64,000 bases of DNA, from NCBI GenBank assembly GCA_000002445.1, contig CH464491.1:1216001-1280000 (forward strand), read 5' to 3'. Origin of the DNA: Trypanosoma brucei (taxonomy: Eukaryota). The notes below the pieces were generated by a model. It was not told where the DNA came from, ran no database searches, and was given only the letters and a program-made list of their open reading frames with translations. Below are positions 1 to 64,000 of this stretch, one piece after another (the first letter of the stretch is position 1; each line of letters starts with the position of its first letter). Made by a program: the position numbers and the translations under genes.

Positions 1-365
1 TATGTGATAAGTTCTTGTGTGGTATCCAAGAGCTGTCGACGAACCGCGGGTGGAACATGCGATGAGCACTGCAGCGGCACTATACAATCACGTACGTTAG
101 CCTTTACATTCTCCGTGAAGTATGATTGGCGGTTCCAGTCACTGCGACCTACCACGTTGCGTACACGAATAGAAGCTGCGTGCTGCGCGACTTGTGCTGC
201 CGCACCGGCCTGTCGTAAGTCGTTGCAGGCAAACCGAATAAGTTGCGGGATAATATTGGGGTCGTTGGAGAGATTCGCCAGTGCCGTCTCCGCTTCCTTA
301 CGCGTCGCTTTGTCCGCAGAGAGCGTGGCAGTAAATATTTGCACCAGCGTCTCTTCGTCCACCAT
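1..365 (-). CDS. Importin-beta family nuclear transport receptor, N-terminal fragment (gene continues beyond window start); importin-7/Nmd5-like
   Basis: Minus-strand ATG at 365-363. Manual translation gives MVDEETLVQIFTATLSADKATRKEAETALANLSNDPNIIPQLIRFACNDLRQAGAAAQVAQHAASIRVRNVVGRSDW...ENVKANVRDCIVPLQ, which resembles the IBN_N domain of importin-7/8 (motifs like 'VRQAGVIYLKN', 'IRENIVEAI') from memory. The ORF is open to position 1. The listed +4..402 ORF is its antisense shadow. Confidence 0.5.
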   Translation of the reverse strand, partial: MVDEETLVQIFTATLSADKATRKEAETALANLSNDPNIIPQLIRFACNDLRQAGAAAQVAQHAASIRVRNVVGRSDWNRQSYFTENVKANVRDCIVPLQCSSHVPPAVRRQLLDTTQELIT

Positions 366-934
366 CTCACTCTTTCAACCTCGTTTTCCTTTTTTCCTTT
401 GAAAAGAAGTAGGTCCCTATTTATCCTTCTTTTTTCCTGATCTTTAGCTTACCTACTGGGCTCTTTATCCTACCCACTCGCCCTCCTACACGTGCCGCCG
501 GTTCGTGTACAGAGAGAAAAAAAAATGGAAGAAACGAAAAGGCAGATGTGCTTTTGGCATCCATTCCAAAACCGTTCACCTCCAGTTCCTCCCATATCCT
601 TCCATGGGCCACTGTTTAACACCCTTCGTCCATTTAGTAAATTACACTACTTGATTCCTTCCCGGAAATAACCTCATATGGTTACCAAAAGACTCCCCTC
701 AGGTTATAGTTTAAAGCAAAACGCTAAACAAGTACACACAACACCGAATAACGGCACGAAGGCGTGCGTCAACAGTGACCAGAAAAAATTAAACATGTGA
801 ATTGCTGCTTCATAAAAGCGCATACCCTCATGTGCGAAGCAGCGCACACATAAAAATATACTCAGAAAGTTGTCTGTGGACCTCGTTTGCTTGCAATCAG
901 TACTTGCCCCTTTAGTGGACCGACGCTCCGCCCG

Positions 935-1606
935 TCAAGGGGCAATGCCCATACTGCCCGCCTTTCCTTGTTCCGCTATTTCGTTCAGACGCAGAAGATG
1001 CGTAGAAATTTGACGCATATGTTCCCCAATAACGTTAAATTCCCCCTCTAGAATTTTAAAGTGTTTTGAAATATCTTGAAAGGGTCGCTCCGTGAGCCCA
1101 GCGTCTCTACGCCACGGCAAGGGTTGTTGATTCGTTACGGTGTTGTCAAACTCCATTCCACCAGGGACCTCACTATTGCGTGGAACTGATGCCGAGGAAC
1201 TAGAGTGTTTCATTGCATTACCGATATCGCTGTTGTTTGCCACGTGATTGCTTCTCTCGGCATCGTGACTACTATTGTTAAGATCAACTGATTGCCGGCG
1301 TTGCCCCTGTCCCTTGGGGGTGCCGGTGCCGCTGTTGTTGGAGCTGCTGTTGGTCACTGGACCGTGGGGTGGTTCCGCAGTGCTGTACATCATGGTACGT
1401 AACTTGTGATCCCCGGAGGCCTCAGAGTTAAGCAAGCCACATGTTTTATAATATATTTGTGTCTCAATGTCCGCTATCTTACACAGTTCGCGCACAAAGC
1501 CCTCACGTGTTGCCGGAGTGCCGAATGCGCTCATATTTCCTGATGTGAAATCCTGCTCAATCTCCCGCAATTCCATCTCTACACTATTGAACTCATTGTG
1601 ATGCAT
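935..1606 (-). CDS. hypothetical protein (Ser/Asn-rich low-complexity centre)
   Basis: 223-aa ORF with a genuine ATG (cat at 1604-1606 on the + strand). It sits co-directionally in the minus-strand gene array. No recognisable domain. Confidence 0.4.
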
Positions 1607-2203
1607 CCACTCGACGTCGCTGAAAGGTCACTCTTCCTCTGCAAACGCGTTCGGAAGAGCACCACACGATACTTGGGGGGAAGTGACCGCACGAGTGAGT
1701 AAAGAAATAGGTAGAAAGTCAGAGTAAGTAATGAACCAGCCAAATGAATTACAGCAAGTTTTACGGAGGGCACCTGTCTCATTCATGTGGTAGCAGCGTG
1801 AGCAAAAGGGAGGAAGGGCCTGATGAAGGAAAGAAAGCAGACGGCGTTCCGTCTGGTATTTAATCCTTCTCAAAACAGCAGTCAAGCAGGGAACGGAATT
1901 AGAAATATATGGGTGGGGGTTGGCAAAGCCGCAGGGGAACCGACCCCTTAGTGTTGATATGTCTCTCCTCCACTTGGTTTTGGTTCCTTTGTTGCGTGAC
2001 CAAAACACCATACTCAAATACATCGAGTTACATTCGCCAGTACACCCCGTGTGATGCTTCAGCACTTGGTATTTGAAAACACTTTCCACGTGCTTTGCTT
2101 TTACACCATCCACGTTGTTCCACTAATAACCCCGTCTCATTTTCTGCAGTAAATCGCACTCTGCGCACCCTCTGCTCAGCAATCACCTGTCTCTTCCTGC
2201 GAT

Positions 2204-2926
2204 CTATGTCAAGTAATTGTTCACATGTAGATTCGGTACTAACTTTTGAAGAAGCACGTGCCCCGCTAGTGTTTCATTTGTGATCTTATCTATGGTTGAG
2301 CGGAGTATATCTACCCGCATATTCGCCTCCTGTAACTTCGCCGCCCTTCGCTGTTCTTCATCTCCCTGTTGCTGAAGCTGGATCTCGCATAGACGCCGCT
2401 CCTTTAGCAGCTGTTCAATACGACCGTTCAAATCATTCAGCTCCGTGCGAAGAGCGGTTTGAATGACTTGATGCCGTTTGAGCAACTGCTCCACATCCTT
2501 CACTTCTTCGATAGCACTTTGCAACTCAGCACGGTACACATGCACACGGCGACTCGTGCTCAGTAGCCTGCGCGCCTGGCGCTCCGCTAACTCTGCGTCT
2601 TCTCCCGTGCAACTGTTATGGATAATTTCACGCACTTCCGCTGGAAGTGGCCCCTCCAGCGCTGCAAGCGCCGAAGACGACGGGACTGACGGGTCAAGCT
2701 GCGAAACGGTGGAAGGGGACGAGGGCAGACACACCACCGCGGTATTCGTTTGATTATTTTTGTTGATAACTGACGCCGCCGCTGTAGGTGGTGTGGAGGG
2801 CGCAAGAGAAGGAGAGGGGGACGGCGGGGATGACCACCGGCGCCTTATAGGTTTCTGCTGCACTGTTCGCTCCTGCCGTGAACGACCATGAAGGCCTTGG
2901 ACAGTTAAGCCAATCGGTTGTTGCAT
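2204..2926 (-). CDS. hypothetical coiled-coil protein
   Basis: 240-aa ORF with a real ATG (cat 2924-2926). The C-terminal half is heptad-rich (ELNDLNGRIEQLLKERRLCEIQLQQQ...). The N-terminus is Pro/Ser-rich. Confidence 0.45.
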   Translation of the reverse strand: MQQPIGLTVQGLHGRSRQERTVQQKPIRRRWSSPPSPSPSLAPSTPPTAAASVINKNNQTNTAVVCLPSSPSTVSQLDPSVPSSSALAALEGPLPAEVREIIHNSCTGEDAELAERQARRLLSTSRRVHVYRAELQSAIEEVKDVEQLLKRHQVIQTALRTELNDLNGRIEQLLKERRLCEIQLQQQGDEEQRRAAKLQEANMRVDILRSTIDKITNETLAGHVLLQKLVPNLHVNNYLT

Positions 2927-3434
2927 TACAAGATGTATTTGGTAGGCTATGCGTTTGCAGACAAAAGAGAAGTGTAAAGGAGGTGCGGGTATTACCTTCT
3001 ACAAAAAATGGTGTAAACGAAACGTTTGTGCTTAAGTATATATACATGAGCGTAGCCCCGCACGTGAAGCTAGTAGTCATGGTAACAAGGACGTAGACGC
3101 GTGAAATACCATTTGCAAAGAGGGAATCCAATAGTCCGGCAACAATGAGAAGGATGGGGCGGAAATAATCACTCTCCTGGTCAATAATATACCTCAGTCA
3201 CACAGCCGCACAAAGCGAAAGAAACTAAACAATCACATCTTCCGTTGGTATACGGCGTTATTTTCACAACGCGCATACAATAAGTGTAAGTTTAAACCAA
3301 AATTAACACGAGAAGCACGAACACATGCACATCAACCCCGTGAAGCATCAGAATTAATTTAGATGAAAGAACGTTGTTTTTTGTTTTTAACGGGCGCCTA
3401 CCGAAGAACTTCCCTGATCAACATCTCTTTTTTA

Positions 3435-4184
3435 CTACACCTTTCCGTAGCGAGCAAGTAGTTTCTCCATTCCTCCAAGGAGTTTCATCTGACGATCAAT
3501 GGCTGCCCCATCGATCCGAGCCCTCTTGTATAACACCTGGCGCCGCCTCTCCGCTAGTAGCGTCTCCAGGGAGAGGCCCCGAACGGAATAACAATGAAAC
3601 ACCAAACCAACCCATACAGCGGTGTAAGCTATGAAGTAAGTCATGGGCTCCACAAGATTCCAGTCAAAAACGACAAAAACCCAGCGGAAGAGTACAATGA
3701 ACTGCACAATTAGTAATATAACAATCAAGTAGCGCAGTAACGGTAGATATAGGTTGTCAATGTAGTCATCAACACGGTGCTTCGCAATAACCTTCTGGGC
3801 AATCTCGTCGAGTTGGTGTCGCCAAGCACCTTCCAAATCACAAAGAACGCCATTTACGCCCTCCCCATCACTTTTAAATACGCCTTGGAGGACATTATTG
3901 AAAGCTGTAACGTCCGTTATCACTGCAATTTTTGACGCAGTGCCCGTGCCTGCCGCACGGTATGAGTGGAACAATGGCAACGATTTCTCTGTCAAATTAT
4001 CTTCAAGTACAAAGGAAAGACAATCTTTGTTAGTACCGCCACAAGCACCGGCGGTACAACCACCGACTCCAGTGCTACAGTATGCACGTGGTTCCAAGTA
4101 CGTGGAGAGAGACCGACGAATAACAAATAGTTTGGCAGTGCACCTCACACGGAGCCCAACAGCGCCGGCAAAAAGTGGGTTCAT
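3435..4184 (-). CDS. hypothetical membrane protein (2 predicted TM helices)
   Basis: 249-aa ORF with a real ATG (cat 4182-4184). Hydrophobic stretches LLRYLIVILLIVQFIVLFRWVFVVF and FIAYTAVWVGLVF. Confidence 0.45.
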   Translation of the reverse strand: MNPLFAGAVGLRVRCTAKLFVIRRSLSTYLEPRAYCSTGVGGCTAGACGGTNKDCLSFVLEDNLTEKSLPLFHSYRAAGTGTASKIAVITDVTAFNNVLQGVFKSDGEGVNGVLCDLEGAWRHQLDEIAQKVIAKHRVDDYIDNLYLPLLRYLIVILLIVQFIVLFRWVFVVFDWNLVEPMTYFIAYTAVWVGLVFHCYSVRGLSLETLLAERRRQVLYKRARIDGAAIDRQMKLLGGMEKLLARYGKV

Positions 4185-4439
4185 TTGATTCCTAATTATT
4201 TTTCTTTTGCTTCTATGATAGGCTCAAAAAAAAATAAAATGCAAGAGCACAAAAACGATCAAGGACACCCTACAAAAAGCATATACTCCACGGAACGGCA
4301 TACGACATCTAAAAGACGCCTGAGACGTCCACGGAGGGGAGGGAGAAGAAAGTGAAGACTCCATAGAAACAACAAAAGTTGCGCCCTCATGAACAATGGA
4401 ACAGAAGAGCAAAGGATGGGAATGATGTGTTTATGCCCC

Positions 4440-5273
4440 TCAAGAATCCAACTTCGCCCCCGAAATGGCACCAGCGCAAACAACGCCAAAGCCGAGGCCC
4501 ATGAAGAGGCGAAAGAACATACCCCCACTGTTCCACGTCAGCAGCATCCCTATGATGCCGTAGCCACCAAAACGACCAGAAGTTCGGAGCCACCGCTCCT
4601 CTTCAGGGGACTTCCGGAGACGCATGGCTGCGCTAACCAACGTATCCACCTGCTCCTTGCTATAGATTTGATAAAAACTGGGGTCGTGTACCTCCACCGC
4701 CTGCTTTCCAACACTTACAACACCATAAGGGTCTAAGAAATCTTCGTACGACAAAGTTTGAGCCTTATCATCACCAGAAGAGTGCCCACAACCACTCCAT
4801 GAAAACGTTAGCCTCGACCATAGCCAATGGTGCTGCTGCCCTTCAGCATTCTCCTTCTCCCTCTGCATCCGTTGATGTTGTCTCCATGCTACCATAGCTT
4901 TCGACCGTTCCCAAAGAACCGCGCGGGCAGCGCGCTCCTCGGAGCAGCCGCAGAAACCATCATAGTAGCAGGCGTAAGCAATCCCTCCGAGAATTCCTAT
5001 GGGCGTACTGTACCCGGCACTGGGGTAAAAGTAGTGATGCAGTTTAGAGAGCTCGCGGTCGGCAAAGGAGAGCCGCGGGCGGCGGTAGCCGTAGAAGTAC
5101 AAAACAGAAAGCAAATACCCAATAGGAACCACGCGCCGTACGCCCTGCATGGCCCGAGACTCCATGAGAATAGTGCCCGGTTGTTCCGTGCTGCGCGCAC
5201 ATTCCATGTACTCGGGGTAGTCTCGAGGGTCTATCTGGTAAAATAAGATGGATAAACGATCTAAACCGAACAT
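4440..5273 (-). CDS. hypothetical protein with C-terminal Gly-zipper hydrophobic segment
   Basis: 277-aa ORF with a real ATG (cat 5271-5273). C-terminal GGYGIIGMLLTWNSGGMFFRLFMGLGFGVVCAGAISG is GxxxG-rich and membrane-like. No confident family. Confidence 0.45.
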   Translation of the reverse strand: MFGLDRLSILFYQIDPRDYPEYMECARSTEQPGTILMESRAMQGVRRVVPIGYLLSVLYFYGYRRPRLSFADRELSKLHHYFYPSAGYSTPIGILGGIAYACYYDGFCGCSEERAARAVLWERSKAMVAWRQHQRMQREKENAEGQQHHWLWSRLTFSWSGCGHSSGDDKAQTLSYEDFLDPYGVVSVGKQAVEVHDPSFYQIYSKEQVDTLVSAAMRLRKSPEEERWLRTSGRFGGYGIIGMLLTWNSGGMFFRLFMGLGFGVVCAGAISGAKLDS

Positions 5274-6923
5274 ACCGGCACACCCCGTTGTTTTAGGGGT
5301 ATTTCCGCTTAATTTGGTACTTATCCGTAATTATCCTCTGAAGAGGCTACTGACTGGGTGGTTAGGTTTATATATGAATATATTTATTTATTTACGTGTG
5401 TTTATGTGCGCGCAGACGTAAAAGAAACCACAGCGTGAAAAAATCTGTTACGCACAGCGCGTCATCTTTGTTGAATGCGTCACGCCACACACAAAAAAAA
5501 AGGCGGGAATTGAAAGCACAGGGTGAAGAGTAAGAAGAGATAAATAAGGTAAGGAGCCGAGGGTAAGCAAGTAGCAAGCAAGCACAACTACACCACAAGC
5601 GACCAACCGCACGGCACCAAGTAGCGGCGTGACGGTTGGGGAAAGAAGCAACGACGGAAGAGCAAAAAAGAGAAAAAGATGTAGCAAAAATGATGAAGGA
5701 GATCACAACAAGAACACCCAAGTATTCCGAAGATCTCATTATTTTCGGTGCATCACACGTAACCTTCTCCATTTCGCGCAACTATTTTGTATATATGTTA
5801 CCACAACTAAACGCACTTTGATTTCTCGGCCCCCCACAGATACATTTATCGCTGCTTCTATGCTTTACAAACCCCTCATACACGCACATATATACACGAC
5901 TCAACGACGGGGCAAAACGAAGCTGGACCACCAGGGGAAAAGAGGAGGACAAAAACAAAACAATAAATAGAACGACGGCTATATCAATGCAGCCAACAAG
6001 ACACACGTATCCTACTCTCCGGAAACGGCGTGGGGAAGTTGAAATCGGTGTGAAATGTCCGAGGTACAAAATCAGAGAAAACATCGACACAGAAGAAAAA
6101 AAAACAAGCAGAGAAAAAAGTAACCATCGAGAAAGCAAAACGAAATAAGGAGTACGAAAATAGAAGAAATACGTATGTATATATATACGTATATATACAG
6201 GTAATTGAGCACTGTGGTGAAGAATGAGCTTCAGCTCACGCAACTGCACTCAACGGCTCAACCGCAACACTTTGTTAGAAGTTGTGCGCGTCATATCCTT
6301 CAGTGTTTCGTCCGTGTCCAAAATGTTAACCGAAGCCACTCCCTTCCGTTGGAGTTGAACCAACCGCTTAGCAAAAGCTCCGTGCACATACACACGCATA
6401 CGCGTCCCATTCCACTGTGCCCACTTCCCATCCGACAACTTAGATCCACGCACCAAACTATTTTCGGATGTAGCATAAGGAACGGTGCAACAAGGTAAAG
6501 GTAAAGAGAACGGAAAACCAAACAACAATGATACGTCCCCCCACCCCACATCCGCTCCCTTGTCCAATCAAAATTCCCTACGAGCACTCCCACGAGGAAA
6601 CGCTCAGAAGCGGGGTCAACTTTTTGCAATATACCTGTGCGTGCACATTTGGAAAAAAAAAAAGAAAATACAAATGAAAAAGCGACGCGCTTTTTTTCGT
6701 CTCTGCTTCCTCCTTCCCAACAAACAAACTTTACTTCTCCTTTCGCTCGTTACCGATTCACCTTTCCACTTCTTTAACCTTATGTCATGTTACACACTTA
6801 CTTCAATTCAGTATTTCAAAGAGAAAAGGGTCGCGCTTCTCCGCGTAGACGAACTCAAAAACGCGCACACACGCAAAATTCCTTATCGGTACCAAATCAC
6901 ACCCTCCTGATTATGCACAAAGT

Positions 6924-9900
6924 TTACTCCATATCATGGCAAAACCCCTTGCAGTACCGCTCGGCAATGGGGCCACCACGCCAAAGCGGAATAAACACCT
7001 GGCCCACCTCCTCATTAACAACTGCTTCCTCTATTATCCGAGCAAAGCGACTCTGCACCTTTTGGCAGTAACGTAAGAGCGCAGCCGTCTTCGCTCGCAC
7101 AGCCTCAACATCTTCCGCAACTTCATCCAGGACTGCCATGAGCCCGAAATCCGCCGCTTTCATTGTGTTACCACTGTCTTGAGAAATGAACAGCGGCGGC
7201 ACAACGTCGCCCTTCCCCGCGCGTTGAATGTATAGACCTAAAAGTATAAGCCACTGCATGCAGCGCTCCACACCCGTCGGGACGACACCATCAGTGGATT
7301 GAGATTGCTCTTCTGAGCGGGATAAACCCCCTTGTTCATCTGATCCATCGGTCGCTGATGCAGACAACTGGGCCGAACCGTTCTCCCGCTGTGATAAAAG
7401 CACGACAGAGCGCAACTGAGTAAGCTCGTTGTGTAAATCTTGCAAGAACGAGCGCCAGTCATCAACTTGTTGTTCCATGGCTTTGAAGTTATCCTTGTGA
7501 AAGGACCGGGGTTGCTCATCGCCGTGGAAAACTAAACCACTCAAGCACTCAAGGCACTCGAAGAGCAGGTGCATCGTTAACCGGCTCCAATACAGCAACC
7601 CACGGAGCCTCCCCGAATGAACATGAAGTTTTTCACTTGGGATAAGGAAGAAACCACCCACCGTTTCTTTTGGCACGCTCGGTGGCAGAGTCCATTGCGC
7701 ATCTCGAAACGACTCCCTCATGCGGGATGCCACTGACTCCAGCTCCAAACTCACGCTGACCATCCACGCAGTGCTACATCTTGGTGCCCCTTCAGCCACA
7801 GAAAACTGCCCACCGACGCTCCCATTTCGTGATCCCCCACAATTTGTAGACTCAGATGCTATCCATGTCCTGTCGCCTCTCAAAACATGAGCGGCAGCAT
7901 TTCCACTCTCGCTTATGCTCTTTTCGCCATCACTTTGGCAGTCATTGAAGTCAGAAAACAACGCCTCCGCAACCACCATGATGGACTCCCTCCGACACAC
8001 ATCAACCATTACCTGAGACCTGCGAAGATGCCACAGAACGGCGTACTGCATGAAGTCTTGAAAAAGATCCGGTTTCTGACCCCCCTCATATGGCAAGTAT
8101 ATGACTTTCTGCGTCTCTCCAAGACAGCACCAAAACTTTCCGACGTCCTTAACAAATGTTTCCACGAAGGCGACCTCGTCGCCAATCATTGTCATAATAC
8201 GCTGCGGCCGCATGGCCACGACGGAGACCTGACTGGGCCGAGGTGAGTGTGTGTGAGATGCGGCAAACATATTATCTACGCTGTTCCGAGTGCGATGGTT
8301 GCCACCACTAGCATATTGGGCCGGTCCTTGGCTTTCCCGCTCACTAGTTAATGCATTCACACTGCCATGACGCGATGCCTTCCTTGCAACGTCACAATAT
8401 AGGTGCTGCTGTGCTGATAGAAGGCGGGAATTGAGAGTGATCAGTCCTCCTATTGCCTCATTAATCTCCTTGGGGGAGCTTGAAACAGAGATCTGCTCCA
8501 CTTGTTGAAGCGCCTGATTGAGAAGTTGAACGTGACGGTCGCCGTAAATTGAATTGGACGCATCCCAGTTTGCCTCGGGTGGCTGCACCAACGTCGCATC
8601 TGCTTCTTCAAGCAACCTCTGTGCTTGCGTGCGAAGCGCCTGCTCTATGCGCGCAATACCATTAATAAACGCAGTATTCCGCTCGACAATACGTGCATTG
8701 TGCCGTTGTAGACTCTCCAATTGTCGTCTATGAGATTCCCTTTCCCCTTGCCCAGAACGTGTCAGTTGTGCCACCCAACGCAACAGTGACTCGGGTGGTA
8801 ACTCACAACCACTCATGCTTACAGGATCTTCCACCCTCGAGTAACTGTTGCTGAAACCCCTAACAGAATCGCGAAGCTTATCAACATCAAGGCGCGGTGA
8901 TGGGCTTGCACGGCCACTAACGGCATTAGTGGCGCTACGGCTGACACCAGGACGACGAGGATACGAAGAACTCTCCCCCCTCTCCGCAGCAACTCCCACA
9001 CTGCTTAACCTCAGCCGTTCCACAGCGGCGGCGATTACGCGACCCTCATGACTTTGGTACTCCTGCTCGATGGCATTTAATGCGGCACCATCGATCGCAG
9101 GGCCAAGTTGGTCACCGATGGCTAGCCGCGACACCAAACTATGGAGTTTAGACATGTCATCGAGAAGAAGACGCGATGATCGGGAAGTGGCGGAAAGAGT
9201 CTTGAAGTCCTCGAGTTGCTTCGCGAAGTTCGTGAGCATTGCCATCATCTCTGGTGACGTGCCAGCCTGCACAGGAATATTCCTGTCACCATATTTGTTA
9301 GTTGCGTTGTGCTCATTGTAACCTCTGCCTGCGTTAGACACGTGCGGATTATTGTTATTAAAACTGCCGTAGTAGAAACCAGATGACTCTACGCGTGTCG
9401 GCACAACAGCAGATGGACGCTGTGGGCAGACATTGCTCACAGTACTTTCCTCACGCACTAACGCGCCTCGTTTCTCTGTGGCAAAAACAACAGGGTGGTG
9501 AACAGATGAAGCCCCTTGGGGTCCGGCTCCCGTAGCAGCACTCGGAGAAGTTGCCGCCGGGGGGGGGAGCGTAGAAGCTGGAATTTGATGTGCAACCATT
9601 TGTGTGCGGCGAGTGTTCGGTGCATCTACGGTGACTTTTCGCTGTTGCGGAACAGAGGTTAATTGTCCACCTCTGCATAGTGTTTTTGTGTCCTCGTAGT
9701 TGAACACGGAAAGGTATCTGTCTGACCGTCCTTCCTTCTCCGCAATGACTATAAACGGGACGGCAGTTAGCAATTGTGCTCCAACAGAAGTGACGCTCCC
9801 ATCCAGTCCCATACCGCGGAAGAGCACCGATGGAGCTAGAGGATCACTTAAGTCTATAAGAGCGATGGACTCCTTGTTGCATTGCAATAGTCCTCCATAT

Positions 9901-11222
9901 CCCGTCACAAGTGCCTTGTTGTCTAAGAAGGACATGCTGCTCAAGCTCACCCCAACAGCACCTGTGACGGCACAGGTGCCTGGATCCACAATAACGAGTG
10001 TACGGTGCATTGCAACATATATGAGATCACTAGGTTCATAAAACTGAATGAAACGCATCTCCCCCTTCATATTAACCATATTTTCCGCCTTGTCATTTGA
10101 TTGGGTGTGCACCCGCACATTGTTACCGTTGGAATCAAAAACCCGAATATAATTGTCATTACTAATCGCCCATATCTGTTTGCGGGTGCTAACGTACACA
10201 ACACTAGAAATGATGGTGGCAATGTTCCGACTCTTGCTGCAACGTCGCGCCTGCGGATCCCACACCTTCAGCGCTTTATCTTTACCTGCCGTTAACACCT
10301 TCCCATAACTAAGAAACCAAACTCCGGTAATCGTCTGTGCGTGTGCATTGCGCAACACACCAGCAACGCTATAGTCTGAAAGATCGACGATAACTATACT
10401 ACCACGACTGACACCACACCACAGGACATACGACTCCTCACCCTCCACACCGTGATCAGGTTGGGGTTTAACGGCGGCAGAAACAACCGAGTGACTACGG
10501 TTGGAGCGGTGCTTTGGTGAAGACGTCTTAAATGTCACCAACTTCGCCGCTGGAACACGTACAACCGCCATCGCATGCACATGGGTTACGTCTAATTCGC
10601 GGTTAACCTCCAGCTGCACTCCCTTAAAGTCTAGTAGGGTGACAGGGTCATCGTCAACCGCGGCAAAAAATGACGCATTATCAGGTGCGACAACCAGCGC
10701 CCGCACTGCCTGAGTGAGAGACATGCGCGAAACGGGGCGCATAAGCTTAAGGTGATCCGGCACTTGCTGTTGGGCAACTTTCCTAATCACACTCTTGCCA
10801 TTGCTGGTTTCAGTTGCTGTCTCGGGTGACTGGGAACCGATGTGAGTGGAACTTCCATGGTCCACGAAGGTGTCATCATCATCTGCCGACACGGTCGCGT
10901 AGTGTGTTGTCGGCACTACAACAGTTGAAACCGCCGGGCACTCCGTTGATTTCACGCTATTCAAACTAGGCCTTGTGACACTGGCGGTGTCGCTGCGGTT
11001 GTTAGTTAGTTCGCCATCGCTATTCGAAAAATTCTCGGTCAAACTATCCTCCAGGTCGCGGGTCCGGTCGCCCTCCGGCACAGCCGCCACAGTGTATAGT
11101 TGAACACGCGACTCGGCCTGCACTGCAGCTGGGGGAAGACGTGCAAATTGTTCACCAACGCCCCAACCGCCACCTGTTTCGACAGAGCCGAGCGAAAGCT
11201 CAGGAATGAAGGGTGCTGCCAT
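6924..11222 (-). CDS. large hypothetical protein: N-terminal WD40-like beta-propeller region plus central coiled-coil (1432 aa)
   Basis: Uninterrupted 4.3 kb ORF with a real ATG (cat 11220-11222). WD-like repeats (…GKVLTAGKDKALKVWDP…, …IWAISNDNYIRVFDSNG…). Heptad-rich segment around residues 620-950. Confidence 0.8.
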   Translation of the reverse strand: MAAPFIPELSLGSVETGGGWGVGEQFARLPPAAVQAESRVQLYTVAAVPEGDRTRDLEDSLTENFSNSDGELTNNRSDTASVTRPSLNSVKSTECPAVSTVVVPTTHYATVSADDDDTFVDHGSSTHIGSQSPETATETSNGKSVIRKVAQQQVPDHLKLMRPVSRMSLTQAVRALVVAPDNASFFAAVDDDPVTLLDFKGVQLEVNRELDVTHVHAMAVVRVPAAKLVTFKTSSPKHRSNRSHSVVSAAVKPQPDHGVEGEESYVLWCGVSRGSIVIVDLSDYSVAGVLRNAHAQTITGVWFLSYGKVLTAGKDKALKVWDPQARRCSKSRNIATIISSVVYVSTRKQIWAISNDNYIRVFDSNGNNVRVHTQSNDKAENMVNMKGEMRFIQFYEPSDLIYVAMHRTLVIVDPGTCAVTGAVGVSLSSMSFLDNKALVTGYGGLLQCNKESIALIDLSDPLAPSVLFRGMGLDGSVTSVGAQLLTAVPFIVIAEKEGRSDRYLSVFNYEDTKTLCRGGQLTSVPQQRKVTVDAPNTRRTQMVAHQIPASTLPPPAATSPSAATGAGPQGASSVHHPVVFATEKRGALVREESTVSNVCPQRPSAVVPTRVESSGFYYGSFNNNNPHVSNAGRGYNEHNATNKYGDRNIPVQAGTSPEMMAMLTNFAKQLEDFKTLSATSRSSRLLLDDMSKLHSLVSRLAIGDQLGPAIDGAALNAIEQEYQSHEGRVIAAAVERLRLSSVGVAAERGESSSYPRRPGVSRSATNAVSGRASPSPRLDVDKLRDSVRGFSNSYSRVEDPVSMSGCELPPESLLRWVAQLTRSGQGERESHRRQLESLQRHNARIVERNTAFINGIARIEQALRTQAQRLLEEADATLVQPPEANWDASNSIYGDRHVQLLNQALQQVEQISVSSSPKEINEAIGGLITLNSRLLSAQQHLYCDVARKASRHGSVNALTSERESQGPAQYASGGNHRTRNSVDNMFAASHTHSPRPSQVSVVAMRPQRIMTMIGDEVAFVETFVKDVGKFWCCLGETQKVIYLPYEGGQKPDLFQDFMQYAVLWHLRRSQVMVDVCRRESIMVVAEALFSDFNDCQSDGEKSISESGNAAAHVLRGDRTWIASESTNCGGSRNGSVGGQFSVAEGAPRCSTAWMVSVSLELESVASRMRESFRDAQWTLPPSVPKETVGGFFLIPSEKLHVHSGRLRGLLYWSRLTMHLLFECLECLSGLVFHGDEQPRSFHKDNFKAMEQQVDDWRSFLQDLHNELTQLRSVVLLSQRENGSAQLSASATDGSDEQGGLSRSEEQSQSTDGVVPTGVERCMQWLILLGLYIQRAGKGDVVPPLFISQDSGNTMKAADFGLMAVLDEVAEDVEAVRAKTAALLRYCQKVQSRFARIIEEAVVNEEVGQVFIPLWRGGPIAERYCKGFCHDME

Positions 11223-11946
11223 AACTGCGTTAAAACGCTTACCTCAACCACAATAAAATCCCTACGTCGCACCACGCGCAATCCGCTAGAAATAAATCAA
11301 TCAGTCAATATGTATACAGATACGTATATATTTATGTATACTCTTATTAGCTTCTCTGAAGAGAGAGAGAGCAATTTTGCTACACCCCAGTACCCTCACT
11401 TTCAAGAGTACAAATCACGAAACAGTCCTCAATGGAAGGCAAAAGTTCACAATATCTGGGATCTCCTCTGCCAATTCCGTGGTTGCGTGGACCCTCCGCT
11501 TTGGAGGAAGCGACCGCGTGAGGCGTCGAAGGGAGGAACCGCGCGCACGGCTTTGATCAATTTTCCCTCCGTTGTGTGACGCCTCTCCTATTGAATTGTA
11601 ACTTTGTAGTCTGTAATGCAATTCCACGCCGTTAATTTCCTTTCTCCTGCCCCCCTTTCCCTCTATACTTGTTTTCTACCAGTTATCTAAGTGAGACCAA
11701 CAGTTACCAAAAAAAAAATAAACAATAAAAATAAACAGTAATGGCCATGATATCGGGAAAAAAAAACAAATAGGACACAACATGAAAGAATTGAGATAAC
11801 AAAAAAAAATATCTCGGCTTTACAATTTCCCTCCGCCTCCCCCTCTCGATGAAACACACTGTACACGCCTCGTAATGGCCATCGTTGGGACCATTACAAT
11901 TAATGTTGGTATTTCTACAGCTACTGTTATTCTCGCTTTTCCACAT

Positions 11947-11966
11947 ACACACACACACACACACAC
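11947..11966. repeat. (AC)10 dinucleotide microsatellite in intergenic region
   Basis: acacacacacacacacacac read directly. Confidence 0.9.
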
Positions 11967-12834
11967 CAAATGAAAATTATCCTCCTCACGATATTACCCA
12001 CTGGACCTTTCCTTTTGATGCTACGGTTACCGCCGGTTTGTTTCCTCCTATGCCGAACTACCCAACTCCTTTGACAAAAAAAATAAAAAGAAAGATTTGT
12101 CTTCAGCACGATCACCCCTCCTCAGCGGGCCTCTCCTGGTGGCGGCTGCTTAGACAAATTCGGAGGCAATAAAGTAACATACCTTGAGATGAAGAAAGGG
12201 GGGAGCGTATATGGTGCTTTAGGGGAAGGGGAGAAAATGAACAGGAGAATAGAGAGTCGTTGACAGAGAGAAAAAGTGAGTAACGCTCAAAAAACGAAAG
12301 AATGTGAGAGTGGAAACAAAGGCAAGGGTTTCCACAGAGGCCGGAAACCACAAGGACTTTACTGAAGTAATGCATCGTAGACCCTTGTCACTCCTGATAG
12401 CTTTTGGTTTTTTGTTGTTGTAGTTTTCTTTTTCGTTTATATCACTGAATAAAATAATAAAGTAAACCATTTTAAGAGAGAAATGGTCTCCCTCCCACAG
12501 ATCGACGTCCTCAAAGAGAAAGGTCGGCAGACAAGTAAGAAGAGCAAAATCACAGAGGAATCGAGGGTTCAACAAGGAAAAAGGGAGTATCAATTTCATT
12601 GTTTAAACAACGAAAAATATCAATAAGCTCAGAAGAGGGGCACGTCCAAATGGAACGAGCTGTAATGGAGGACATAGGAAAACGTTTTCTCCAACATGCT
12701 CCACCACCTCAACAATACAAACACAAACATGAAGCTCCCGCCCCCGTACTCCCGAGGTACTCTCTCCTTCACTCATGTGCCACAAACTCCTACAAACTCC
12801 AGTGCTGATGTGGCTGCCGCGACAGTTCACTACA

Positions 12835-13269
12835 TTACTGCAGTTGCGACAGAAGGTAGTCAAGAGCCTTTGTGCGCTCGCCAAAATCCCTTACAGCAAG
12901 GCAGGAACACTTCAACGTCTTCCGTACCGAACCGTCGGCGGCCATTCTGGTGAGTCCTGCCCATTGAGCGAGTTTCTCGCGCTCGTCCATGCTTACGAGG
13001 TCAATGTTGTTTTGTTTGGCGAGAGCAGTAACAAGCTTTTTGTATTCCTCATCCTCGCAATCATCAGCAAGTACACAAAGGTGAGCCGTGCGGCGGTCCA
13101 AGGCCCGTGTCACCTCTGAAAGGCCGCAAATGAGGCCATTCGTCTCACGAGCTTTCATCAACACAATCCGGAGAGCGTCTTCGAGGCTGTCCGGCATTGC
13201 ATCTGCGACGGCATCAATCACCGCTGGCTCTGGAACCTTATCTGCAACCAACGATGTCTCCTCTGCCAT
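12835..13269 (-). CDS. RPS12: 40S ribosomal protein S12 (eS12, L7Ae fold)
   Basis: 144 aa. ALRIVLMKARETNGLICGLSEVTRALDRRTAHLCVLADDCEDEEYKKLVTALAKQNNIDLVSMDEREKLAQWAGL…KCSCLAVRDFGERTKALDYL aligns with eukaryotic RPS12 (…[52 protein letters not shown]…GCSCVVVKDYG) recalled from memory. Real ATG (cat 13267-13269). Confidence 0.9.
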   Translation of the reverse strand: MAEETSLVADKVPEPAVIDAVADAMPDSLEDALRIVLMKARETNGLICGLSEVTRALDRRTAHLCVLADDCEDEEYKKLVTALAKQNNIDLVSMDEREKLAQWAGLTRMAADGSVRKTLKCSCLAVRDFGERTKALDYLLSQLQ

Positions 13270-13689
13270 TATTTCTTAGATGTTTACCGTTGTGGGAAAG
13301 GACGCTAGTCCCACACACGCACATACGAAGATGTAATGGAAGCAAAAAAAAAAAAGTTAAAAAAGAGGAAGAAACGAAAGACGAGTGGTAAGGGCAACCT
13401 GAAACGAAGGCATGGAGCTTAGAACAACAGGACTGATCGTCGCCGGGCTCACCACAAGTAAATGCGGCAGCTCCCAGACCGTCTGTGGGGCTGGCCGGGA
13501 AAAAAAAAAATGCGTTTCCCCCTCTGCTCATTCTTCACTAGTAACGGTTGGAGAAATAGTGCTTGAAATAACAAAACATCAAAAGAATATGCGACACCGT
13601 GCGTGTACAAATGACAACGAACTCCCTCCAGGGGCTCCACACTTCCAACCACGTGTTGCTGCCACAGCATTTGATTCCAGCGGTCAGAA

Positions 13690-14271
13690 CTACTTGTGAC
13701 GGAAGGCGTGACGCCGTTTGCTCGAGCGCTGCCTTTCCTTTCCACGTGACGACACATGCGGTTTCGCGTGGCTTCCAGGAACACCTGCAGCACCAAAGTG
13801 TTTCACTGATTCGCGTCCAGACTTACGGCCACGGAGCAACATCGTGTTTTTCCCCGTCGGTGCCATCATCGCAAGCTGATCGAAGGTTAAGCACTCGCCA
13901 CCAGCACCAGTAATGCGCTCGCGGGCGCTCTTCGAGAAGCGGAGGGCGCAGATACGGAGGGCTGGAATGCGGGTCATGCGAACATCATCGAGCACGTCAC
14001 CAACAATGACGGCAATTGGTGACTTCTTCCCCTTCTTAAGCCACACGGTGCGGCGCCTCATGCAGACAGCAATGCGGCTGAGTGAAATGGGCGCACGGTT
14101 GTTACGGCTCTTCAGCAGACGCTTGTGGATAAGTTTATTGAATGGGGAATTGGTACGCTTCCCAAGGAACTTGTACAGCTTGATGAGGAGCTTTATGTAC
14201 GGGTTCGTCGAGTAGGTGTGGTGGCGCACCACCCGCTTCTTCTTCTGCACTCCGGTGAGGTCTACGCCCAT
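13690..14271 (-). CDS. RPL18: 60S ribosomal protein L18 (eL18)
   Basis: 193 aa. MGVD…LLIKLYKFLGKRTNSPFNKLIHKRLLKSRNNRAPISLSRI…AVIVGDVLDDVRMTRIPALRICALRFSKSARERITGAGGECLTFDQLA matches eL18 (MGVDI…[43 protein letters not shown]…[28 protein letters not shown]). Confidence 0.9.
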   Translation of the reverse strand: MGVDLTGVQKKKRVVRHHTYSTNPYIKLLIKLYKFLGKRTNSPFNKLIHKRLLKSRNNRAPISLSRIAVCMRRRTVWLKKGKKSPIAVIVGDVLDDVRMTRIPALRICALRFSKSARERITGAGGECLTFDQLAMMAPTGKNTMLLRGRKSGRESVKHFGAAGVPGSHAKPHVSSRGKERQRSSKRRHAFRHK

Positions 14272-15045
14272 TGTCTGGTCTGCTTACCCAAAGTGACAAT
14301 TAGGGTGGGGAAGTTCCGAACACGCACACAGGCACTACCATCATTGTACACGTTGTTTAATAAAACAACAGTTTAAGACGAGGAGGTAAAAGAGAATGTT
14401 GGATAATCAGCAAGAGTGTAATGCAAATAACCAGAAAGTAGAAAAAAATCAAGCACAGAAACGTGCACACGCATGTAGAGGTAGCGGGGCAGGTAACATC
14501 TCCCCGCCCTTCACTTACAGCTTCCCTGTCGCTTGCAGAACCTTCAAATCCAACAACCACACCATCCCACATCTCCATATCATCTGCCGTGGCCGTTGTC
14601 CAACCCCGTCTCTCACCGTGAACAACAAAGTGTGAATGTGTGAAAAGAGAAAAAGTTAACGCTGTTACGTAGCCAGTATCCCACAATATCAATAAACCAG
14701 TCATCCTCACTTTCTTTACCCCTCCCCATCAACCGGGGGAAATGTGCACATGTGTGATGATTTTGTCAATAAAATCCGGCCCCCCACACCCATCCCATGC
14801 TCCGAGCAGAACTCGCGTCCGTCAACTAAATATATGCTGTTACACATAACTGACCTTCCCAACTTCTCCCTCTTCGTGTTAGTGGGCAACCTCATTCATC
14901 TTCTAGGAGGAGCATACATAAGCGGTTTCCCCCGCTCCCACTATACCTCGGGCCTCCCCTTCATTCCTTCTTCACTTCCCTTATCCCCACGTAATTAGTT
15001 AGCACCGCATATGGCTTTCCGCTAAACTTCCTCCCTTCGAGGACG

Positions 15046-16473
15046 CTAAGCATCTGGTGGTGCATGCATGAAAGGCTTTTGGTTACCGGCCATAGAGGCA
15101 AATGGCTGACCCAACGCACTGTATGCCCACGCCCACAGTGACGCACGACGCCAGCGATTCCTCTCTTCCATAGACGTAGCAGACGGTGCTTCATTACCTT
15201 CCCCTGTGGGTGACGGATCTGAGGCTACTGGTGAAGGACCATGCGTTCCCGCAAGGCGTGCAATGGTGAATACAAAATTATCCAATGCCGGATCGTCGGT
15301 GCTCCCGCTTGCAGCCACCCATGTGCCAGACTGCAGCTCCCCCTCCAACTGTTGAACTCCCCAACCACTAAAACCACAGATCACAACAATATCTTTTGGG
15401 TCTGCGGTGCCATCCTCAATTTTTTGTTGAAGAGTGTCATAACTCCCATCGATCCATAAAGAGTGGGATAACGGAATGGCATCGTCAACATCAGGAATTC
15501 GGTGAAGTAACAACATAGTAGAGTCGAAGGAGCCACGACTCACAGGCCCACCAATCATCACAGTATGATTGCATAGATGTTTGGCGAAAAGCGGATGGGC
15601 GCTGCTCAGCCTCATGGTCATACTGACAGGCATCAAAGCACCCTTATCGTTCTCCAGTGGCTTATTCAACACCAACGCAGCCGATTCATTCGGTGTGACA
15701 CGCACGACGATCATGACGGTATAACGAAAAAAGTCGTAGAGCTGTGGGTGTGCCAACAGCAACTGCGCTTTCTTTGGAGTGTCAAAGGTAGCCTTCTTGT
15801 TGCTGCTCCTATCGTCACTTTCCTCCTCGCTTATCACACCTTCCTCACTGGAAGTATCCTTCGTTTCTGCCTTTCCCTCTGTATGTACGTCCTCCTCTGA
15901 AGTCCGGCTCACGCCCATATCTTCGTAAGGGACACCCTCCAAAACCTCGGACAGTCCTCTAGTAAGCGACAGGTGATGCATTCCCTCAACGGCACTAACC
16001 ACAGTGAGCTTCGGCGTGGGAACGGACCTCACTTCCTCTGGGGGTGGTGCAACAGAATTGGAGTATTTCACAGCCGTATCAGTCACGTTGGCCAACTCCC
16101 TCAACGCAGCAAAGGCATTGCCAATCTGCGTTGAGGTGAACGGTGTGCTCTCAAAGCTTTGTCGCAGAATGTCCACCATCGATGGTGACTTTGCTTCCAT
16201 TCCAGTGTTGTTCGCATCACCACCACCGTTATTGGCGAGAGGAATGAAGAACTCCCTCCCACCATTCAACCGCCGTACGAGTGCATCGACAAACACACGA
16301 GTTTCATGCCACCCAGAGAGTTTCGCTACATCCATAGGCACCCACTTTCCACAGCGGTGATCATATACACGACGTGGAGAACATGTGAGTGCAGTGCGCA
16401 TCGCTACATCCTTTTCCACCTGCGACGCCTTTTTGTACAACTGCTTGTATACAGTGCGAACAATTTTCTCCAT
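15046..16473 (-). CDS. protein with bacterial-type YqgE/AlgH (UPF0301, DUF179) domain and ~230-aa acidic/Ser-rich N-terminal extension
   Basis: 475 aa with a real ATG (cat 16471-16473). The segment LLLAHPQLYDFFRYTVMIVVRVTPNESAALVLNKPLE…VMIGGPV…VVICGFSGWGVQQLEGELQSGTWV aligns with E. coli YqgE ([39 protein letters not shown]…VMLGGPL…[24 protein letters not shown]), recalled from memory. Confidence 0.7.
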   Translation of the reverse strand: MEKIVRTVYKQLYKKASQVEKDVAMRTALTCSPRRVYDHRCGKWVPMDVAKLSGWHETRVFVDALVRRLNGGREFFIPLANNGGGDANNTGMEAKSPSMVDILRQSFESTPFTSTQIGNAFAALRELANVTDTAVKYSNSVAPPPEEVRSVPTPKLTVVSAVEGMHHLSLTRGLSEVLEGVPYEDMGVSRTSEEDVHTEGKAETKDTSSEEGVISEEESDDRSSNKKATFDTPKKAQLLLAHPQLYDFFRYTVMIVVRVTPNESAALVLNKPLENDKGALMPVSMTMRLSSAHPLFAKHLCNHTVMIGGPVSRGSFDSTMLLLHRIPDVDDAIPLSHSLWIDGSYDTLQQKIEDGTADPKDIVVICGFSGWGVQQLEGELQSGTWVAASGSTDDPALDNFVFTIARLAGTHGPSPVASDPSPTGEGNEAPSATSMEERNRWRRASLWAWAYSALGQPFASMAGNQKPFMHAPPDA

Positions 16474-17102
16474 CCTTTTGCTTGGTCCTTTTCCTCACAC
16501 AACCTCGCCAGTCACCTACACTACTTGAGCAGAGGGAACCTGGCAGTTCTGCACGGTGGGGACATAAACGCCAAGTGGAGCGAAAAGACCACAACAGATG
16601 AGAAGTACGCCGAAGAGAAAAGGTACGCGTGCCACAATAAGTAAAGAGAAGAGCAGAACCGCTGGAAACGCCAGCAGATCACATTTCATAAAAGGAAAAA
16701 ATATGTGATGATGAAAGGGACTACATAAAGTAGCAAAGGTGGAATAAACCGCAGAATCCCGCCCTCCCAATCCCCTTCTTTCGCTCTTGATACCGTAGCA
16801 AAGGCACCCCATCAACAAAAAGAAGCACCAACGGTACGGTGTCCATCCCCGGAGCCCAGAACAGAATGTATTTATTTTGACGCTGTTGATCAGGTCGCAA
16901 GAGGTAAAGGAAAAAAACAAGTAAAAACAAAGTAAAAGAGACCACGCAGGAAGTACACACTAAATTCTGGCGGGCGCACCTCATGCACATACACCTTCAT
17001 AACAACGGACAGCACGTAGACCCTGATTCAAAATGTTGAAAAGCCAATAAAAATCCTGCTGATTTGGGGAATATAACGATCCCTCGTATCTGCACGACGA
17101 AC

Positions 17103-17672
17103 CTAAACCATGCCCTCCGCAGGTTCCTCGGCTTCCTCATCGTTTACAACTACACGTTTAACGACTAAATTCATTGGATTGCCTTTACGCGATTCGCGTA
17201 TGCTCGCGGCATTATCAATGAACCGCTGCTCCTCCCACGCTGACTCCAAAGAGCTCCAAAGCCGCCATGTCACAACAGCCATCATCGGTCCCACCGGAAG
17301 GAACATGCGATTGTGGTAAATGGTGAGGTAGAATCCCATTGCAGTAGATATGGAGGAAACACCGGTTAGACCAAAAATACTCCACTGATACAAGTAAACG
17401 CTCCATGAGGCGCTTGTGTGCTCCTTTAGTAGCCGCGTGGACCCCTCTTTCGAAAGCGGGCCCCCCGCAGCAGCAGGAATCACATGTACATCAGTTCCCA
17501 AAGCGCTTGCTCTGGCGACACGTTGGCGATGATCCCGTTGACTGGTGAAATCCTCAAGAACGGACAACCGTGCCGCTCGCCGCACCTCCTCATACGTCAG
17601 CTTCGGTGCTGCAGGTCGTTTAATGGAAGGCGCAGGCGGAGCGCTGACGCTCATCTGGGAGGGTTGCTCCAT
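17103..17672 (-). CDS. hypothetical membrane protein
   Basis: The ORF-track start at 17702 is TTG. The first ATG (cat 17670-17672) gives MEQPSQMSVSAPP… at 189 aa. Hydrophobic helices WSVYLYQWSIFGLTGVSSISTAMGFYLTIY and LPVGPMMAVVTW. Confidence 0.4.
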   Translation of the reverse strand: MEQPSQMSVSAPPAPSIKRPAAPKLTYEEVRRAARLSVLEDFTSQRDHRQRVARASALGTDVHVIPAAAGGPLSKEGSTRLLKEHTSASWSVYLYQWSIFGLTGVSSISTAMGFYLTIYHNRMFLPVGPMMAVVTWRLWSSLESAWEEQRFIDNAASIRESRKGNPMNLVVKRVVVNDEEAEEPAEGMV

Positions 17673-18406
17673 GGCGTCACTGCGATAAACTTTTCGTATC
17701 AATAGTGGGTAGAGAGCGGGGTGGGTATTAGGTAGGTGATGGAAGGGAACGAGTGACGGTTAACCGAGTTAAAGGGCAACGCGGAAGCAAGCATAGACAG
17801 CCATGTGCTTCATTTTTAAAATATTACACAGAATACATTTCACTTCCACTGATCACAAAAAGAGCGTATGAATTCATACACGTCCGTAACAGCATGTTGT
17901 GCTTCCTCACCAATACCACTAAATCACTCGACAGATTTGTTTGCGGTTGAACCCTCCTCAATCAGTCACCCCCATACATGGATGCGCTTCTTTTTTCTCA
18001 TTCGCTTTGGAATGTGGGTTGCTACACGGAGCGCAGCGGCACCACGGCACCGCGACTCGATCGTGAATTTTCCGTAGGCAACACAGCACACTAGCGCAAA
18101 CCAAACGAAACATGAGTTATGGCTGAACCCCACGCGAGATTCACCTAACAACATACGCTACCGAGGTGCCACACAACCAAAACCCGGTACATACTTGTAC
18201 AAAGAAATAACCACCAGTTGAATGCAAAGGTCTTCGTTATCCACATTGTGGTACCGTACAGTGGTCCACACCATTTATTTTAGAAAAAAGCACAAAACCG
18301 CACCTAATAAACCCAAACTCCTCACTTGTACGGAACGGTGAGTCCTTCCCACTGGGACTAACGGCAGTGCTAACCGTAGCCGTAACGTCCCACTTTCGTG
18401 TAACAT

Positions 18407-21079
18407 CTACGGGTCAAAGGCTTGTGCAGTGAGGCGGCTCCCCTGCAGAAGTATGGCCTGCTTTTGTTCGAGATCCTTCTGCAGTAAGGCGAATTCCGAT
18501 CTGCGTTCCACTACAGTCCCCAATTCCCGCTTAAGGTGCTTCATTAGCTCCTGCACCTCGCCACGACGCCGCTGCAAGAGCTCGAAATCGTGACGCAAGA
18601 TTGATTTTGCCCCTTCCAATTTTGCTATGCACAGCACCGCATCCAGCTGCTGAGACATCGTCTTCTCCTGCTCTGACATAAGTGATAGCAACTCCTCAAA
18701 TAACTTCACCCAACGCCCATCCACTCCCCGCCGCGCCGTTGTGACACGCACACGCTCCTTCTCCACAGCATTATAGACATTGTCCCGTTGGCTGCGCAAT
18801 GCCGCAAGGCGAGTAGCGAGGGTGTGACCCTTGTTAGCAATGTTTCGTAGGACACAGACGTTAGTTGAGGCGACAGGAAGCTGGGTCTGCCCAACCCCCG
18901 CGTGATCAGAACCTATACCGGTAGCGGCAAAGTCACCGATCAATTCTTGAACTGAAAGCTCCTCGAAACCCCACTGAAGCAGTTCCCTTTGTTCATGTTC
19001 CCACGCTGTACGTGTAAGCTCTACGCTGGCTACGCGTGATTCCTGTAAAACGTGGTGCTGCCGCGCGCACTGAACAGCTTCTTGTAGCTTCTCACTGATT
19101 TGCTCGCGGAGCTCGCCACAACGTAACCGCGTGCCGCTCAACTCGTTTTGTCGTCTCTGCGTATCGTCAAGAAGCGACAAAACAACAGCCTCCTTCTCTT
19201 GTATACCCATGCGCAGATCAAGCATATCATCCATTAGTAAGGACATCACACCCTCCGCCTGAGAACGAAGGGTTTTGTTCCATAATTTTTGACCTTCAAG
19301 TTGTTCTCGTATGGAACTCTCCAACTTCCTGACGGATGCAACGACAAAATCGGCCCTGGATGTGCATATATTTTTTATTTCTTCCTTTTTTCTTGAAGTT
19401 TTGCTCTCGGAGTCACGCAGCCGGCCCAGCTGGTCTCTCAACGTGTCCAGCTCCGCGCTATGAAGTTTCTCAAGACAACCCAGCTCCATCCCACAACGGC
19501 TCTGTTGCTCCACATATTGACTCCGCGCAACGCTGTCGTCGCTGGCCCTCACTGCCGCAGCCTTGCGATCGGCACATTCAATAGCTTCTAGCGTTAATTT
19601 TTGAAATCTCCGTGCAGCCTCATTGGCTTTTGTTGAAATGTCGTTCATGCGAGATTCCATTCGCTGTTTGGCAAGTTCACGAAGTTTTTCAGTCGCCTGC
19701 CGAAGTCCATCGCGTACCTCTGTGGTTCTTTTGGACCTCTGCTGGGCGCGGTTGTTGAAAAAATCGAGGTATGTCGACGCCATCTCTCGGAAAAAGGTAT
19801 TCAGCAGTTCCTTTCTCGCGGTCGCGTCCTGCAAATATGACAGCGTGTGATTATGTCGTACCTCACGAGCCACTTCATTGGTTTCTTTATGCAAGTAATC
19901 AACAACACTACCTGCAATTGACGCGAGTCTCTCCTTATTCCACTGCTGAAACAGACGGAGGGCGGCAGATATTTTCACCTCAATGTTGGTACCACCACCC
20001 GCCTCACTTTCGCTGTCATTAGCATAGCTACTAGCAGACATTCTGTCCTCTTCATCAGTAAGGGCAACTAAAATTCCCTCCTCATCGAATCTATGGTTTT
20101 GTAGCAACAGCTCTCGCTGCTGCTGCATACGCTTTATTCTTTCTTGAGTGTTTTCTATACTGGTTGCAAACGATTTCAACTGACCTTGATACACTTCACT
20201 TGTTGCAACAGTTATCTCGTCAGATTGCTGTCTCAGTAAACGTATGGTATTCTCCTCAAGAGATTCAATGCGTTTCCGGTTCTGTTCCTCCAACGTTTGC
20301 CGTTCAGCAACCAAAGAAACCTCACCTGATTCAAGCTGCATTTCCTTCTGGATAATCGCAGTTTCCAGCTCTATTAGTTCAGTGTCTGACTTTATTTGAA
20401 GCAGGTTTATTTTACTCTGAACCTCACGGAGCTCGATTTCAACCGCGTCCAACGACGCCAGAAGATCCCGCTGTTCAGCTCGCCGTCTTGCTTCTTCTTT
20501 GTTTACCTCCACAACTCCCTCTTCCTCCCCCCACTTTGGTGCTTTTCGAGCCTCGGAGGAGGTTGATGTAGTTGGTTTCCGCCTAGACGGTACAGGACCC
20601 TCCAAAAAAGCCAAAGGGTCATCATCGTCGATATACAATGTATCATTGTTTCCAACGCCACTTAGTAGAGACGCACCCCCTTCAGCACGCGTCGCCGCTC
20701 CTGTTGTCGACATTGGGGATGCCTGCCACCTTCCAGCTGTTGGGGCGAGAAATGACAAAGAATCTTCTTCCCTTTTAGTTGCTGACGTTTGTGGCAGGTC
20801 GTCGTCTAATTCCCATGGAAGGGATTCCTTCGTCACCGCTTTCGCACCAGCTGTGGATTGGGACGCCACCTCCGACCCTTGTTGCCGCCGTCCAGCTCTT
20901 CTGCCAACTCGATTCTCCTCTCCAACAAAAGAAGCGCTTGCTGCAGCAGCGGATGTCTCCAGCGTTGGCACAGGTGTGGTGACTGAAGGGTTCGGTTGCT
21001 TTGCTAACGGTTTCGGCATCTGTGCCATCACGGCTTCAAGCGATTTCAGGTCATCCGCGAAGAGATCGTCAAAGTTCAT
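18407..21079 (-). CDS. large coiled-coil protein (hypothetical)
   Basis: 941-aa ORF in the track. Its first 51 residues are encoded by the upstream pyrimidine-rich tract. The probable true start is MNFDDLFADDLKSLE (cat 21077-21079), giving about 890 aa. Long heptad-repeat regions throughout. Confidence 0.65.
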   Translation of the reverse strand: MNFDDLFADDLKSLEAVMAQMPKPLAKQPNPSVTTPVPTLETSAAAASASFVGEENRVGRRAGRRQQGSEVASQSTAGAKAVTKESLPWELDDDLPQTSATKREEDSLSFLAPTAGRWQASPMSTTGAATRAEGGASLLSGVGNNDTLYIDDDDPLAFLEGPVPSRRKPTTSTSSEARKAPKWGEEEGVVEVNKEEARRRAEQRDLLASLDAVEIELREVQSKINLLQIKSDTELIELETAIIQKEMQLESGEVSLVAERQTLEEQNRKRIESLEENTIRLLRQQSDEITVATSEVYQGQLKSFATSIENTQERIKRMQQQRELLLQNHRFDEEGILVALTDEEDRMSASSYANDSESEAGGGTNIEVKISAALRLFQQWNKERLASIAGSVVDYLHKETNEVAREVRHNHTLSYLQDATARKELLNTFFREMASTYLDFFNNRAQQRSKRTTEVRDGLRQATEKLRELAKQRMESRMNDISTKANEAARRFQKLTLEAIECADRKAAAVRASDDSVARSQYVEQQSRCGMELGCLEKLHSAELDTLRDQLGRLRDSESKTSRKKEEIKNICTSRADFVVASVRKLESSIREQLEGQKLWNKTLRSQAEGVMSLLMDDMLDLRMGIQEKEAVVLSLLDDTQRRQNELSGTRLRCGELREQISEKLQEAVQCARQHHVLQESRVASVELTRTAWEHEQRELLQWGFEELSVQELIGDFAATGIGSDHAGVGQTQLPVASTNVCVLRNIANKGHTLATRLAALRSQRDNVYNAVEKERVRVTTARRGVDGRWVKLFEELLSLMSEQEKTMSQQLDAVLCIAKLEGAKSILRHDFELLQRRRGEVQELMKHLKRELGTVVERRSEFALLQKDLEQKQAILLQGSRLTAQAFDP

Positions 21080-21807
21080 CGTCAGTCCCACCAAACCGCG
21101 GACCTCTAGACAAACAGCTATGTGAAGAAATAAAAGAGAGGAGGAGAGATTCTTTAAAAATAGAAGACACCTGGAGGTGAACATGCAACCGTGTTGCGGA
21201 AGTAAAACTTCTAGGAAAGCATAGCACAACAAAAGTACACCGTGACGCCCCCAATATAACGTCGCAAGCCCTCATACCGTGAAAAAGAACGAACCTCCTC
21301 GTCCGTCCTCCCCCGAGACTGTCCATTACACGCCCACTAATGGAGGTGAGGACACCGATATCTACATACTCACATATTCAACATTTCATATTGTTTGTAC
21401 GTATGCAACACATTTCCTTTCATTCAAGTCATTCAGTGTAAATCCACACACACAGACAGTGTGGGATGCCCTTCAGCAAGATACTGGAAGAAGATCAGAT
21501 GATTAAAATGCCATGAGTGATTGTTTGAACATAAGTCGGCAGCAAAAATAAAGCATGACGCAGAAAACAACAAAAAACAGAATAAGGGGAATAAAATAGT
21601 GAGTGTCTCGAAAGGCAGTGTACAAAGCAGTTTGGGAAAAAATGTCACATCAAACACTTCAGCACACTACCGTAAGCGTGAACAGAGTGAGGGAACATCA
21701 TCTAAATATAACGGCAGTAAGGCGTTCATAGCATGCAAAGGTGCGACCACGCAGCGACAATACTTTATAAACTCACTCACGTGGGTGTCTCCTGGGAGAT
21801 GGAAGCG

Positions 21808-23508
21808 TCAGTTAGCTGTGACTGGCTCCGGTTCATCGACGTTTTCACCACCGGTCTTAGACAAAGGCTGATAACATGTCTGATTGATAAAGAAGAGCAA
21901 CGCTTTTATTATCTTTTCCTTATCATCCCACGACAGGTCGTTCAAATACACCCCCTTACCGTCTTCGCCGAGGTTTATGTGTAATCTGCTATCCACGTTC
22001 TCTACAGTACCTCTAACGGGTGCGTCCTGCGTTGGCTTGATACCATTACTATGGGCACGCCGCAGAGGCGCAGGTCTTTCCTGTCGGGCCTGCTTCCCAG
22101 CGGCTGAAGTAGCGGATGCGCAAACCTCCTGAACAGGAGGTGGGGGTGCAGGAACGCACGGACTATGTGGCTGCAATCTAGTCTCTCCTGTGGATGCAGA
22201 CAAAACCGCTGAGTTCCGTGAACTTAGGTTTGGCTCCGCTTGCTGTGCCTTTTGAGGTGGGGACAGTTGCGGAAGTTTAGAGCTAAAACTAGCGCACTGT
22301 TTCAGCGTCGAGTTAGAATGCAGCGACATACTTGGCGACGTGTGGCTTGTTGAATGTGGCGTGTTCCCCCTATTTTTCGAAGACTTTGTACGCATCTTGC
22401 GCACATCATTTAACGCAACATAGAAAAATTTTTCCAAGTCAGACCTCTGTTCTACAATTTTTGACGCAGCATACCTCATCCGCTGCAGCTCGGTTCGGTG
22501 GCATCGCAGCGAGCTCTGTGTCTCCGCAAGTGCCTTTTCCAGCGCCTGAATTTTCCCCTCATACTGGCGGGAAAGCTCTTCACGAAGCGATTTCTTCTCC
22601 TGCAAAAGCTCCTTCACGTGCTGTTCCAACCGCTGTGTCTTCATTTGCATTTCACATGAACGTTTGTTGCTATTAGCAATGCGCCGAAGAGCCTCCTCAC
22701 ATGCGTGCTGATGCAAGTCCCCTTTTCTCCGCTCGTCCACAAACTCTGCAGCTTTCATCGTTGTCAACTGCATCAACTCGTCAATATCCTTGACGAGACG
22801 GGTGCGCTCCTCCTGCAGTTCCCTGTAGTTCTTCAAAAGTTCATGAGATTTCTTCTCCAACAGCAGCGAAGATTCATGTTCCACACGCGCCTGATGGGAC
22901 TCACGCATCGTCTCCTCAAGTGCAAGTAGTCGCATTTTTCGGTCGACTGTCTGAAACCGGAGAGCTGAAAGTTCGCTTTCGTGCCGAGCGGTCATTTCTT
23001 CTATTTGGTCACGCAGCCGCTGTACCTCCAAGCGGCTCTCTTCGCGAAGGTGTATGCTCCGTGCACAGGCCCGCATCTCAGTCTGTAATCGCTGCGTTAG
23101 TGCTGCATACTGAGCAACCTGTTCGTCGCGCTCACCCAACATCTGAGTATATTGCCTCCGAACAGCCTCCGTAGCTTCATTACCCTCGTGTTGGAGTCGG
23201 TTTATTTCATTCTGTTGCTCCATCACAGTATTCCGTGCCTCTTCCAACTTTTCCTTGAGGTGCTCCACCACCTTGATAGACTCCTCTTCCTGCCTCTGCA
23301 ATTCCAACCGTAGCTGCTCATTCTCTCGGGCCATAACCTCACAGCTGCGGGCGTAATCATTCATTGCCGCCTTAGCAACACGCAGATCAACGTTGGCAAA
23401 AGTGGAGATAACAGTATCGCCGCTTGGAACTGCATTGGTGCGCTGCGGAGCCTCCGGCGTGGAGAGTCGATTCCGCCGCCCCGAACCCGGGGATACTCTA
23501 GACTGCAT
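21808..23508 (-). CDS. coiled-coil protein (hypothetical) with conserved-looking C-terminal 'DLSWDDKEKIIKALLFFIN' motif
   Basis: The track start at 23529 is GTG. The first ATG (cat 23506-23508) gives MQSRVSPGSGRR…. Extensive coiled-coil in the middle. Confidence 0.6.
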   Translation of the reverse strand: MQSRVSPGSGRRNRLSTPEAPQRTNAVPSGDTVISTFANVDLRVAKAAMNDYARSCEVMARENEQLRLELQRQEEESIKVVEHLKEKLEEARNTVMEQQNEINRLQHEGNEATEAVRRQYTQMLGERDEQVAQYAALTQRLQTEMRACARSIHLREESRLEVQRLRDQIEEMTARHESELSALRFQTVDRKMRLLALEETMRESHQARVEHESSLLLEKKSHELLKNYRELQEERTRLVKDIDELMQLTTMKAAEFVDERRKGDLHQHACEEALRRIANSNKRSCEMQMKTQRLEQHVKELLQEKKSLREELSRQYEGKIQALEKALAETQSSLRCHRTELQRMRYAASKIVEQRSDLEKFFYVALNDVRKMRTKSSKNRGNTPHSTSHTSPSMSLHSNSTLKQCASFSSKLPQLSPPQKAQQAEPNLSSRNSAVLSASTGETRLQPHSPCVPAPPPPVQEVCASATSAAGKQARQERPAPLRRAHSNGIKPTQDAPVRGTVENVDSRLHINLGEDGKGVYLNDLSWDDKEKIIKALLFFINQTCYQPLSKTGGENVDEPEPVTAN

Positions 23509-24664
23509 TGTCTTGTTAACAGAATTCACAAGCTTTCTACCACTCCTATTTCCTTCTTAACCCGTGAAGCTCCCCTGCTATTGTTCTGCTTTCGCTTTTG
23601 CGTGACTCAAATACGTGTTTTCTCCCCTTTGAAGCACCGCTTCCGCGCCCTCCTTTACAGATCCAAAAGGGAGAGACCTAACTGAAAAAAGGTAGAATCT
23701 TTCTCGCACCAACACAATGGGTGCAACCACCACAAACTGCTTTTGTAGAATTCCTACGCACACTACCACACACCTCGTAATTCAGGCGCAAATAATAAAG
23801 AATTGACGCGCGAAGGCGTGGCACCATCAAGCAAAAGGAGAAGTCGGGAAAATGGACGCAAGAGGAAGAAAGGGTGGGAAAACAAAGCAAGACAACGGAT
23901 GCAGGGAACCACTAGGGAACACATGCAAAGGGGAAGGGAAAAAGGAGAAGTGGTCATGCTCCTTTTTCAAGTATTCTTTTGCGGCAGTAAAATAAGTGAA
24001 CTGATCCATATTCCCAAAAGTGGATGTAAAAAAAAAAAAACGTAGTCGTATCGAGGGAAGAGCTCCCCTAGGACATGAGAACAACAATTAAAAGAACGAG
24101 AAGGCTAAAGTTGATTTTTAAAAAAAGTATGTAACACTTGTTACCCCCTCTTTTCAGCTGCTCGCACTCACGCCACACCCGCCTTATACATTTCTTCTTC
24201 CCCGCCTCCCCCTCCACGGTTTTTTCCTTAAATGCCGCTGCCCCACTTCCAGTGTGGAGGCCGTCACCTTCTGCCATGAACGGGATCTGCACCGGTGGCT
24301 GTGTTACTACCTAATTCGTTTTCCGTAATTCTTACGATGAAGGTATGGAAACAATAAGCGCCTTTCGTCGGAGCCTGTGCCAGTGGGTTCCAAGGCTGTC
24401 AGAGAACCTTATTTACCATAGGAGGTATCGCAATGCGTTAATCTTTTAACCATGTTGCCCTGGGACCATTGCAAACACCATTTCAGTATCCCGACGGGGG
24501 TGGTGACACCTACCCTTCTTCCTCGTGAGCACATTACGGAACCCTATGGCACTACAATGATGTGTCACGGGTCGTCAGGATCCCACTACATTACACTAAT
24601 GGATATCAACCCCCCCCCCAAAAAAAAGGAGCAACCAGCTCGGTTTACCTTAACAGTGTCGCGT

Positions 24665-25438
24665 TTACTGACCACTATCCTCTTCTTCGCCCTCCTCATC
24701 GTCATCACCCTCAATCCAGCGCCGCTCCTGCTCAAGTCGGTCAGCGGAACGCCTCTCGTTGCGTTGCACAAACGGGTTCGATGGATCCTTCTGCCACATC
24801 TCCCACAGTAAATCGTTGTACTGCGAACGTCTCAAACCAGGTCGCTCCTCTCGTAACCTGGGAAGTTGTTCCTCACAGAATAGCCGGTAAAGGACGCGAG
24901 CGCGCTTGCCAATATGACGGTCCTCGGGCACCACCTGTTCCCCCGGATTCCGGAGTTGCAGAGCCGAGAGAGCTTCATTCAAGGGACCCTCAGCGACCGC
25001 ACCACCTTTGCTCCAGTCTCCTGGTTTCTTCAAATTCCCCGCTGAAGGGTCGCCGGCGCCTCCAGCCGCAAGTTGACTTTGGTTCTCCCTTGGTTCCACC
25101 TGCTTTTTCCTATCGTAATCTGCGAGCACCTTCGACAGGTCCTTTTGCATCTGGCGCCGTGAAACCTTCTGTGGCACTTTTGCACTGAGTTCCTGTTCCT
25201 CCTGTAGAAGTAACTCTTTTTTGAGCGCACGCTGCTCCGCTTGGCGCTGAGCCTTCTCCTCAGCCTCACGTTGTTTTGCCTGCTTCTTCAGTGCTTTGGC
25301 ATCACTTTCAGCCCACAGCGCATCCTCCTCTTCCTGTCGCTTTTTTGCTTTAATTTGGGCGCTGCGCTCTTGTTCACGCTCACGGGCCTCCACAGCGTGG
25401 CGGTTCATAAATTTGTTAGCCTTTGCTCCGCTCGGCAT
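24665..25438 (-). CDS. CCDC124: CCDC124 / Lso2-like ribosome-associated (hibernation/recovery) factor
   Basis: Lys/Glu-rich N-terminal coiled-coil. The C-terminal region KRARVLYRLFCEEQLPRLREERPGLRRSQYNDLLWEMWQKDPSNPFVQ aligns with human CCDC124 RMRAAFTAFEEAQLPRLKQENPNMRLSQLKQLLKKEWLRSPDNPMNQ (from memory). Proposed start MPSGAKANKF at cat 25436-25438. The track ORF extends to 25618 through a hydrophobic, pyrimidine-tract-encoded leader. Confidence 0.7.
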   Translation of the reverse strand: MPSGAKANKFMNRHAVEAREREQERSAQIKAKKRQEEEDALWAESDAKALKKQAKQREAEEKAQRQAEQRALKKELLLQEEQELSAKVPQKVSRRQMQKDLSKVLADYDRKKQVEPRENQSQLAAGGAGDPSAGNLKKPGDWSKGGAVAEGPLNEALSALQLRNPGEQVVPEDRHIGKRARVLYRLFCEEQLPRLREERPGLRRSQYNDLLWEMWQKDPSNPFVQRNERRSADRLEQERRWIEGDDDEEGEEEDSGQ

Positions 25439-25645
25439 GATGAATATCCAATACTTTCGTCTGAAGGATGCATCATCAAAGAGATGGAAAAGACTGTGCA
25501 AAAGGGCTCGATAATTACAAAGCACAAAAGAAACACAGTAAGAGGTGAGTATCGAAGGCCAAACACGTGACAGCACGCAATGAAAAATCAACGCGATCAG
25601 CAGTGGCACGCCCACCATACGGGGATGTGCGCACGCTCCCCCATT

Positions 25646-26323
25646 TTAACGGTGCAAACGCACTGCAAGCACACAACCGTCGTGTACTACAGGTCGAAGA
25701 TAGAGTCCTTGGGCTGCAGCCGCACGACAGCTCTCCGCTATGACACGCACGAGCTGAACTCCATCTGAATCACTGTGGTACAGTGAGGAGCGCCGATTTA
25801 GAAGCGACGCTGCTGCGTTTTCAAGTATAACTAATGAAGAGGGAGTTAAAGGAGACCGGGCTGTAGTACCCGTTGGGTACGCACAGAACACCATCACCTT
25901 CCCCACGGCAGCGCTTCCACGGTGCAATTCCGGCACCTCGTGGCCATCGTACAGATGCATGGACTGAATCACGTCATCAACTCTGCGGTGAGCGCTGCGA
26001 TTCCGCTCCGAGGCGTCAAAAAAACTTGTCTGTATTCCAGTCACATCAACAAGACGACGCGAACGAAAAGAGGCTGGCGTGGCGGAAGTACTCTTTACAA
26101 CAACATCACCAGGGTAGAGAGGCGGAAGTGAGGCAACACACGATGCAGGTAACTTCCTTCCAAAGCGCCGTTCATAGTAACTATTGCCGAGAAAAGTTAG
26201 CGGGGTACCGCAGTGGTTTGTGCTGTCCTCACTTCCCGTCAAGGGCATATACACAAGTGAGCCTGCAAACCCACTTGGCTTTCCCCAGTAACATCGGCCG
26301 CTAAGCTTTACGGGAACATTCAT
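25646..26323 (-). CDS. hypothetical protein (no recognisable domain)
   Basis: The track start at 26392 is GTG and the following 23 residues are pyrimidine-tract encoded. The first ATG (cat 26321-26323) gives MNVPVKLSGRCYWGKPSGF… at about 225 aa. Co-directional in the array. Confidence 0.4.
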   Translation of the reverse strand: MNVPVKLSGRCYWGKPSGFAGSLVYMPLTGSEDSTNHCGTPLTFLGNSYYERRFGRKLPASCVASLPPLYPGDVVVKSTSATPASFRSRRLVDVTGIQTSFFDASERNRSAHRRVDDVIQSMHLYDGHEVPELHRGSAAVGKVMVFCAYPTGTTARSPLTPSSLVILENAAASLLNRRSSLYHSDSDGVQLVRVIAESCRAAAAQGLYLRPVVHDGCVLAVRLHR

Positions 26324-26790
26324 GTAAAGCACTGACGCCAGCTTTGCAAACAAAGAAAAAAGAATAGAACAGAATCGAAGACATGTAAACACGCTCTCCT
26401 TTGAACGAGTGTGTGCACACAGCTAAGTGATATCCTGTCAACTAATTTTTCCTCAAAAGCGGTGGGATGCAAGCAGAGAAAAGCGTTGAACCTCTCCCTC
26501 TTACGCAAATGGTCGCCAACAACAACTGCAATACGCAGAACAAAGATAAGTGCCCGAAGTAACGACGATAGCACCGGGCGCATGCACGTCCATATACCTG
26601 TAAAGACTTAGCCACACACGTACGCGCGTAATTCCCACCTGGAACCCAAGTCGTCGCTGATATCACTGCATATAGCACCAGCTCCGGTAGCACTGAAGCA
26701 TTTAAACAGGGGAGCATAGGAACTGGTATCTCCTAACACACCATACTGCAATGCTGATTTCGGAATTTCGCTCCCCTATTTTCCACTCCA

Positions 26791-26815
26791 CCCCCCCCCC
26801 CCCACACACACACAC
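26791..26815. repeat. C13 homopolymer followed by (AC)6, about 25-50 nt 3' of the ASCC3-like stop codon (G13(GT)6 in the minus-strand transcript)
   Basis: cccccccccccccacacacacacac read directly. Lies just downstream of the minus-strand stop at 26841. Confidence 0.85.
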
Positions 26816-26840
26816 GACCACCTTAACAGCGCACGCTGAC

Positions 26841-29800
26841 TCACTCGCGAGATGGGACCGAGACCCTAAAGTTGTACTGCTGATCTAGCCCAACGTAGGA
26901 ATCACATACAACGTACAGACTAAGGGGCACCGAGCCGTTTTCTGCAAAAGAGGTCCAATCGTCGTCCCAATCAAATCGAAGTGTTGTCGCTGTTGTGGCA
27001 TTACCCATCAAGCGGCCCACACGCTTCATAGCAATCAACTCTCCTGTATGCTCACTTCCAATAACCAACCAGTACTGCTCATCCTTCGATTTAGTAAAGT
27101 GGGGTGCGACAACATGCCGAATAGGCGTGGAAAGCCTTGTGAGGTACGCCGTCAGCTCATAACCATCCCCCTCTTCGTCATCGTCCATCCCATCACCTCT
27201 CTTGACCATCACCTCTTCAGTTGCGTGACCATCATCAACGACCGTACGAGACAGGCGTATATGCACATCGATCAATGGAAAGCTGCGCACCGCCTCCATC
27301 GCTTCGCGGACCTCCTTGTCCCCAAGACCACAGTGGTCGCACAAGGTCTCATGGAGTTTCGTAAGGGCCGACAGTGGACTGTTCACCAATTGTGATACGT
27401 GATGGAGTCCGGCACAGTGCTCCGCAATAATAGGAAGCATCGTGTCGGTCACGTGAGGTATCTGCAACAGTGTGTTGGAGTGCCACCACAATCCTTGCAC
27501 AATACACTGTAAGAGAGACATACAGCGGAGCGACGTGTGTAAGTGGCCATTATTTGCTGTTATGTCAACCATCGCCTGCACAACACGCATGGCGTTGTCG
27601 AGGGTCGATTTTTGATCGGTGTAGTAGTCGGATATTGGCAGGTTGCAACGCTCAAAGTGAGCCTGGAAGAGAAGAAACGCTTTCACGTGCGGAGAGTCCG
27701 CATTGTTTGCTTTGATGGGGAGTGGAAGGGCTTGGCTCAAAGTAAGATTCAGTTTGTCTTCATTGTGCCTCACGGGAAGTTCTTCAAACTCATCCGCTTC
27801 ACATAGTGCCTTCAGGACATCCACGTGGGTGCTATTTTCATTGATATTTGTATCGAAGTAATAAACTGTTTTATGTGAAAGATAGTAGTAAGAACACAGC
27901 TTGCCAAGCACAGTGTAAGTCAACGCATTGGGATCAGCATCTGCGTCGCACCCATCGCTTTGGCAATGCTCGATACATCCACACTGCTCAAGTTCGTCAA
28001 GAACGTTGGCGACAAGGGTGGACATAAAGATCGTTACCGACGCTGGTGACCGATCCGAAAGTCCATAATACGACGGATTCTTCACGATACGACGAAACAT
28101 ATAGGTCCACGTCAAGTAGTCTACAGCGTCTTGCCGGGTCTTAATCGTTCCTGACACGATTTCAGCATTGATGTGAGTGTGTAGTTGTCTGTGAAGTGCG
28201 CTCTCAACTGGGAAAGGGTCGTAGAGAAATTTTCGGTAGAAACCCTTCTTCGGCTCGTGACAAAGCACCTGCGCCACACCCTCCGTATCGAACTGAGGCC
28301 TTCCCGCACGGCCAATCATCTGTAGTACGTCAGTAATTGGGAAGTCCACATATGTTTTTGTCTTCCCGTCATAATACTCCGTACCCTTCACAACCACCAT
28401 ATGTGCGGGGAAGTTGACTCCCCACGCAAGTGTGGAGGTTGCCACTAGAACCTGTAGCTTGCCCTTGAGAAAAGCGGACTCCACCACCGTGCGATCACCC
28501 TCCAGCAAACCGGCGTGGTGCACACCAACGCCAAACTGCATGCAGTGCTTTACGTATGGGTCGCTTACTTTTGCCACGTACGCGTTGACCTCTTCCACAT
28601 CCATACGTACAAACTTGGCAGTATTCTGTTCCATCACCAGAAAACCGATTAGTGCCATTGCCGTAAGCCTCGTTTGCCGACGGGAGGAAACAAAAACAAT
28701 GACGGGCTTGTTTGGGCTCTTCTCGCAGATGGCGTTGTAAACAGGCTTATTCATAGCCGCCATTCGAGGACAGTAATTCCTGCCATGATACCCCGCAATA
28801 TGTACCCGCATGGGCACCGGCCTCACCGACGGGTCGAAGTTGAACACTGCCCACTTGTGCGAAACGCCCAACCACGAAGTAAGATCTGCGGGATTAGCGA
28901 CAGCAGTAGAAAGGCCAATGAGACGAATAGGAGCATTGCGATGCCAACCAATAAAGCGCATACGACTTACAATCACTTCAAGAATAGGACCACGGTCGGA
29001 CCCAAGCATGTGTATTTCATCAAAAATTACAAGCCGCACTGCTGTGACGTAGCGCCTTACCTGCCAACTCCGTGAAAGCCCGTCCCATTTCTCTGGAGTT
29101 GTGCACAGTATGTCTGCCTGCACAAGTGCAGTGATATCAGGTGTAACATCGCCAGATAATTCCAAGACACGCCGGCCCAAGCGCCGAGAAAAACGGGCCA
29201 TCCAGTCCTTCACCCGCTCTTTTACCAGCGCCTTAAGCGGCGCTATGTACACAACCTTAGATCCTACTGGATATTTCTCGAAAAGGCGTAGTATAGACAT
29301 TTCAGCAGCAATAGTCTTTCCGCTTCCGGTTGGAGCTCCAAGGAAGATGCTGCTGTCGGTGTGATACATGGCGTGAAACACTTGCGTCTGTACAGGGTTA
29401 AACTCCCGGAAACTCTCATAGATGGTATGGTACTTCTCCGGTATCACCTCACGGCGAAGCGGCGCAAGAGGAAGCAGGGGTGTCGTTTTCTGAGAGTCAT
29501 CAGGTAGGTGCAGATGGCCAATAGAAAAGGAGTATTCCTCCTGAGAACCGAGCCACCGGTCGCTGTAAAGCCGAACGGAATACATATCATACTCGGCTAC
29601 GATTGGAACAGAGAGATTCACGACCTGTGGCAGGCCAGCCTCCACCTCTTTACGTTTTAACGAGATAAGCTCGTGATGGAAAATGAAGTGGTTGTCCTGA
29701 TCTTCAACCAGTAACCAAAATGGTTCCACGGAGCCGTGATATCGACTATTCCACGAGAACGTTGCAGAGATTGTCACCTTAACACGGAGAATAGTACATG

Positions 29801-32800
29801 TAATGGGTTGAATGTCAACCGCAAGTGAGACTGTGGGGAAGGAAGCAACGAGTCGAGCAATCACATCACCAAAACGCTGATTCTGAACCAGAGAACCTAT
29901 GTCACTTGCTGACATTTCCTGGAGAAGGGACATACTGGGCCGCTTCTTTTCAATATTTCGGTAAACAGCATCTGTCATGTCCACGCCAAACTGCAAAAGA
30001 GGGTGCTCAAACTCCCAGCGACGTTGCTCCAAGCACTTGCACAGCGAAAGGAAAACGGCAGTTGTGAGTGGATGGCCGCGCTGCATTTCGATCTCGAATA
30101 GAGATCGTGATATGCGAGGAGCATTCTGTACAACATAATTCACATCGGATGCAAGGGAATGCATGTCAACATTGATGCGACTAATGTAAGACTTCATGAG
30201 TGTCGTTACCTTCCACTCTACAGATGTTTCGTCGGCACTTTCACCCACAATACCGTAGTGTTGCACCTGTCTAGGCAGTAAAGCGTGCAATTTCTTGAGT
30301 TCATCGAGCTCTTCTTGGCGGACACGCAGCTGAGAAAATTCATCAGCACACGCTACGACGTTCATTGCAGCTCCAAGATCAAGGCTGTCAATCCATGACT
30401 CATCCGGTCGCCGCATTTTTGTGTTAAACGTAGCGATAGATTTGTAAGAGATGTAATAATGGCTCGCGATACGCCCCAAATCGGTGGTGTCCACAGCACC
30501 TGTTTGGGGGTTGTAGCGTATCATACCGGCATCCGCCAACTCTTCAGCTGCCTTGCTGACAATTTCATAGCGTATTTTCTTCAACTTTGGGTCCTGCCGC
30601 GCATCCGATACCTTCAAACCGTACATCAGCGGATTTACCCGTAGGCGCTGCCACAAATACGTGTATTCCAACCATCCGGAACCCTCCACAATGGATGATA
30701 TCGTCCCGGCGTGTATCTCCGCATTGAGGTGATCACACAACCCTTCCTGCAACTTGCTTTCTATGGGCAGGGCGCAAGCTAGTAAACGGAGATAGCGACC
30801 AACCTCCTTCTCATCTGATATGATGGTACCGTGACCACTAGTATCATACTGCGGTCTCCCCGCTCGGCCAAATATTTGCATTACGTCAAGCACCGACATG
30901 GACACAAGACCACCGCGCTTCGGGTCGTAGATATGAGTTCCCCGAATCATCACCGAGTGGGCAGGCAGGTTCACTCCCCAAGCAAGCGTGCTGGTGCATA
31001 CAAGCACCCTTATAAACCCCTTACGAAACAAGTTTTCCGTGGACGTGCGATCGTAACGGATTAGACCAGCGTGATGAGCACCAAACCCCGCGGCAAAAAG
31101 ATTAGAAAGATCTCTCCCCTGCAGGCTGCAACCCAGCTTCTGTGCCTCTTTGGGTACCGTTTCGTCCTGTTTAAAGAGGGCCTCATGTCCACGAACATTT
31201 GCCTCCTCCATAAAAAAGCGAGCCAGTGCAACAGTTTGCTTGCGTGAGTGCACGAAAACCATAACCTGATGACCCTCCCGTACGTTGCGGACGACTTCCT
31301 CGTAGGCAAGTTGGTCCATACGGCGTTCCTTGTCCTTTAAACCCATACGAAGACCGATGAAAGACTGCTCCAACGGCACGGGCCGGTACTCTGCCCCAAA
31401 CACCTTTAATCCCTCGGCAAGATCCACTCGCAAAAAATTTGCTACGTCCTTATAGTTCGGTAACGTTGCGGAAAGGCCGACTAGACGGGTACGGTGTTTC
31501 TGCTCTGAAGCGAGCTCGCCTTGGCGAAGCGTGCGAGCAACAATAGCCTCTAGCACCGGCCCACGGTCCTCGTTCAGCAGATGTATTTCGTCAATGATAA
31601 TAAGCCTCACTTGCGTAGTGAGCTCCTCGTTAGCCTGCTTCCTCGTGATGACATCCCACTTCTCCGGGGTTGTTACAATCACCTGAGTTTGCGCGAGTTC
31701 CCGCTTCGTAAGTTGCATGTCACCCGTAAGTTCACGAACCTCCATCGCAAAAGGAGCCAGTCGACGGGAGAAGTTTTCCACCATTTCCTGCGCAAGGGCC
31801 TTCATGGGGGCGATGAAAATTATCTTGAAGTTTCGATCCAACACACCGTCAACACGTTGTTCTTCAATGCAGCGTAACATCACCAGTAGCCCGCAGACGG
31901 TTTTACCAGCCCCCGTAGGTGCGCACACGAGCATGTTTTGCGATGTGTGAAAGGCGGTCCTAAACAGGGAGGTCTGTATGGTATTAAGATGGGTGATATT
32001 CAAAAATGCCGCGTGAGTCCACTCCGGAAGCGATGTAGCAATGCAAACACGATCCTCCTCTGGTAGCACCTTGCGCTCTGGTGGCGGCACGTGGACCCGA
32101 ATGTGATCTTCTTTCTGGAGAACCGTGGCACCAGAGGCAAAGGAAGGGCAAGACCCGTTAATGCTTAAATCACGCTTGAAAAACTCGTCCAGCTCCGATT
32201 CACGTACGAGTTGTCGGTAACGCTGTGTCATGTGAGCAAGCCACTGTTCGTCCGCACTACCACGACGGTCAAACTCAGCCTCTCGCAACACCGAACGCTG
32301 TTTTGCTGTTTTCACAAAACGTACTGTGAGGCCACGGTGGTCTGGAGCCGCCGAATCACCGGTAGTACCACCATCGTTCCCTCCGTCGAGAGTACAGAAC
32401 TCCTCTAAAAGACGTAGGAAGATGTCGCGTGGACGGTGCATCACGCACTGAATCAACTCACAGTGCTCCACGCCGAGCACCTGCAACAGTTCTTCTATAG
32501 CACGCACTCGGACCGCATCCCGCTGCTTCTGCGTTTCGCAAGCCGTCACTCTGTCAAGCGCATTAAGGATAATCCGTGTCATGTCCTCGTCGAAACGAAC
32601 GTACACCTGGGACACAATGTCATCGACACTTGATAACAACAAATCCAGCGATACTTTATTATTCTCCAGGTACGCAGAGCGGCTCACTCCACCAACACGA
32701 TTGCCACGGGGGGAAAGAGGCTCTCCCGTATGCGCAATCACTGTTATTGATTGATGTCGCTGCATAAACTGCCCAACAAATGAGCACGTATGTTGTCGAC

Positions 32801-33296
32801 GTACCTCACCTTCGCGGTTACTGAAGGATGATTTCTCAGCTACCTGTAGCATCTGTAAATCATCTAAAAGACTCGTTGCGTCAGGCATGAGATGGTGACG
32901 ATAGTCCTGACGAAATGGTGCAAAACTCCCAAGCACGCTTTCCAACCGCCGGACAGCATCTTGAGCACTATGATACCAGCTCGGTGACGCTGCGGAGCCC
33001 TTCCGTTCAGGTTCCTCTGCCTTGTTTCGATGTTGCTTGTCCACAGCTTTAGACCCGCCCTTAGCCCCAGCAGTTTCCGTGGCGCCTCGGCTACCGGCAT
33101 TAGGGTTACGTCTCCTATGGTTTGCTCCAATGTTGTTGCGCCTATCGTCACATCCCTCTCTGTTTTCCCATCGGCCCTTCTTTCTGCTGTCGTTATAAGC
33201 CGCCCAACAGGTGTTACAATACCACTGTCTGTCGCGTGGATCTTCAGCCCCCTCGTCGAATGACCCACATTGCATGCACGAGCCGCGGTGGGACAT
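26841..33296 (-). CDS. ASCC3: ASCC3/Slh1-type tandem Ski2-like DExH helicase (two helicase–Sec63 cassettes), with an N-terminal Cys4 zinc-ribbon
   Basis: Cassette 1: LNTIQTSLF…[10 protein letters not shown]…[24 protein letters not shown]…LSATLPNY. Cassette 2: FNPVQTQVF…GAPTGSGKT…[23 protein letters not shown]…[17 protein letters not shown]…[15 protein letters not shown]…[40 protein letters not shown]…[16 protein letters not shown]…[21 protein letters not shown]. The second cassette matches human ASCC3 cassette 2 (HYCPRMASMNKPAFQAI…[13 protein letters not shown]…[39 protein letters not shown]…FYKKFLYEPFPVESSL…DYITWTYFFRRLIMNPSYYNL) far better than Brr2 cassette 2. The track ORF starts at 33431 but runs through an A10/T10 polypyrimidine tract. 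The likely start is [13 protein letters not shown]… (cat 33294-33296). Confidence 0.85.
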   Translation of the reverse strand: [2151 protein letters not shown]

Positions 33297-33532
33297 GCTC
33301 TCCCGCCTGTCGGCCTGACAGAGGCGTGCGTGAGCAGCTAATGAGGTGCCCCCAAAAAAAAACCTTAAAGAAAGATGTTTTCCTAAAGATAGAGTTAAGG
33401 GGGTCTTTTTGTCTTTGATATTGCTTTTCATTGTTACGATAAACGGAAAACAGGGGTCACAAATTTAAACGACACCAAGGAAAACAAATATAAATCCGTA
33501 TCCCAAGGCAACAAATAGCACCAATACAGAGC

Positions 33533-33572
33533 AAAAAAAAAAAAACGTTCCCAATTGTTGTTTTTTTTTTTC
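33533..33572. repeat. A14 – 15 nt spacer – T11 inverted homopolymer pair (potential long A:T hairpin) in the intergenic region upstream of the ASCC3-like gene
   Basis: gcaaaaaaaaaaaaaacgttcccaattgttgtttttttttttctag read directly. Confidence 0.8.
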
Positions 33573-33831
33573 TAGAGGTCAGTCGTTCTCCGACTCGGTC
33601 TCCACGAGTGCCGAAGTGTTGATCCGTTTAGCACGCAACCACAAGCAATGAAACCGGTACACATCCTAATCGGTGCCACGTTCACAAATGCAAACAAAAA
33701 ACCAACGAACCCACACCCCCCAAGAGGGCACACTTCGTCCCTCTTCAGGTTACTCAGTGCGCACACTCAAATAAGAAGGAGGGAAAGTACATAGGAAAGT
33801 AACCACTCCGGGACTATCCGACGAGACAAAG

Positions 33832-35313
33832 CTAGGTGTATTGTAACACGGTAGCAGACTGCAAATGACTGAACGAGCCAACAGCACCTATATCCCACTC
33901 TTGGTTACGGTCTACCGGGGGAGCCTGTTCATCCTCCTTCACTTCTTTAGTGCCAATAGTGCCCCTTTCGCCGCGGTAAAAATCATTAGAACGAGATATG
34001 TAGCTGATGCTACAGCATGGTACAGAGAACTTCCGGTCAGCGGCGTAGCTCTTGGGACAACATTGCTTCAACAGCGCCGATACAACGTCAGCGTGTGTTA
34101 CAATCATCGTCCGAGTAGGTGGGAGTAACGCGATGCTGTTGAACGGCTGCGGGCCGAAGTCACTCATTGAGAGAGTGAGCAGTGAGGACCTCTCTCTAAA
34201 GGTACGCGGTAGTCCCTTAGCCTCTCCTTGAGCCGCCTCCCAAACGCAACGAGGGACAGAGGAGGGAGTATCGGTATCGTTGCTGAAGTGCGTCCGTACC
34301 ACCTCGGCAGCCCGTAGAAGTAAACAACCTGGACCCTCTGGGTATTTGACAGCAATCCCGTTGTTGGTAATGCTGCGACAAGGAGCATAACCCCCTCTCC
34401 GGTCTGATGGATAAGAAATAGAGGCATCCCCACAAGAGATCCCCTGGTGTAAGGACCTGCGCACAGAAGGTGAAGTCCACAGAAGGAACGAGGCATTTCC
34501 GTTGTAAAGCCCATCAAGAGTTTCCACCCACCCCGCAATGGTCGTTTCATCGACAAGGTTCCTCATCCCGTCCAACTTACGCTTACAAGCAGCGGTGCGG
34601 AAAAAAGAACTTAACGAGGCATGCAGTGATTCCCAATGAGGACAAAACAGAATGCTGTCCCCACAAAGATCGTAGCTACCACCCAAACCAGGTGCATGGG
34701 AATACAACCTCGATGACTGCCAATCACCAAGCAAAGGGTCTACAAACACCACAAGTTTCCCATCAAAGCCTGTAATGTTGACGATTATCGCTGTTTCGAG
34801 ACACCGATGAAACGGCGAAGTGAGAAGCATGGACAGCATCCCTAGTTCCCGCTGCCGAATTTTCGCATGGCGCCTTTGCTGTCGAAAAAAGAGCCCCGTT
34901 TCCAGTGCCTGCCATCGACCATCAGTGGAAAGTGGAGGATCAGTATTAGGAAGGTGCGATAGTGGAACCCCAACGTTAGACTTCCAATTACGATTAACGT
35001 GATCAAGTCTCTCACCGTGACGAAGTAGTAGAACCTCATCGCGAAACATACTCGCAGTCTGATGCCACTGAAGCGAGCGCCGCTTTGCTCTCAGAGCATA
35101 CTGCACGGACGTCATGAAACGAACGGAACCGAGTTGTACACGCACTGTACACTTAGCCTGTGAACTTGTGCTCTGTAGCGTGGTTACACTCGTGCATCCT
35201 GGTCGCAAACCGAGAAGAGAGTGAACTAAATAAAGAAAACCAATCCCCAGTGCGACGGCGACGCACAAGCGGGGCAGAAGCTCGTCACCAAGTTCCACGG
35301 TCACGCGTTTCAA
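33832..35313 (-). CDS. histidine phosphatase superfamily (phosphoglycerate-mutase-like) protein
   Basis: RHG motif in VLLLRHGERLDHVNRNW. Second catalytic His context near the C-terminus is IVTHADVVSALL. The track start at 35313 is TTG. The first ATG is at cat 35113-35115 (MTSVQYALRAKRR…). The upstream hydrophobic segment LPRLCVAVALGIGFLYLVHSLLGL may be translated only if a non-ATG start is used, so the start is uncertain. Confidence 0.6.
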   Translation of the reverse strand: MKRVTVELGDELLPRLCVAVALGIGFLYLVHSLLGLRPGCTSVTTLQSTSSQAKCTVRVQLGSVRFMTSVQYALRAKRRSLQWHQTASMFRDEVLLLRHGERLDHVNRNWKSNVGVPLSHLPNTDPPLSTDGRWQALETGLFFRQQRRHAKIRQRELGMLSMLLTSPFHRCLETAIIVNITGFDGKLVVFVDPLLGDWQSSRLYSHAPGLGGSYDLCGDSILFCPHWESLHASLSSFFRTAACKRKLDGMRNLVDETTIAGWVETLDGLYNGNASFLLWTSPSVRRSLHQGISCGDASISYPSDRRGGYAPCRSITNNGIAVKYPEGPGCLLLRAAEVVRTHFSNDTDTPSSVPRCVWEAAQGEAKGLPRTFRERSSLLTLSMSDFGPQPFNSIALLPPTRTMIVTHADVVSALLKQCCPKSYAADRKFSVPCCSISYISRSNDFYRGERGTIGTKEVKEDEQAPPVDRNQEWDIGAVGSFSHLQSATVLQYT

Positions 35314-35672
35314 TCTACACTACAAACGTATTAAAAAAGGGAAGAAAAATAATATCGAGACGCAAATGAGGGGCGGAGAACCAGAAAAGGCGTCTAGGAT
35401 ACACGTTAAAAGCACCTCTGTATGCGTAAGTGAGGGAATGTGGGATAGCACAGAAAGGAGACATAACTCTTGCTGTATACGGCAGAGCAGTGCAAATGTC
35501 TTGCACTACACATGCCGACCAACCGAGTGAGCAAGCAATTGGAAGTGAGACTGTGACCCGCACCGACCGTCAGTGAAACCGGAGAAAAATGCTTCGCATC
35601 AACCCTAAAGATAGGCTACAGCGCAGGAGGAAAGTAACCCTCCATCAGCCCCCGCGAACGTCTTAGAAATAA

Positions 35673-37613
35673 TCAACTCTGGGATTTCGTCTGTTGCTGA
35701 GTCTCCTCTTGCAACTGCCCGTACATCTGCATGAGCAAGTCATGCTGGGCAGCGAGAGCTGCTAGCTTTTTTCGCAGTTCCTCAACTTCATCTTTGTAAC
35801 GGCGAAGACTCTCAATCTCCACCGCTTGGCGCACCAGCTCCTTTTCCATCCGCTCTCGGCCACCACGAGAAAAGTGGCTAGTGGGCCCGTCGGTATGAAA
35901 ATGAAGCAACGCTAAACATGTGTTATTCGCGCAAACGTCAACGGGGGTTAGTGGTTGGGATGGAACAAAGGAAGGCTCGGCAGCGGCAATTGAAGACGAG
36001 CACCTCGATCCACTTCGGGGCTGAATGCCGGTGCACACAGCGTCAGCTGGTTGCTTAATCTGTTTATTGAGTGCCTCGGCTTGCGCAGCCCGTATGAGCG
36101 CATCCCCCAATTCCTTTTGTACTTGGGTATGCCTTCCCTTCCACTGTAATAACTCCTGAATGGAGGCAGTTCTCTCATCCACTGCGGCACGTAATTCGTT
36201 TTGAACACCTGCAAGTTGTTGCTTATAGCTCTCCACGACCACAACATGATCACGCTTCAAAGCAGCGCACTCCTCAGCTGCCAGCGCTGCTTCCTCCAGC
36301 AGCTGTTTCTTCTGTCGTTCCGTGTCATCGAGCGCCGCGCGCAACTCACGCAACGGATTTAGGGAGCCCCGCTCATGCTCCACGAGCCTAGTTTCCGCTC
36401 GATCCGCACGATGTTCTGCTTGAAGGAGTTTCTTCTCCAACTGCTGAATGTGGAGCTCGTACTCCATTTGGTTTCGATGTAAGGAGGAAACAAACACCTC
36501 CTTCTCCCGCTTGAGTGACTCCACCACATCATTTGCGGTGTCACAACGATGATTAAGCTCTGACACGTAACGGGACACCTCACCTTGTAACTCCTGCACA
36601 CGTCTATTCTTCTCTTCTAGCTGAATAGTGAGCTCGTTCACCTGCCTCTGCGTAGCCTCACACTGTGTCTGCCTCGCAGCTGCGATGTTCTGAAGCTCAT
36701 TGTAATCCGCTGCGCCTTGTCGGAGCTGTCGTTCCAGCGACACAACACGATCCTCAGCCTCTGCCTTTCTTTCTAAAAGTTGTTTACTCCGCTCCCGCTC
36801 CCTTCCAAGCTGTTCCGATAGCTCCACTCCCTCCCTCTCGAGGGAAGCCATTTTCTCCTTGTCTACAGTGCTCCGCTTTAGATTACGAAGGCTATTAACC
36901 TCCTTTTGAAGCGACAAAATGCTTTGAGTGAGACGCTTGTTCTCATCGTTCAGACGCTGCGATGTTTCCATTTCCTCAGCCAACAATGCTTGGAATCGGA
37001 GCAGCTGCCCGTCAGTAGCATTCGGATCACTACTGGAAACAGTGCCCCCTCCTTGTCCTTCTTGCAGATTTCTACTGTCGTGGGTGTGATCTTCCGAAGT
37101 GACTAATGATCGATTATCACCTTCCTCAGACACGACCCCACTGCTCGCTCCCTTGAAAATGCCCTCGCCTCCGCCGCGCTCCCCGGGCTTGGACAGAAAC
37201 GTAACTGGAGTCTGCTTCGTTCCCGTGACTGCAGTCTTGCCTTGCTCTCTTTCTGTCGTGTCAAACTTTTGTCCGAGCTCGCAGCTCACGTCACTCGACC
37301 GCGTTTGCAACACAGCGGGAGGTAACAACCTGTCACTAGCTTCAACTTCGCAACAATCCCCCATGCCGATAGCCGATGGAGCAACACCATGTGTACTACT
37401 ATCCTCCTGATGTGTTTCTTTCTGTTTGGTCGCTAGCTGCATAGAAATGACCCCTCCTTCCACTTCATTAAGTTCACTACCCGATAAATGCACCACGTCA
37501 TCGCTTCCATGTCCCTCTTTTTCTTCAATGCCTTCGAATTCCTCCAACTTCCCAGCTAATCCCGAGACGTTGTCAAGTGTTTTTTGGATCTCGTTCAGCC
37601 ATGAACCAAGCAT
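35673..37613 (-). CDS. coiled-coil protein (hypothetical)
   Basis: 646 aa with a real ATG (cat 37611-37613). About 350 aa of continuous heptad repeats (…LQKEVNSLRNLKRSTVDKEKMASLEREGVELSEQLGRERERSKQLLERKAEAEDRVVSLERQLRQ…). Confidence 0.65.
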   Translation of the reverse strand: MLGSWLNEIQKTLDNVSGLAGKLEEFEGIEEKEGHGSDDVVHLSGSELNEVEGGVISMQLATKQKETHQEDSSTHGVAPSAIGMGDCCEVEASDRLLPPAVLQTRSSDVSCELGQKFDTTEREQGKTAVTGTKQTPVTFLSKPGERGGGEGIFKGASSGVVSEEGDNRSLVTSEDHTHDSRNLQEGQGGGTVSSSDPNATDGQLLRFQALLAEEMETSQRLNDENKRLTQSILSLQKEVNSLRNLKRSTVDKEKMASLEREGVELSEQLGRERERSKQLLERKAEAEDRVVSLERQLRQGAADYNELQNIAAARQTQCEATQRQVNELTIQLEEKNRRVQELQGEVSRYVSELNHRCDTANDVVESLKREKEVFVSSLHRNQMEYELHIQQLEKKLLQAEHRADRAETRLVEHERGSLNPLRELRAALDDTERQKKQLLEEAALAAEECAALKRDHVVVVESYKQQLAGVQNELRAAVDERTASIQELLQWKGRHTQVQKELGDALIRAAQAEALNKQIKQPADAVCTGIQPRSGSRCSSSIAAAEPSFVPSQPLTPVDVCANNTCLALLHFHTDGPTSHFSRGGRERMEKELVRQAVEIESLRRYKDEVEELRKKLAALAAQHDLLMQMYGQLQEETQQQTKSQS

Positions 37614-40255
37614 GGTAACGGAGGAACCTAGGTTTTAAATAGAAGTAGAAGGAAGAAAGAGAATATTAGTGAAGAAGAAAACATTAACCTCCGCAACTGC
37701 ACCTCTACAACACCATATCCTTGAGGGAAAGGAAGGAAACAAATGTGACGAAAACCTGCACACGACAGATATCAACCCAACGTTCACACGACAGAGACGG
37801 TCCACGACCAGGGACTCATGGTCACACCCGTGATAAGCAACAGCACGACATATGTCAAGCGACTCAATTCGACAACACGATCGAACTGGGGGGAGGGGAC
37901 AAGGTAAACTCAGCCCTGGAGGGGATAACAGTCAACGCAAGTTGCGAAAAGGTGGTAGGGATTCCGCTGATATGACGAAAAATAAAACATCCTGAGAGTC
38001 GTATGCCAGCTGGATCATGCGGTCCTCACTAAACATTAAGCCATCAGTTGATGCCCCCTCACCACGAAGGCCGCCAATAGCCACAACACGTCCAAAGCCA
38101 AGCAAACGAAAATGGATGAGAGCCGCCGTGTCACCCACCCACTAGCTTTTGACTCGTAGCCCTTCATACAATTAGATTATCTAATTTCCCTTCGCTACAC
38201 CTTTTCTATCGAGAGGCCCTGCGCGAGGAACAAAGGTTTTTACACCTTTCAGCGCAACCCGCAGCAGTGGCCCCTGGGAAACGCCACCGGCATAACAAAC
38301 GTTAACCAGCTGCCGCGAAAAATGCGTCCCCACATAAACAAAACAAAAACCCACTGAAGCGGGAGGTACACCACAGCACCAACAAGAGAAGGGAAAAGGA
38401 AAGCAACGACTGGTAAGAATGTACAGAAAATGTCCCAAGGACAAAGGCAAAAACCTCATGGCGGAGCGTTTGTTCCCACAAAGACGAGAGATTAACAGCG
38501 AAAGCAAAAAAGAAGCCTTGTTAACTTTATGTCCGCATTCCCATTTCTTATCTCTCTCAACGACGAAGCCAAATGAAGTTAGACGGCTCGTAGGGCACAA
38601 CGGTTGCTAACAAGCGAACATGGGAGGACAGTCACCTTCCTTTCCTTGCAGCAGCAACACCACCACGTTTGCATAACGTGTTAATTGCGCATTCCTTCCT
38701 TCACTCCATCAATTTTATCACACTTTATTTCCTTGCTCCTCCCCTCTGGCACAGCTTAACTCAGGCACTGGGCGGTACTTTGACCTGGAACTCATATACA
38801 GCATGTAAAAATAGGTGCGCAGTGGAAAATACGAAAGGCGCAGAGGAATCCACACAGGCGTTAAACGGCTTGGGAGCAAAAGACAGAAAAAGAACAAGCG
38901 AAAATAACAGGAACACACACAATTAAAAAAGAAAAAACGAAAAAAAAAGATATTTACTTCATTTCTACCTAATTCATGAGGTGAAGCAAGGAAGGATGTA
39001 AAATAAGAAAGGAAGTACCCCCCCCTCATATGCAGGAACACCTCCCGATTTTGTCGCAGCCACTCCGTAACTTGTGTTCCGTTGACCATCCTTTTCTTAA
39101 TATCTCCCTTTGAATTGGGATGTTTCTCTTCCTTTCTTTTAATTCATACTACTTCCTCCTTTGCTCTAAGCCCTGCCGCTCCTCCCGCTCTCGCTAATTC
39201 CCCGCTCCATCATGAAAACAATACGTATGCTCACCTGGAGAAAAGAGAAAGAAACTGGTGGTGCACATATACACAAGCACATGTTATCCCCTTTACATCT
39301 CATATATACGCACAGAGCCCTCTTCACAGAAGCATAAAAACGTGCCCACCCATGCACACACATTCGCGGTTTACTACACTATTCTCACTGGTATCATTTC
39401 TTCCTTTGATCAAAAATACCTACAAATAAAGTCAATACAAACATACAACAACATCTGCGCGGAAGCTTGTTCACATTTATATATTATTAGATGTAGTAAC
39501 CCTTCTCACAGTGTCTTATTCGTCACCGTTGACTCATTCCCCTTTCACACAAATGAACAAAAAAAACATAGTTACATTCTATAATGATAATTTGACCTCG
39601 AGACCGAGAATAAGTAGTGTAGACCTCCTCACGTTACCTCGAGCACGGTCGGCAGCCATTCCTAAACCACTTCATCCCCATGCATACTCTTCCCCCAGTG
39701 GAATGTTCACCCTTACATATTCTCTCCCCCTCCTCCTTTAATTCTTTAGGTACGGACCTCTCTCCTTTGCCCTTGTTTGCACCCTTCCCCCGCTTTTTAT
39801 TGTCTATCATGGCATTTTTTTTTTTCGCAAATCGGATTGTTCTTTCATTCTTACATGGCCTTCGTGGGGGCGAAACCGCATTCACATTTTTCCAAATGGG
39901 GAAAAGTAACACGAGAGCAAAAAGCAAACCCCCACAGAGTAAAGTAAGGGTGCATCATGCAAAGTGAGCGGACAGACTAATGAACAATGAAAAGTACATC
40001 AAGTAGTTTGTTTTTTTTTTAGGTGCGAAAGGAAAAGAAGACAAGCATCCCCGTGGTGTGTAAGTTACTCAAGGGGAAAGTAGCTTTTGGTGTGGCTGTT
40101 ATGTGAGCCCCTATTCGCACCACCTCCACTGAGACAGACAATGAGTGTTAACCTGGTAATTTATCTTGAAGCACGACAGAGCAACCTGCGCGGTGCTCCT
40201 TAACAAAAGAAGTACGGTTAGGGTTACGCAGATATGAGTGCACAACTCCTTCTCC

Positions 40256-40274
40256 ATATACATATATATATATT
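40256..40274. repeat. (TA)n microsatellite
   Basis: atacatatatatatatatatt read directly. A similar gtatatatatacgtatatatac occurs at 6176-6200. Confidence 0.8.
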
Positions 40275-40349
40275 TGCCTACATTGAAACACTTGTCTTCG
40301 TTTCTACACCTAAGTGCTAGAGGACAAGCACAGAGGTGGTTGTACTACC

Positions 40350-41939
40350 TCACCGAAAGTGGATCTCCTTTTTCCTACGACCCAACCTGTCAAGGTGGTC
40401 GATCTTAATCCCACCACCAGGTCTATAGGTGAATTTATCCCGTTGGCCACCGTACGAAGCTATTGCATTTCTTAGTTTCTCCTTGGCACCGCTCTTCAAG
40501 CGCTGATGCGCACTAATGACGCAGGGTTTGAACATCTTAAGAGCACGCGACACCTCCACCTCCGTGAGGGTATCAAGCATCGCACCAACACATTCCAGCA
40601 GAGCCGCAGTAAACTTCATCTCGCTAACGGACGTTTGAAGGGTGCCAGCATGTGAGGAAGCAAACTTATTCACGATATTAGCTAAGTCCGGCTCCCTAGC
40701 AGCTGCATTCAGGTCGGCTGTCACCATCTCATCACACTGATCCTGGGCGAGGGAAGGAACGAGGAAGTTCAAAAAAGATGAATGCAAAGCGACTTTGTCC
40801 GCATCTTCAAAACCAGCCTCCTTCATCCGCTTGCGAGCTTCATAAGGCAGAGCGGTGCCGCGCGATGGGTCATGGTCAACACCGATAGCAAAGTGAATCC
40901 ACAAATGATCAATCGTGTCACGAAGTTCAGACTCACCCACAAGTAACAGCGAAGAAATCGCCAAATCCTGCAGCAAATATATTTGTTCTTTGCGTTTACG
41001 GCGGAAGTTCATCACATCCTCTCGACTAAAGCTGCACAGCCTCTCACCGCGCGAGAAAGCTTCGCCAGAGAGTCTTAACCACGAGAGAACTTCATGTGAT
41101 CTGCAGCAGTTCCATTGGGTTACAATGATGTCTGCAACGGTGTTTATACTCGTTGGCACGTAAATTTCCCTTTTCGAGGGCTCCTTCTTCCTGGAGGCAC
41201 CTTGGACTTTCGCGTACGACTCACCTATATCAGGCAGCGCTCCCTCAGCCGAACTTACCATCGCTTGTTTCCGCCACTCACTCACGAGCGCATTGGTAAA
41301 TGCTTCGCTCCACTTACGATCCGAGGCTAAATTGAACCACACATACTGTGAGTTCTTGGGGATAATCGGGTACGATCCATCCAAAACAGGTGCACTGCTA
41401 AGAACAGCGTCCGAGTGATCCTCGGCATTAACCTCGCCGGGCCTCCGGCGCTTAACGTGCAGACGAAAAGAAAGGTTGGGACAAGGAAGCCCATCACCAA
41501 CAACCTGTTTGACCTCCGCTTCTGCCTCTTCGGGCTGTGTCACCGGATCTGTGTGGATAAGTACGACCGTTTCCTCGTTTTTTCCGGACTTTACTGTCGA
41601 AATGCGACAGCTACCGTAGAACATTATGTAAGGCTCCGGACGTCGAGTCGTCTCCACCACCTGCACAACCAAGACGACCATTTCCGTGCTCGGTGGAAGC
41701 TCATACTCCGTACTTGTATTGTAGAATGGAGTATTGGACCCCTCTTGTAGTGGTGACTCGTAGACACTGCCAATTGTTTCCTTCAGAAGGCTGTCGTACA
41801 AGATGAGACGCGCATACGTCGAGCACGCGCATGGATCATCCTCGGTTTGCGGGTAGTTGCGGCCACGGAGAATGTCCACATGAAGACGCACCTCCTGTGC
41901 AGAGGGGACGCTGGTTGCTTCCTTAGTTGGACGATCCAT
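40350..41939 (-). CDS. hypothetical conserved protein (N-terminal region possibly C2/beta-sandwich-like)
   Basis: 529-aa ORF with a real ATG (cat 41937-41939). Codon usage is typical of the neighbouring genes. No confident family. Confidence 0.55.
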   Translation of the reverse strand: MDRPTKEATSVPSAQEVRLHVDILRGRNYPQTEDDPCACSTYARLILYDSLLKETIGSVYESPLQEGSNTPFYNTSTEYELPPSTEMVVLVVQVVETTRRPEPYIMFYGSCRISTVKSGKNEETVVLIHTDPVTQPEEAEAEVKQVVGDGLPCPNLSFRLHVKRRRPGEVNAEDHSDAVLSSAPVLDGSYPIIPKNSQYVWFNLASDRKWSEAFTNALVSEWRKQAMVSSAEGALPDIGESYAKVQGASRKKEPSKREIYVPTSINTVADIIVTQWNCCRSHEVLSWLRLSGEAFSRGERLCSFSREDVMNFRRKRKEQIYLLQDLAISSLLLVGESELRDTIDHLWIHFAIGVDHDPSRGTALPYEARKRMKEAGFEDADKVALHSSFLNFLVPSLAQDQCDEMVTADLNAAAREPDLANIVNKFASSHAGTLQTSVSEMKFTAALLECVGAMLDTLTEVEVSRALKMFKPCVISAHQRLKSGAKEKLRNAIASYGGQRDKFTYRPGGGIKIDHLDRLGRRKKEIHFR

Positions 41940-43652
41940 ATCCTGATACCTTCTCGTGCTCAGTTTAAGCCTAGCTTCTTTCTCTCACACCTACACCGTC
42001 TTCTTTACTGTAAGAAACCCCCCAGAGTTACAATTGTGTGACGGGCCGGGTGTTTCGTTCACGGCAAAGGAAGTGATAAATGAATAGTGGTATGAAGAGG
42101 GGGAAAGGTCGCAAAACGAAGCAGGGCACCCCAATCACCATCAAAAGATAAATATTCTATATATTGACGAGCATACGCGCAGAGACACTTTAATTTCAAT
42201 TTACTGATGCGGTTAGAAAAGCGTCAACCATGTTTTTCCTCATGAACAACTGGTTCCGCTCAACTGCGCCGTCATCCGCTATCCTTCGATACACGCTATA
42301 CCTTTCCAACTTCCATCAACACCTTTTAGGCTAGTCCCTTCTCACTTACACCCAATAACCTTTTAAAGCAAAATGTACAAGGGACATATCTCTTAAAACG
42401 CTCAATCTATCAGCGTCGTTGTCATTTAGTTAAAGAACAGAGGTCACAAACATCTTGACGGGAAGATACCAAGCTACGTAAGGCAGGGAACGACTTCGCT
42501 TAGAAGTCGACGATAGTCTGTTCCCTTGAGCATGCACCTAGATTTTTTCCTTTGTGTGCTCTTATTTACTGGACCCTTCTTTTCTTCAATAACTCACAAC
42601 CCACTGTTGGACGGCACGTACCTGCGCATCTGTGTACATGTGGGAACTACAAACACTTTCGTGTATACCCTTGCTTCGAGAAAGGAAGTTAAGGTTACAC
42701 ATAGGCGCAGTTTAATCATTTACATTGCGAAAATAATCTCATTACCTACCCCACCAACGCACAGAGCGTCAAAAAAAAATCGAAAGAAAATATAATTCCC
42801 TGGATAGAATTGGTTCCCTCCCTTCAACTCACCAGTCTCGAAATAGATTCACGCGGGAAACTGTACTAAACGGCAAGGGAAAGGGGAAGTAACTACGTTG
42901 TATTGGAGCGAGCTTACATACGAAAAACACACAAAAAAGCAACACCGCAGATATATACATAGAGAAGAACGATGAGAGGGCATAGTGATCACAGGCAAGT
43001 GGAGACCCGGCAGTATGCTCCCGCCCAATGTCACAGCACCCTCAACCTTTCCTGCCGTTACTTGGCGTCAAAAACTCAAATACCGTAGAAAACCGTGAAA
43101 GCATGAAAAACTAACGGTAAAAGACAACCACAGTGAAAAAAAAAAGATCAAAGAGAATCGTGCAGCATTGCGAGGGAGGAAAACAAAGCAATCCTTAGGA
43201 GAAACCAACATATATATGACCTAAAAGCGAGGGTAGAAACACCTTGAAGAAAAACTAACACGAAACAACTGAGAAAAAAATCAGCAAAAACATGCTCGAC
43301 AAACGTAGAGCGACGGTGATACGGGAAGTGTTCCCACTCGCATCGCGCTGAACACTCCACCCCCGAGACAACCCTGCGTTAGCATTTGTATTAAGAAAAT
43401 AGACGAAAAGTAAAGGGCATACTGACACTTGGTAACAAAAACACAGGGACAAGAAAACGGCCCCCAGCAATAAAGAGTTGGAGGAGCAACAGTTGAAATC
43501 GAATCACAGACGCCACCAGAGATTATGTGTCACTGTTGTCGATCAGTTGTATTTACTCCCACTTACTTGCAATCACCCCGACGTCTCTGCCAAGATTACA
43601 TATGTTTTTCAGGTGATTGGCTTGTTACCTCCCACACACACTAGATTTGGTT

Positions 43653-45992
43653 TTATAATAAAAATGTTTCCTGGTGAAAGTCAACCCCAAGGGAATGGGC
43701 AACACTTCTTGCCAACTCCACGAGGACGGGGGAACCGCAGGCAAATAAGAGCACGGTTCTGGGATCTTTGCCGGCAATTACCTGCGGTATCCTGTCAAAA
43801 ATATCCATCCGTTCATTCACCACACATGTATATTCTCCATCTTCCACATTACAACCGCCGGTGAAAAACACCTGAATTCGGTCACTGGGAGCCTCCTCGA
43901 TTGTAGACGAGGTCGAAACAGCGGACAAGTCGCCTCCCTGCCAAAGCTGCGACATTAACAACAAAAGTTCCCTGTCACGCACGCTCCACAGAAGCATGGG
44001 AGTCGGACTCCTCAACCCCAGAGCCATGCGATCGCAGATATGACTATATACGGACGCGCATGGAGTTATACCGATGCCTCCTGCGACAAACAAAATGTTT
44101 TGATGTTCGTTGATATCTAGTGCACGGCCACATGGGCCTTCAACATACAGTTTAAACTTCAATCCGCGTCTACACACCAACTTACCCAGCTTTTCTGTCC
44201 ACGTGCCCTCACCCATTGATTTGATATAGAGTAAATAATAGCCTTCGTGTTCACACATTATACTGAAGGGATGCCACTGTAGCAGCGATATGTCGGGAAC
44301 GTTTACAAACACAAACTGCCCAGGTAATGCCCCCAGCGACCCATGTCGGAAACGAATCTCCACAAAGGAGCCGGACGCAGTAGCCGACACGAGGTCCACT
44401 GTCGATCCACGGCGATATATCCTCAGAAGCCAGTCTAGGAACCAAATAGTCAACCCGGGGAGGAAGTATTCCCATGCTGAGGCCGCATGCCACAACACAA
44501 CCGGTACCAACATGTAGAACGTGACGATGTGTGCGTAGTAGAAGAGCTCGTAGAAGCGGCGACGAAGGGGCTCCAATGCAAAAATGATTGTCGAAACAAG
44601 GGAAAAAAGTGTCGTAAGGGTGATAAGTGGAATTGTGTAGTCATCTCTGTTACCGGGAGGATCAACTGCTGGAATGGAAAAAATCCCTTGTGGAAAGACA
44701 CCCAGTTCAAAGCAGCGCACGTACCAACCTATCGCGTGACCAACGATACCAAGCAACGCTCCGTATCCAAGGAGCCTATGAACCCAAATGGACGACTCCC
44801 ATGAGGTCCCCAAAATTGAGTGAAGCACAGAATAACGACTCACGGGAAATATGGAAAGCGAGAGAAAAGCTACGGCCAACTGACCCATTGAACGATACCA
44901 TCGCTCGGATGATACCGTGTCATTAGAGATGTCAGTGTACCTCTGCTTAAAGTTATGACCCTGGATCCAGTACAAAAAAAATAGCACAATCATTGAAAAA
45001 GTGAGAAAAAGAAAACCCACCTCGCCGTACGTGTAATCACGCAACACTGGGCATCTCCGCTTGAGAAACCTCCGCCCGTAGCGGAAAGAACGAATCAACG
45101 CAGTGGTAAGTAGTATAACGAACAAGTAACCGTAGAATATCAGATTACTTGGGTACGCCTTCAGCACTACCTCGTCATTTATTACCAAATTTCTCGTGCG
45201 TATCCACGACCACGGCAGATCCGGGCAAGTGTATGTATGAGGCTCAGTTCGGCACAGGGTGTAGTTGTGCGAGCTGAGCATCCTGGCATTTCTTGCTATG
45301 CGCACAGGCAAAAACGATTCTAAGGAGTTCGGCATATAAAGTGATACAACGGCCCAAAACGAGACGAACGCGACGGCGAACAGGAACCTCAAAAGTGGTG
45401 CGAATCGATCTGAGACAAATCGACGGCCTTTGTGGCCTGTCCAAAAAGGGTCAACGCCGAATACACGGCGTGCGGCTTGAAAGAGGATTACAACTCCGAT
45501 CGGAACGAAGGACAAGAACGCTGCCAAACCAAGACCCGAACGGAATGCAACGCCGGCTTCTGGACGGCCACCTCGGTTCGTCGAGGCAGTGCTCCCGGTG
45601 CAAAAAACGGCAAGGCACTGCATGGTCTCGCTTCCCCACACAGCTCCTAGACCCCCTAACACGACAAACACCAAACCTAGCATCCCCATTAAAATAAGAC
45701 CCAAAATGCCACCATGTATGCAAGCGAGAGTGCTTGTCCCGACGTACAGTAGAGAAACTCCCAGTGTAGAAAACACGCCGAAGGAAAAGAGACCAATAAA
45801 GTTCAGTGCATCGTAACCCGCCCAATTACTTGGATGCGGGCCCACGTTGTTGAACATTTCAGCCTTAAACCATAACAGAAGGCCTAGCACCGCTATGCAC
45901 ACACTGATAGCACCCACAAAAAGGAGTTTTCGCGCAGCAACAAGAGTACTGACATCATACCCCGTTCTCGTTATGTGTGGGATTAAATCCAT
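43653..45992 (-). CDS. ferric reductase / NADPH-oxidase-like transmembrane oxidoreductase
   Basis: 779 aa with a real ATG (cat 45990-45992). Multiple TM helices carry conserved His residues. FAD-binding HPF[ST] motif (LLQWHPFSIMCEHEGYYLLYIKS). NAD(P)H-binding GGIGITP. C-terminal CGSPVL (NOX 'CGP'-type). Confidence 0.75.
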   Translation of the reverse strand: MDLIPHITRTGYDVSTLVAARKLLFVGAISVCIAVLGLLLWFKAEMFNNVGPHPSNWAGYDALNFIGLFSFGVFSTLGVSLLYVGTSTLACIHGGILGLILMGMLGLVFVVLGGLGAVWGSETMQCLAVFCTGSTASTNRGGRPEAGVAFRSGLGLAAFLSFVPIGVVILFQAARRVFGVDPFWTGHKGRRFVSDRFAPLLRFLFAVAFVSFWAVVSLYMPNSLESFLPVRIARNARMLSSHNYTLCRTEPHTYTCPDLPWSWIRTRNLVINDEVVLKAYPSNLIFYGYLFVILLTTALIRSFRYGRRFLKRRCPVLRDYTYGEVGFLFLTFSMIVLFFLYWIQGHNFKQRYTDISNDTVSSERWYRSMGQLAVAFLSLSIFPVSRYSVLHSILGTSWESSIWVHRLLGYGALLGIVGHAIGWYVRCFELGVFPQGIFSIPAVDPPGNRDDYTIPLITLTTLFSLVSTIIFALEPLRRRFYELFYYAHIVTFYMLVPVVLWHAASAWEYFLPGLTIWFLDWLLRIYRRGSTVDLVSATASGSFVEIRFRHGSLGALPGQFVFVNVPDISLLQWHPFSIMCEHEGYYLLYIKSMGEGTWTEKLGKLVCRRGLKFKLYVEGPCGRALDINEHQNILFVAGGIGITPCASVYSHICDRMALGLRSPTPMLLWSVRDRELLLLMSQLWQGGDLSAVSTSSTIEEAPSDRIQVFFTGGCNVEDGEYTCVVNERMDIFDRIPQVIAGKDPRTVLLFACGSPVLVELARSVAHSLGVDFHQETFLL

Positions 45993-48900
45993 AGAACAGG
46001 AATTACTCTCAACGGTTTTGTTTCTCTATATCACTGCGTTGCAGAATATGGGGAAGTAAATGGTAGCCCTCGGGGAAGGTGAATGGCAAAAGTGGTGTCA
46101 GTACAGCAGGGGGGAAGTTCAGCTTAATCTTTTTAAAAGGTAGTAATAAGAAACCACAGACCCACAAACTGGACGCTCAACCGCGTTTAAAGTTACCGTT
46201 TAAGACGCGCAAATAAAAGTTGTCTCTCCGTTATGAGAATACTTCACTCCTATTACCCACTTTCGACGCTTTTCTCACTCCGATACTTCGAAACAGACCC
46301 TACTAATGGTCTCGTCCCAGCTGAAACATAATATCTCCATCTGCACCCAATGCCCAGTCCATTGAAAACCAGCTCAGAAATTGTCACTTCTGGCTCCCTA
46401 ATCTTTAACACAACTTGCTTAGCGGCGGATGTCATGACCCTATGTGTAAAGGAGATATCGTCTCCTACATGAATCAGTGCATTTTGCTCAACGTAAACAC
46501 ACCCTGCGTTTGACCGAGTTGAAACCGGTAGCTGATTCCCCACAAACAACTGAACCTTGCAAGTCCAACTCCCTTCCTTTCAGTACCTTCATGCCCCTTG
46601 AGAGACCTTCTACGTTTCAGTGATTCATGACCGGTGTTGTGTTTCTGCTTCTCGTCAAAACTGTAATATGGAAGGAGGTTTCCGAGCTAATGTCGGTCAA
46701 ACGCTCGAAGGCAGTTTATCACATTACGAAAGTACTGCTATAACACAGCTATACAACAAGGGAAAGTTTTTAAAAAATAAATACACCGTTAAAGCGCAGT
46801 TACCCTTTTTCCATCCCCCTAACAACTCTACAGGTAAGAAAAAAATGTGCTGCGTCGTAATGGACCCCAACATCTGGCAGTTATATGGCGTTTCCACTCT
46901 CCTCCGAAATTACAAATTGGCTGACGTTTCCATGCGTGTAACGATCATACTGCGAACAAAGCAAAGAGACCAGGTAATTTTGCGAAGCACTCCTTAAATA
47001 TACCAAAATATCCGTCAAAATGCTGACCACCTTGATAGAAAGCCTTTTTCCGCAAGAAGATAGAAATACCTCCGAAAAAATCCGGTTAAAACATAAAGCG
47101 GTAAAGGTTACGACATCGTAAAACAGATCACAAACATGCATATATAAAGTTGAAAATACAGTACATGCACGGTCTTTCAATCAAAAATTTAAAAATAAAA
47201 GCAACCAAAGTAAAGGCATTTTAAAAAAATAAAAAGAAGAAAAAGCGGCAACCAAAAAAAAATAAAATTAAGGGGTTGCACGATTTCCAACACATATACC
47301 GGCGAATGACAGACAGTGCTAACTCTTTATTCCTCTTGGCACTGCGAAGAGACAAAAAACTGTGGAAATACAACTTCCTCTTCCCAAAATGAATAATTGC
47401 CCACAACATCTTCGCTTCACGATTGTGGTTTATCACTGAACCCGTATGGCTCCCATGTTCCTCCTCTTCACCTTCCTGACTTCCACAGCTTCCCTCACAA
47501 TTATTTAATATTGTGAACACAAAACACACGTAAGTCAAAACGGTCAAATACAGACAAGTTACGGGGAAGACGGGACCACCAATCCTTCAAATATGAGACA
47601 AAACCTCTACAGCTCACTGTTCAGCATGCTGCGTAGACAGCTGAGACCACATTAGCGACAAAAGGTCAAAAAATGCACAAAGTCCCCGCCCCAATTATGG
47701 TAATCCCCTCTACAAAGATCATCTTGTACAACTGGTGTACAACACACCTCCGATGGAGTTAGATCTACTATACCACACAATCATAAAGATGGAAGACGGA
47801 CATCAAGAGAGGCACCGTTGCTCTGCCATCACAGAGCACGAGCAGCAGAAAGCAGGGCCGATGCGTAACCCCCTTGATCGCACCTGCGCAGGTGAATCGA
47901 TCGATTTAGTGAAAAAACAGTCTTTAAAAAAATATCATACACCTCATATTACCGTGTAAATTCCATTGCAACAAAGCAAAAACTTAGTAATAACGGGAAG
48001 TTGACGTTACGATCAACTGTGCCGACGGCCGTGCCACAAACAAATACCAGAAAGATATAACCATTAACGCGCCAGAAACCGCAGCCCACTGTGATCACCA
48101 AGTCAGCAACTGGCCAAAAAGACAATATTAGTTTTTGAAGAGCTAGTAAAGACATCACACGTATAACGTCAACGGCACAAAGTGGTTGTACTCCACGCAT
48201 CGGGGAATTCAAAAGAAGGTAAATTAAGTTCCCTTCATACAGAGGTAGTTTCTCCTCCATTGGCACCACCTGAGACTGACCTAGGAAACAGGGATGCCTC
48301 AAAGCCTGTTTGGTCACTCCTTATTTGTACTGTTAACCCCCCGAAGTGCCACAAAGAAACGACAGCAGAGGAAACAGATCCTGTGCGCATCACAGCCCCG
48401 TTACAGGGATGTGTCATTCAGAACGCATGCACATACACGGAGGTGTGACCGCACCGCTCACGTCCAGTTCCCCCTCGTGCCACCACCGCCACGTCCTGCA
48501 CGAGTAATGAATTCGCTAGAACACATTCCCGCACCAAGAGAACCGAACGGCAAAAACAAAGAATTGAAAAGAAACGGACCCACGCGCACTGTCGGATACT
48601 TAGATCCAATAAAAGTGATCACTGCACCTGCCTCGCCGCCGGGCGATCACGCCCTCCTTTCCCCTCGGTCGGGCGGCTCCGAGTACGCACCAAACACATT
48701 CACGGGTGTCTGGGACACCACACCCTTCACCACTGCCACCAAGCACTCACATACCGAACACCGTTGCGATCTACGGTATCCCTCTTGCTCTCCTTCGCGA
48801 AAGATGCCACACGCGACAGCGACCACAACAAACGGATCAGAGAGGCAAGACGGGGGCGACGCGAAAGCAAGGAGGCAGGAACCCACCCACTGGACGCCGG

Positions 48901-51721
48901 CGGCAAGGCCTGCAAGGCACGTGAGCCCTTCACGAACCATTTCCACCGCCCCCTGTGAAGGCCCCAGCCGCCCGACAAAGTCGCACTGCCCTTGCGGCCT
49001 GCATCGCCGGGGGAAATAGGAGAGCCGATAATACCTCTAGTGGAGGGAAGTTTTGATGACGCTGAGCACCTCCAACTTTCAACTACAAATAGGTTCCGGA
49101 GTCCCTGCGCACCGCAGACCGCAACGACAGAATACCTCAGAAAGGAACACTGTCAGCCACTTGGATAAAAGCAACACCGCCTCTTCCAATAGATGAATAT
49201 CAACCCACAAGACAGCGTGATTTCCAGATACGCCGGTCACCCCACCGCGGTGCCAACGGAAAATACTTCACAGATAAGGGAAGCCAACATCTAGCACACC
49301 ACTCGAGTCATCAACTTGGGGCTCGCACTTACGACACATCGACCAGAGCACACGCGCACAGCACTAACAGAGAATTTCGGGTAACGTATAGCCTCTAAGT
49401 ACGCACTATTCCCGACGCAATCGCGTTATCACATACCCGCGTTAATGGAATCGTCCTGTTCCTGAACACGGACGTCGAAAAGAACCAAGTTCTTATTTTC
49501 TGTGGAACAAATTAGGACGTGAGAGGACTCCTAGACGAGAAAGGTCGACCTTTACTGATGTGCCTCGCAAAAAGGTGTCTTCCTCCAGCCAACACCCGAT
49601 GCGATCCCAGCATCCCGACGGAAGTGGGGACGCTTAGTTTTTCTTGAGGGTGGGCGCTTTTCCATGACGCCACGGTGTACCGTCGGCCGTTGATGCGGTG
49701 GCGCGCTAGTTTTGTGGGTCATGGCTGCCGAGCGTCGTTATTCACCAACACGACATTCGAAGTGGTAAAACCCCTCAGCCTTTCCGTCCCGCCTTTTGCA
49801 ACAGAGTACCGGTTTTCTGAGGTTCCTCCCCAGCGCGCGTTGATCGTCAAAGTCGACGAGGGTTTCGGGGGGAGAGCGTGCGACTAGAAATTTAAAATGA
49901 TGAGTGGGCGGCCTAGCCGGACCGCGCTGGAATAAGGTGGCAACCATTCTGCGGGTGTGAACCCTTGGAGCTGCGCGTTCGCTGTCGCGGCCTGCCGGTG
50001 AGCCGGGCTGCCCGGTATACTATCGAGGGAGTAGGTACTTTTATGCCGTGCTCGTTAGGTGTTTCTGTCCGCGTTTCCTCCTTGACCGTAAGGCTCTCAC
50101 GTTCCGGCTTGGCGAGGTACCGTGTTCGTGGGAACGTGAGACTTTGGATTCCCGGTTTTGCAGCTTGGTGGTGAAGCGGGCCTTCTGTCCTTGACGGTGC
50201 CGTCTGCCGCCTGTGACAGAAGCGAGTTCCGTCGCGTCAGTGGTCCCAATCTAGAAGGGTCCAGGCAACCCCACTCTCCCTGTGCCTACCGTATCAGTGA
50301 CAGATTTGTGGGAGGGGGGGGGGGTCTCTTTCACGCGTTGCTGGACTTGCGCAAAGGACTTTTGCCAACGCTGCACACATTTCCTCTTTTACCTTTTGTT
50401 TTCCCAGCTCATCAAACTGAGTGCGTTCATGTGCGTTGTGGGTGTGACCGTTGTAGTCGAACGTTTCTGATGTAACCCAGGAAATACGTTAGACGACAGA
50501 GCTCACCAGACCGCGTCAGCGCTCCTCCGCGCTTTGGTGACAACGTGAATGTAGGGGCGGTGCTGATATTTGGTCGCCCGTGTATAGCAACGTTTTCTTA
50601 CCAAATGCATAATCGGTCAAAAAGTATGGAAGCGGAACTAGGGTGTCAAGAACATGTGCAATGTGGCAATCGGACTTTGTGGCTTGGCTTAGTTGCTATG
50701 AAATAATTAGCACTAAAATCTTTCCGTGGTTACGACGAATCTTTTCTTGATTGTGGTGTGTTTGATTGCAAACACGGAGGTGCAGACGTTCAAGCACCCA
50801 GTTGTTTGGCTATATTAAATAGGTTTGGCGGGCAGTTCGTCTGTCTCCACCCATGCTCACACCTGGTCATTAAGAAAGGAAGCTGCTTTTTCTAGGGGAA
50901 ACATGGACAGAGCTACCGATAAAGCTAACTGAGTCAACTTTTGCTTTTTCTTTTTTGAGAAAAAGTCACAGGGATCCCTAACCATATCTTTACTAGCATG
51001 AAATTTATGGAAGCCTTTCGTTGTGGTATGATTTACCGTAACCGCCAGGGGTGAAAACCGGTTAGTGGGTAAAGTGATTACCGTCTATATCACCAAAAGT
51101 GTCTATTGCCCGTAGTATGTTGATACTATAGGTAAATTTCTGTTGTTCGTTTCTTGGGCGTATTTACGAGGTGTGGTGGTTAAGTTGAAGTTTTTTTTTA
51201 ATTTCGAGAGTCCTTTTTTTTAAAAAAAAGGAGGCTCTCTCAGATGAGAAGGGAAGAATTGGTAATGACATTAGGTATGTGCGAAGCAGAATGTAACGGT
51301 GTCATTGCCTTCGTCATTGTTGCACACTCGATCAATTTAATTTAAAGACGTAGGTACCACAAGTCCTAATCAGAGGTGTGTGGTAAGGGAAAAAGCAACA
51401 ACATGTTAACCATTGAAGAGACTAAGAAATTCGGTCCTTTTTTTGTTATGTCTTGCGGGGTTTCCGTGAACCTTATCATCGGAGGTATCTCTAGTACCAA
51501 CTGTTTGTCTTGCTTGATGAGCTAATTATTTTTTAAAATGAAATGATGAACCTTTTCTTGATTGCGGTTATTGATTGGTCGCTAAGTGCTTCCTTCTATT
51601 TAGAGAATTTTGCAACATAACCCTAACCTATTTTCGCCACTGTCTACTTTACTAAGGTTTGTTAATTCTTAAGTATTTCGCACGGTATAATCACCGAAAA
51701 AAATTTATACCACGACCAAAG
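45993..51721. promoter_or_regulatory. divergent strand-switch region between the two polycistronic units; putative bidirectional RNA Pol II transcription start region
   Basis: No long ORF with coding character over 5.7 kb. Minus-strand genes end (5' ends) at 45992 and plus-strand genes begin at 51722. The + strand is C/A-rich over 48300-49300 (GT-rich on the minus strand) and G/T-rich over 49950-50480, including G11 at 50314-50324. AT-rich, polypyrimidine-containing sequence lies at 50500-51700 before the first + gene. Confidence 0.6.
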
Positions 51722-52075
51722 ATGTCAGAAAAAGGTGGTGACGACAGTCGCTCTTCTCAGGTTCGTGTTAGTGTTAAGCGCCGTAATTTCTCCTACGTGG
51801 ATTCCATTAAGGTCCGTCTCAGCGGAGGAAAACCGGAAGTTACCATATCTGCATTGGGTAAAGCCATATCAGATGCAGTTGCTGTCGCCGAAATACTAAA
51901 AAACCAAGGGCTTATCGATGTTAAAAAAATCACAACCTCTCGGGGCGCCGCTGAATCTGATGGCGACGCGGTGAACGACAAGATCGAAATACTGATTACA
52001 AAGTCTAAGGACTTTGACACAATATATGCCGAACAACAGAAAAGGAAGTTGGAAAACGCTGATAAAAAGGAGTAG
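51722..52075 (+). CDS. ALBA: ALBA-domain RNA/DNA-binding protein (paralogue 1 of tandem pair)
   Basis: 117 aa from ATG 51722 (MSEKGGDD…). The track ORF starts 21 codons earlier. VRVSVKRRNFSYVDSIKVRLSGGKPEVTISALGKAISDAVAVAEILKNQGLIDVKKITTSR…DKIEILITKSKDFDTIYAEQQKRK is an Alba-fold layout. Clearly paralogous to the next gene (shared VKKITTSR, DKIEI, YEEQQK). Confidence 0.65.
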   Translation: MSEKGGDDSRSSQVRVSVKRRNFSYVDSIKVRLSGGKPEVTISALGKAISDAVAVAEILKNQGLIDVKKITTSRGAAESDGDAVNDKIEILITKSKDFDTIYAEQQKRKLENADKKE

Positions 52076-52638
52076 CGGTGATTTAACAAAAAGAGAGAAT
52101 GAACGGTAAATCCGAACTTACGTGTGCTTAGGGGGGGAGAAATAGGCTGCTGAAGGGCATGTGTGGTATACATATACATCATATGTCCCGGTGTAAAGGG
52201 GAGATAACTGGTGAAACGGAGGGTTAAGAAACAGTTCGAGAATCACACTCAGCTATGTTTTTTTTTTTAAAGGTGGGATCTCTCTTTTTCGTCTTCGATA
52301 CAATTATTGATATCGCCGTGTTTTACGGTAGCATCCAGGAAAAGAAAAGTAGAATAGGCCAGTTTATTTTTGACATCGCCTGATTTTTGAAATATTGAAA
52401 GGAAACATTCACTGCTGTATCTATTTGTTTCCTTTTTACCATTTGTATTTACCCTTCACTTCTTTTCATAATTGGTAACATAACGATCAAAATTAAAAAA
52501 TATATTGGGATAAGAACAGCGAAAATACCACACAAACACCAAACACACATACAAAAGTATATCTGCTACTTTAAAAAAAAAAAAACTTCGAAAGAACTTT
52601 GGAACAACTCAAGAAGACAAACGAGGAACTCGCTGCAT

Positions 52639-53016
52639 ATGACGACAGGAAAGAGCGACCGCCCCAGGAACTCCGTCCGGGTTGGCTATCGCGGTACTAA
52701 ATTTCTATTTGTTGATATAACCAAGCACCTTTTGCACGATGGCGAGAAGGAAGTATATGTTTCTGCTCTCGGTGGCGCCATCAACGAAGCTGTGTCCGTT
52801 GTGGAGATGCTGAAGGATCAGCAAATGGTGGTTGTAAAAAAAATCACCACCTCGCGACAGGTCAGTGAGGAACCAGACGACGGCCCTGTCGACAAAATCG
52901 AAATCGTTGTTACGAAAGCAGATGGTTTCGACGCGAAATATGAAGAGCAACAAAAGGCTCGCGAAGCTAAGAGGCTCGAAAAGGAGAAAAATGAGAAGGA
53001 GAAGGCTACAGCGTAA
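52639..53016 (+). CDS. ALBA: ALBA-domain RNA/DNA-binding protein (paralogue 2 of tandem pair)
   Basis: 125 aa with a real ATG 52639. VRVGYRGTKFLFVDITKHLLHDGEKEVYVSALGGAINEAVSVVEMLKDQQMVVVKKITTSRQV…DKIEIVVTKADGFDAKYEEQQKAREAKRLEKEK. Lys/Glu-rich tail. Confidence 0.65.
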   Translation: MTTGKSDRPRNSVRVGYRGTKFLFVDITKHLLHDGEKEVYVSALGGAINEAVSVVEMLKDQQMVVVKKITTSRQVSEEPDDGPVDKIEIVVTKADGFDAKYEEQQKAREAKRLEKEKNEKEKATA

Positions 53017-53040
53017 TGAAGAGCGAAACCGAAATGAAGA

Positions 53041-53067
53041 GAGGGAGAGAGAGAGAGAGAGAGAGAA
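53041..53067. repeat. (GA)n microsatellite (about 12 units) in the ALBA2 3' flank
   Basis: gagggagagagagagagagagagagaa read directly. Confidence 0.9.
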
Positions 53068-53390
53068 CGGAAAAAATGAAAATACACGAGGTACACGGGG
53101 AAATATGTTTTTCATTTGGGCCGGCTTTGATAACCCATATCTTTGGAGAAGATGGAAAGAGAAAGTAAAAGGATAGTGGCTCTGGGACAAGAAAAGGAAG
53201 AAATATACTAGGTATTGAGAAGTCATCCAAGGTCCGTGTTTAAACTTGATCAGTTTCACGAGTGTTAACATCTTTTCGCAAAGGAGGGAAAATATTACCT
53301 TTTCGCCTACTTTTTTCTATGCCATCTAATTCTGTTGTAGGTCACCTTTCTTTGTGGTTGTGTAGGTGCTGCTTTCCGAAAATTCGGAAT

Positions 53391-56300
53391 ATGGACAACT
53401 ATACCATAGTCGAACTTATAGGGGAAGGGTCGTTTGGAAAAGTTTACAAGGCGAGAAGAAAGGGTACGGGTCACATCGTGGCGATGAAGTTCATAGTCAA
53501 GAAAGGTAAAAATGACAAAGAACTTCTTAACCTTCGTAGTGAAATTGAAATTATGACTAAACTCAACCATGACAACATCATAACGTTGTTTGAGGCTTTT
53601 GAAACTCAACAAGAATTCGTTGTGGTAATGGAATACGCCCAAGGTGAATTATTTGAAATTCTTGAAGACGATAAAAAACTCCCCGAAGAGGTTGTCCGGC
53701 GCATCGCGAAGCAATTGTTGCAAGCACTTCATTACTTGCACTCGAACCGCATTATGCACCGCGACATGAAACCTCAGAACATCCTCATAGGACAGAACGG
53801 ATCCGTGAAACTTGCGGATTTCGGATTTGCGAGGACGATGAGCTACAATACGATGGTGCTAACCAGTATTAAGGGAACACCCCTCTATATGGCACCAGAA
53901 CTTGTGCAAGAGCAGCCATACAACCACACAGCAGATTTGTGGTCTCTCGGGTGCATTCTATATGAGTTGTTGTACGGCAAGCCGCCCTTTTATACGAACC
54001 ATCTTTATAAGCTGATCAACCAAATCGTCAACGACCCCGTAAGATTTGAAGAACCTATATCACCGGACTTCAAGTCGCTTTTGAAAGGACTTTTGACCAA
54101 ATCGTTCTCGGCCAGATTAAACTGGCCACATTTACTTAACCACCCATTTGTTGCCATCACTGGGGACGATGAGAAGTGGTTGATGGCGGTAAAACAGCAC
54201 GACACGAAGATGAAGGAACGCATGGAACGACTAGAGTGCCTGCGACATCACGCTCAACCAAACAGGGTTGTTGAATTAGATGCAGGTGGCCCGTGCCAAA
54301 CGCCCGGGAACACGCATGGGTTTCCACTGGGTTCGGAAGAAGATGAAATATTTTCACCTTCCTCGTTAAAGTGTCTACTTTCTCCTTCAGATGGCGAAGG
54401 TTGTATTGAGGCGTTCCGTGGGCTGCTAGTTGCGGTTGAAAACGCTACATCATTGCCCCTTCAGAAAACTGCTTTGTTAGAACGAATCCTACACGTTGGT
54501 GTTTTGGGACCTATAGTACGGCACTTATGTGACAAGCAGTCAGCCGAAATGAGCCGACTTGCTGTCCAGATAATCAAAACCCTCGTGTTTCCGGAGGGTA
54601 ATGCTGTGTTACCGTTTCCTTCTCAGCGACCCTTACAAGAAACAATAGATGCATCACCGCAGCCAGGCGACTTGCCACCTGTTGGCCTTCTTATTCGACA
54701 ACAGGTTTCTCTGGAGCTACTAGAAAAACCCCGAGAGTCCCTCGACTTTCTTGTGAAAGAAGTAATTGAAAATCGTCATGGGTTTCGCGTGGATTGTGTT
54801 AAAATAATTTTCCAGTGTGTGAGGTGGGGAGTAGGTTTTGGACCTGTTTTGACCCAGTTGAAGCTTTTCCCTTCATTTTGGGCGTCATTACTTGACTCCG
54901 TGACAGAGGGAAGCCATTTTCAGACGTACGCGGCACTAGCATTCCACACCGTTTCTGCGATGATTCCGCACATAAAGTTGTCCGCCCCAGATCAGATAAA
55001 TGCAGACAAGGTGTCCGCATTTGTCTCTATTGGTTTGCTAGCCGTGCGTTTCTATGATTTGTCAAAAAGTTCGGATATAGCTGCGCTTAACTCTGCCGCC
55101 GCTGCAGCTCTTCTGGCCGCATTTGTTCACCGGGAAATGAAGGACACAATGGTTTTCGAACCAGACGCGGCGTTCATGGAAGGGTTATGTGCCATAGTGA
55201 AAGATGTAAGAGGAATTGCCGATCGCAATAGTGTCTGGCGAATTCTTGGAAATGGCTATGGCTACCCGGATTACGGATTTTTGGATGGAGTAGTACATAC
55301 TTTGTCGGTGATGTTTTCTAATCCACAATCTATCGTATACCAAAATAGTGGTCAGCTCCCTTCGCGCTCATACCTTGACAGCGATCAAAAAGGACTGTTG
55401 CGCATTGCTGTTGAACTACTCCGCGATAGTGACCCAAAAACCGAACTGTCGCCTAATGGTGTGGTTGCTGCTCTTCGATGCGTGCAGCAGGCCTGCCAGC
55501 ATCAACGAAGGGATGAGCATTTTACTAGTCTTCTGTTGGAACGGATAGAAGCATATCGTGGGGACAGTGGAGGTCCAGTTTCGGTTGCCGGCGTTGTTTG
55601 TCATCAACTACGAGCAAGCTATCTAGGGCAACTTCGCTCTTGGCCCGAACATAGTGGTGGTGGCACGGTTGGAGTAAACGCGCATCTTACCGTAGTTGTT
55701 CAGATACTGCTAGCGGCACTTCAGACATCCAAACAGGGTTCGGAGTCAGACGACGAAGCCAACGCCTCTGTGCAGCAAATTTTTTACAAAGAGGGACTTA
55801 TGGAGATGCTGATTGTTGCGCTTGACTACACTCAGGTAGCATTTTGGGGTCCACCGTTCAACATTATAACAAAGCTGGTGGTAGGGTCACCGCCATTCGC
55901 CAAGGCTTTCGTTGACGGTGGTGGACTGCAGTGTGAGAGAATAGGAAAGGTCCTGGATTCGAAGAAGGCAAGCGCAGGGCTCGTGTCGGACGGACTTAAT
56001 GTTCTCTCTCAACTAGCCCGGCTTTCCAAAGATTTTTACCTGCCAATTCATAATGCAGACTTGTACAGCGCGGTTTTAGAACTGCTGCGGCACAGTGACC
56101 CAGGGATTCGGAGCAAATCATGTAACCTGGTAGGAAACCTATGTAAACACTCACCATACTTGTACGAACCCCTCGCGAGACACGGCATAATTGATATGCT
56201 GGTTGAGAGATGTAGTGACAGGGATCCCGCAACGCAGAAATTTGCAGCATTTGCTGTTGGGAATGCTGCGTTCCACAATGGCTCCCTTTACGAGAAGCTA

Positions 56301-56660
56301 AGGCCTTCGATTCCCGTCATGGTGAAGCTTTTGACTAGTAGCGATGAGAAAACGAGGCAGAACGCTGCTGGAGCCGTAAGTAACTTCGTACGAAATGGAA
56401 GCACACTTACAAACGCACTAATGGAAAACAGTGCTATCGAAACTCTTTCCCACATGCTCAAGAAAGATAAGGTGCCCCTCCGAAAAATTGCACTTATCAC
56501 CATAGGTTCCTTCTGCGCTTATGAAAATTGCAAAGCGAAGTTCCTGGCACTAGGTCTAGAGGGAACTATTAGGCAACTTGAAGAGAGTGGCATCTGTAAT
56601 GTCGATCCCTCCATCACAAAGTACGTGGCACGGATAAGGCAAAGGATTTCGTCCTCGTGA
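53391..56660 (+). CDS. STK36: Fused/STK36-type serine/threonine protein kinase with C-terminal armadillo/HEAT repeats
   Basis: Kinase motifs [14 protein letters not shown]…[33 protein letters not shown]-terminal ARM repeats (…[18 protein letters not shown]…[19 protein letters not shown]…[19 protein letters not shown]…) resemble the Fused/STK36 C-terminus. Start moved to ATG 53391 ([13 protein letters not shown]). The 43 codons before it in the track are pyrimidine-tract encoded. Confidence 0.8.
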
Positions 56661-56963
56661 CATTTTACTTTGGAGCATCAGGAGGGAACGGTGGCACCAT
56701 CATTGTTGTAATTGAAGAAATACAAGTAAAATACAATAGCGATACACCATCCCTAATTTCCTTGCTTTAACCCATATACGTTGGCTTCAAGTCAACAGTT
56801 TCCGTTATTTAAATCGCGACGTTAGAGGAAATGATCCCTTTCTCTCGTCTTTTTCTATTAGATTCCGTGGTTAAGGAAAACAAGTGAAGTGGAGGTGGAA
56901 AGGAGAGCCAGTTGGAGAGAAAAACCACGTACACAAGTTTTACAGAATAAATCAAGGTCAGAT

Positions 56964-58721
56964 ATGCCAGTAAATCCTGAACCACAGGATCTTGAGGCGA
57001 TGTTCGCAAGGACAAAGGCATATCTCATGTGCGCGAATAAGGACGGTGTGAGTGTTTATGATCAGCTAACACGGATGATGGAGCAACTGCTGGACCAAAA
57101 CCCACACGACATCGCCAACAACCCATCTAAGTTTAATGATATGTTCACTCTTCTGCAAAAACACAGTTTTGTAGATGGTGAAAGCACTGAGGCATGCAAC
57201 GAACCGTGCCCCGTCCCTCCATCGGAGCTGTCTCGCCTCGCGGAGAACGAGCGGCTGTTTGAACGTGCACCACCGGAAATCCAGACTACCATAGAACAGC
57301 CCGATCCCTACACGACGATAACAACAACACGCGTTGTGCCGCGCACAGCACCCTCGTATGATTCAGTTGAGCAAAACAACCTTTACTGGTGTTGGGCAGG
57401 ATGTGGTATGGCTGAAGAGGAAGCATTCCTGTTGGACAGGTCCATTACTCTTTTGGCGATGGAAAAGAACCTTGAAGAGGTTCGTTTTGTTGGGAAAATA
57501 TTTGGTACGCAAGGAAACTATTATGTTGTTTCAAGTCGCCGCTATGTGCAAGAGGGTGAGAAAATATACAAAGAGGTTAACACGATGCCCCGGCCCGCGA
57601 GACGGAGTTTGGAGGTCCCAGTACAGCCAGAACCCGGTTTCGTTGGTGTGAATCGTCTTTCATTTTGGGTGACATCAAACCCCGCCGCCCAGTGGACTCT
57701 ACTTCCAGACGTCACACCGCAACAAATATGTGCGGGTCGACGTATTAAGCGTCTTTTTAGCGGGAATCTCAATGCACCTGTTGTGTGTAGTCCCCCCTTT
57801 GAATGGAACGAGTCCGTTTACCTTCGCGTTCAGCTTAGCCGTATAGTCAGTGGCACGTACATATCTCCTCTTGGGGCTCTGGAAGAGCCTGATGAGGACA
57901 ACGAGGAGGACGAAGACGAAGATGAGGAGGAAACTCTAAGTAAACCAAAGGAGGCGAAATATCGCCCTCTCACGCAGGTGGTGAGGGGGTTTGCCACCGA
58001 AGAGGAGAGTGATGTAACGCAGTGGGCGAAGCTTGACCAGTGGGTTCATTCTGAAGGTTATATTTATGAGAATGGCCGGCAGACCAAGGTTCCAGAGAAA
58101 CTGGAGGAAGAGGAAGAGGAAGAGGAGTTCCAAAAGATGGAAGATGAAGAAGAGGAGGAGGAAGTTGAGCAGCAGGAAGAAGAGGAAAGAGAGCTGTTTA
58201 CCCCTATCCAATCCGATTATCTCTACGCAGTAGTTAATGTTCCGGAAGCACCAGTTATTGATGATGAGGAAGAGGAGGAAGAGGATGAGTACGAACCGGA
58301 AGAGGTCGCAGAACCACCGGAGGAGGAAACCGACGACCTTCCTCCAAAACCTCTAACGGATGACGAGGTGCCAGACGACGACCCAACTAGGGTGAAGATC
58401 GCGGCGTGGACGGTGCGGACTGTAAACAACAACAGCAAAATGCACCGTGTGGTAGTCATGAAATCGTTGCGGTGGCCGGGCGCCATTGCTTTCGCGGCAG
58501 AAGGTGGTAAGAGATGGGGCTGTGTTTACTTTGGGAATGGTCTAAAGAAGACAGATTTTGCTTTCACACCAACGCTCGCTCCGCCGGTGCTTTTAGAATG
58601 TGCTGACATTACCGAGGTTGATGATCCGACACCTACAATGGAGAAGCTCGCCCGCCGCGGCGAGGACCTGCCGGAACCAGATTCTGAGGATCCAGCTGAG
58701 GAAGAGGAAGAAGAAATGTAA
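56964..58721 (+). CDS. radial spoke head protein RSP4/6-like (axonemal), with long acidic Glu-rich insert and tail
   Basis: The track start at 56889 is GTG and the first ATG is 56964 (MPVNPEPQD…). Conserved-looking blocks WCWAGCGMAEEEAFLLDRSITLLAMEKNLEEVRFVGKIFGTQGNYYVV and …VVMKSLRWPGAIAFAAEGGKRWGCVYFGNGLKK resemble Radial_spoke-family (RSPH4A/6A) proteins from memory. E/D-rich low-complexity runs at 58090-58340 and at the C-terminus. Confidence 0.5.
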   Translation: MPVNPEPQDLEAMFARTKAYLMCANKDGVSVYDQLTRMMEQLLDQNPHDIANNPSKFNDMFTLLQKHSFVDGESTEACNEPCPVPPSELSRLAENERLFERAPPEIQTTIEQPDPYTTITTTRVVPRTAPSYDSVEQNNLYWCWAGCGMAEEEAFLLDRSITLLAMEKNLEEVRFVGKIFGTQGNYYVVSSRRYVQEGEKIYKEVNTMPRPARRSLEVPVQPEPGFVGVNRLSFWVTSNPAAQWTLLPDVTPQQICAGRRIKRLFSGNLNAPVVCSPPFEWNESVYLRVQLSRIVSGTYISPLGALEEPDEDNEEDEDEDEEETLSKPKEAKYRPLTQVVRGFATEEESDVTQWAKLDQWVHSEGYIYENGRQTKVPEKLEEEEEEEEFQKMEDEEEEEEVEQQEEEERELFTPIQSDYLYAVVNVPEAPVIDDEEEEEEDEYEPEEVAEPPEEETDDLPPKPLTDDEVPDDDPTRVKIAAWTVRTVNNNSKMHRVVVMKSLRWPGAIAFAAEGGKRWGCVYFGNGLKKTDFAFTPTLAPPVLLECADITEVDDPTPTMEKLARRGEDLPEPDSEDPAEEEEEEM

Positions 58722-59241
58722 ATACACTAACGTTGTATAAGTTGGGCTGCACGTGAATCCTTGTAGGGAACTTGTCTCATGCAGGGGACGCTTGAAGGAA
58801 GGAATGAAGTGCGTACTGAAGAGGGAAGAAGTGGAAACTTGAGACAAGCCTTCATCCCTCTCCCAGCATGCCCCCTTACAACGTCTAGAGAATGTAGACT
58901 CGAACATTAGCAGCCTTGTTGGAGTTATTGTTTTTATTTTCGTAGACTGTTATGCCTCCATCTTACGTTAGTGCCTAACGTTATGTACAACATCGGATGA
59001 ATCACTCCAAGCTCTGTGTGACCCACTTGTCCCAAGGATGTCGCCCGGTATTCAACATGGGCGTGATTCTCAATGCATTTTGTTTTTTCGTACTGTCTCG
59101 TCTTGTCATACGTCTTTTTTTTTAAAAAAATGAAAACGTTTACTGTAGCGCCTCGTGGCGACTTGGTATATTGAAAACAAGGAGGAAAAAAAAGTTCGGG
59201 GGCCCCGAAGGTGTGATTCGCAGGACGTTATTCGGCCTGGA

Positions 59242-61239
59242 ATGAGGCGTTTGCTCGGCCTGACCACACTCCCAGGTCGCAACAGCTTTGCGCTCCAAGT
59301 TGGCTACCGTCTTGGAACGAGTGTGGCTGGCACATTCTACTCAGAGTCGGACACCGCTGCCGGTGCTTCGATGAACAATGATATGCGGCTGGGGATAGTA
59401 ATAAAACCTCAAAGCACACTTGTTGATCTGTGGGAACAAGCCGTTAAGGCGTGGCCAATGCGCCGCTTTCTTGGGGCAAAGGTATGGGTTCGTGGACAGT
59501 TAGGTTACGTTTGGGCAACCTATGAGTCTATTGAGCAGGAGGCCTCGGTCATGCGCACACTGCTTAATCAGATGGGTGTGGGAAAGGGTGGTCGAGTCGT
59601 TGTAATTAGCGAGAACCGCTATGAGTGGGTTGTGGTTCATCTGGCGTCATTGCAGTTGGGCGCACAATTTGTAGTCCTACCCACCAATGTCACTCCAAAA
59701 GAAGCGGAGCTAGTATTAAAAAGCACTCAAGCCAGGGTTTTATTTGTCGAGTCTACGTCGGCATACACTGCTGTTAAGGGTTGGGTTGGCGAAGTTGGTC
59801 AGCTGCAGCACATTATTTGCTTTGAGGATCAAATTGGGGAGGGTAGTTATGCAGTTGCTATCAGTATAGCGTCAGACGTACCTGAAAAGACACCAGCGCG
59901 AAAAGATGTCACTTCAGAGGACACTGCTATGATCATGTTTTCGGCAGGGACCACAGGGCCACCAAAGGGAGTGATGCTCTCACACAAGAATCTTGTAGCG
60001 AACGTAAGCTCCATATACGCCCACGTTGGGGAAGCCATCACGCACACGGACATGTTTATGTCACTTTGCTCCTGGTGTGTTGCGGGAGCCTTGACAACAG
60101 AACTTTACCAGGCTATTTGTAAGGGAGCTTGCGTTTGCATTCCCCCCGAACAGCTAGAAGGGTTTCAAGATCTTCCGCTCGTCCAACCAAGTGTAATTGT
60201 TACAGTTGCCCAACCATTTCAGAGGGCTTATGCCAACATCGTTGATAACATCATGAATCGCAGTACTCTTACAAAGGACTTAACGCGCTTCACACTGGGG
60301 CGCATCACAGAAAACCGGCTGATGATGCAAAAACCGGGTTCCATCTTGCGGACCGCGTCTAATATTTTTCTCGGAAAATTCAAGGCCCAATTTGGATCGG
60401 AGCTTCGCATTGCATTTATTATCGGCAGCCAACTGACAAGAGACCAGATGGAGTTACTTGCAGACTTGGATGTTTTCACCGTCAGTACGTACGGTTGTTT
60501 GGAGGCAGGGGGGCTGATAGCTACTGACCTTGATGTCCCGCTTCGTCTCAAGGCGCTACCAGGTGTGGAAATCCGTGTTGTGAACGATAAAAACGAAATT
60601 GTGGCTCCAGGGTACGTTGGTGAGGTACTCATTGAGGCGCCGCATGCAATGCAGGGCTACTTTGACGTTCACATCGATCCTGAGGAGGCTAAGAATTCCC
60701 TTGTTGCTTATGGGGGCCGAACGTTCGTGCGCACTGGTGACTACGGGTCTATGACCGGCGGCTGGCTGACGATCAAGGGGAACAAAGACATACTTATCAG
60801 ACTCCAGAATGGGACGGTGGTGGACCCTTTGGAGGTTGAGGGGACTCTAATCAAAAGTCCCTTCATCAAACAGATATTTGTGTACGGTGAAGGTCGTCCT
60901 TACCTCTGTGCCCTGGTGGTTCCCAACGCGAAGGCAATCGCCTCTCATTTGCGGAAGGTTGAGCGGCGGGATGGTGTGCCTATCGTAAGCGAGCGCGAAA
61001 AGGCTGACTGCATCCGAGCAGAGCTCAGGCGCGTATCGCAGGGGTTGCCTACGAGGTCTCATGTTCGCCGGTTCGCATTCATTGAGGAGCTTACCCTCGC
61101 TAATGGTTTCATCACCTGCAAATATGGTTTTGCGAGACAAAGAGTGGAAAGGCACTACGTGCATTACTTTGATGCCATGTACGACGAAACGCCATTGTTC
61201 TTTGGGCACGCCGTGGACGACTATGATGATCTGTTTTGA
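59242..61239 (+). CDS. AMP-forming acyl-CoA synthetase (long-chain fatty-acid–CoA ligase family)
   Basis: AMP-binding signature MFSAGTTGPPKGVMLSHKNL and downstream adenylate-forming core (…TYGCLEAGG…, …GDYGSMTGGWLTIKGNKDILIRLQNG…). The track start at 59155 is GTG. The first ATG is 59242 (MRRLLGL…). Later Met residues (MNNDMRLG…) are alternative starts. Confidence 0.8.
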   Translation: MRRLLGLTTLPGRNSFALQVGYRLGTSVAGTFYSESDTAAGASMNNDMRLGIVIKPQSTLVDLWEQAVKAWPMRRFLGAKVWVRGQLGYVWATYESIEQEASVMRTLLNQMGVGKGGRVVVISENRYEWVVVHLASLQLGAQFVVLPTNVTPKEAELVLKSTQARVLFVESTSAYTAVKGWVGEVGQLQHIICFEDQIGEGSYAVAISIASDVPEKTPARKDVTSEDTAMIMFSAGTTGPPKGVMLSHKNLVANVSSIYAHVGEAITHTDMFMSLCSWCVAGALTTELYQAICKGACVCIPPEQLEGFQDLPLVQPSVIVTVAQPFQRAYANIVDNIMNRSTLTKDLTRFTLGRITENRLMMQKPGSILRTASNIFLGKFKAQFGSELRIAFIIGSQLTRDQMELLADLDVFTVSTYGCLEAGGLIATDLDVPLRLKALPGVEIRVVNDKNEIVAPGYVGEVLIEAPHAMQGYFDVHIDPEEAKNSLVAYGGRTFVRTGDYGSMTGGWLTIKGNKDILIRLQNGTVVDPLEVEGTLIKSPFIKQIFVYGEGRPYLCALVVPNAKAIASHLRKVERRDGVPIVSEREKADCIRAELRRVSQGLPTRSHVRRFAFIEELTLANGFITCKYGFARQRVERHYVHYFDAMYDETPLFFGHAVDDYDDLF

Positions 61240-61658
61240 CGTGGTTTTTTTGTGCTTATAAGCATCGGTCACAAATCCCTGTATTTACAGGTAAGGCGTA
61301 TGTGTGGATTCCACGGTTACGTAAGGGTCCCCGGCTAGCCGCCGATAGTCGAACTACATCATAGGAGACGTATCGTAATAGCCCTCTGTTTCCCTTTCGT
61401 CTTTGGTCTGTCAGGCTTTTGACCTTTGTGGCATTGATTCTGTAATTGAATTACTCTTGGTCGTTAATTTTGCAATTTTTCCACCCCCCTCCCTCCCTCT
61501 TGCACTACTGCCCCCCTGGCAAATACTTCGTTTCGTGCCAAGAAGGAAGCCAAAAAGCAACCCTGCAAGGAGGGTCCCACGCGCTTGAAGGGAGTTCGGG
61601 CGCCGGCCGTTGCCGTGAAGGCGCAAGAGGCGTTGGTGTCGTCACCCTAACGGGTTCA

Positions 61659-64000
61659 ATGAGTCTCTCCAATCAACTTCCGCGCTGCGCAACTCCGCTA
61701 TTTTACCAGTTAGCGGAGAATTCTGACCAATTTGAAAGTATTAACGACATGGTCATAATTTTGCAGCAACAGTTTGTTCGGCTTTTTAAGACCCCTGATA
61801 CACCGATGGGGGCGCAAAAGTCTACGGCTTCTTCTATAGCTTCCAAGGAAGAGGAGAAGCTCCTTGCAGTTCGCGCCGTCCACGCGTTGCACACAGTGGG
61901 TGCAGTGCGTCACGGTGATTTCTTTCGGAGTGAGTTGTACCACACCAACGCAGCCTTTTTTATCCAGGAGATGCTTGGGTGTCTTGTCGGGGATAGGCGG
62001 AATTGGTACCGTCAGCTACAAGTTGAGAGCCTCCGTGGGTGTTTGGCGGTAGTGCAGGCCGTAGGTTACGGTAACACCAGGCTGTGTTTACCGGGTATAG
62101 TTTCTGCATGTACAAAATACCTTGTCCGCGCACACCATGGTACGGATGCTGCAGACGTGCGCGTCGCTGCGGTTAACCTTATGCGCGTAGCACTCACGGT
62201 TTCGCTCGTACAACAACAGGACAATGAAGGATGGCTTAGGGAGACGGTTGATCACCTAGGGCGTGGCATGGGTCGGTTGCTTGCACCAGAAGAACTGGTT
62301 GGAACAGAGATCGGTCTTCCTGTTATGAAGGCGATGCTGCGTCTTGTCGTGGATCTTCTTGCGCTTCAGTCGCTGAATACACTTGTGTCGACTCAGCTGG
62401 TGAGAGAGCTCCTGGTGGGTTACTTTGTGCTGGAAAACCTTGTTCATCTTGAGGGTGAAAACACGCGTGACGAGATGAATTGTGTCCCTTCTTCTCTCTT
62501 GGAAAACGAGGAGGTTGTAAGCATGCTTCATGGGAGGCTGAAGGCTCTGCAGAAGGTAGAGTTGCTGCACTACTCCTCGTCACTGTTGCGCTGTGAGGGC
62601 ACACGCACTATCGTCTTTAGTGAAGAAACCCAGTTCCAATGCGTGATGGGCCAGTGCATCCGTGTTGCCGGGACCCAGATGGGCATGGAAGAGTTTTGTG
62701 GAGTACGAGGGAGTGCAAGTCGTATTTGCAGTATCGTAGATGGGTTTATCGAGTGTTTGGCGTACAACGTGCATCTAGTAGCGCTGGGGCCACTGAGACT
62801 AGCCACCTTTATAGATGAGTGTGAGGCGACGCTTTCCGACTGGGACCTGTATGCGCTCCATCCACCTACCATTTACGTTCTGACTCGACTCATCGTTTGG
62901 CAGTTCAAGACTCCTATGTGGGTTGTGGGAGCCTCTGCTGATGGTGCTGTGGATGGTACGGCGAAGAGGGATCTTCCAGTGGAGGATTTGATTCTCTCCG
63001 GGACATTTGAGCACCTGTGGAGTGTTGTCGCTAAACCACACTTGTGGAACATTACAGAAGATGAGGATCTATGCACTTACAAGCAACTGCAGCACCGTCG
63101 CATAGTCGCTGCGACCATCCTTAGATTTTTGGAGATCACTGCACAAACGTTGCGCGGTATCCCGAGCGGTCGAAGTGCAAAACGGAGGCGTGCGTTGCGG
63201 CGACTGAACGTACTTATGCTGTATCTTGTGCTTGAGAAAGCGGTTATTGCAGGTATCGTACACGATGTCGCGATGCGGGTTATTGATGCATTCAGTGAGG
63301 CATCCAGTCAGTCCGACACCCTTTTATTTTTCCTGGAAAGCAGTGACTTCATCGCCGATGAGGCTGCGCGGGCCGTTACGGAGGAGGAGCTCCGCATCTC
63401 AGCAGCCAATGTGCTTCACGGTGGTGTCAATTTCATTCGGTCAAGGCTTTTTGCCGTGTCTCGTAGGGATGTAATTGCTTCGAATACTAAAGAGTCACGA
63501 CGGTGGGTTCAGGTGATTAAAGGTTCCGACGTTGCCATTACTGCTTCGGAAAGCATCGTGTCGAAGGTAGCTGACTTTGTTACTTCCTCCATAAAGGTTG
63601 CAAGTGACGGGTGCCGCCGAGCCACACTTCAGGAGGATGCCGCCGGCGCACGAGCAGCCGTTATTCTACTCACAAGTTGCTTCGAGCTGAGCGCGTTACT
63701 AAACCGCTCGGTTCCGCAGTTGGGCTTTGATGAGGATCGAGACACCGTGACTACTGCAGCGCATCCTCGGGTTCAAATACTACAGCTTGCAGTGCTTGAA
63801 GCAGTGCAGATGTTACTAGCTTACTGTGCGCGAAACGACGGGGTATCGCCTTATGTCGTACGAGCCGTGGGATGCGGTCTTACTGTGTTTCTAACCACAC
63901 CTAAGGCCGCTGCATGGGAGCATGAGGATGATACCGGTGACGAAGGTCGACTGCCGTGTGTATTTCCGTGGGAAGTTGATGTCCCACCTGTTTTGTCGCG
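61659..64000 (+). CDS. hypothetical protein, 5' partial view (ORF open through window end, over 780 aa)
   Basis: Manually translated frame (position mod 3 = 0) from ATG 61659 (alternative ATG at 61749, MVIILQQQFVRLFKTP…) with no stop to 64000. Absent from the ORF track only because it lacks a stop inside the window. In-frame stop upstream at 61587-61589. Confidence 0.6.
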   Translation, partial: MSLSNQLPRCATPLFYQLAENSDQFESINDMVIILQQQFVRLFKTPDTPMGAQKSTASSIASKEEEKLLAVRAVHALHTVGAVRHGDFFRSELYHTNAAFFIQEMLGCLVGDRRNWYRQLQVESLRGCLAVVQAVGYGNTRLCLPGIVSACTKYLVRAHHGTDAADVRVAAVNLMRVALTVSLVQQQDNEGWLRETVDHLGRGMGRLLAPEELVGTEIGLPVMKAMLRLVVDLLALQSLNTLVSTQLVRELLVGYFVLENLVHLEGENTRDEMNCVPSSLLENEEVVSMLHGRLKALQKVELLHYSSSLLRCEGTRTIVFSEETQFQCVMGQCIRVAGTQMGMEEFCGVRGSASRICSIVDGFIECLAYNVHLVALGPLRLATFIDECEATLSDWDLYALHPPTIYVLTRLIVWQFKTPMWVVGASADGAVDGTAKRDLPVEDLILSGTFEHLWSVVAKPHLWNITEDEDLCTYKQLQHRRIVAATILRFLEITAQTLRGIPSGRSAKRRRALRRLNVLMLYLVLEKAVIAGIVHDVAMRVIDAFSEASSQSDTLLFFLESSDFIADEAARAVTEEELRISAANVLHGGVNFIRSRLFAVSRRDVIASNTKESRRWVQVIKGSDVAITASESIVSKVADFVTSSIKVASDGCRRATLQEDAAGARAAVILLTSCFELSALLNRSVPQLGFDEDRDTVTTAAHPRVQILQLAVLEAVQMLLAYCARNDGVSPYVVRAVGCGLTVFLTTPKAAAWEHEDDTGDEGRLPCVFPWEVDVPPVLS

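What the first reader, a model, noticed from the sequence alone, without database searches (positions are those of the whole stretch)
45993..51721. Divergent strand-switch region with mirrored GT-skew and a G11 tract: a sequence-visible bidirectional Pol II start region
The two gene arrays diverge here, so this is a candidate transcription start region for both. The composition is strand-asymmetric and flips in the middle. From about 48300 to 49300 the + strand is C/A-rich (runs of cacc/ccac, few T), which makes the minus strand G/T-rich. From about 49950 to 50480 the + strand is G/T-rich (ggtgtttctgtccgcgtttcc…, gtgggagggggggggggtctc, with G11 at 50314-50324). Each unit therefore has a GT-rich stretch on its own coding strand a few kb upstream of its first gene. 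This is the arrangement reported for GT-rich Pol II promoters and H2A.Z deposition in African trypanosomes. The core (about 49400-50500) is also noticeably more GC-rich than flanking intergenic DNA.
Basis: partly seen in the sequence, partly recalled or inferred. Interest (0 to 1): 0.55.

Follow-up and report, generated by a model that had tools for sequence, protein, structure and literature searches.

The report
Known trypanosome bidirectional transcription start region
This is the gap between two back-to-back gene arrays on chromosome 11 of Trypanosoma brucei, already published as a start region for RNA polymerase II in both directions, and its G/T-rich, G-tract and GC-rich features match what is already described for such regions.

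Summary
The window is T. brucei TREU927 chromosome 11 (Tb927_11_01_v4:1,216,001-1,280,000). The finding covers the divergent strand-switch region between the ferric reductase gene (Tb11.02.1990, minus strand) and ALBA2 (Tb11.02.2030, plus strand).

G+T content flips sharply at about 49,620 (support interval 49,488-49,637), which is also the cumulative-skew minimum of the whole 64 kb. G11 is at 50,314-50,324. The core is the most GC-rich DNA in the window.

Two caveats apply:
- The size of the sense-strand GT skew (+0.13 to +0.22) is the same as in ordinary intergenic DNA of the left unit.
- Two further G>=10 tracts lie inside that unit.

GT skew and G-tracts therefore mark transcription direction rather than this region in particular. 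The region-specific signal is a twin GC-rich block (48.3-49.3 kb and 49.6-50.5 kb) with G on each sense strand.

Kolev et al. 2010 list both units as 'Divergent' Pol II start units, and G10 is the top sense-strand 10-mer in Wedel et al. 2017. The annotated 241-aa ORF in the core is probably spurious. A published 934-nt transcript (Tb11.NT.55), not the ferric reductase mRNA, is the first processed RNA on the left.

Verdict: correct, but already known.

The parts
43653..45992 (-). Ferric reductase CDS (Tb11.02.1990, EAN79407), the first annotated ORF of the left-hand polycistronic unit
   Evidence: ORF. Exact match to the T. brucei TREU927 protein. Listed as first ORF of a 'Divergent' unit in Kolev Table S14.
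46135..47069 (-). Published novel transcript Tb11.NT.55 (934 nt, 0.73 RNA per cell). It is the first processed RNA of the left unit and lies inside the strand-switch region.
   Evidence: Kolev Table S7 gives coordinates 1,263,069->1,262,135 (-), converted with the verified offset. An AG acceptor lies directly upstream on the minus strand ('ct' at 47,070-47,071 on the plus strand). It is absent from the paper's lists of conserved, peptide-supported or non-coding novel RNAs.
47180..47272 (-). T-rich (pyrimidine-rich) tract on the minus strand, upstream of the Tb11.NT.55 splice acceptor. Probably the tract that directs the first trans-splicing event of the left unit.
   Evidence: Sequence. A9 at 47,254-47,262 on the plus strand. 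Most of the left arm's matches to the Wedel 10-mers fall here. The splicing role is inferred.
48250..49300 (-). Left GC-rich block, G/T-rich on the minus (sense) strand. Candidate initiation zone of the left unit.
   Evidence: GC 0.55-0.60, sense-strand GT skew +0.18 to +0.23, sense-strand G fraction at or above the 96th percentile of non-coding windows. The initiation role is inferred from the published general pattern.
48294..49019 (+). Annotated 241-aa hypothetical ORF (Tb11.02.2020), probably not a gene
   Evidence: Kolev Table S2 lists it as an annotated ORF without a detectable transcript. No Pfam family. No relative among 1.84 billion representative proteins except itself. Flat GC1/2/3 of 0.56/0.60/0.58 against a low GC2 in real genes of the window. 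It lies on the T-poor strand. The stop-free run is still longer than most shuffles (p = 0.0085).
49488..49637 (.). Change point of G+T content (maximum likelihood at 49,620), the boundary between the two oppositely oriented halves
49620..50500 (+). Right GC-rich block, G/T-rich on the plus (sense) strand. Candidate initiation zone of the right unit.
   Evidence: GC 0.55-0.59, GT skew +0.10 to +0.22. The role is inferred as for the left block.
50314..50324 (+). G11 tract on the sense strand of the right unit
   Evidence: It is G10 in T. equiperdum. G10 is the top sense-strand 10-mer at 5' ends of T. brucei start regions.
51191..51237 (+). T9 and T8 tracts and a T8A8 palindrome about 500 nt upstream of the ALBA2 start codon. 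Candidate pyrimidine tract for the first splice acceptor of the right unit.
   Evidence: and (inverted repeat I2). The role is inferred. The mapped acceptor site was not available in the stored supplement.
51722..52075 (+). ALBA-domain protein CDS (117 aa, Tb11.02.2030, EAN79409), the first ORF of the right-hand unit
   Evidence: Poly(A) site 1,268,365 with a 290-nt 3' UTR matches window position 52,365. Listed as first ORF of a 'Divergent' unit.

Best explanation
The region is a divergent RNA polymerase II transcription start region of Trypanosoma brucei chromosome 11.

Two dispersed, directional promoters lie back to back and meet at about 49,500-49,640. Leftward transcription starts in the GC-rich block at 48.3-49.3 kb, whose minus strand is G/T-rich. 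Rightward transcription starts in the GC-rich block at 49.6-50.5 kb, whose plus strand is G/T-rich and carries G11.

As described for such regions in general, sense-strand G/T-rich sequence favours initiation in that direction and deposition of H2A.Z/H2B.V nucleosomes. Each primary transcript is then cut at its first trans-splice acceptor. On the left this yields Tb11.NT.55, then the ferric reductase mRNA. On the right it yields ALBA2 and then ALBA1.

What is shown and what is inferred:
- Shown here: the organism and locus, the divergent arrangement, the sharp skew change, the twin GC-rich blocks and the G11.
- Shown by others for this locus: both units are listed as start units of the 'Divergent' type.
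- Inferred: that initiation sits in the two GC-rich blocks, and that the G/T-rich sequence and G11 cause it at this locus.
For: - Locus identity and coordinates.
- Kolev et al. 2010 Table S14 lists both units as 'Divergent'. The text says 5'-triphosphate ends are enriched at every divergent unit.
- Wedel et al. 2017 report RNA pol II and primary transcripts peaking at the 5' end of H2A.Z regions. They also report a 4:1 sense bias, promoter activity of GT-rich sequence that depends on orientation, and G10 as the top sense-strand 10-mer.
- In the window, the flip is at 49,620 with a narrow support interval. The eight most GC-rich windows form two blocks on either side of it, each with G on its own sense strand. 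G11 is on the sense strand.
- A spliced, polyadenylated minus-strand transcript starts at 47,069, so leftward transcription must begin to the right of that point.
- ALBA is the first gene of its unit in T. rangeli as well, with minus-strand genes called upstream of it. T. rangeli has a 600-bp island of 0.67-0.68 GC with the same mirrored C-rich/G-rich halves upstream of ALBA, without sequence similarity. In T. cruzi, T. melophagium and T. grayi the same gene order follows ALBA.
Against: - No read-level data for this locus could be examined. The positions of the start sites within the 5.7 kb are therefore inferred.
- GT skew is no stronger here than in ordinary intergenic DNA.
- The published GT-rich 10-mers are not enriched in this region. 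There are about 3.5 hits per kb, and matches on the sense strand are spread through the intergenic regions of the whole left unit.
- The best match to the published G-tract/(GT)n pattern lies inside the left unit at 26,791-26,816, where no start is listed.
- The left arm has no G-tract.
- The SPARC study found no shared motif under its promoter peaks.
Confidence: 0.9

Rival explanations
1. The mirrored skew is only the passive, transcription-linked strand asymmetry that every trypanosomatid gene array carries (G over C and T over A on the sense strand, plus pyrimidine tracts for splicing). It changes sign here because the direction of transcription changes. It is a consequence of transcription and not a promoter signal.
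For: - Sense-strand GT skew of the arms equals that of ordinary intergenic regions.
- Matches to the Wedel 10-mers follow the sense strand through the whole left unit.
- G>=10 tracts also occur inside the unit.
- Wedel et al. themselves link their 10-mers to the known G-to-C and T-to-A skew.
Against: - It does not explain the twin GC-rich blocks, which exceed all other DNA in the window, or their recurrence in T. rangeli.
- Synthetic GT-rich sequence drove orientation-dependent transcription and H2A.Z deposition in reporter assays.
- This rival concerns cause and effect only. It does not dispute that transcription starts here.
Confidence: 0.35
2. The GC-rich core holds a real protein-coding gene (Tb11.02.2020, 241 aa, plus strand). 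The plus-strand unit would then start to its left, near 48,200.
For: - The ORF is annotated in T. brucei and T. equiperdum.
- Its stop-free run is longer than 99% of dinucleotide shuffles of the local 1.5 kb.
- The hypothetical-protein gene Tb927.11.4440, which I take by gene numbering to be this ORF's current ID, appears in two published differential-expression gene tables.
Against: - No detectable transcript in Kolev Table S2, and Table S14 starts the plus unit at Tb11.02.2030.
- No Pfam family and no relative in 1.84 billion representatives.
- No codon-position periodicity.
- It lies left of the skew change point, on the antisense, T-poor strand, where stop codons are rare.
- One such ORF among thousands of intergenic regions is expected by chance at p of about 0.01.
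Confidence: 0.05
3. The compositional switch marks a DNA replication origin. Origin-recognition binding sites in T. brucei are reported from memory to cluster at unit boundaries. This need not exclude a promoter.
For: Only general knowledge recalled from memory (Tiengwe et al. 2012, not read here). A sharp skew change point would also fit an origin.
Against: - Nothing in the sequence tests this.
- The skew follows transcription direction across the whole window, including intergenic regions far from the switch. That fits a transcription-linked bias.
- By recollection, only a minority of strand-switch regions are active origins.
Confidence: 0.15

Closest known systems
Divergent RNA pol II transcription start regions of Trypanosoma brucei (Siegel et al. 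2009; Kolev et al. 2010; Wedel et al. 2017)
   Same: - It lies between two diverging polycistronic units.
- It is listed as such in Kolev Table S14.
- It has a sense-strand G/T excess on both sides.
- It has a G>=10 tract on the sense strand at the 5' end of one side.
- No tRNA or Rfam family lies in the gap.
   Different: Nothing that sets it apart. Only one of the two arms has a G-tract, and the published 10-mers are not enriched relative to other intergenic DNA of the window.
Synthetic GT-rich promoter elements of Wedel et al. 2017 (GT_210_nt, GT_416_nt)
   Same: G-run and G/T-rich sequence on the sense strand, with direction-specific placement.
   Different: The synthetic elements are concatenated homopolymeric G and T runs and (GT)n. 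The native arms here are only moderately skewed (57-60% G+T) and hold a single G11. A closer sequence match, (GT)6G13, lies inside the left unit at 26,791-26,816.
75-bp sequence-specific pol II promoters of Cordon-Obras et al. 2022
   Same: They are reported to drive orientation-dependent initiation at the heads of T. brucei units (as summarised).
   Different: The paper is not held in the library, so its motif could not be scanned for here.
CpG-island-type dispersed promoters of animals
   Same: - A broad GC-rich zone of about 2 kb without a focused motif.
- Divergent initiation.
- CpG observed/expected of 1.13-1.22 at the centre, against 0.90 (sd 0.13) in other non-coding DNA.
   Different: The two are not homologous. 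The CpG excess is modest. Trypanosome start regions were reported to lack the nucleosome-depleted region typical of such promoters.
The head of the orthologous ALBA unit in Trypanosoma rangeli (locus L006)
   Same: - The same first genes: ALBA, ALBA, kinase, radial-spoke protein.
- A divergent arrangement.
- A GC-rich island with a C-rich left part and a G/T-rich right part that includes GTGTGTGGGGGG, 0.8-1.4 kb upstream of ALBA.
   Different: - The island is shorter (600 bp) and richer in GC (0.68).
- There is no detectable sequence similarity.
- The left-hand neighbour genes are different.

Membership tests
T. brucei divergent pol II transcription start region | Lies between two polycistronic units transcribed away from each other | tested here: met
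   All long ORFs left of 45,992 are on the minus strand, and those right of 51,722 are on the plus strand. Proteins match T. brucei chromosome 11 genes exactly.
T. brucei divergent pol II transcription start region | Experimental evidence of initiation (5'-triphosphate RNA ends) in both directions | tested here: met
   Checked by look-up, not by re-analysis. Kolev Table S14 lists Tb11.02.1990->1600 (-) and Tb11.02.2030->2370 (+) as 'Divergent' units. The text states that enrichment was seen at every divergent unit. Read-level tracks for this locus were not available.
T. brucei divergent pol II transcription start region | Twin peaks of H2A.Z/H2B.V, H4K10ac and H3K4me3 | not testable with these tools
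   No ChIP-seq data can be read here. By recollection of Siegel et al. 2009 (not held), these marks are a general feature of such regions.
T. brucei divergent pol II transcription start region | Sense-strand G/T excess, strongest at the 5' end | tested here: met
   Sense-strand GT skew is +0.175 (left arm) and +0.127 (right arm), with a change point at 49,620. The size is not above that of other intergenic DNA.
GT-rich promoter element (Wedel et al. 2017) | Long G runs, T runs or (GT)n on the sense strand, with G10 as the top 10-mer | tested here: inconclusive
   The right arm has G11 and five other listed 10-mers. The left arm has 13 listed 10-mers, mostly in the T-rich tract at 47,191-47,262, and no G run. 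The density of about 3.5 per kb is not enriched, and matches on the sense strand are spread through the intergenic regions of the whole left unit.
GT-rich promoter element (Wedel et al. 2017) | Orientation-dependent promoter activity and H2A.Z deposition in a reporter assay | not testable with these tools
   This needs an experiment.
75-bp sequence-specific promoter (Cordon-Obras et al. 2022) | Presence of the published promoter motif | not tested
   The paper is not held, so the motif is unavailable.
Pol III or small-RNA gene cluster at a unit boundary | tRNA, snRNA or other known RNA gene in the gap | tested here: not met
   ARAGORN found 0 genes and Rfam gave 0 matches at gathering score in the whole window.

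The most novel reading that the evidence does not exclude
The real sequence mark of the core of a divergent start region may not be GT skew as such. It may be a pair of GC-rich blocks, each with G on its own sense strand, that abut at a sharp change point. This compositional layout would then be maintained by selection without sequence conservation. The case for this is that the head of the ALBA unit shows the same layout in T. brucei and T. rangeli, and partly in T. melophagium, although the DNA cannot be aligned and the left-hand neighbours differ. I did not find this layout described in the papers I read, but I examined only one locus family.
Probability: 0.3. Interest if true: 0.35.

Novelty: already known. 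Interest (0 to 1): 0.12.

Why it matters
It confirms that a reader working from raw sequence alone can place a trypanosome pol II start region correctly. It also shows which cues carry the information. The useful cues are the strand switch, the sharp sign change of G+T content and the twin GC-rich blocks. GT skew size and G-tracts are not specific, because both also occur inside units.

For the biology it adds nothing new. The locus is in published lists of start regions, and its features match published descriptions.

Two small annotation points follow. The 241-aa ORF Tb11.02.2020 is probably not a gene. The first processed RNA of the left unit is Tb11.NT.55 rather than the ferric reductase mRNA.

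Tried and rejected
- Known RNA genes in the gap: none.
- Repeats or inverted repeats organising the region: only short chance-level matches and one T8A8 palindrome.
- The core as a repeated or mobile element: it is single-copy in the window, and ORFs of the region have no Pfam family.
- Decayed copies of the genes that flank ALBA or the ferric reductase gene in T. rangeli, T. cruzi or T. melophagium: tblastn and tblastx found nothing credible in the gap.
- Sequence conservation of the gap outside Trypanozoon: none. It is 99.7% identical to T. equiperdum.
- Enrichment of the published GT-rich 10-mers in the gap: not found.
- CpG excess: modest, about 2 sd at the centre.
- Papers not held: Cordon-Obras 2022 and Siegel 2009.
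- Splice-acceptor coordinates for ALBA2 and the ferric reductase gene: the stored Kolev tables are cut, and Siegel 2010 has no stored supplements.
- The SPARC paper's supplements do not mention these genes. Wedel Dataset EV2 holds only sequencing metadata.
- The T. congolense ferric reductase has no contig on record.


Full report
**Where the window comes from**

Four proteins encoded around the finding are identical to proteins of Trypanosoma brucei brucei TREU927. They are a 779-aa ferric reductase, a 529-aa C2-domain protein and two ALBA-domain proteins of 117 and 125 aa.

Three coordinate matches to the supplementary tables of Kolev et al. 2010 (PMC2936537) fix the window at Tb927_11_01_v4:1,216,001-1,280,000:
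- ORF Tb11.02.2020 at 1,264,294-1,265,019 equals the window ORF at 48,294-49,019.
- The poly(A) site of Tb11.02.2030 at 1,268,365 (3' UTR 290 nt) equals 52,075 + 290.
- The poly(A) site of Tb11.02.1980 at 1,254,494 (3' UTR 1,856 nt) equals 40,350 - 1,856.

**The observation**

All long ORFs up to 45,992 are on the minus strand, and those from 51,722 on are on the plus strand. The interval 45,993-51,721 is therefore a divergent strand-switch region.

- GT skew is -0.223 on the plus strand for 48,300-49,300 and +0.186 for 49,950-50,480.
- G11 sits at 50,314-50,324.
- The cumulative G+T skew of the entire 64 kb reaches its global minimum at 49,619.
- A two-state change-point fit between 47,300 and 51,200 puts the switch at 49,620, with a support interval of 49,488-49,637. 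The log-likelihood ratio is 55.7, and none of 500 block shuffles reach it.
- The core is GC-rich. The eight most GC-rich 500-bp windows of the whole 64 kb, coding DNA included, all lie here. They form two blocks, 48,401-49,200 and 49,601-50,400, separated by a dip.

**How specific the signals are**

I measured skew on the sense strand of each unit. Ordinary intergenic regions of the left unit have GT skews of +0.09 to +0.245. On non-overlapping 500-bp windows the switch region does not differ from other non-coding DNA in GT skew (Mann-Whitney p = 0.31).

G10 is expected 0.06 times in the window but occurs at three places, all on the sense strand of their unit. Two of these are inside the left unit, directly after stop codons: (GT)6G13 at 26,791-26,816 and T8G10 at 24,610-24,627.

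I also scored the window with the 157 sense-strand 10-mers of Wedel et al. 2017 (Dataset EV1). Their matches follow the sense strand throughout the left unit. They are no denser in the switch region, at about 3.5 per kb.

What is specific to the region is the GC content. The core windows are at the 100th percentile of non-coding windows, and sense-strand G fraction is at about the 99th.

**What else is in the interval**

- No tRNA gene and no Rfam family is present.
- There are no meaningful repeats.
- The core is single-copy in the window.
- The annotated 241-aa ORF (48,294-49,019, plus strand) lies in the left GC-rich block, on the T-poor strand. It has no Pfam family and no relative other than itself among 1.84 billion representative proteins. 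It shows no codon-position periodicity. Kolev Table S2 lists it as an annotated ORF without a detectable transcript. Its stop-free run is longer than 99% of dinucleotide shuffles of the local sequence. That is weak evidence, given how many intergenic regions a genome offers. I regard it as spurious.
- Kolev Table S7 lists a novel transcript, Tb11.NT.55, at 1,263,069->1,262,135 on the minus strand. That is window 46,135-47,069. The sequence shows the expected AG directly upstream on the minus strand, and a T-rich tract further upstream at 47,180-47,272. This RNA, not the ferric reductase mRNA, is the first processed product of the left unit. Leftward transcription must therefore begin to the right of about 47,300.

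**Published evidence for the interpretation**

[quoted passage not shown] They state that enrichment was seen at every divergent transcription unit, and they summarise this in Table S14. That table lists Tb11.02.1990->Tb11.02.1600 (-) and Tb11.02.2030->Tb11.02.2370 (+) as 'Divergent' units, and gives no internal start in the left unit. These are the two arrays that diverge in the finding.

Wedel et al. 2017 (PMC5579346) report the following:
- RNA pol II and small primary transcripts peak at the 5' end of H2A.Z-enriched regions.
- Sense transcripts outnumber antisense ones 4:1.
- All fragments of two start regions had promoter activity.
- Synthetic G/T-rich sequences drove orientation-dependent transcription and some H2A.Z deposition.
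- GGGGGGGGGG is by far the most enriched sense-strand 10-mer in the first fifth of start regions (132 versus 17).

**Comparison with other trypanosomes**

The gene order ALBA, ALBA, protein kinase, radial-spoke protein, AMP-binding enzyme is kept in T. cruzi, T. rangeli, T. melophagium and T. grayi. In T. rangeli, ALBA clearly heads its unit, with minus-strand genes called upstream of it. In one T. cruzi assembly, two minus-strand ORFs without Pfam matches are called just upstream. In the other species the upstream region is uninformative, because few or no genes are called there or the contig ends.

The left-hand partner differs. In T. rangeli the ferric reductase gene is internal to a unit, and in T. 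cruzi it is a five-copy tandem array.

The gap cannot be aligned outside Trypanozoon. It is 99.7% identical to T. equiperdum, where the G-tract is G10.

T. rangeli nevertheless has a 600-bp island of 0.67-0.68 GC in an otherwise AT-rich gap. Its left part is C-rich. Its right part is G/T-rich and includes GTGTGTGGGGGG, 0.8-1.4 kb upstream of ALBA. T. melophagium has its skew change about 6.6 kb upstream, followed by a block with GC 0.57 and GT skew +0.3. T. cruzi is ambiguous.

The compositional layout therefore recurs without sequence conservation. This is suggestive, but it rests on one locus family.

**Mechanism**

The best-supported reading is two dispersed, directional promoters lying back to back and meeting at about 49,500-49,640. 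Initiation would occur in the two GC-rich blocks, whose sense strands are G/T-rich. Each primary transcript is cut at the first trans-splice acceptor on its side.

The start region itself rests on published experiments. The positions of the start sites inside the 5.7 kb, and a causal role for the G/T-rich sequence or the G11 at this locus, are inferences.

The main rival is about cause, not about place. The skew may simply be the passive, transcription-linked asymmetry that all units carry. The in-window statistics fit that view, although it does not account for the GC-rich blocks.

A real gene in the core is unlikely. A replication origin cannot be tested here and would not exclude a promoter.

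**Verdict**

The region is in published lists of pol II start regions, and its features match published descriptions. Interest is low.

The only point that might go beyond the papers I read is the twin GC-rich block as the region-specific sequence mark. That needs a genome-wide test.

Noticed in passing
window 26,791-26,816 (-) and 24,610-24,627 (-): Two G>=10 tracts lie inside the left unit, on its sense strand, directly after stop codons. They are (GT)6G13 after the 2196-aa gene and T8G10 after the 317-aa gene. The first is a closer match to the published GT-rich promoter 10-mers than anything in the strand-switch region. Kolev Table S14 lists no internal start in this unit.
   Followed up: partly
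window 48,294-49,019 (+): The annotated hypothetical ORF Tb11.02.2020 (241 aa) has no relatives, no transcript in Kolev Table S2 and no codon periodicity, so it is probably an annotation artefact on the T-poor strand. Its stop-free run is still unusual against shuffles (p = 0.0085).
   Followed up: yes
window 46,135-47,069 (-): The published novel transcript Tb11.NT.55 lies inside the strand-switch region, upstream of the ferric reductase gene. It holds only short ORFs (about 98 aa) without Pfam matches. Its function is unknown.
   Followed up: partly
L006 8,600-9,200 (T. rangeli): A 600-bp island of 0.67-0.68 GC lies in an AT-rich divergent gap upstream of the ALBA orthologue. Its left part is C-rich and its right part is G/T-rich. 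This is the same layout as in T. brucei, without sequence similarity.
   Followed up: partly
L002 (T. cruzi) and L003 (T. rangeli): The ferric reductase gene is a five-copy tandem array in T. cruzi. In T. rangeli it is internal to a unit, with same-strand genes upstream. The left half of the T. brucei strand-switch region therefore arose by rearrangement, while the ALBA head is retained.
   Followed up: partly
window 51,206-51,237: A palindrome, GAGAGTCCTTTTTTTTAAAAAAAAGGAGGCTCTC (T8A8 centre), lies about 500 nt upstream of the ALBA2 start codon.
   Followed up: no
window 50,314-50,324 versus L001 (T. equiperdum): The G-tract differs in length between close relatives: G11 in TREU927 and G10 in T. 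equiperdum.
   Followed up: no
window 52,705-53,271 (-): A 188-aa low-complexity ORF lies antisense to the second ALBA gene. It is almost certainly spurious.
   Followed up: no
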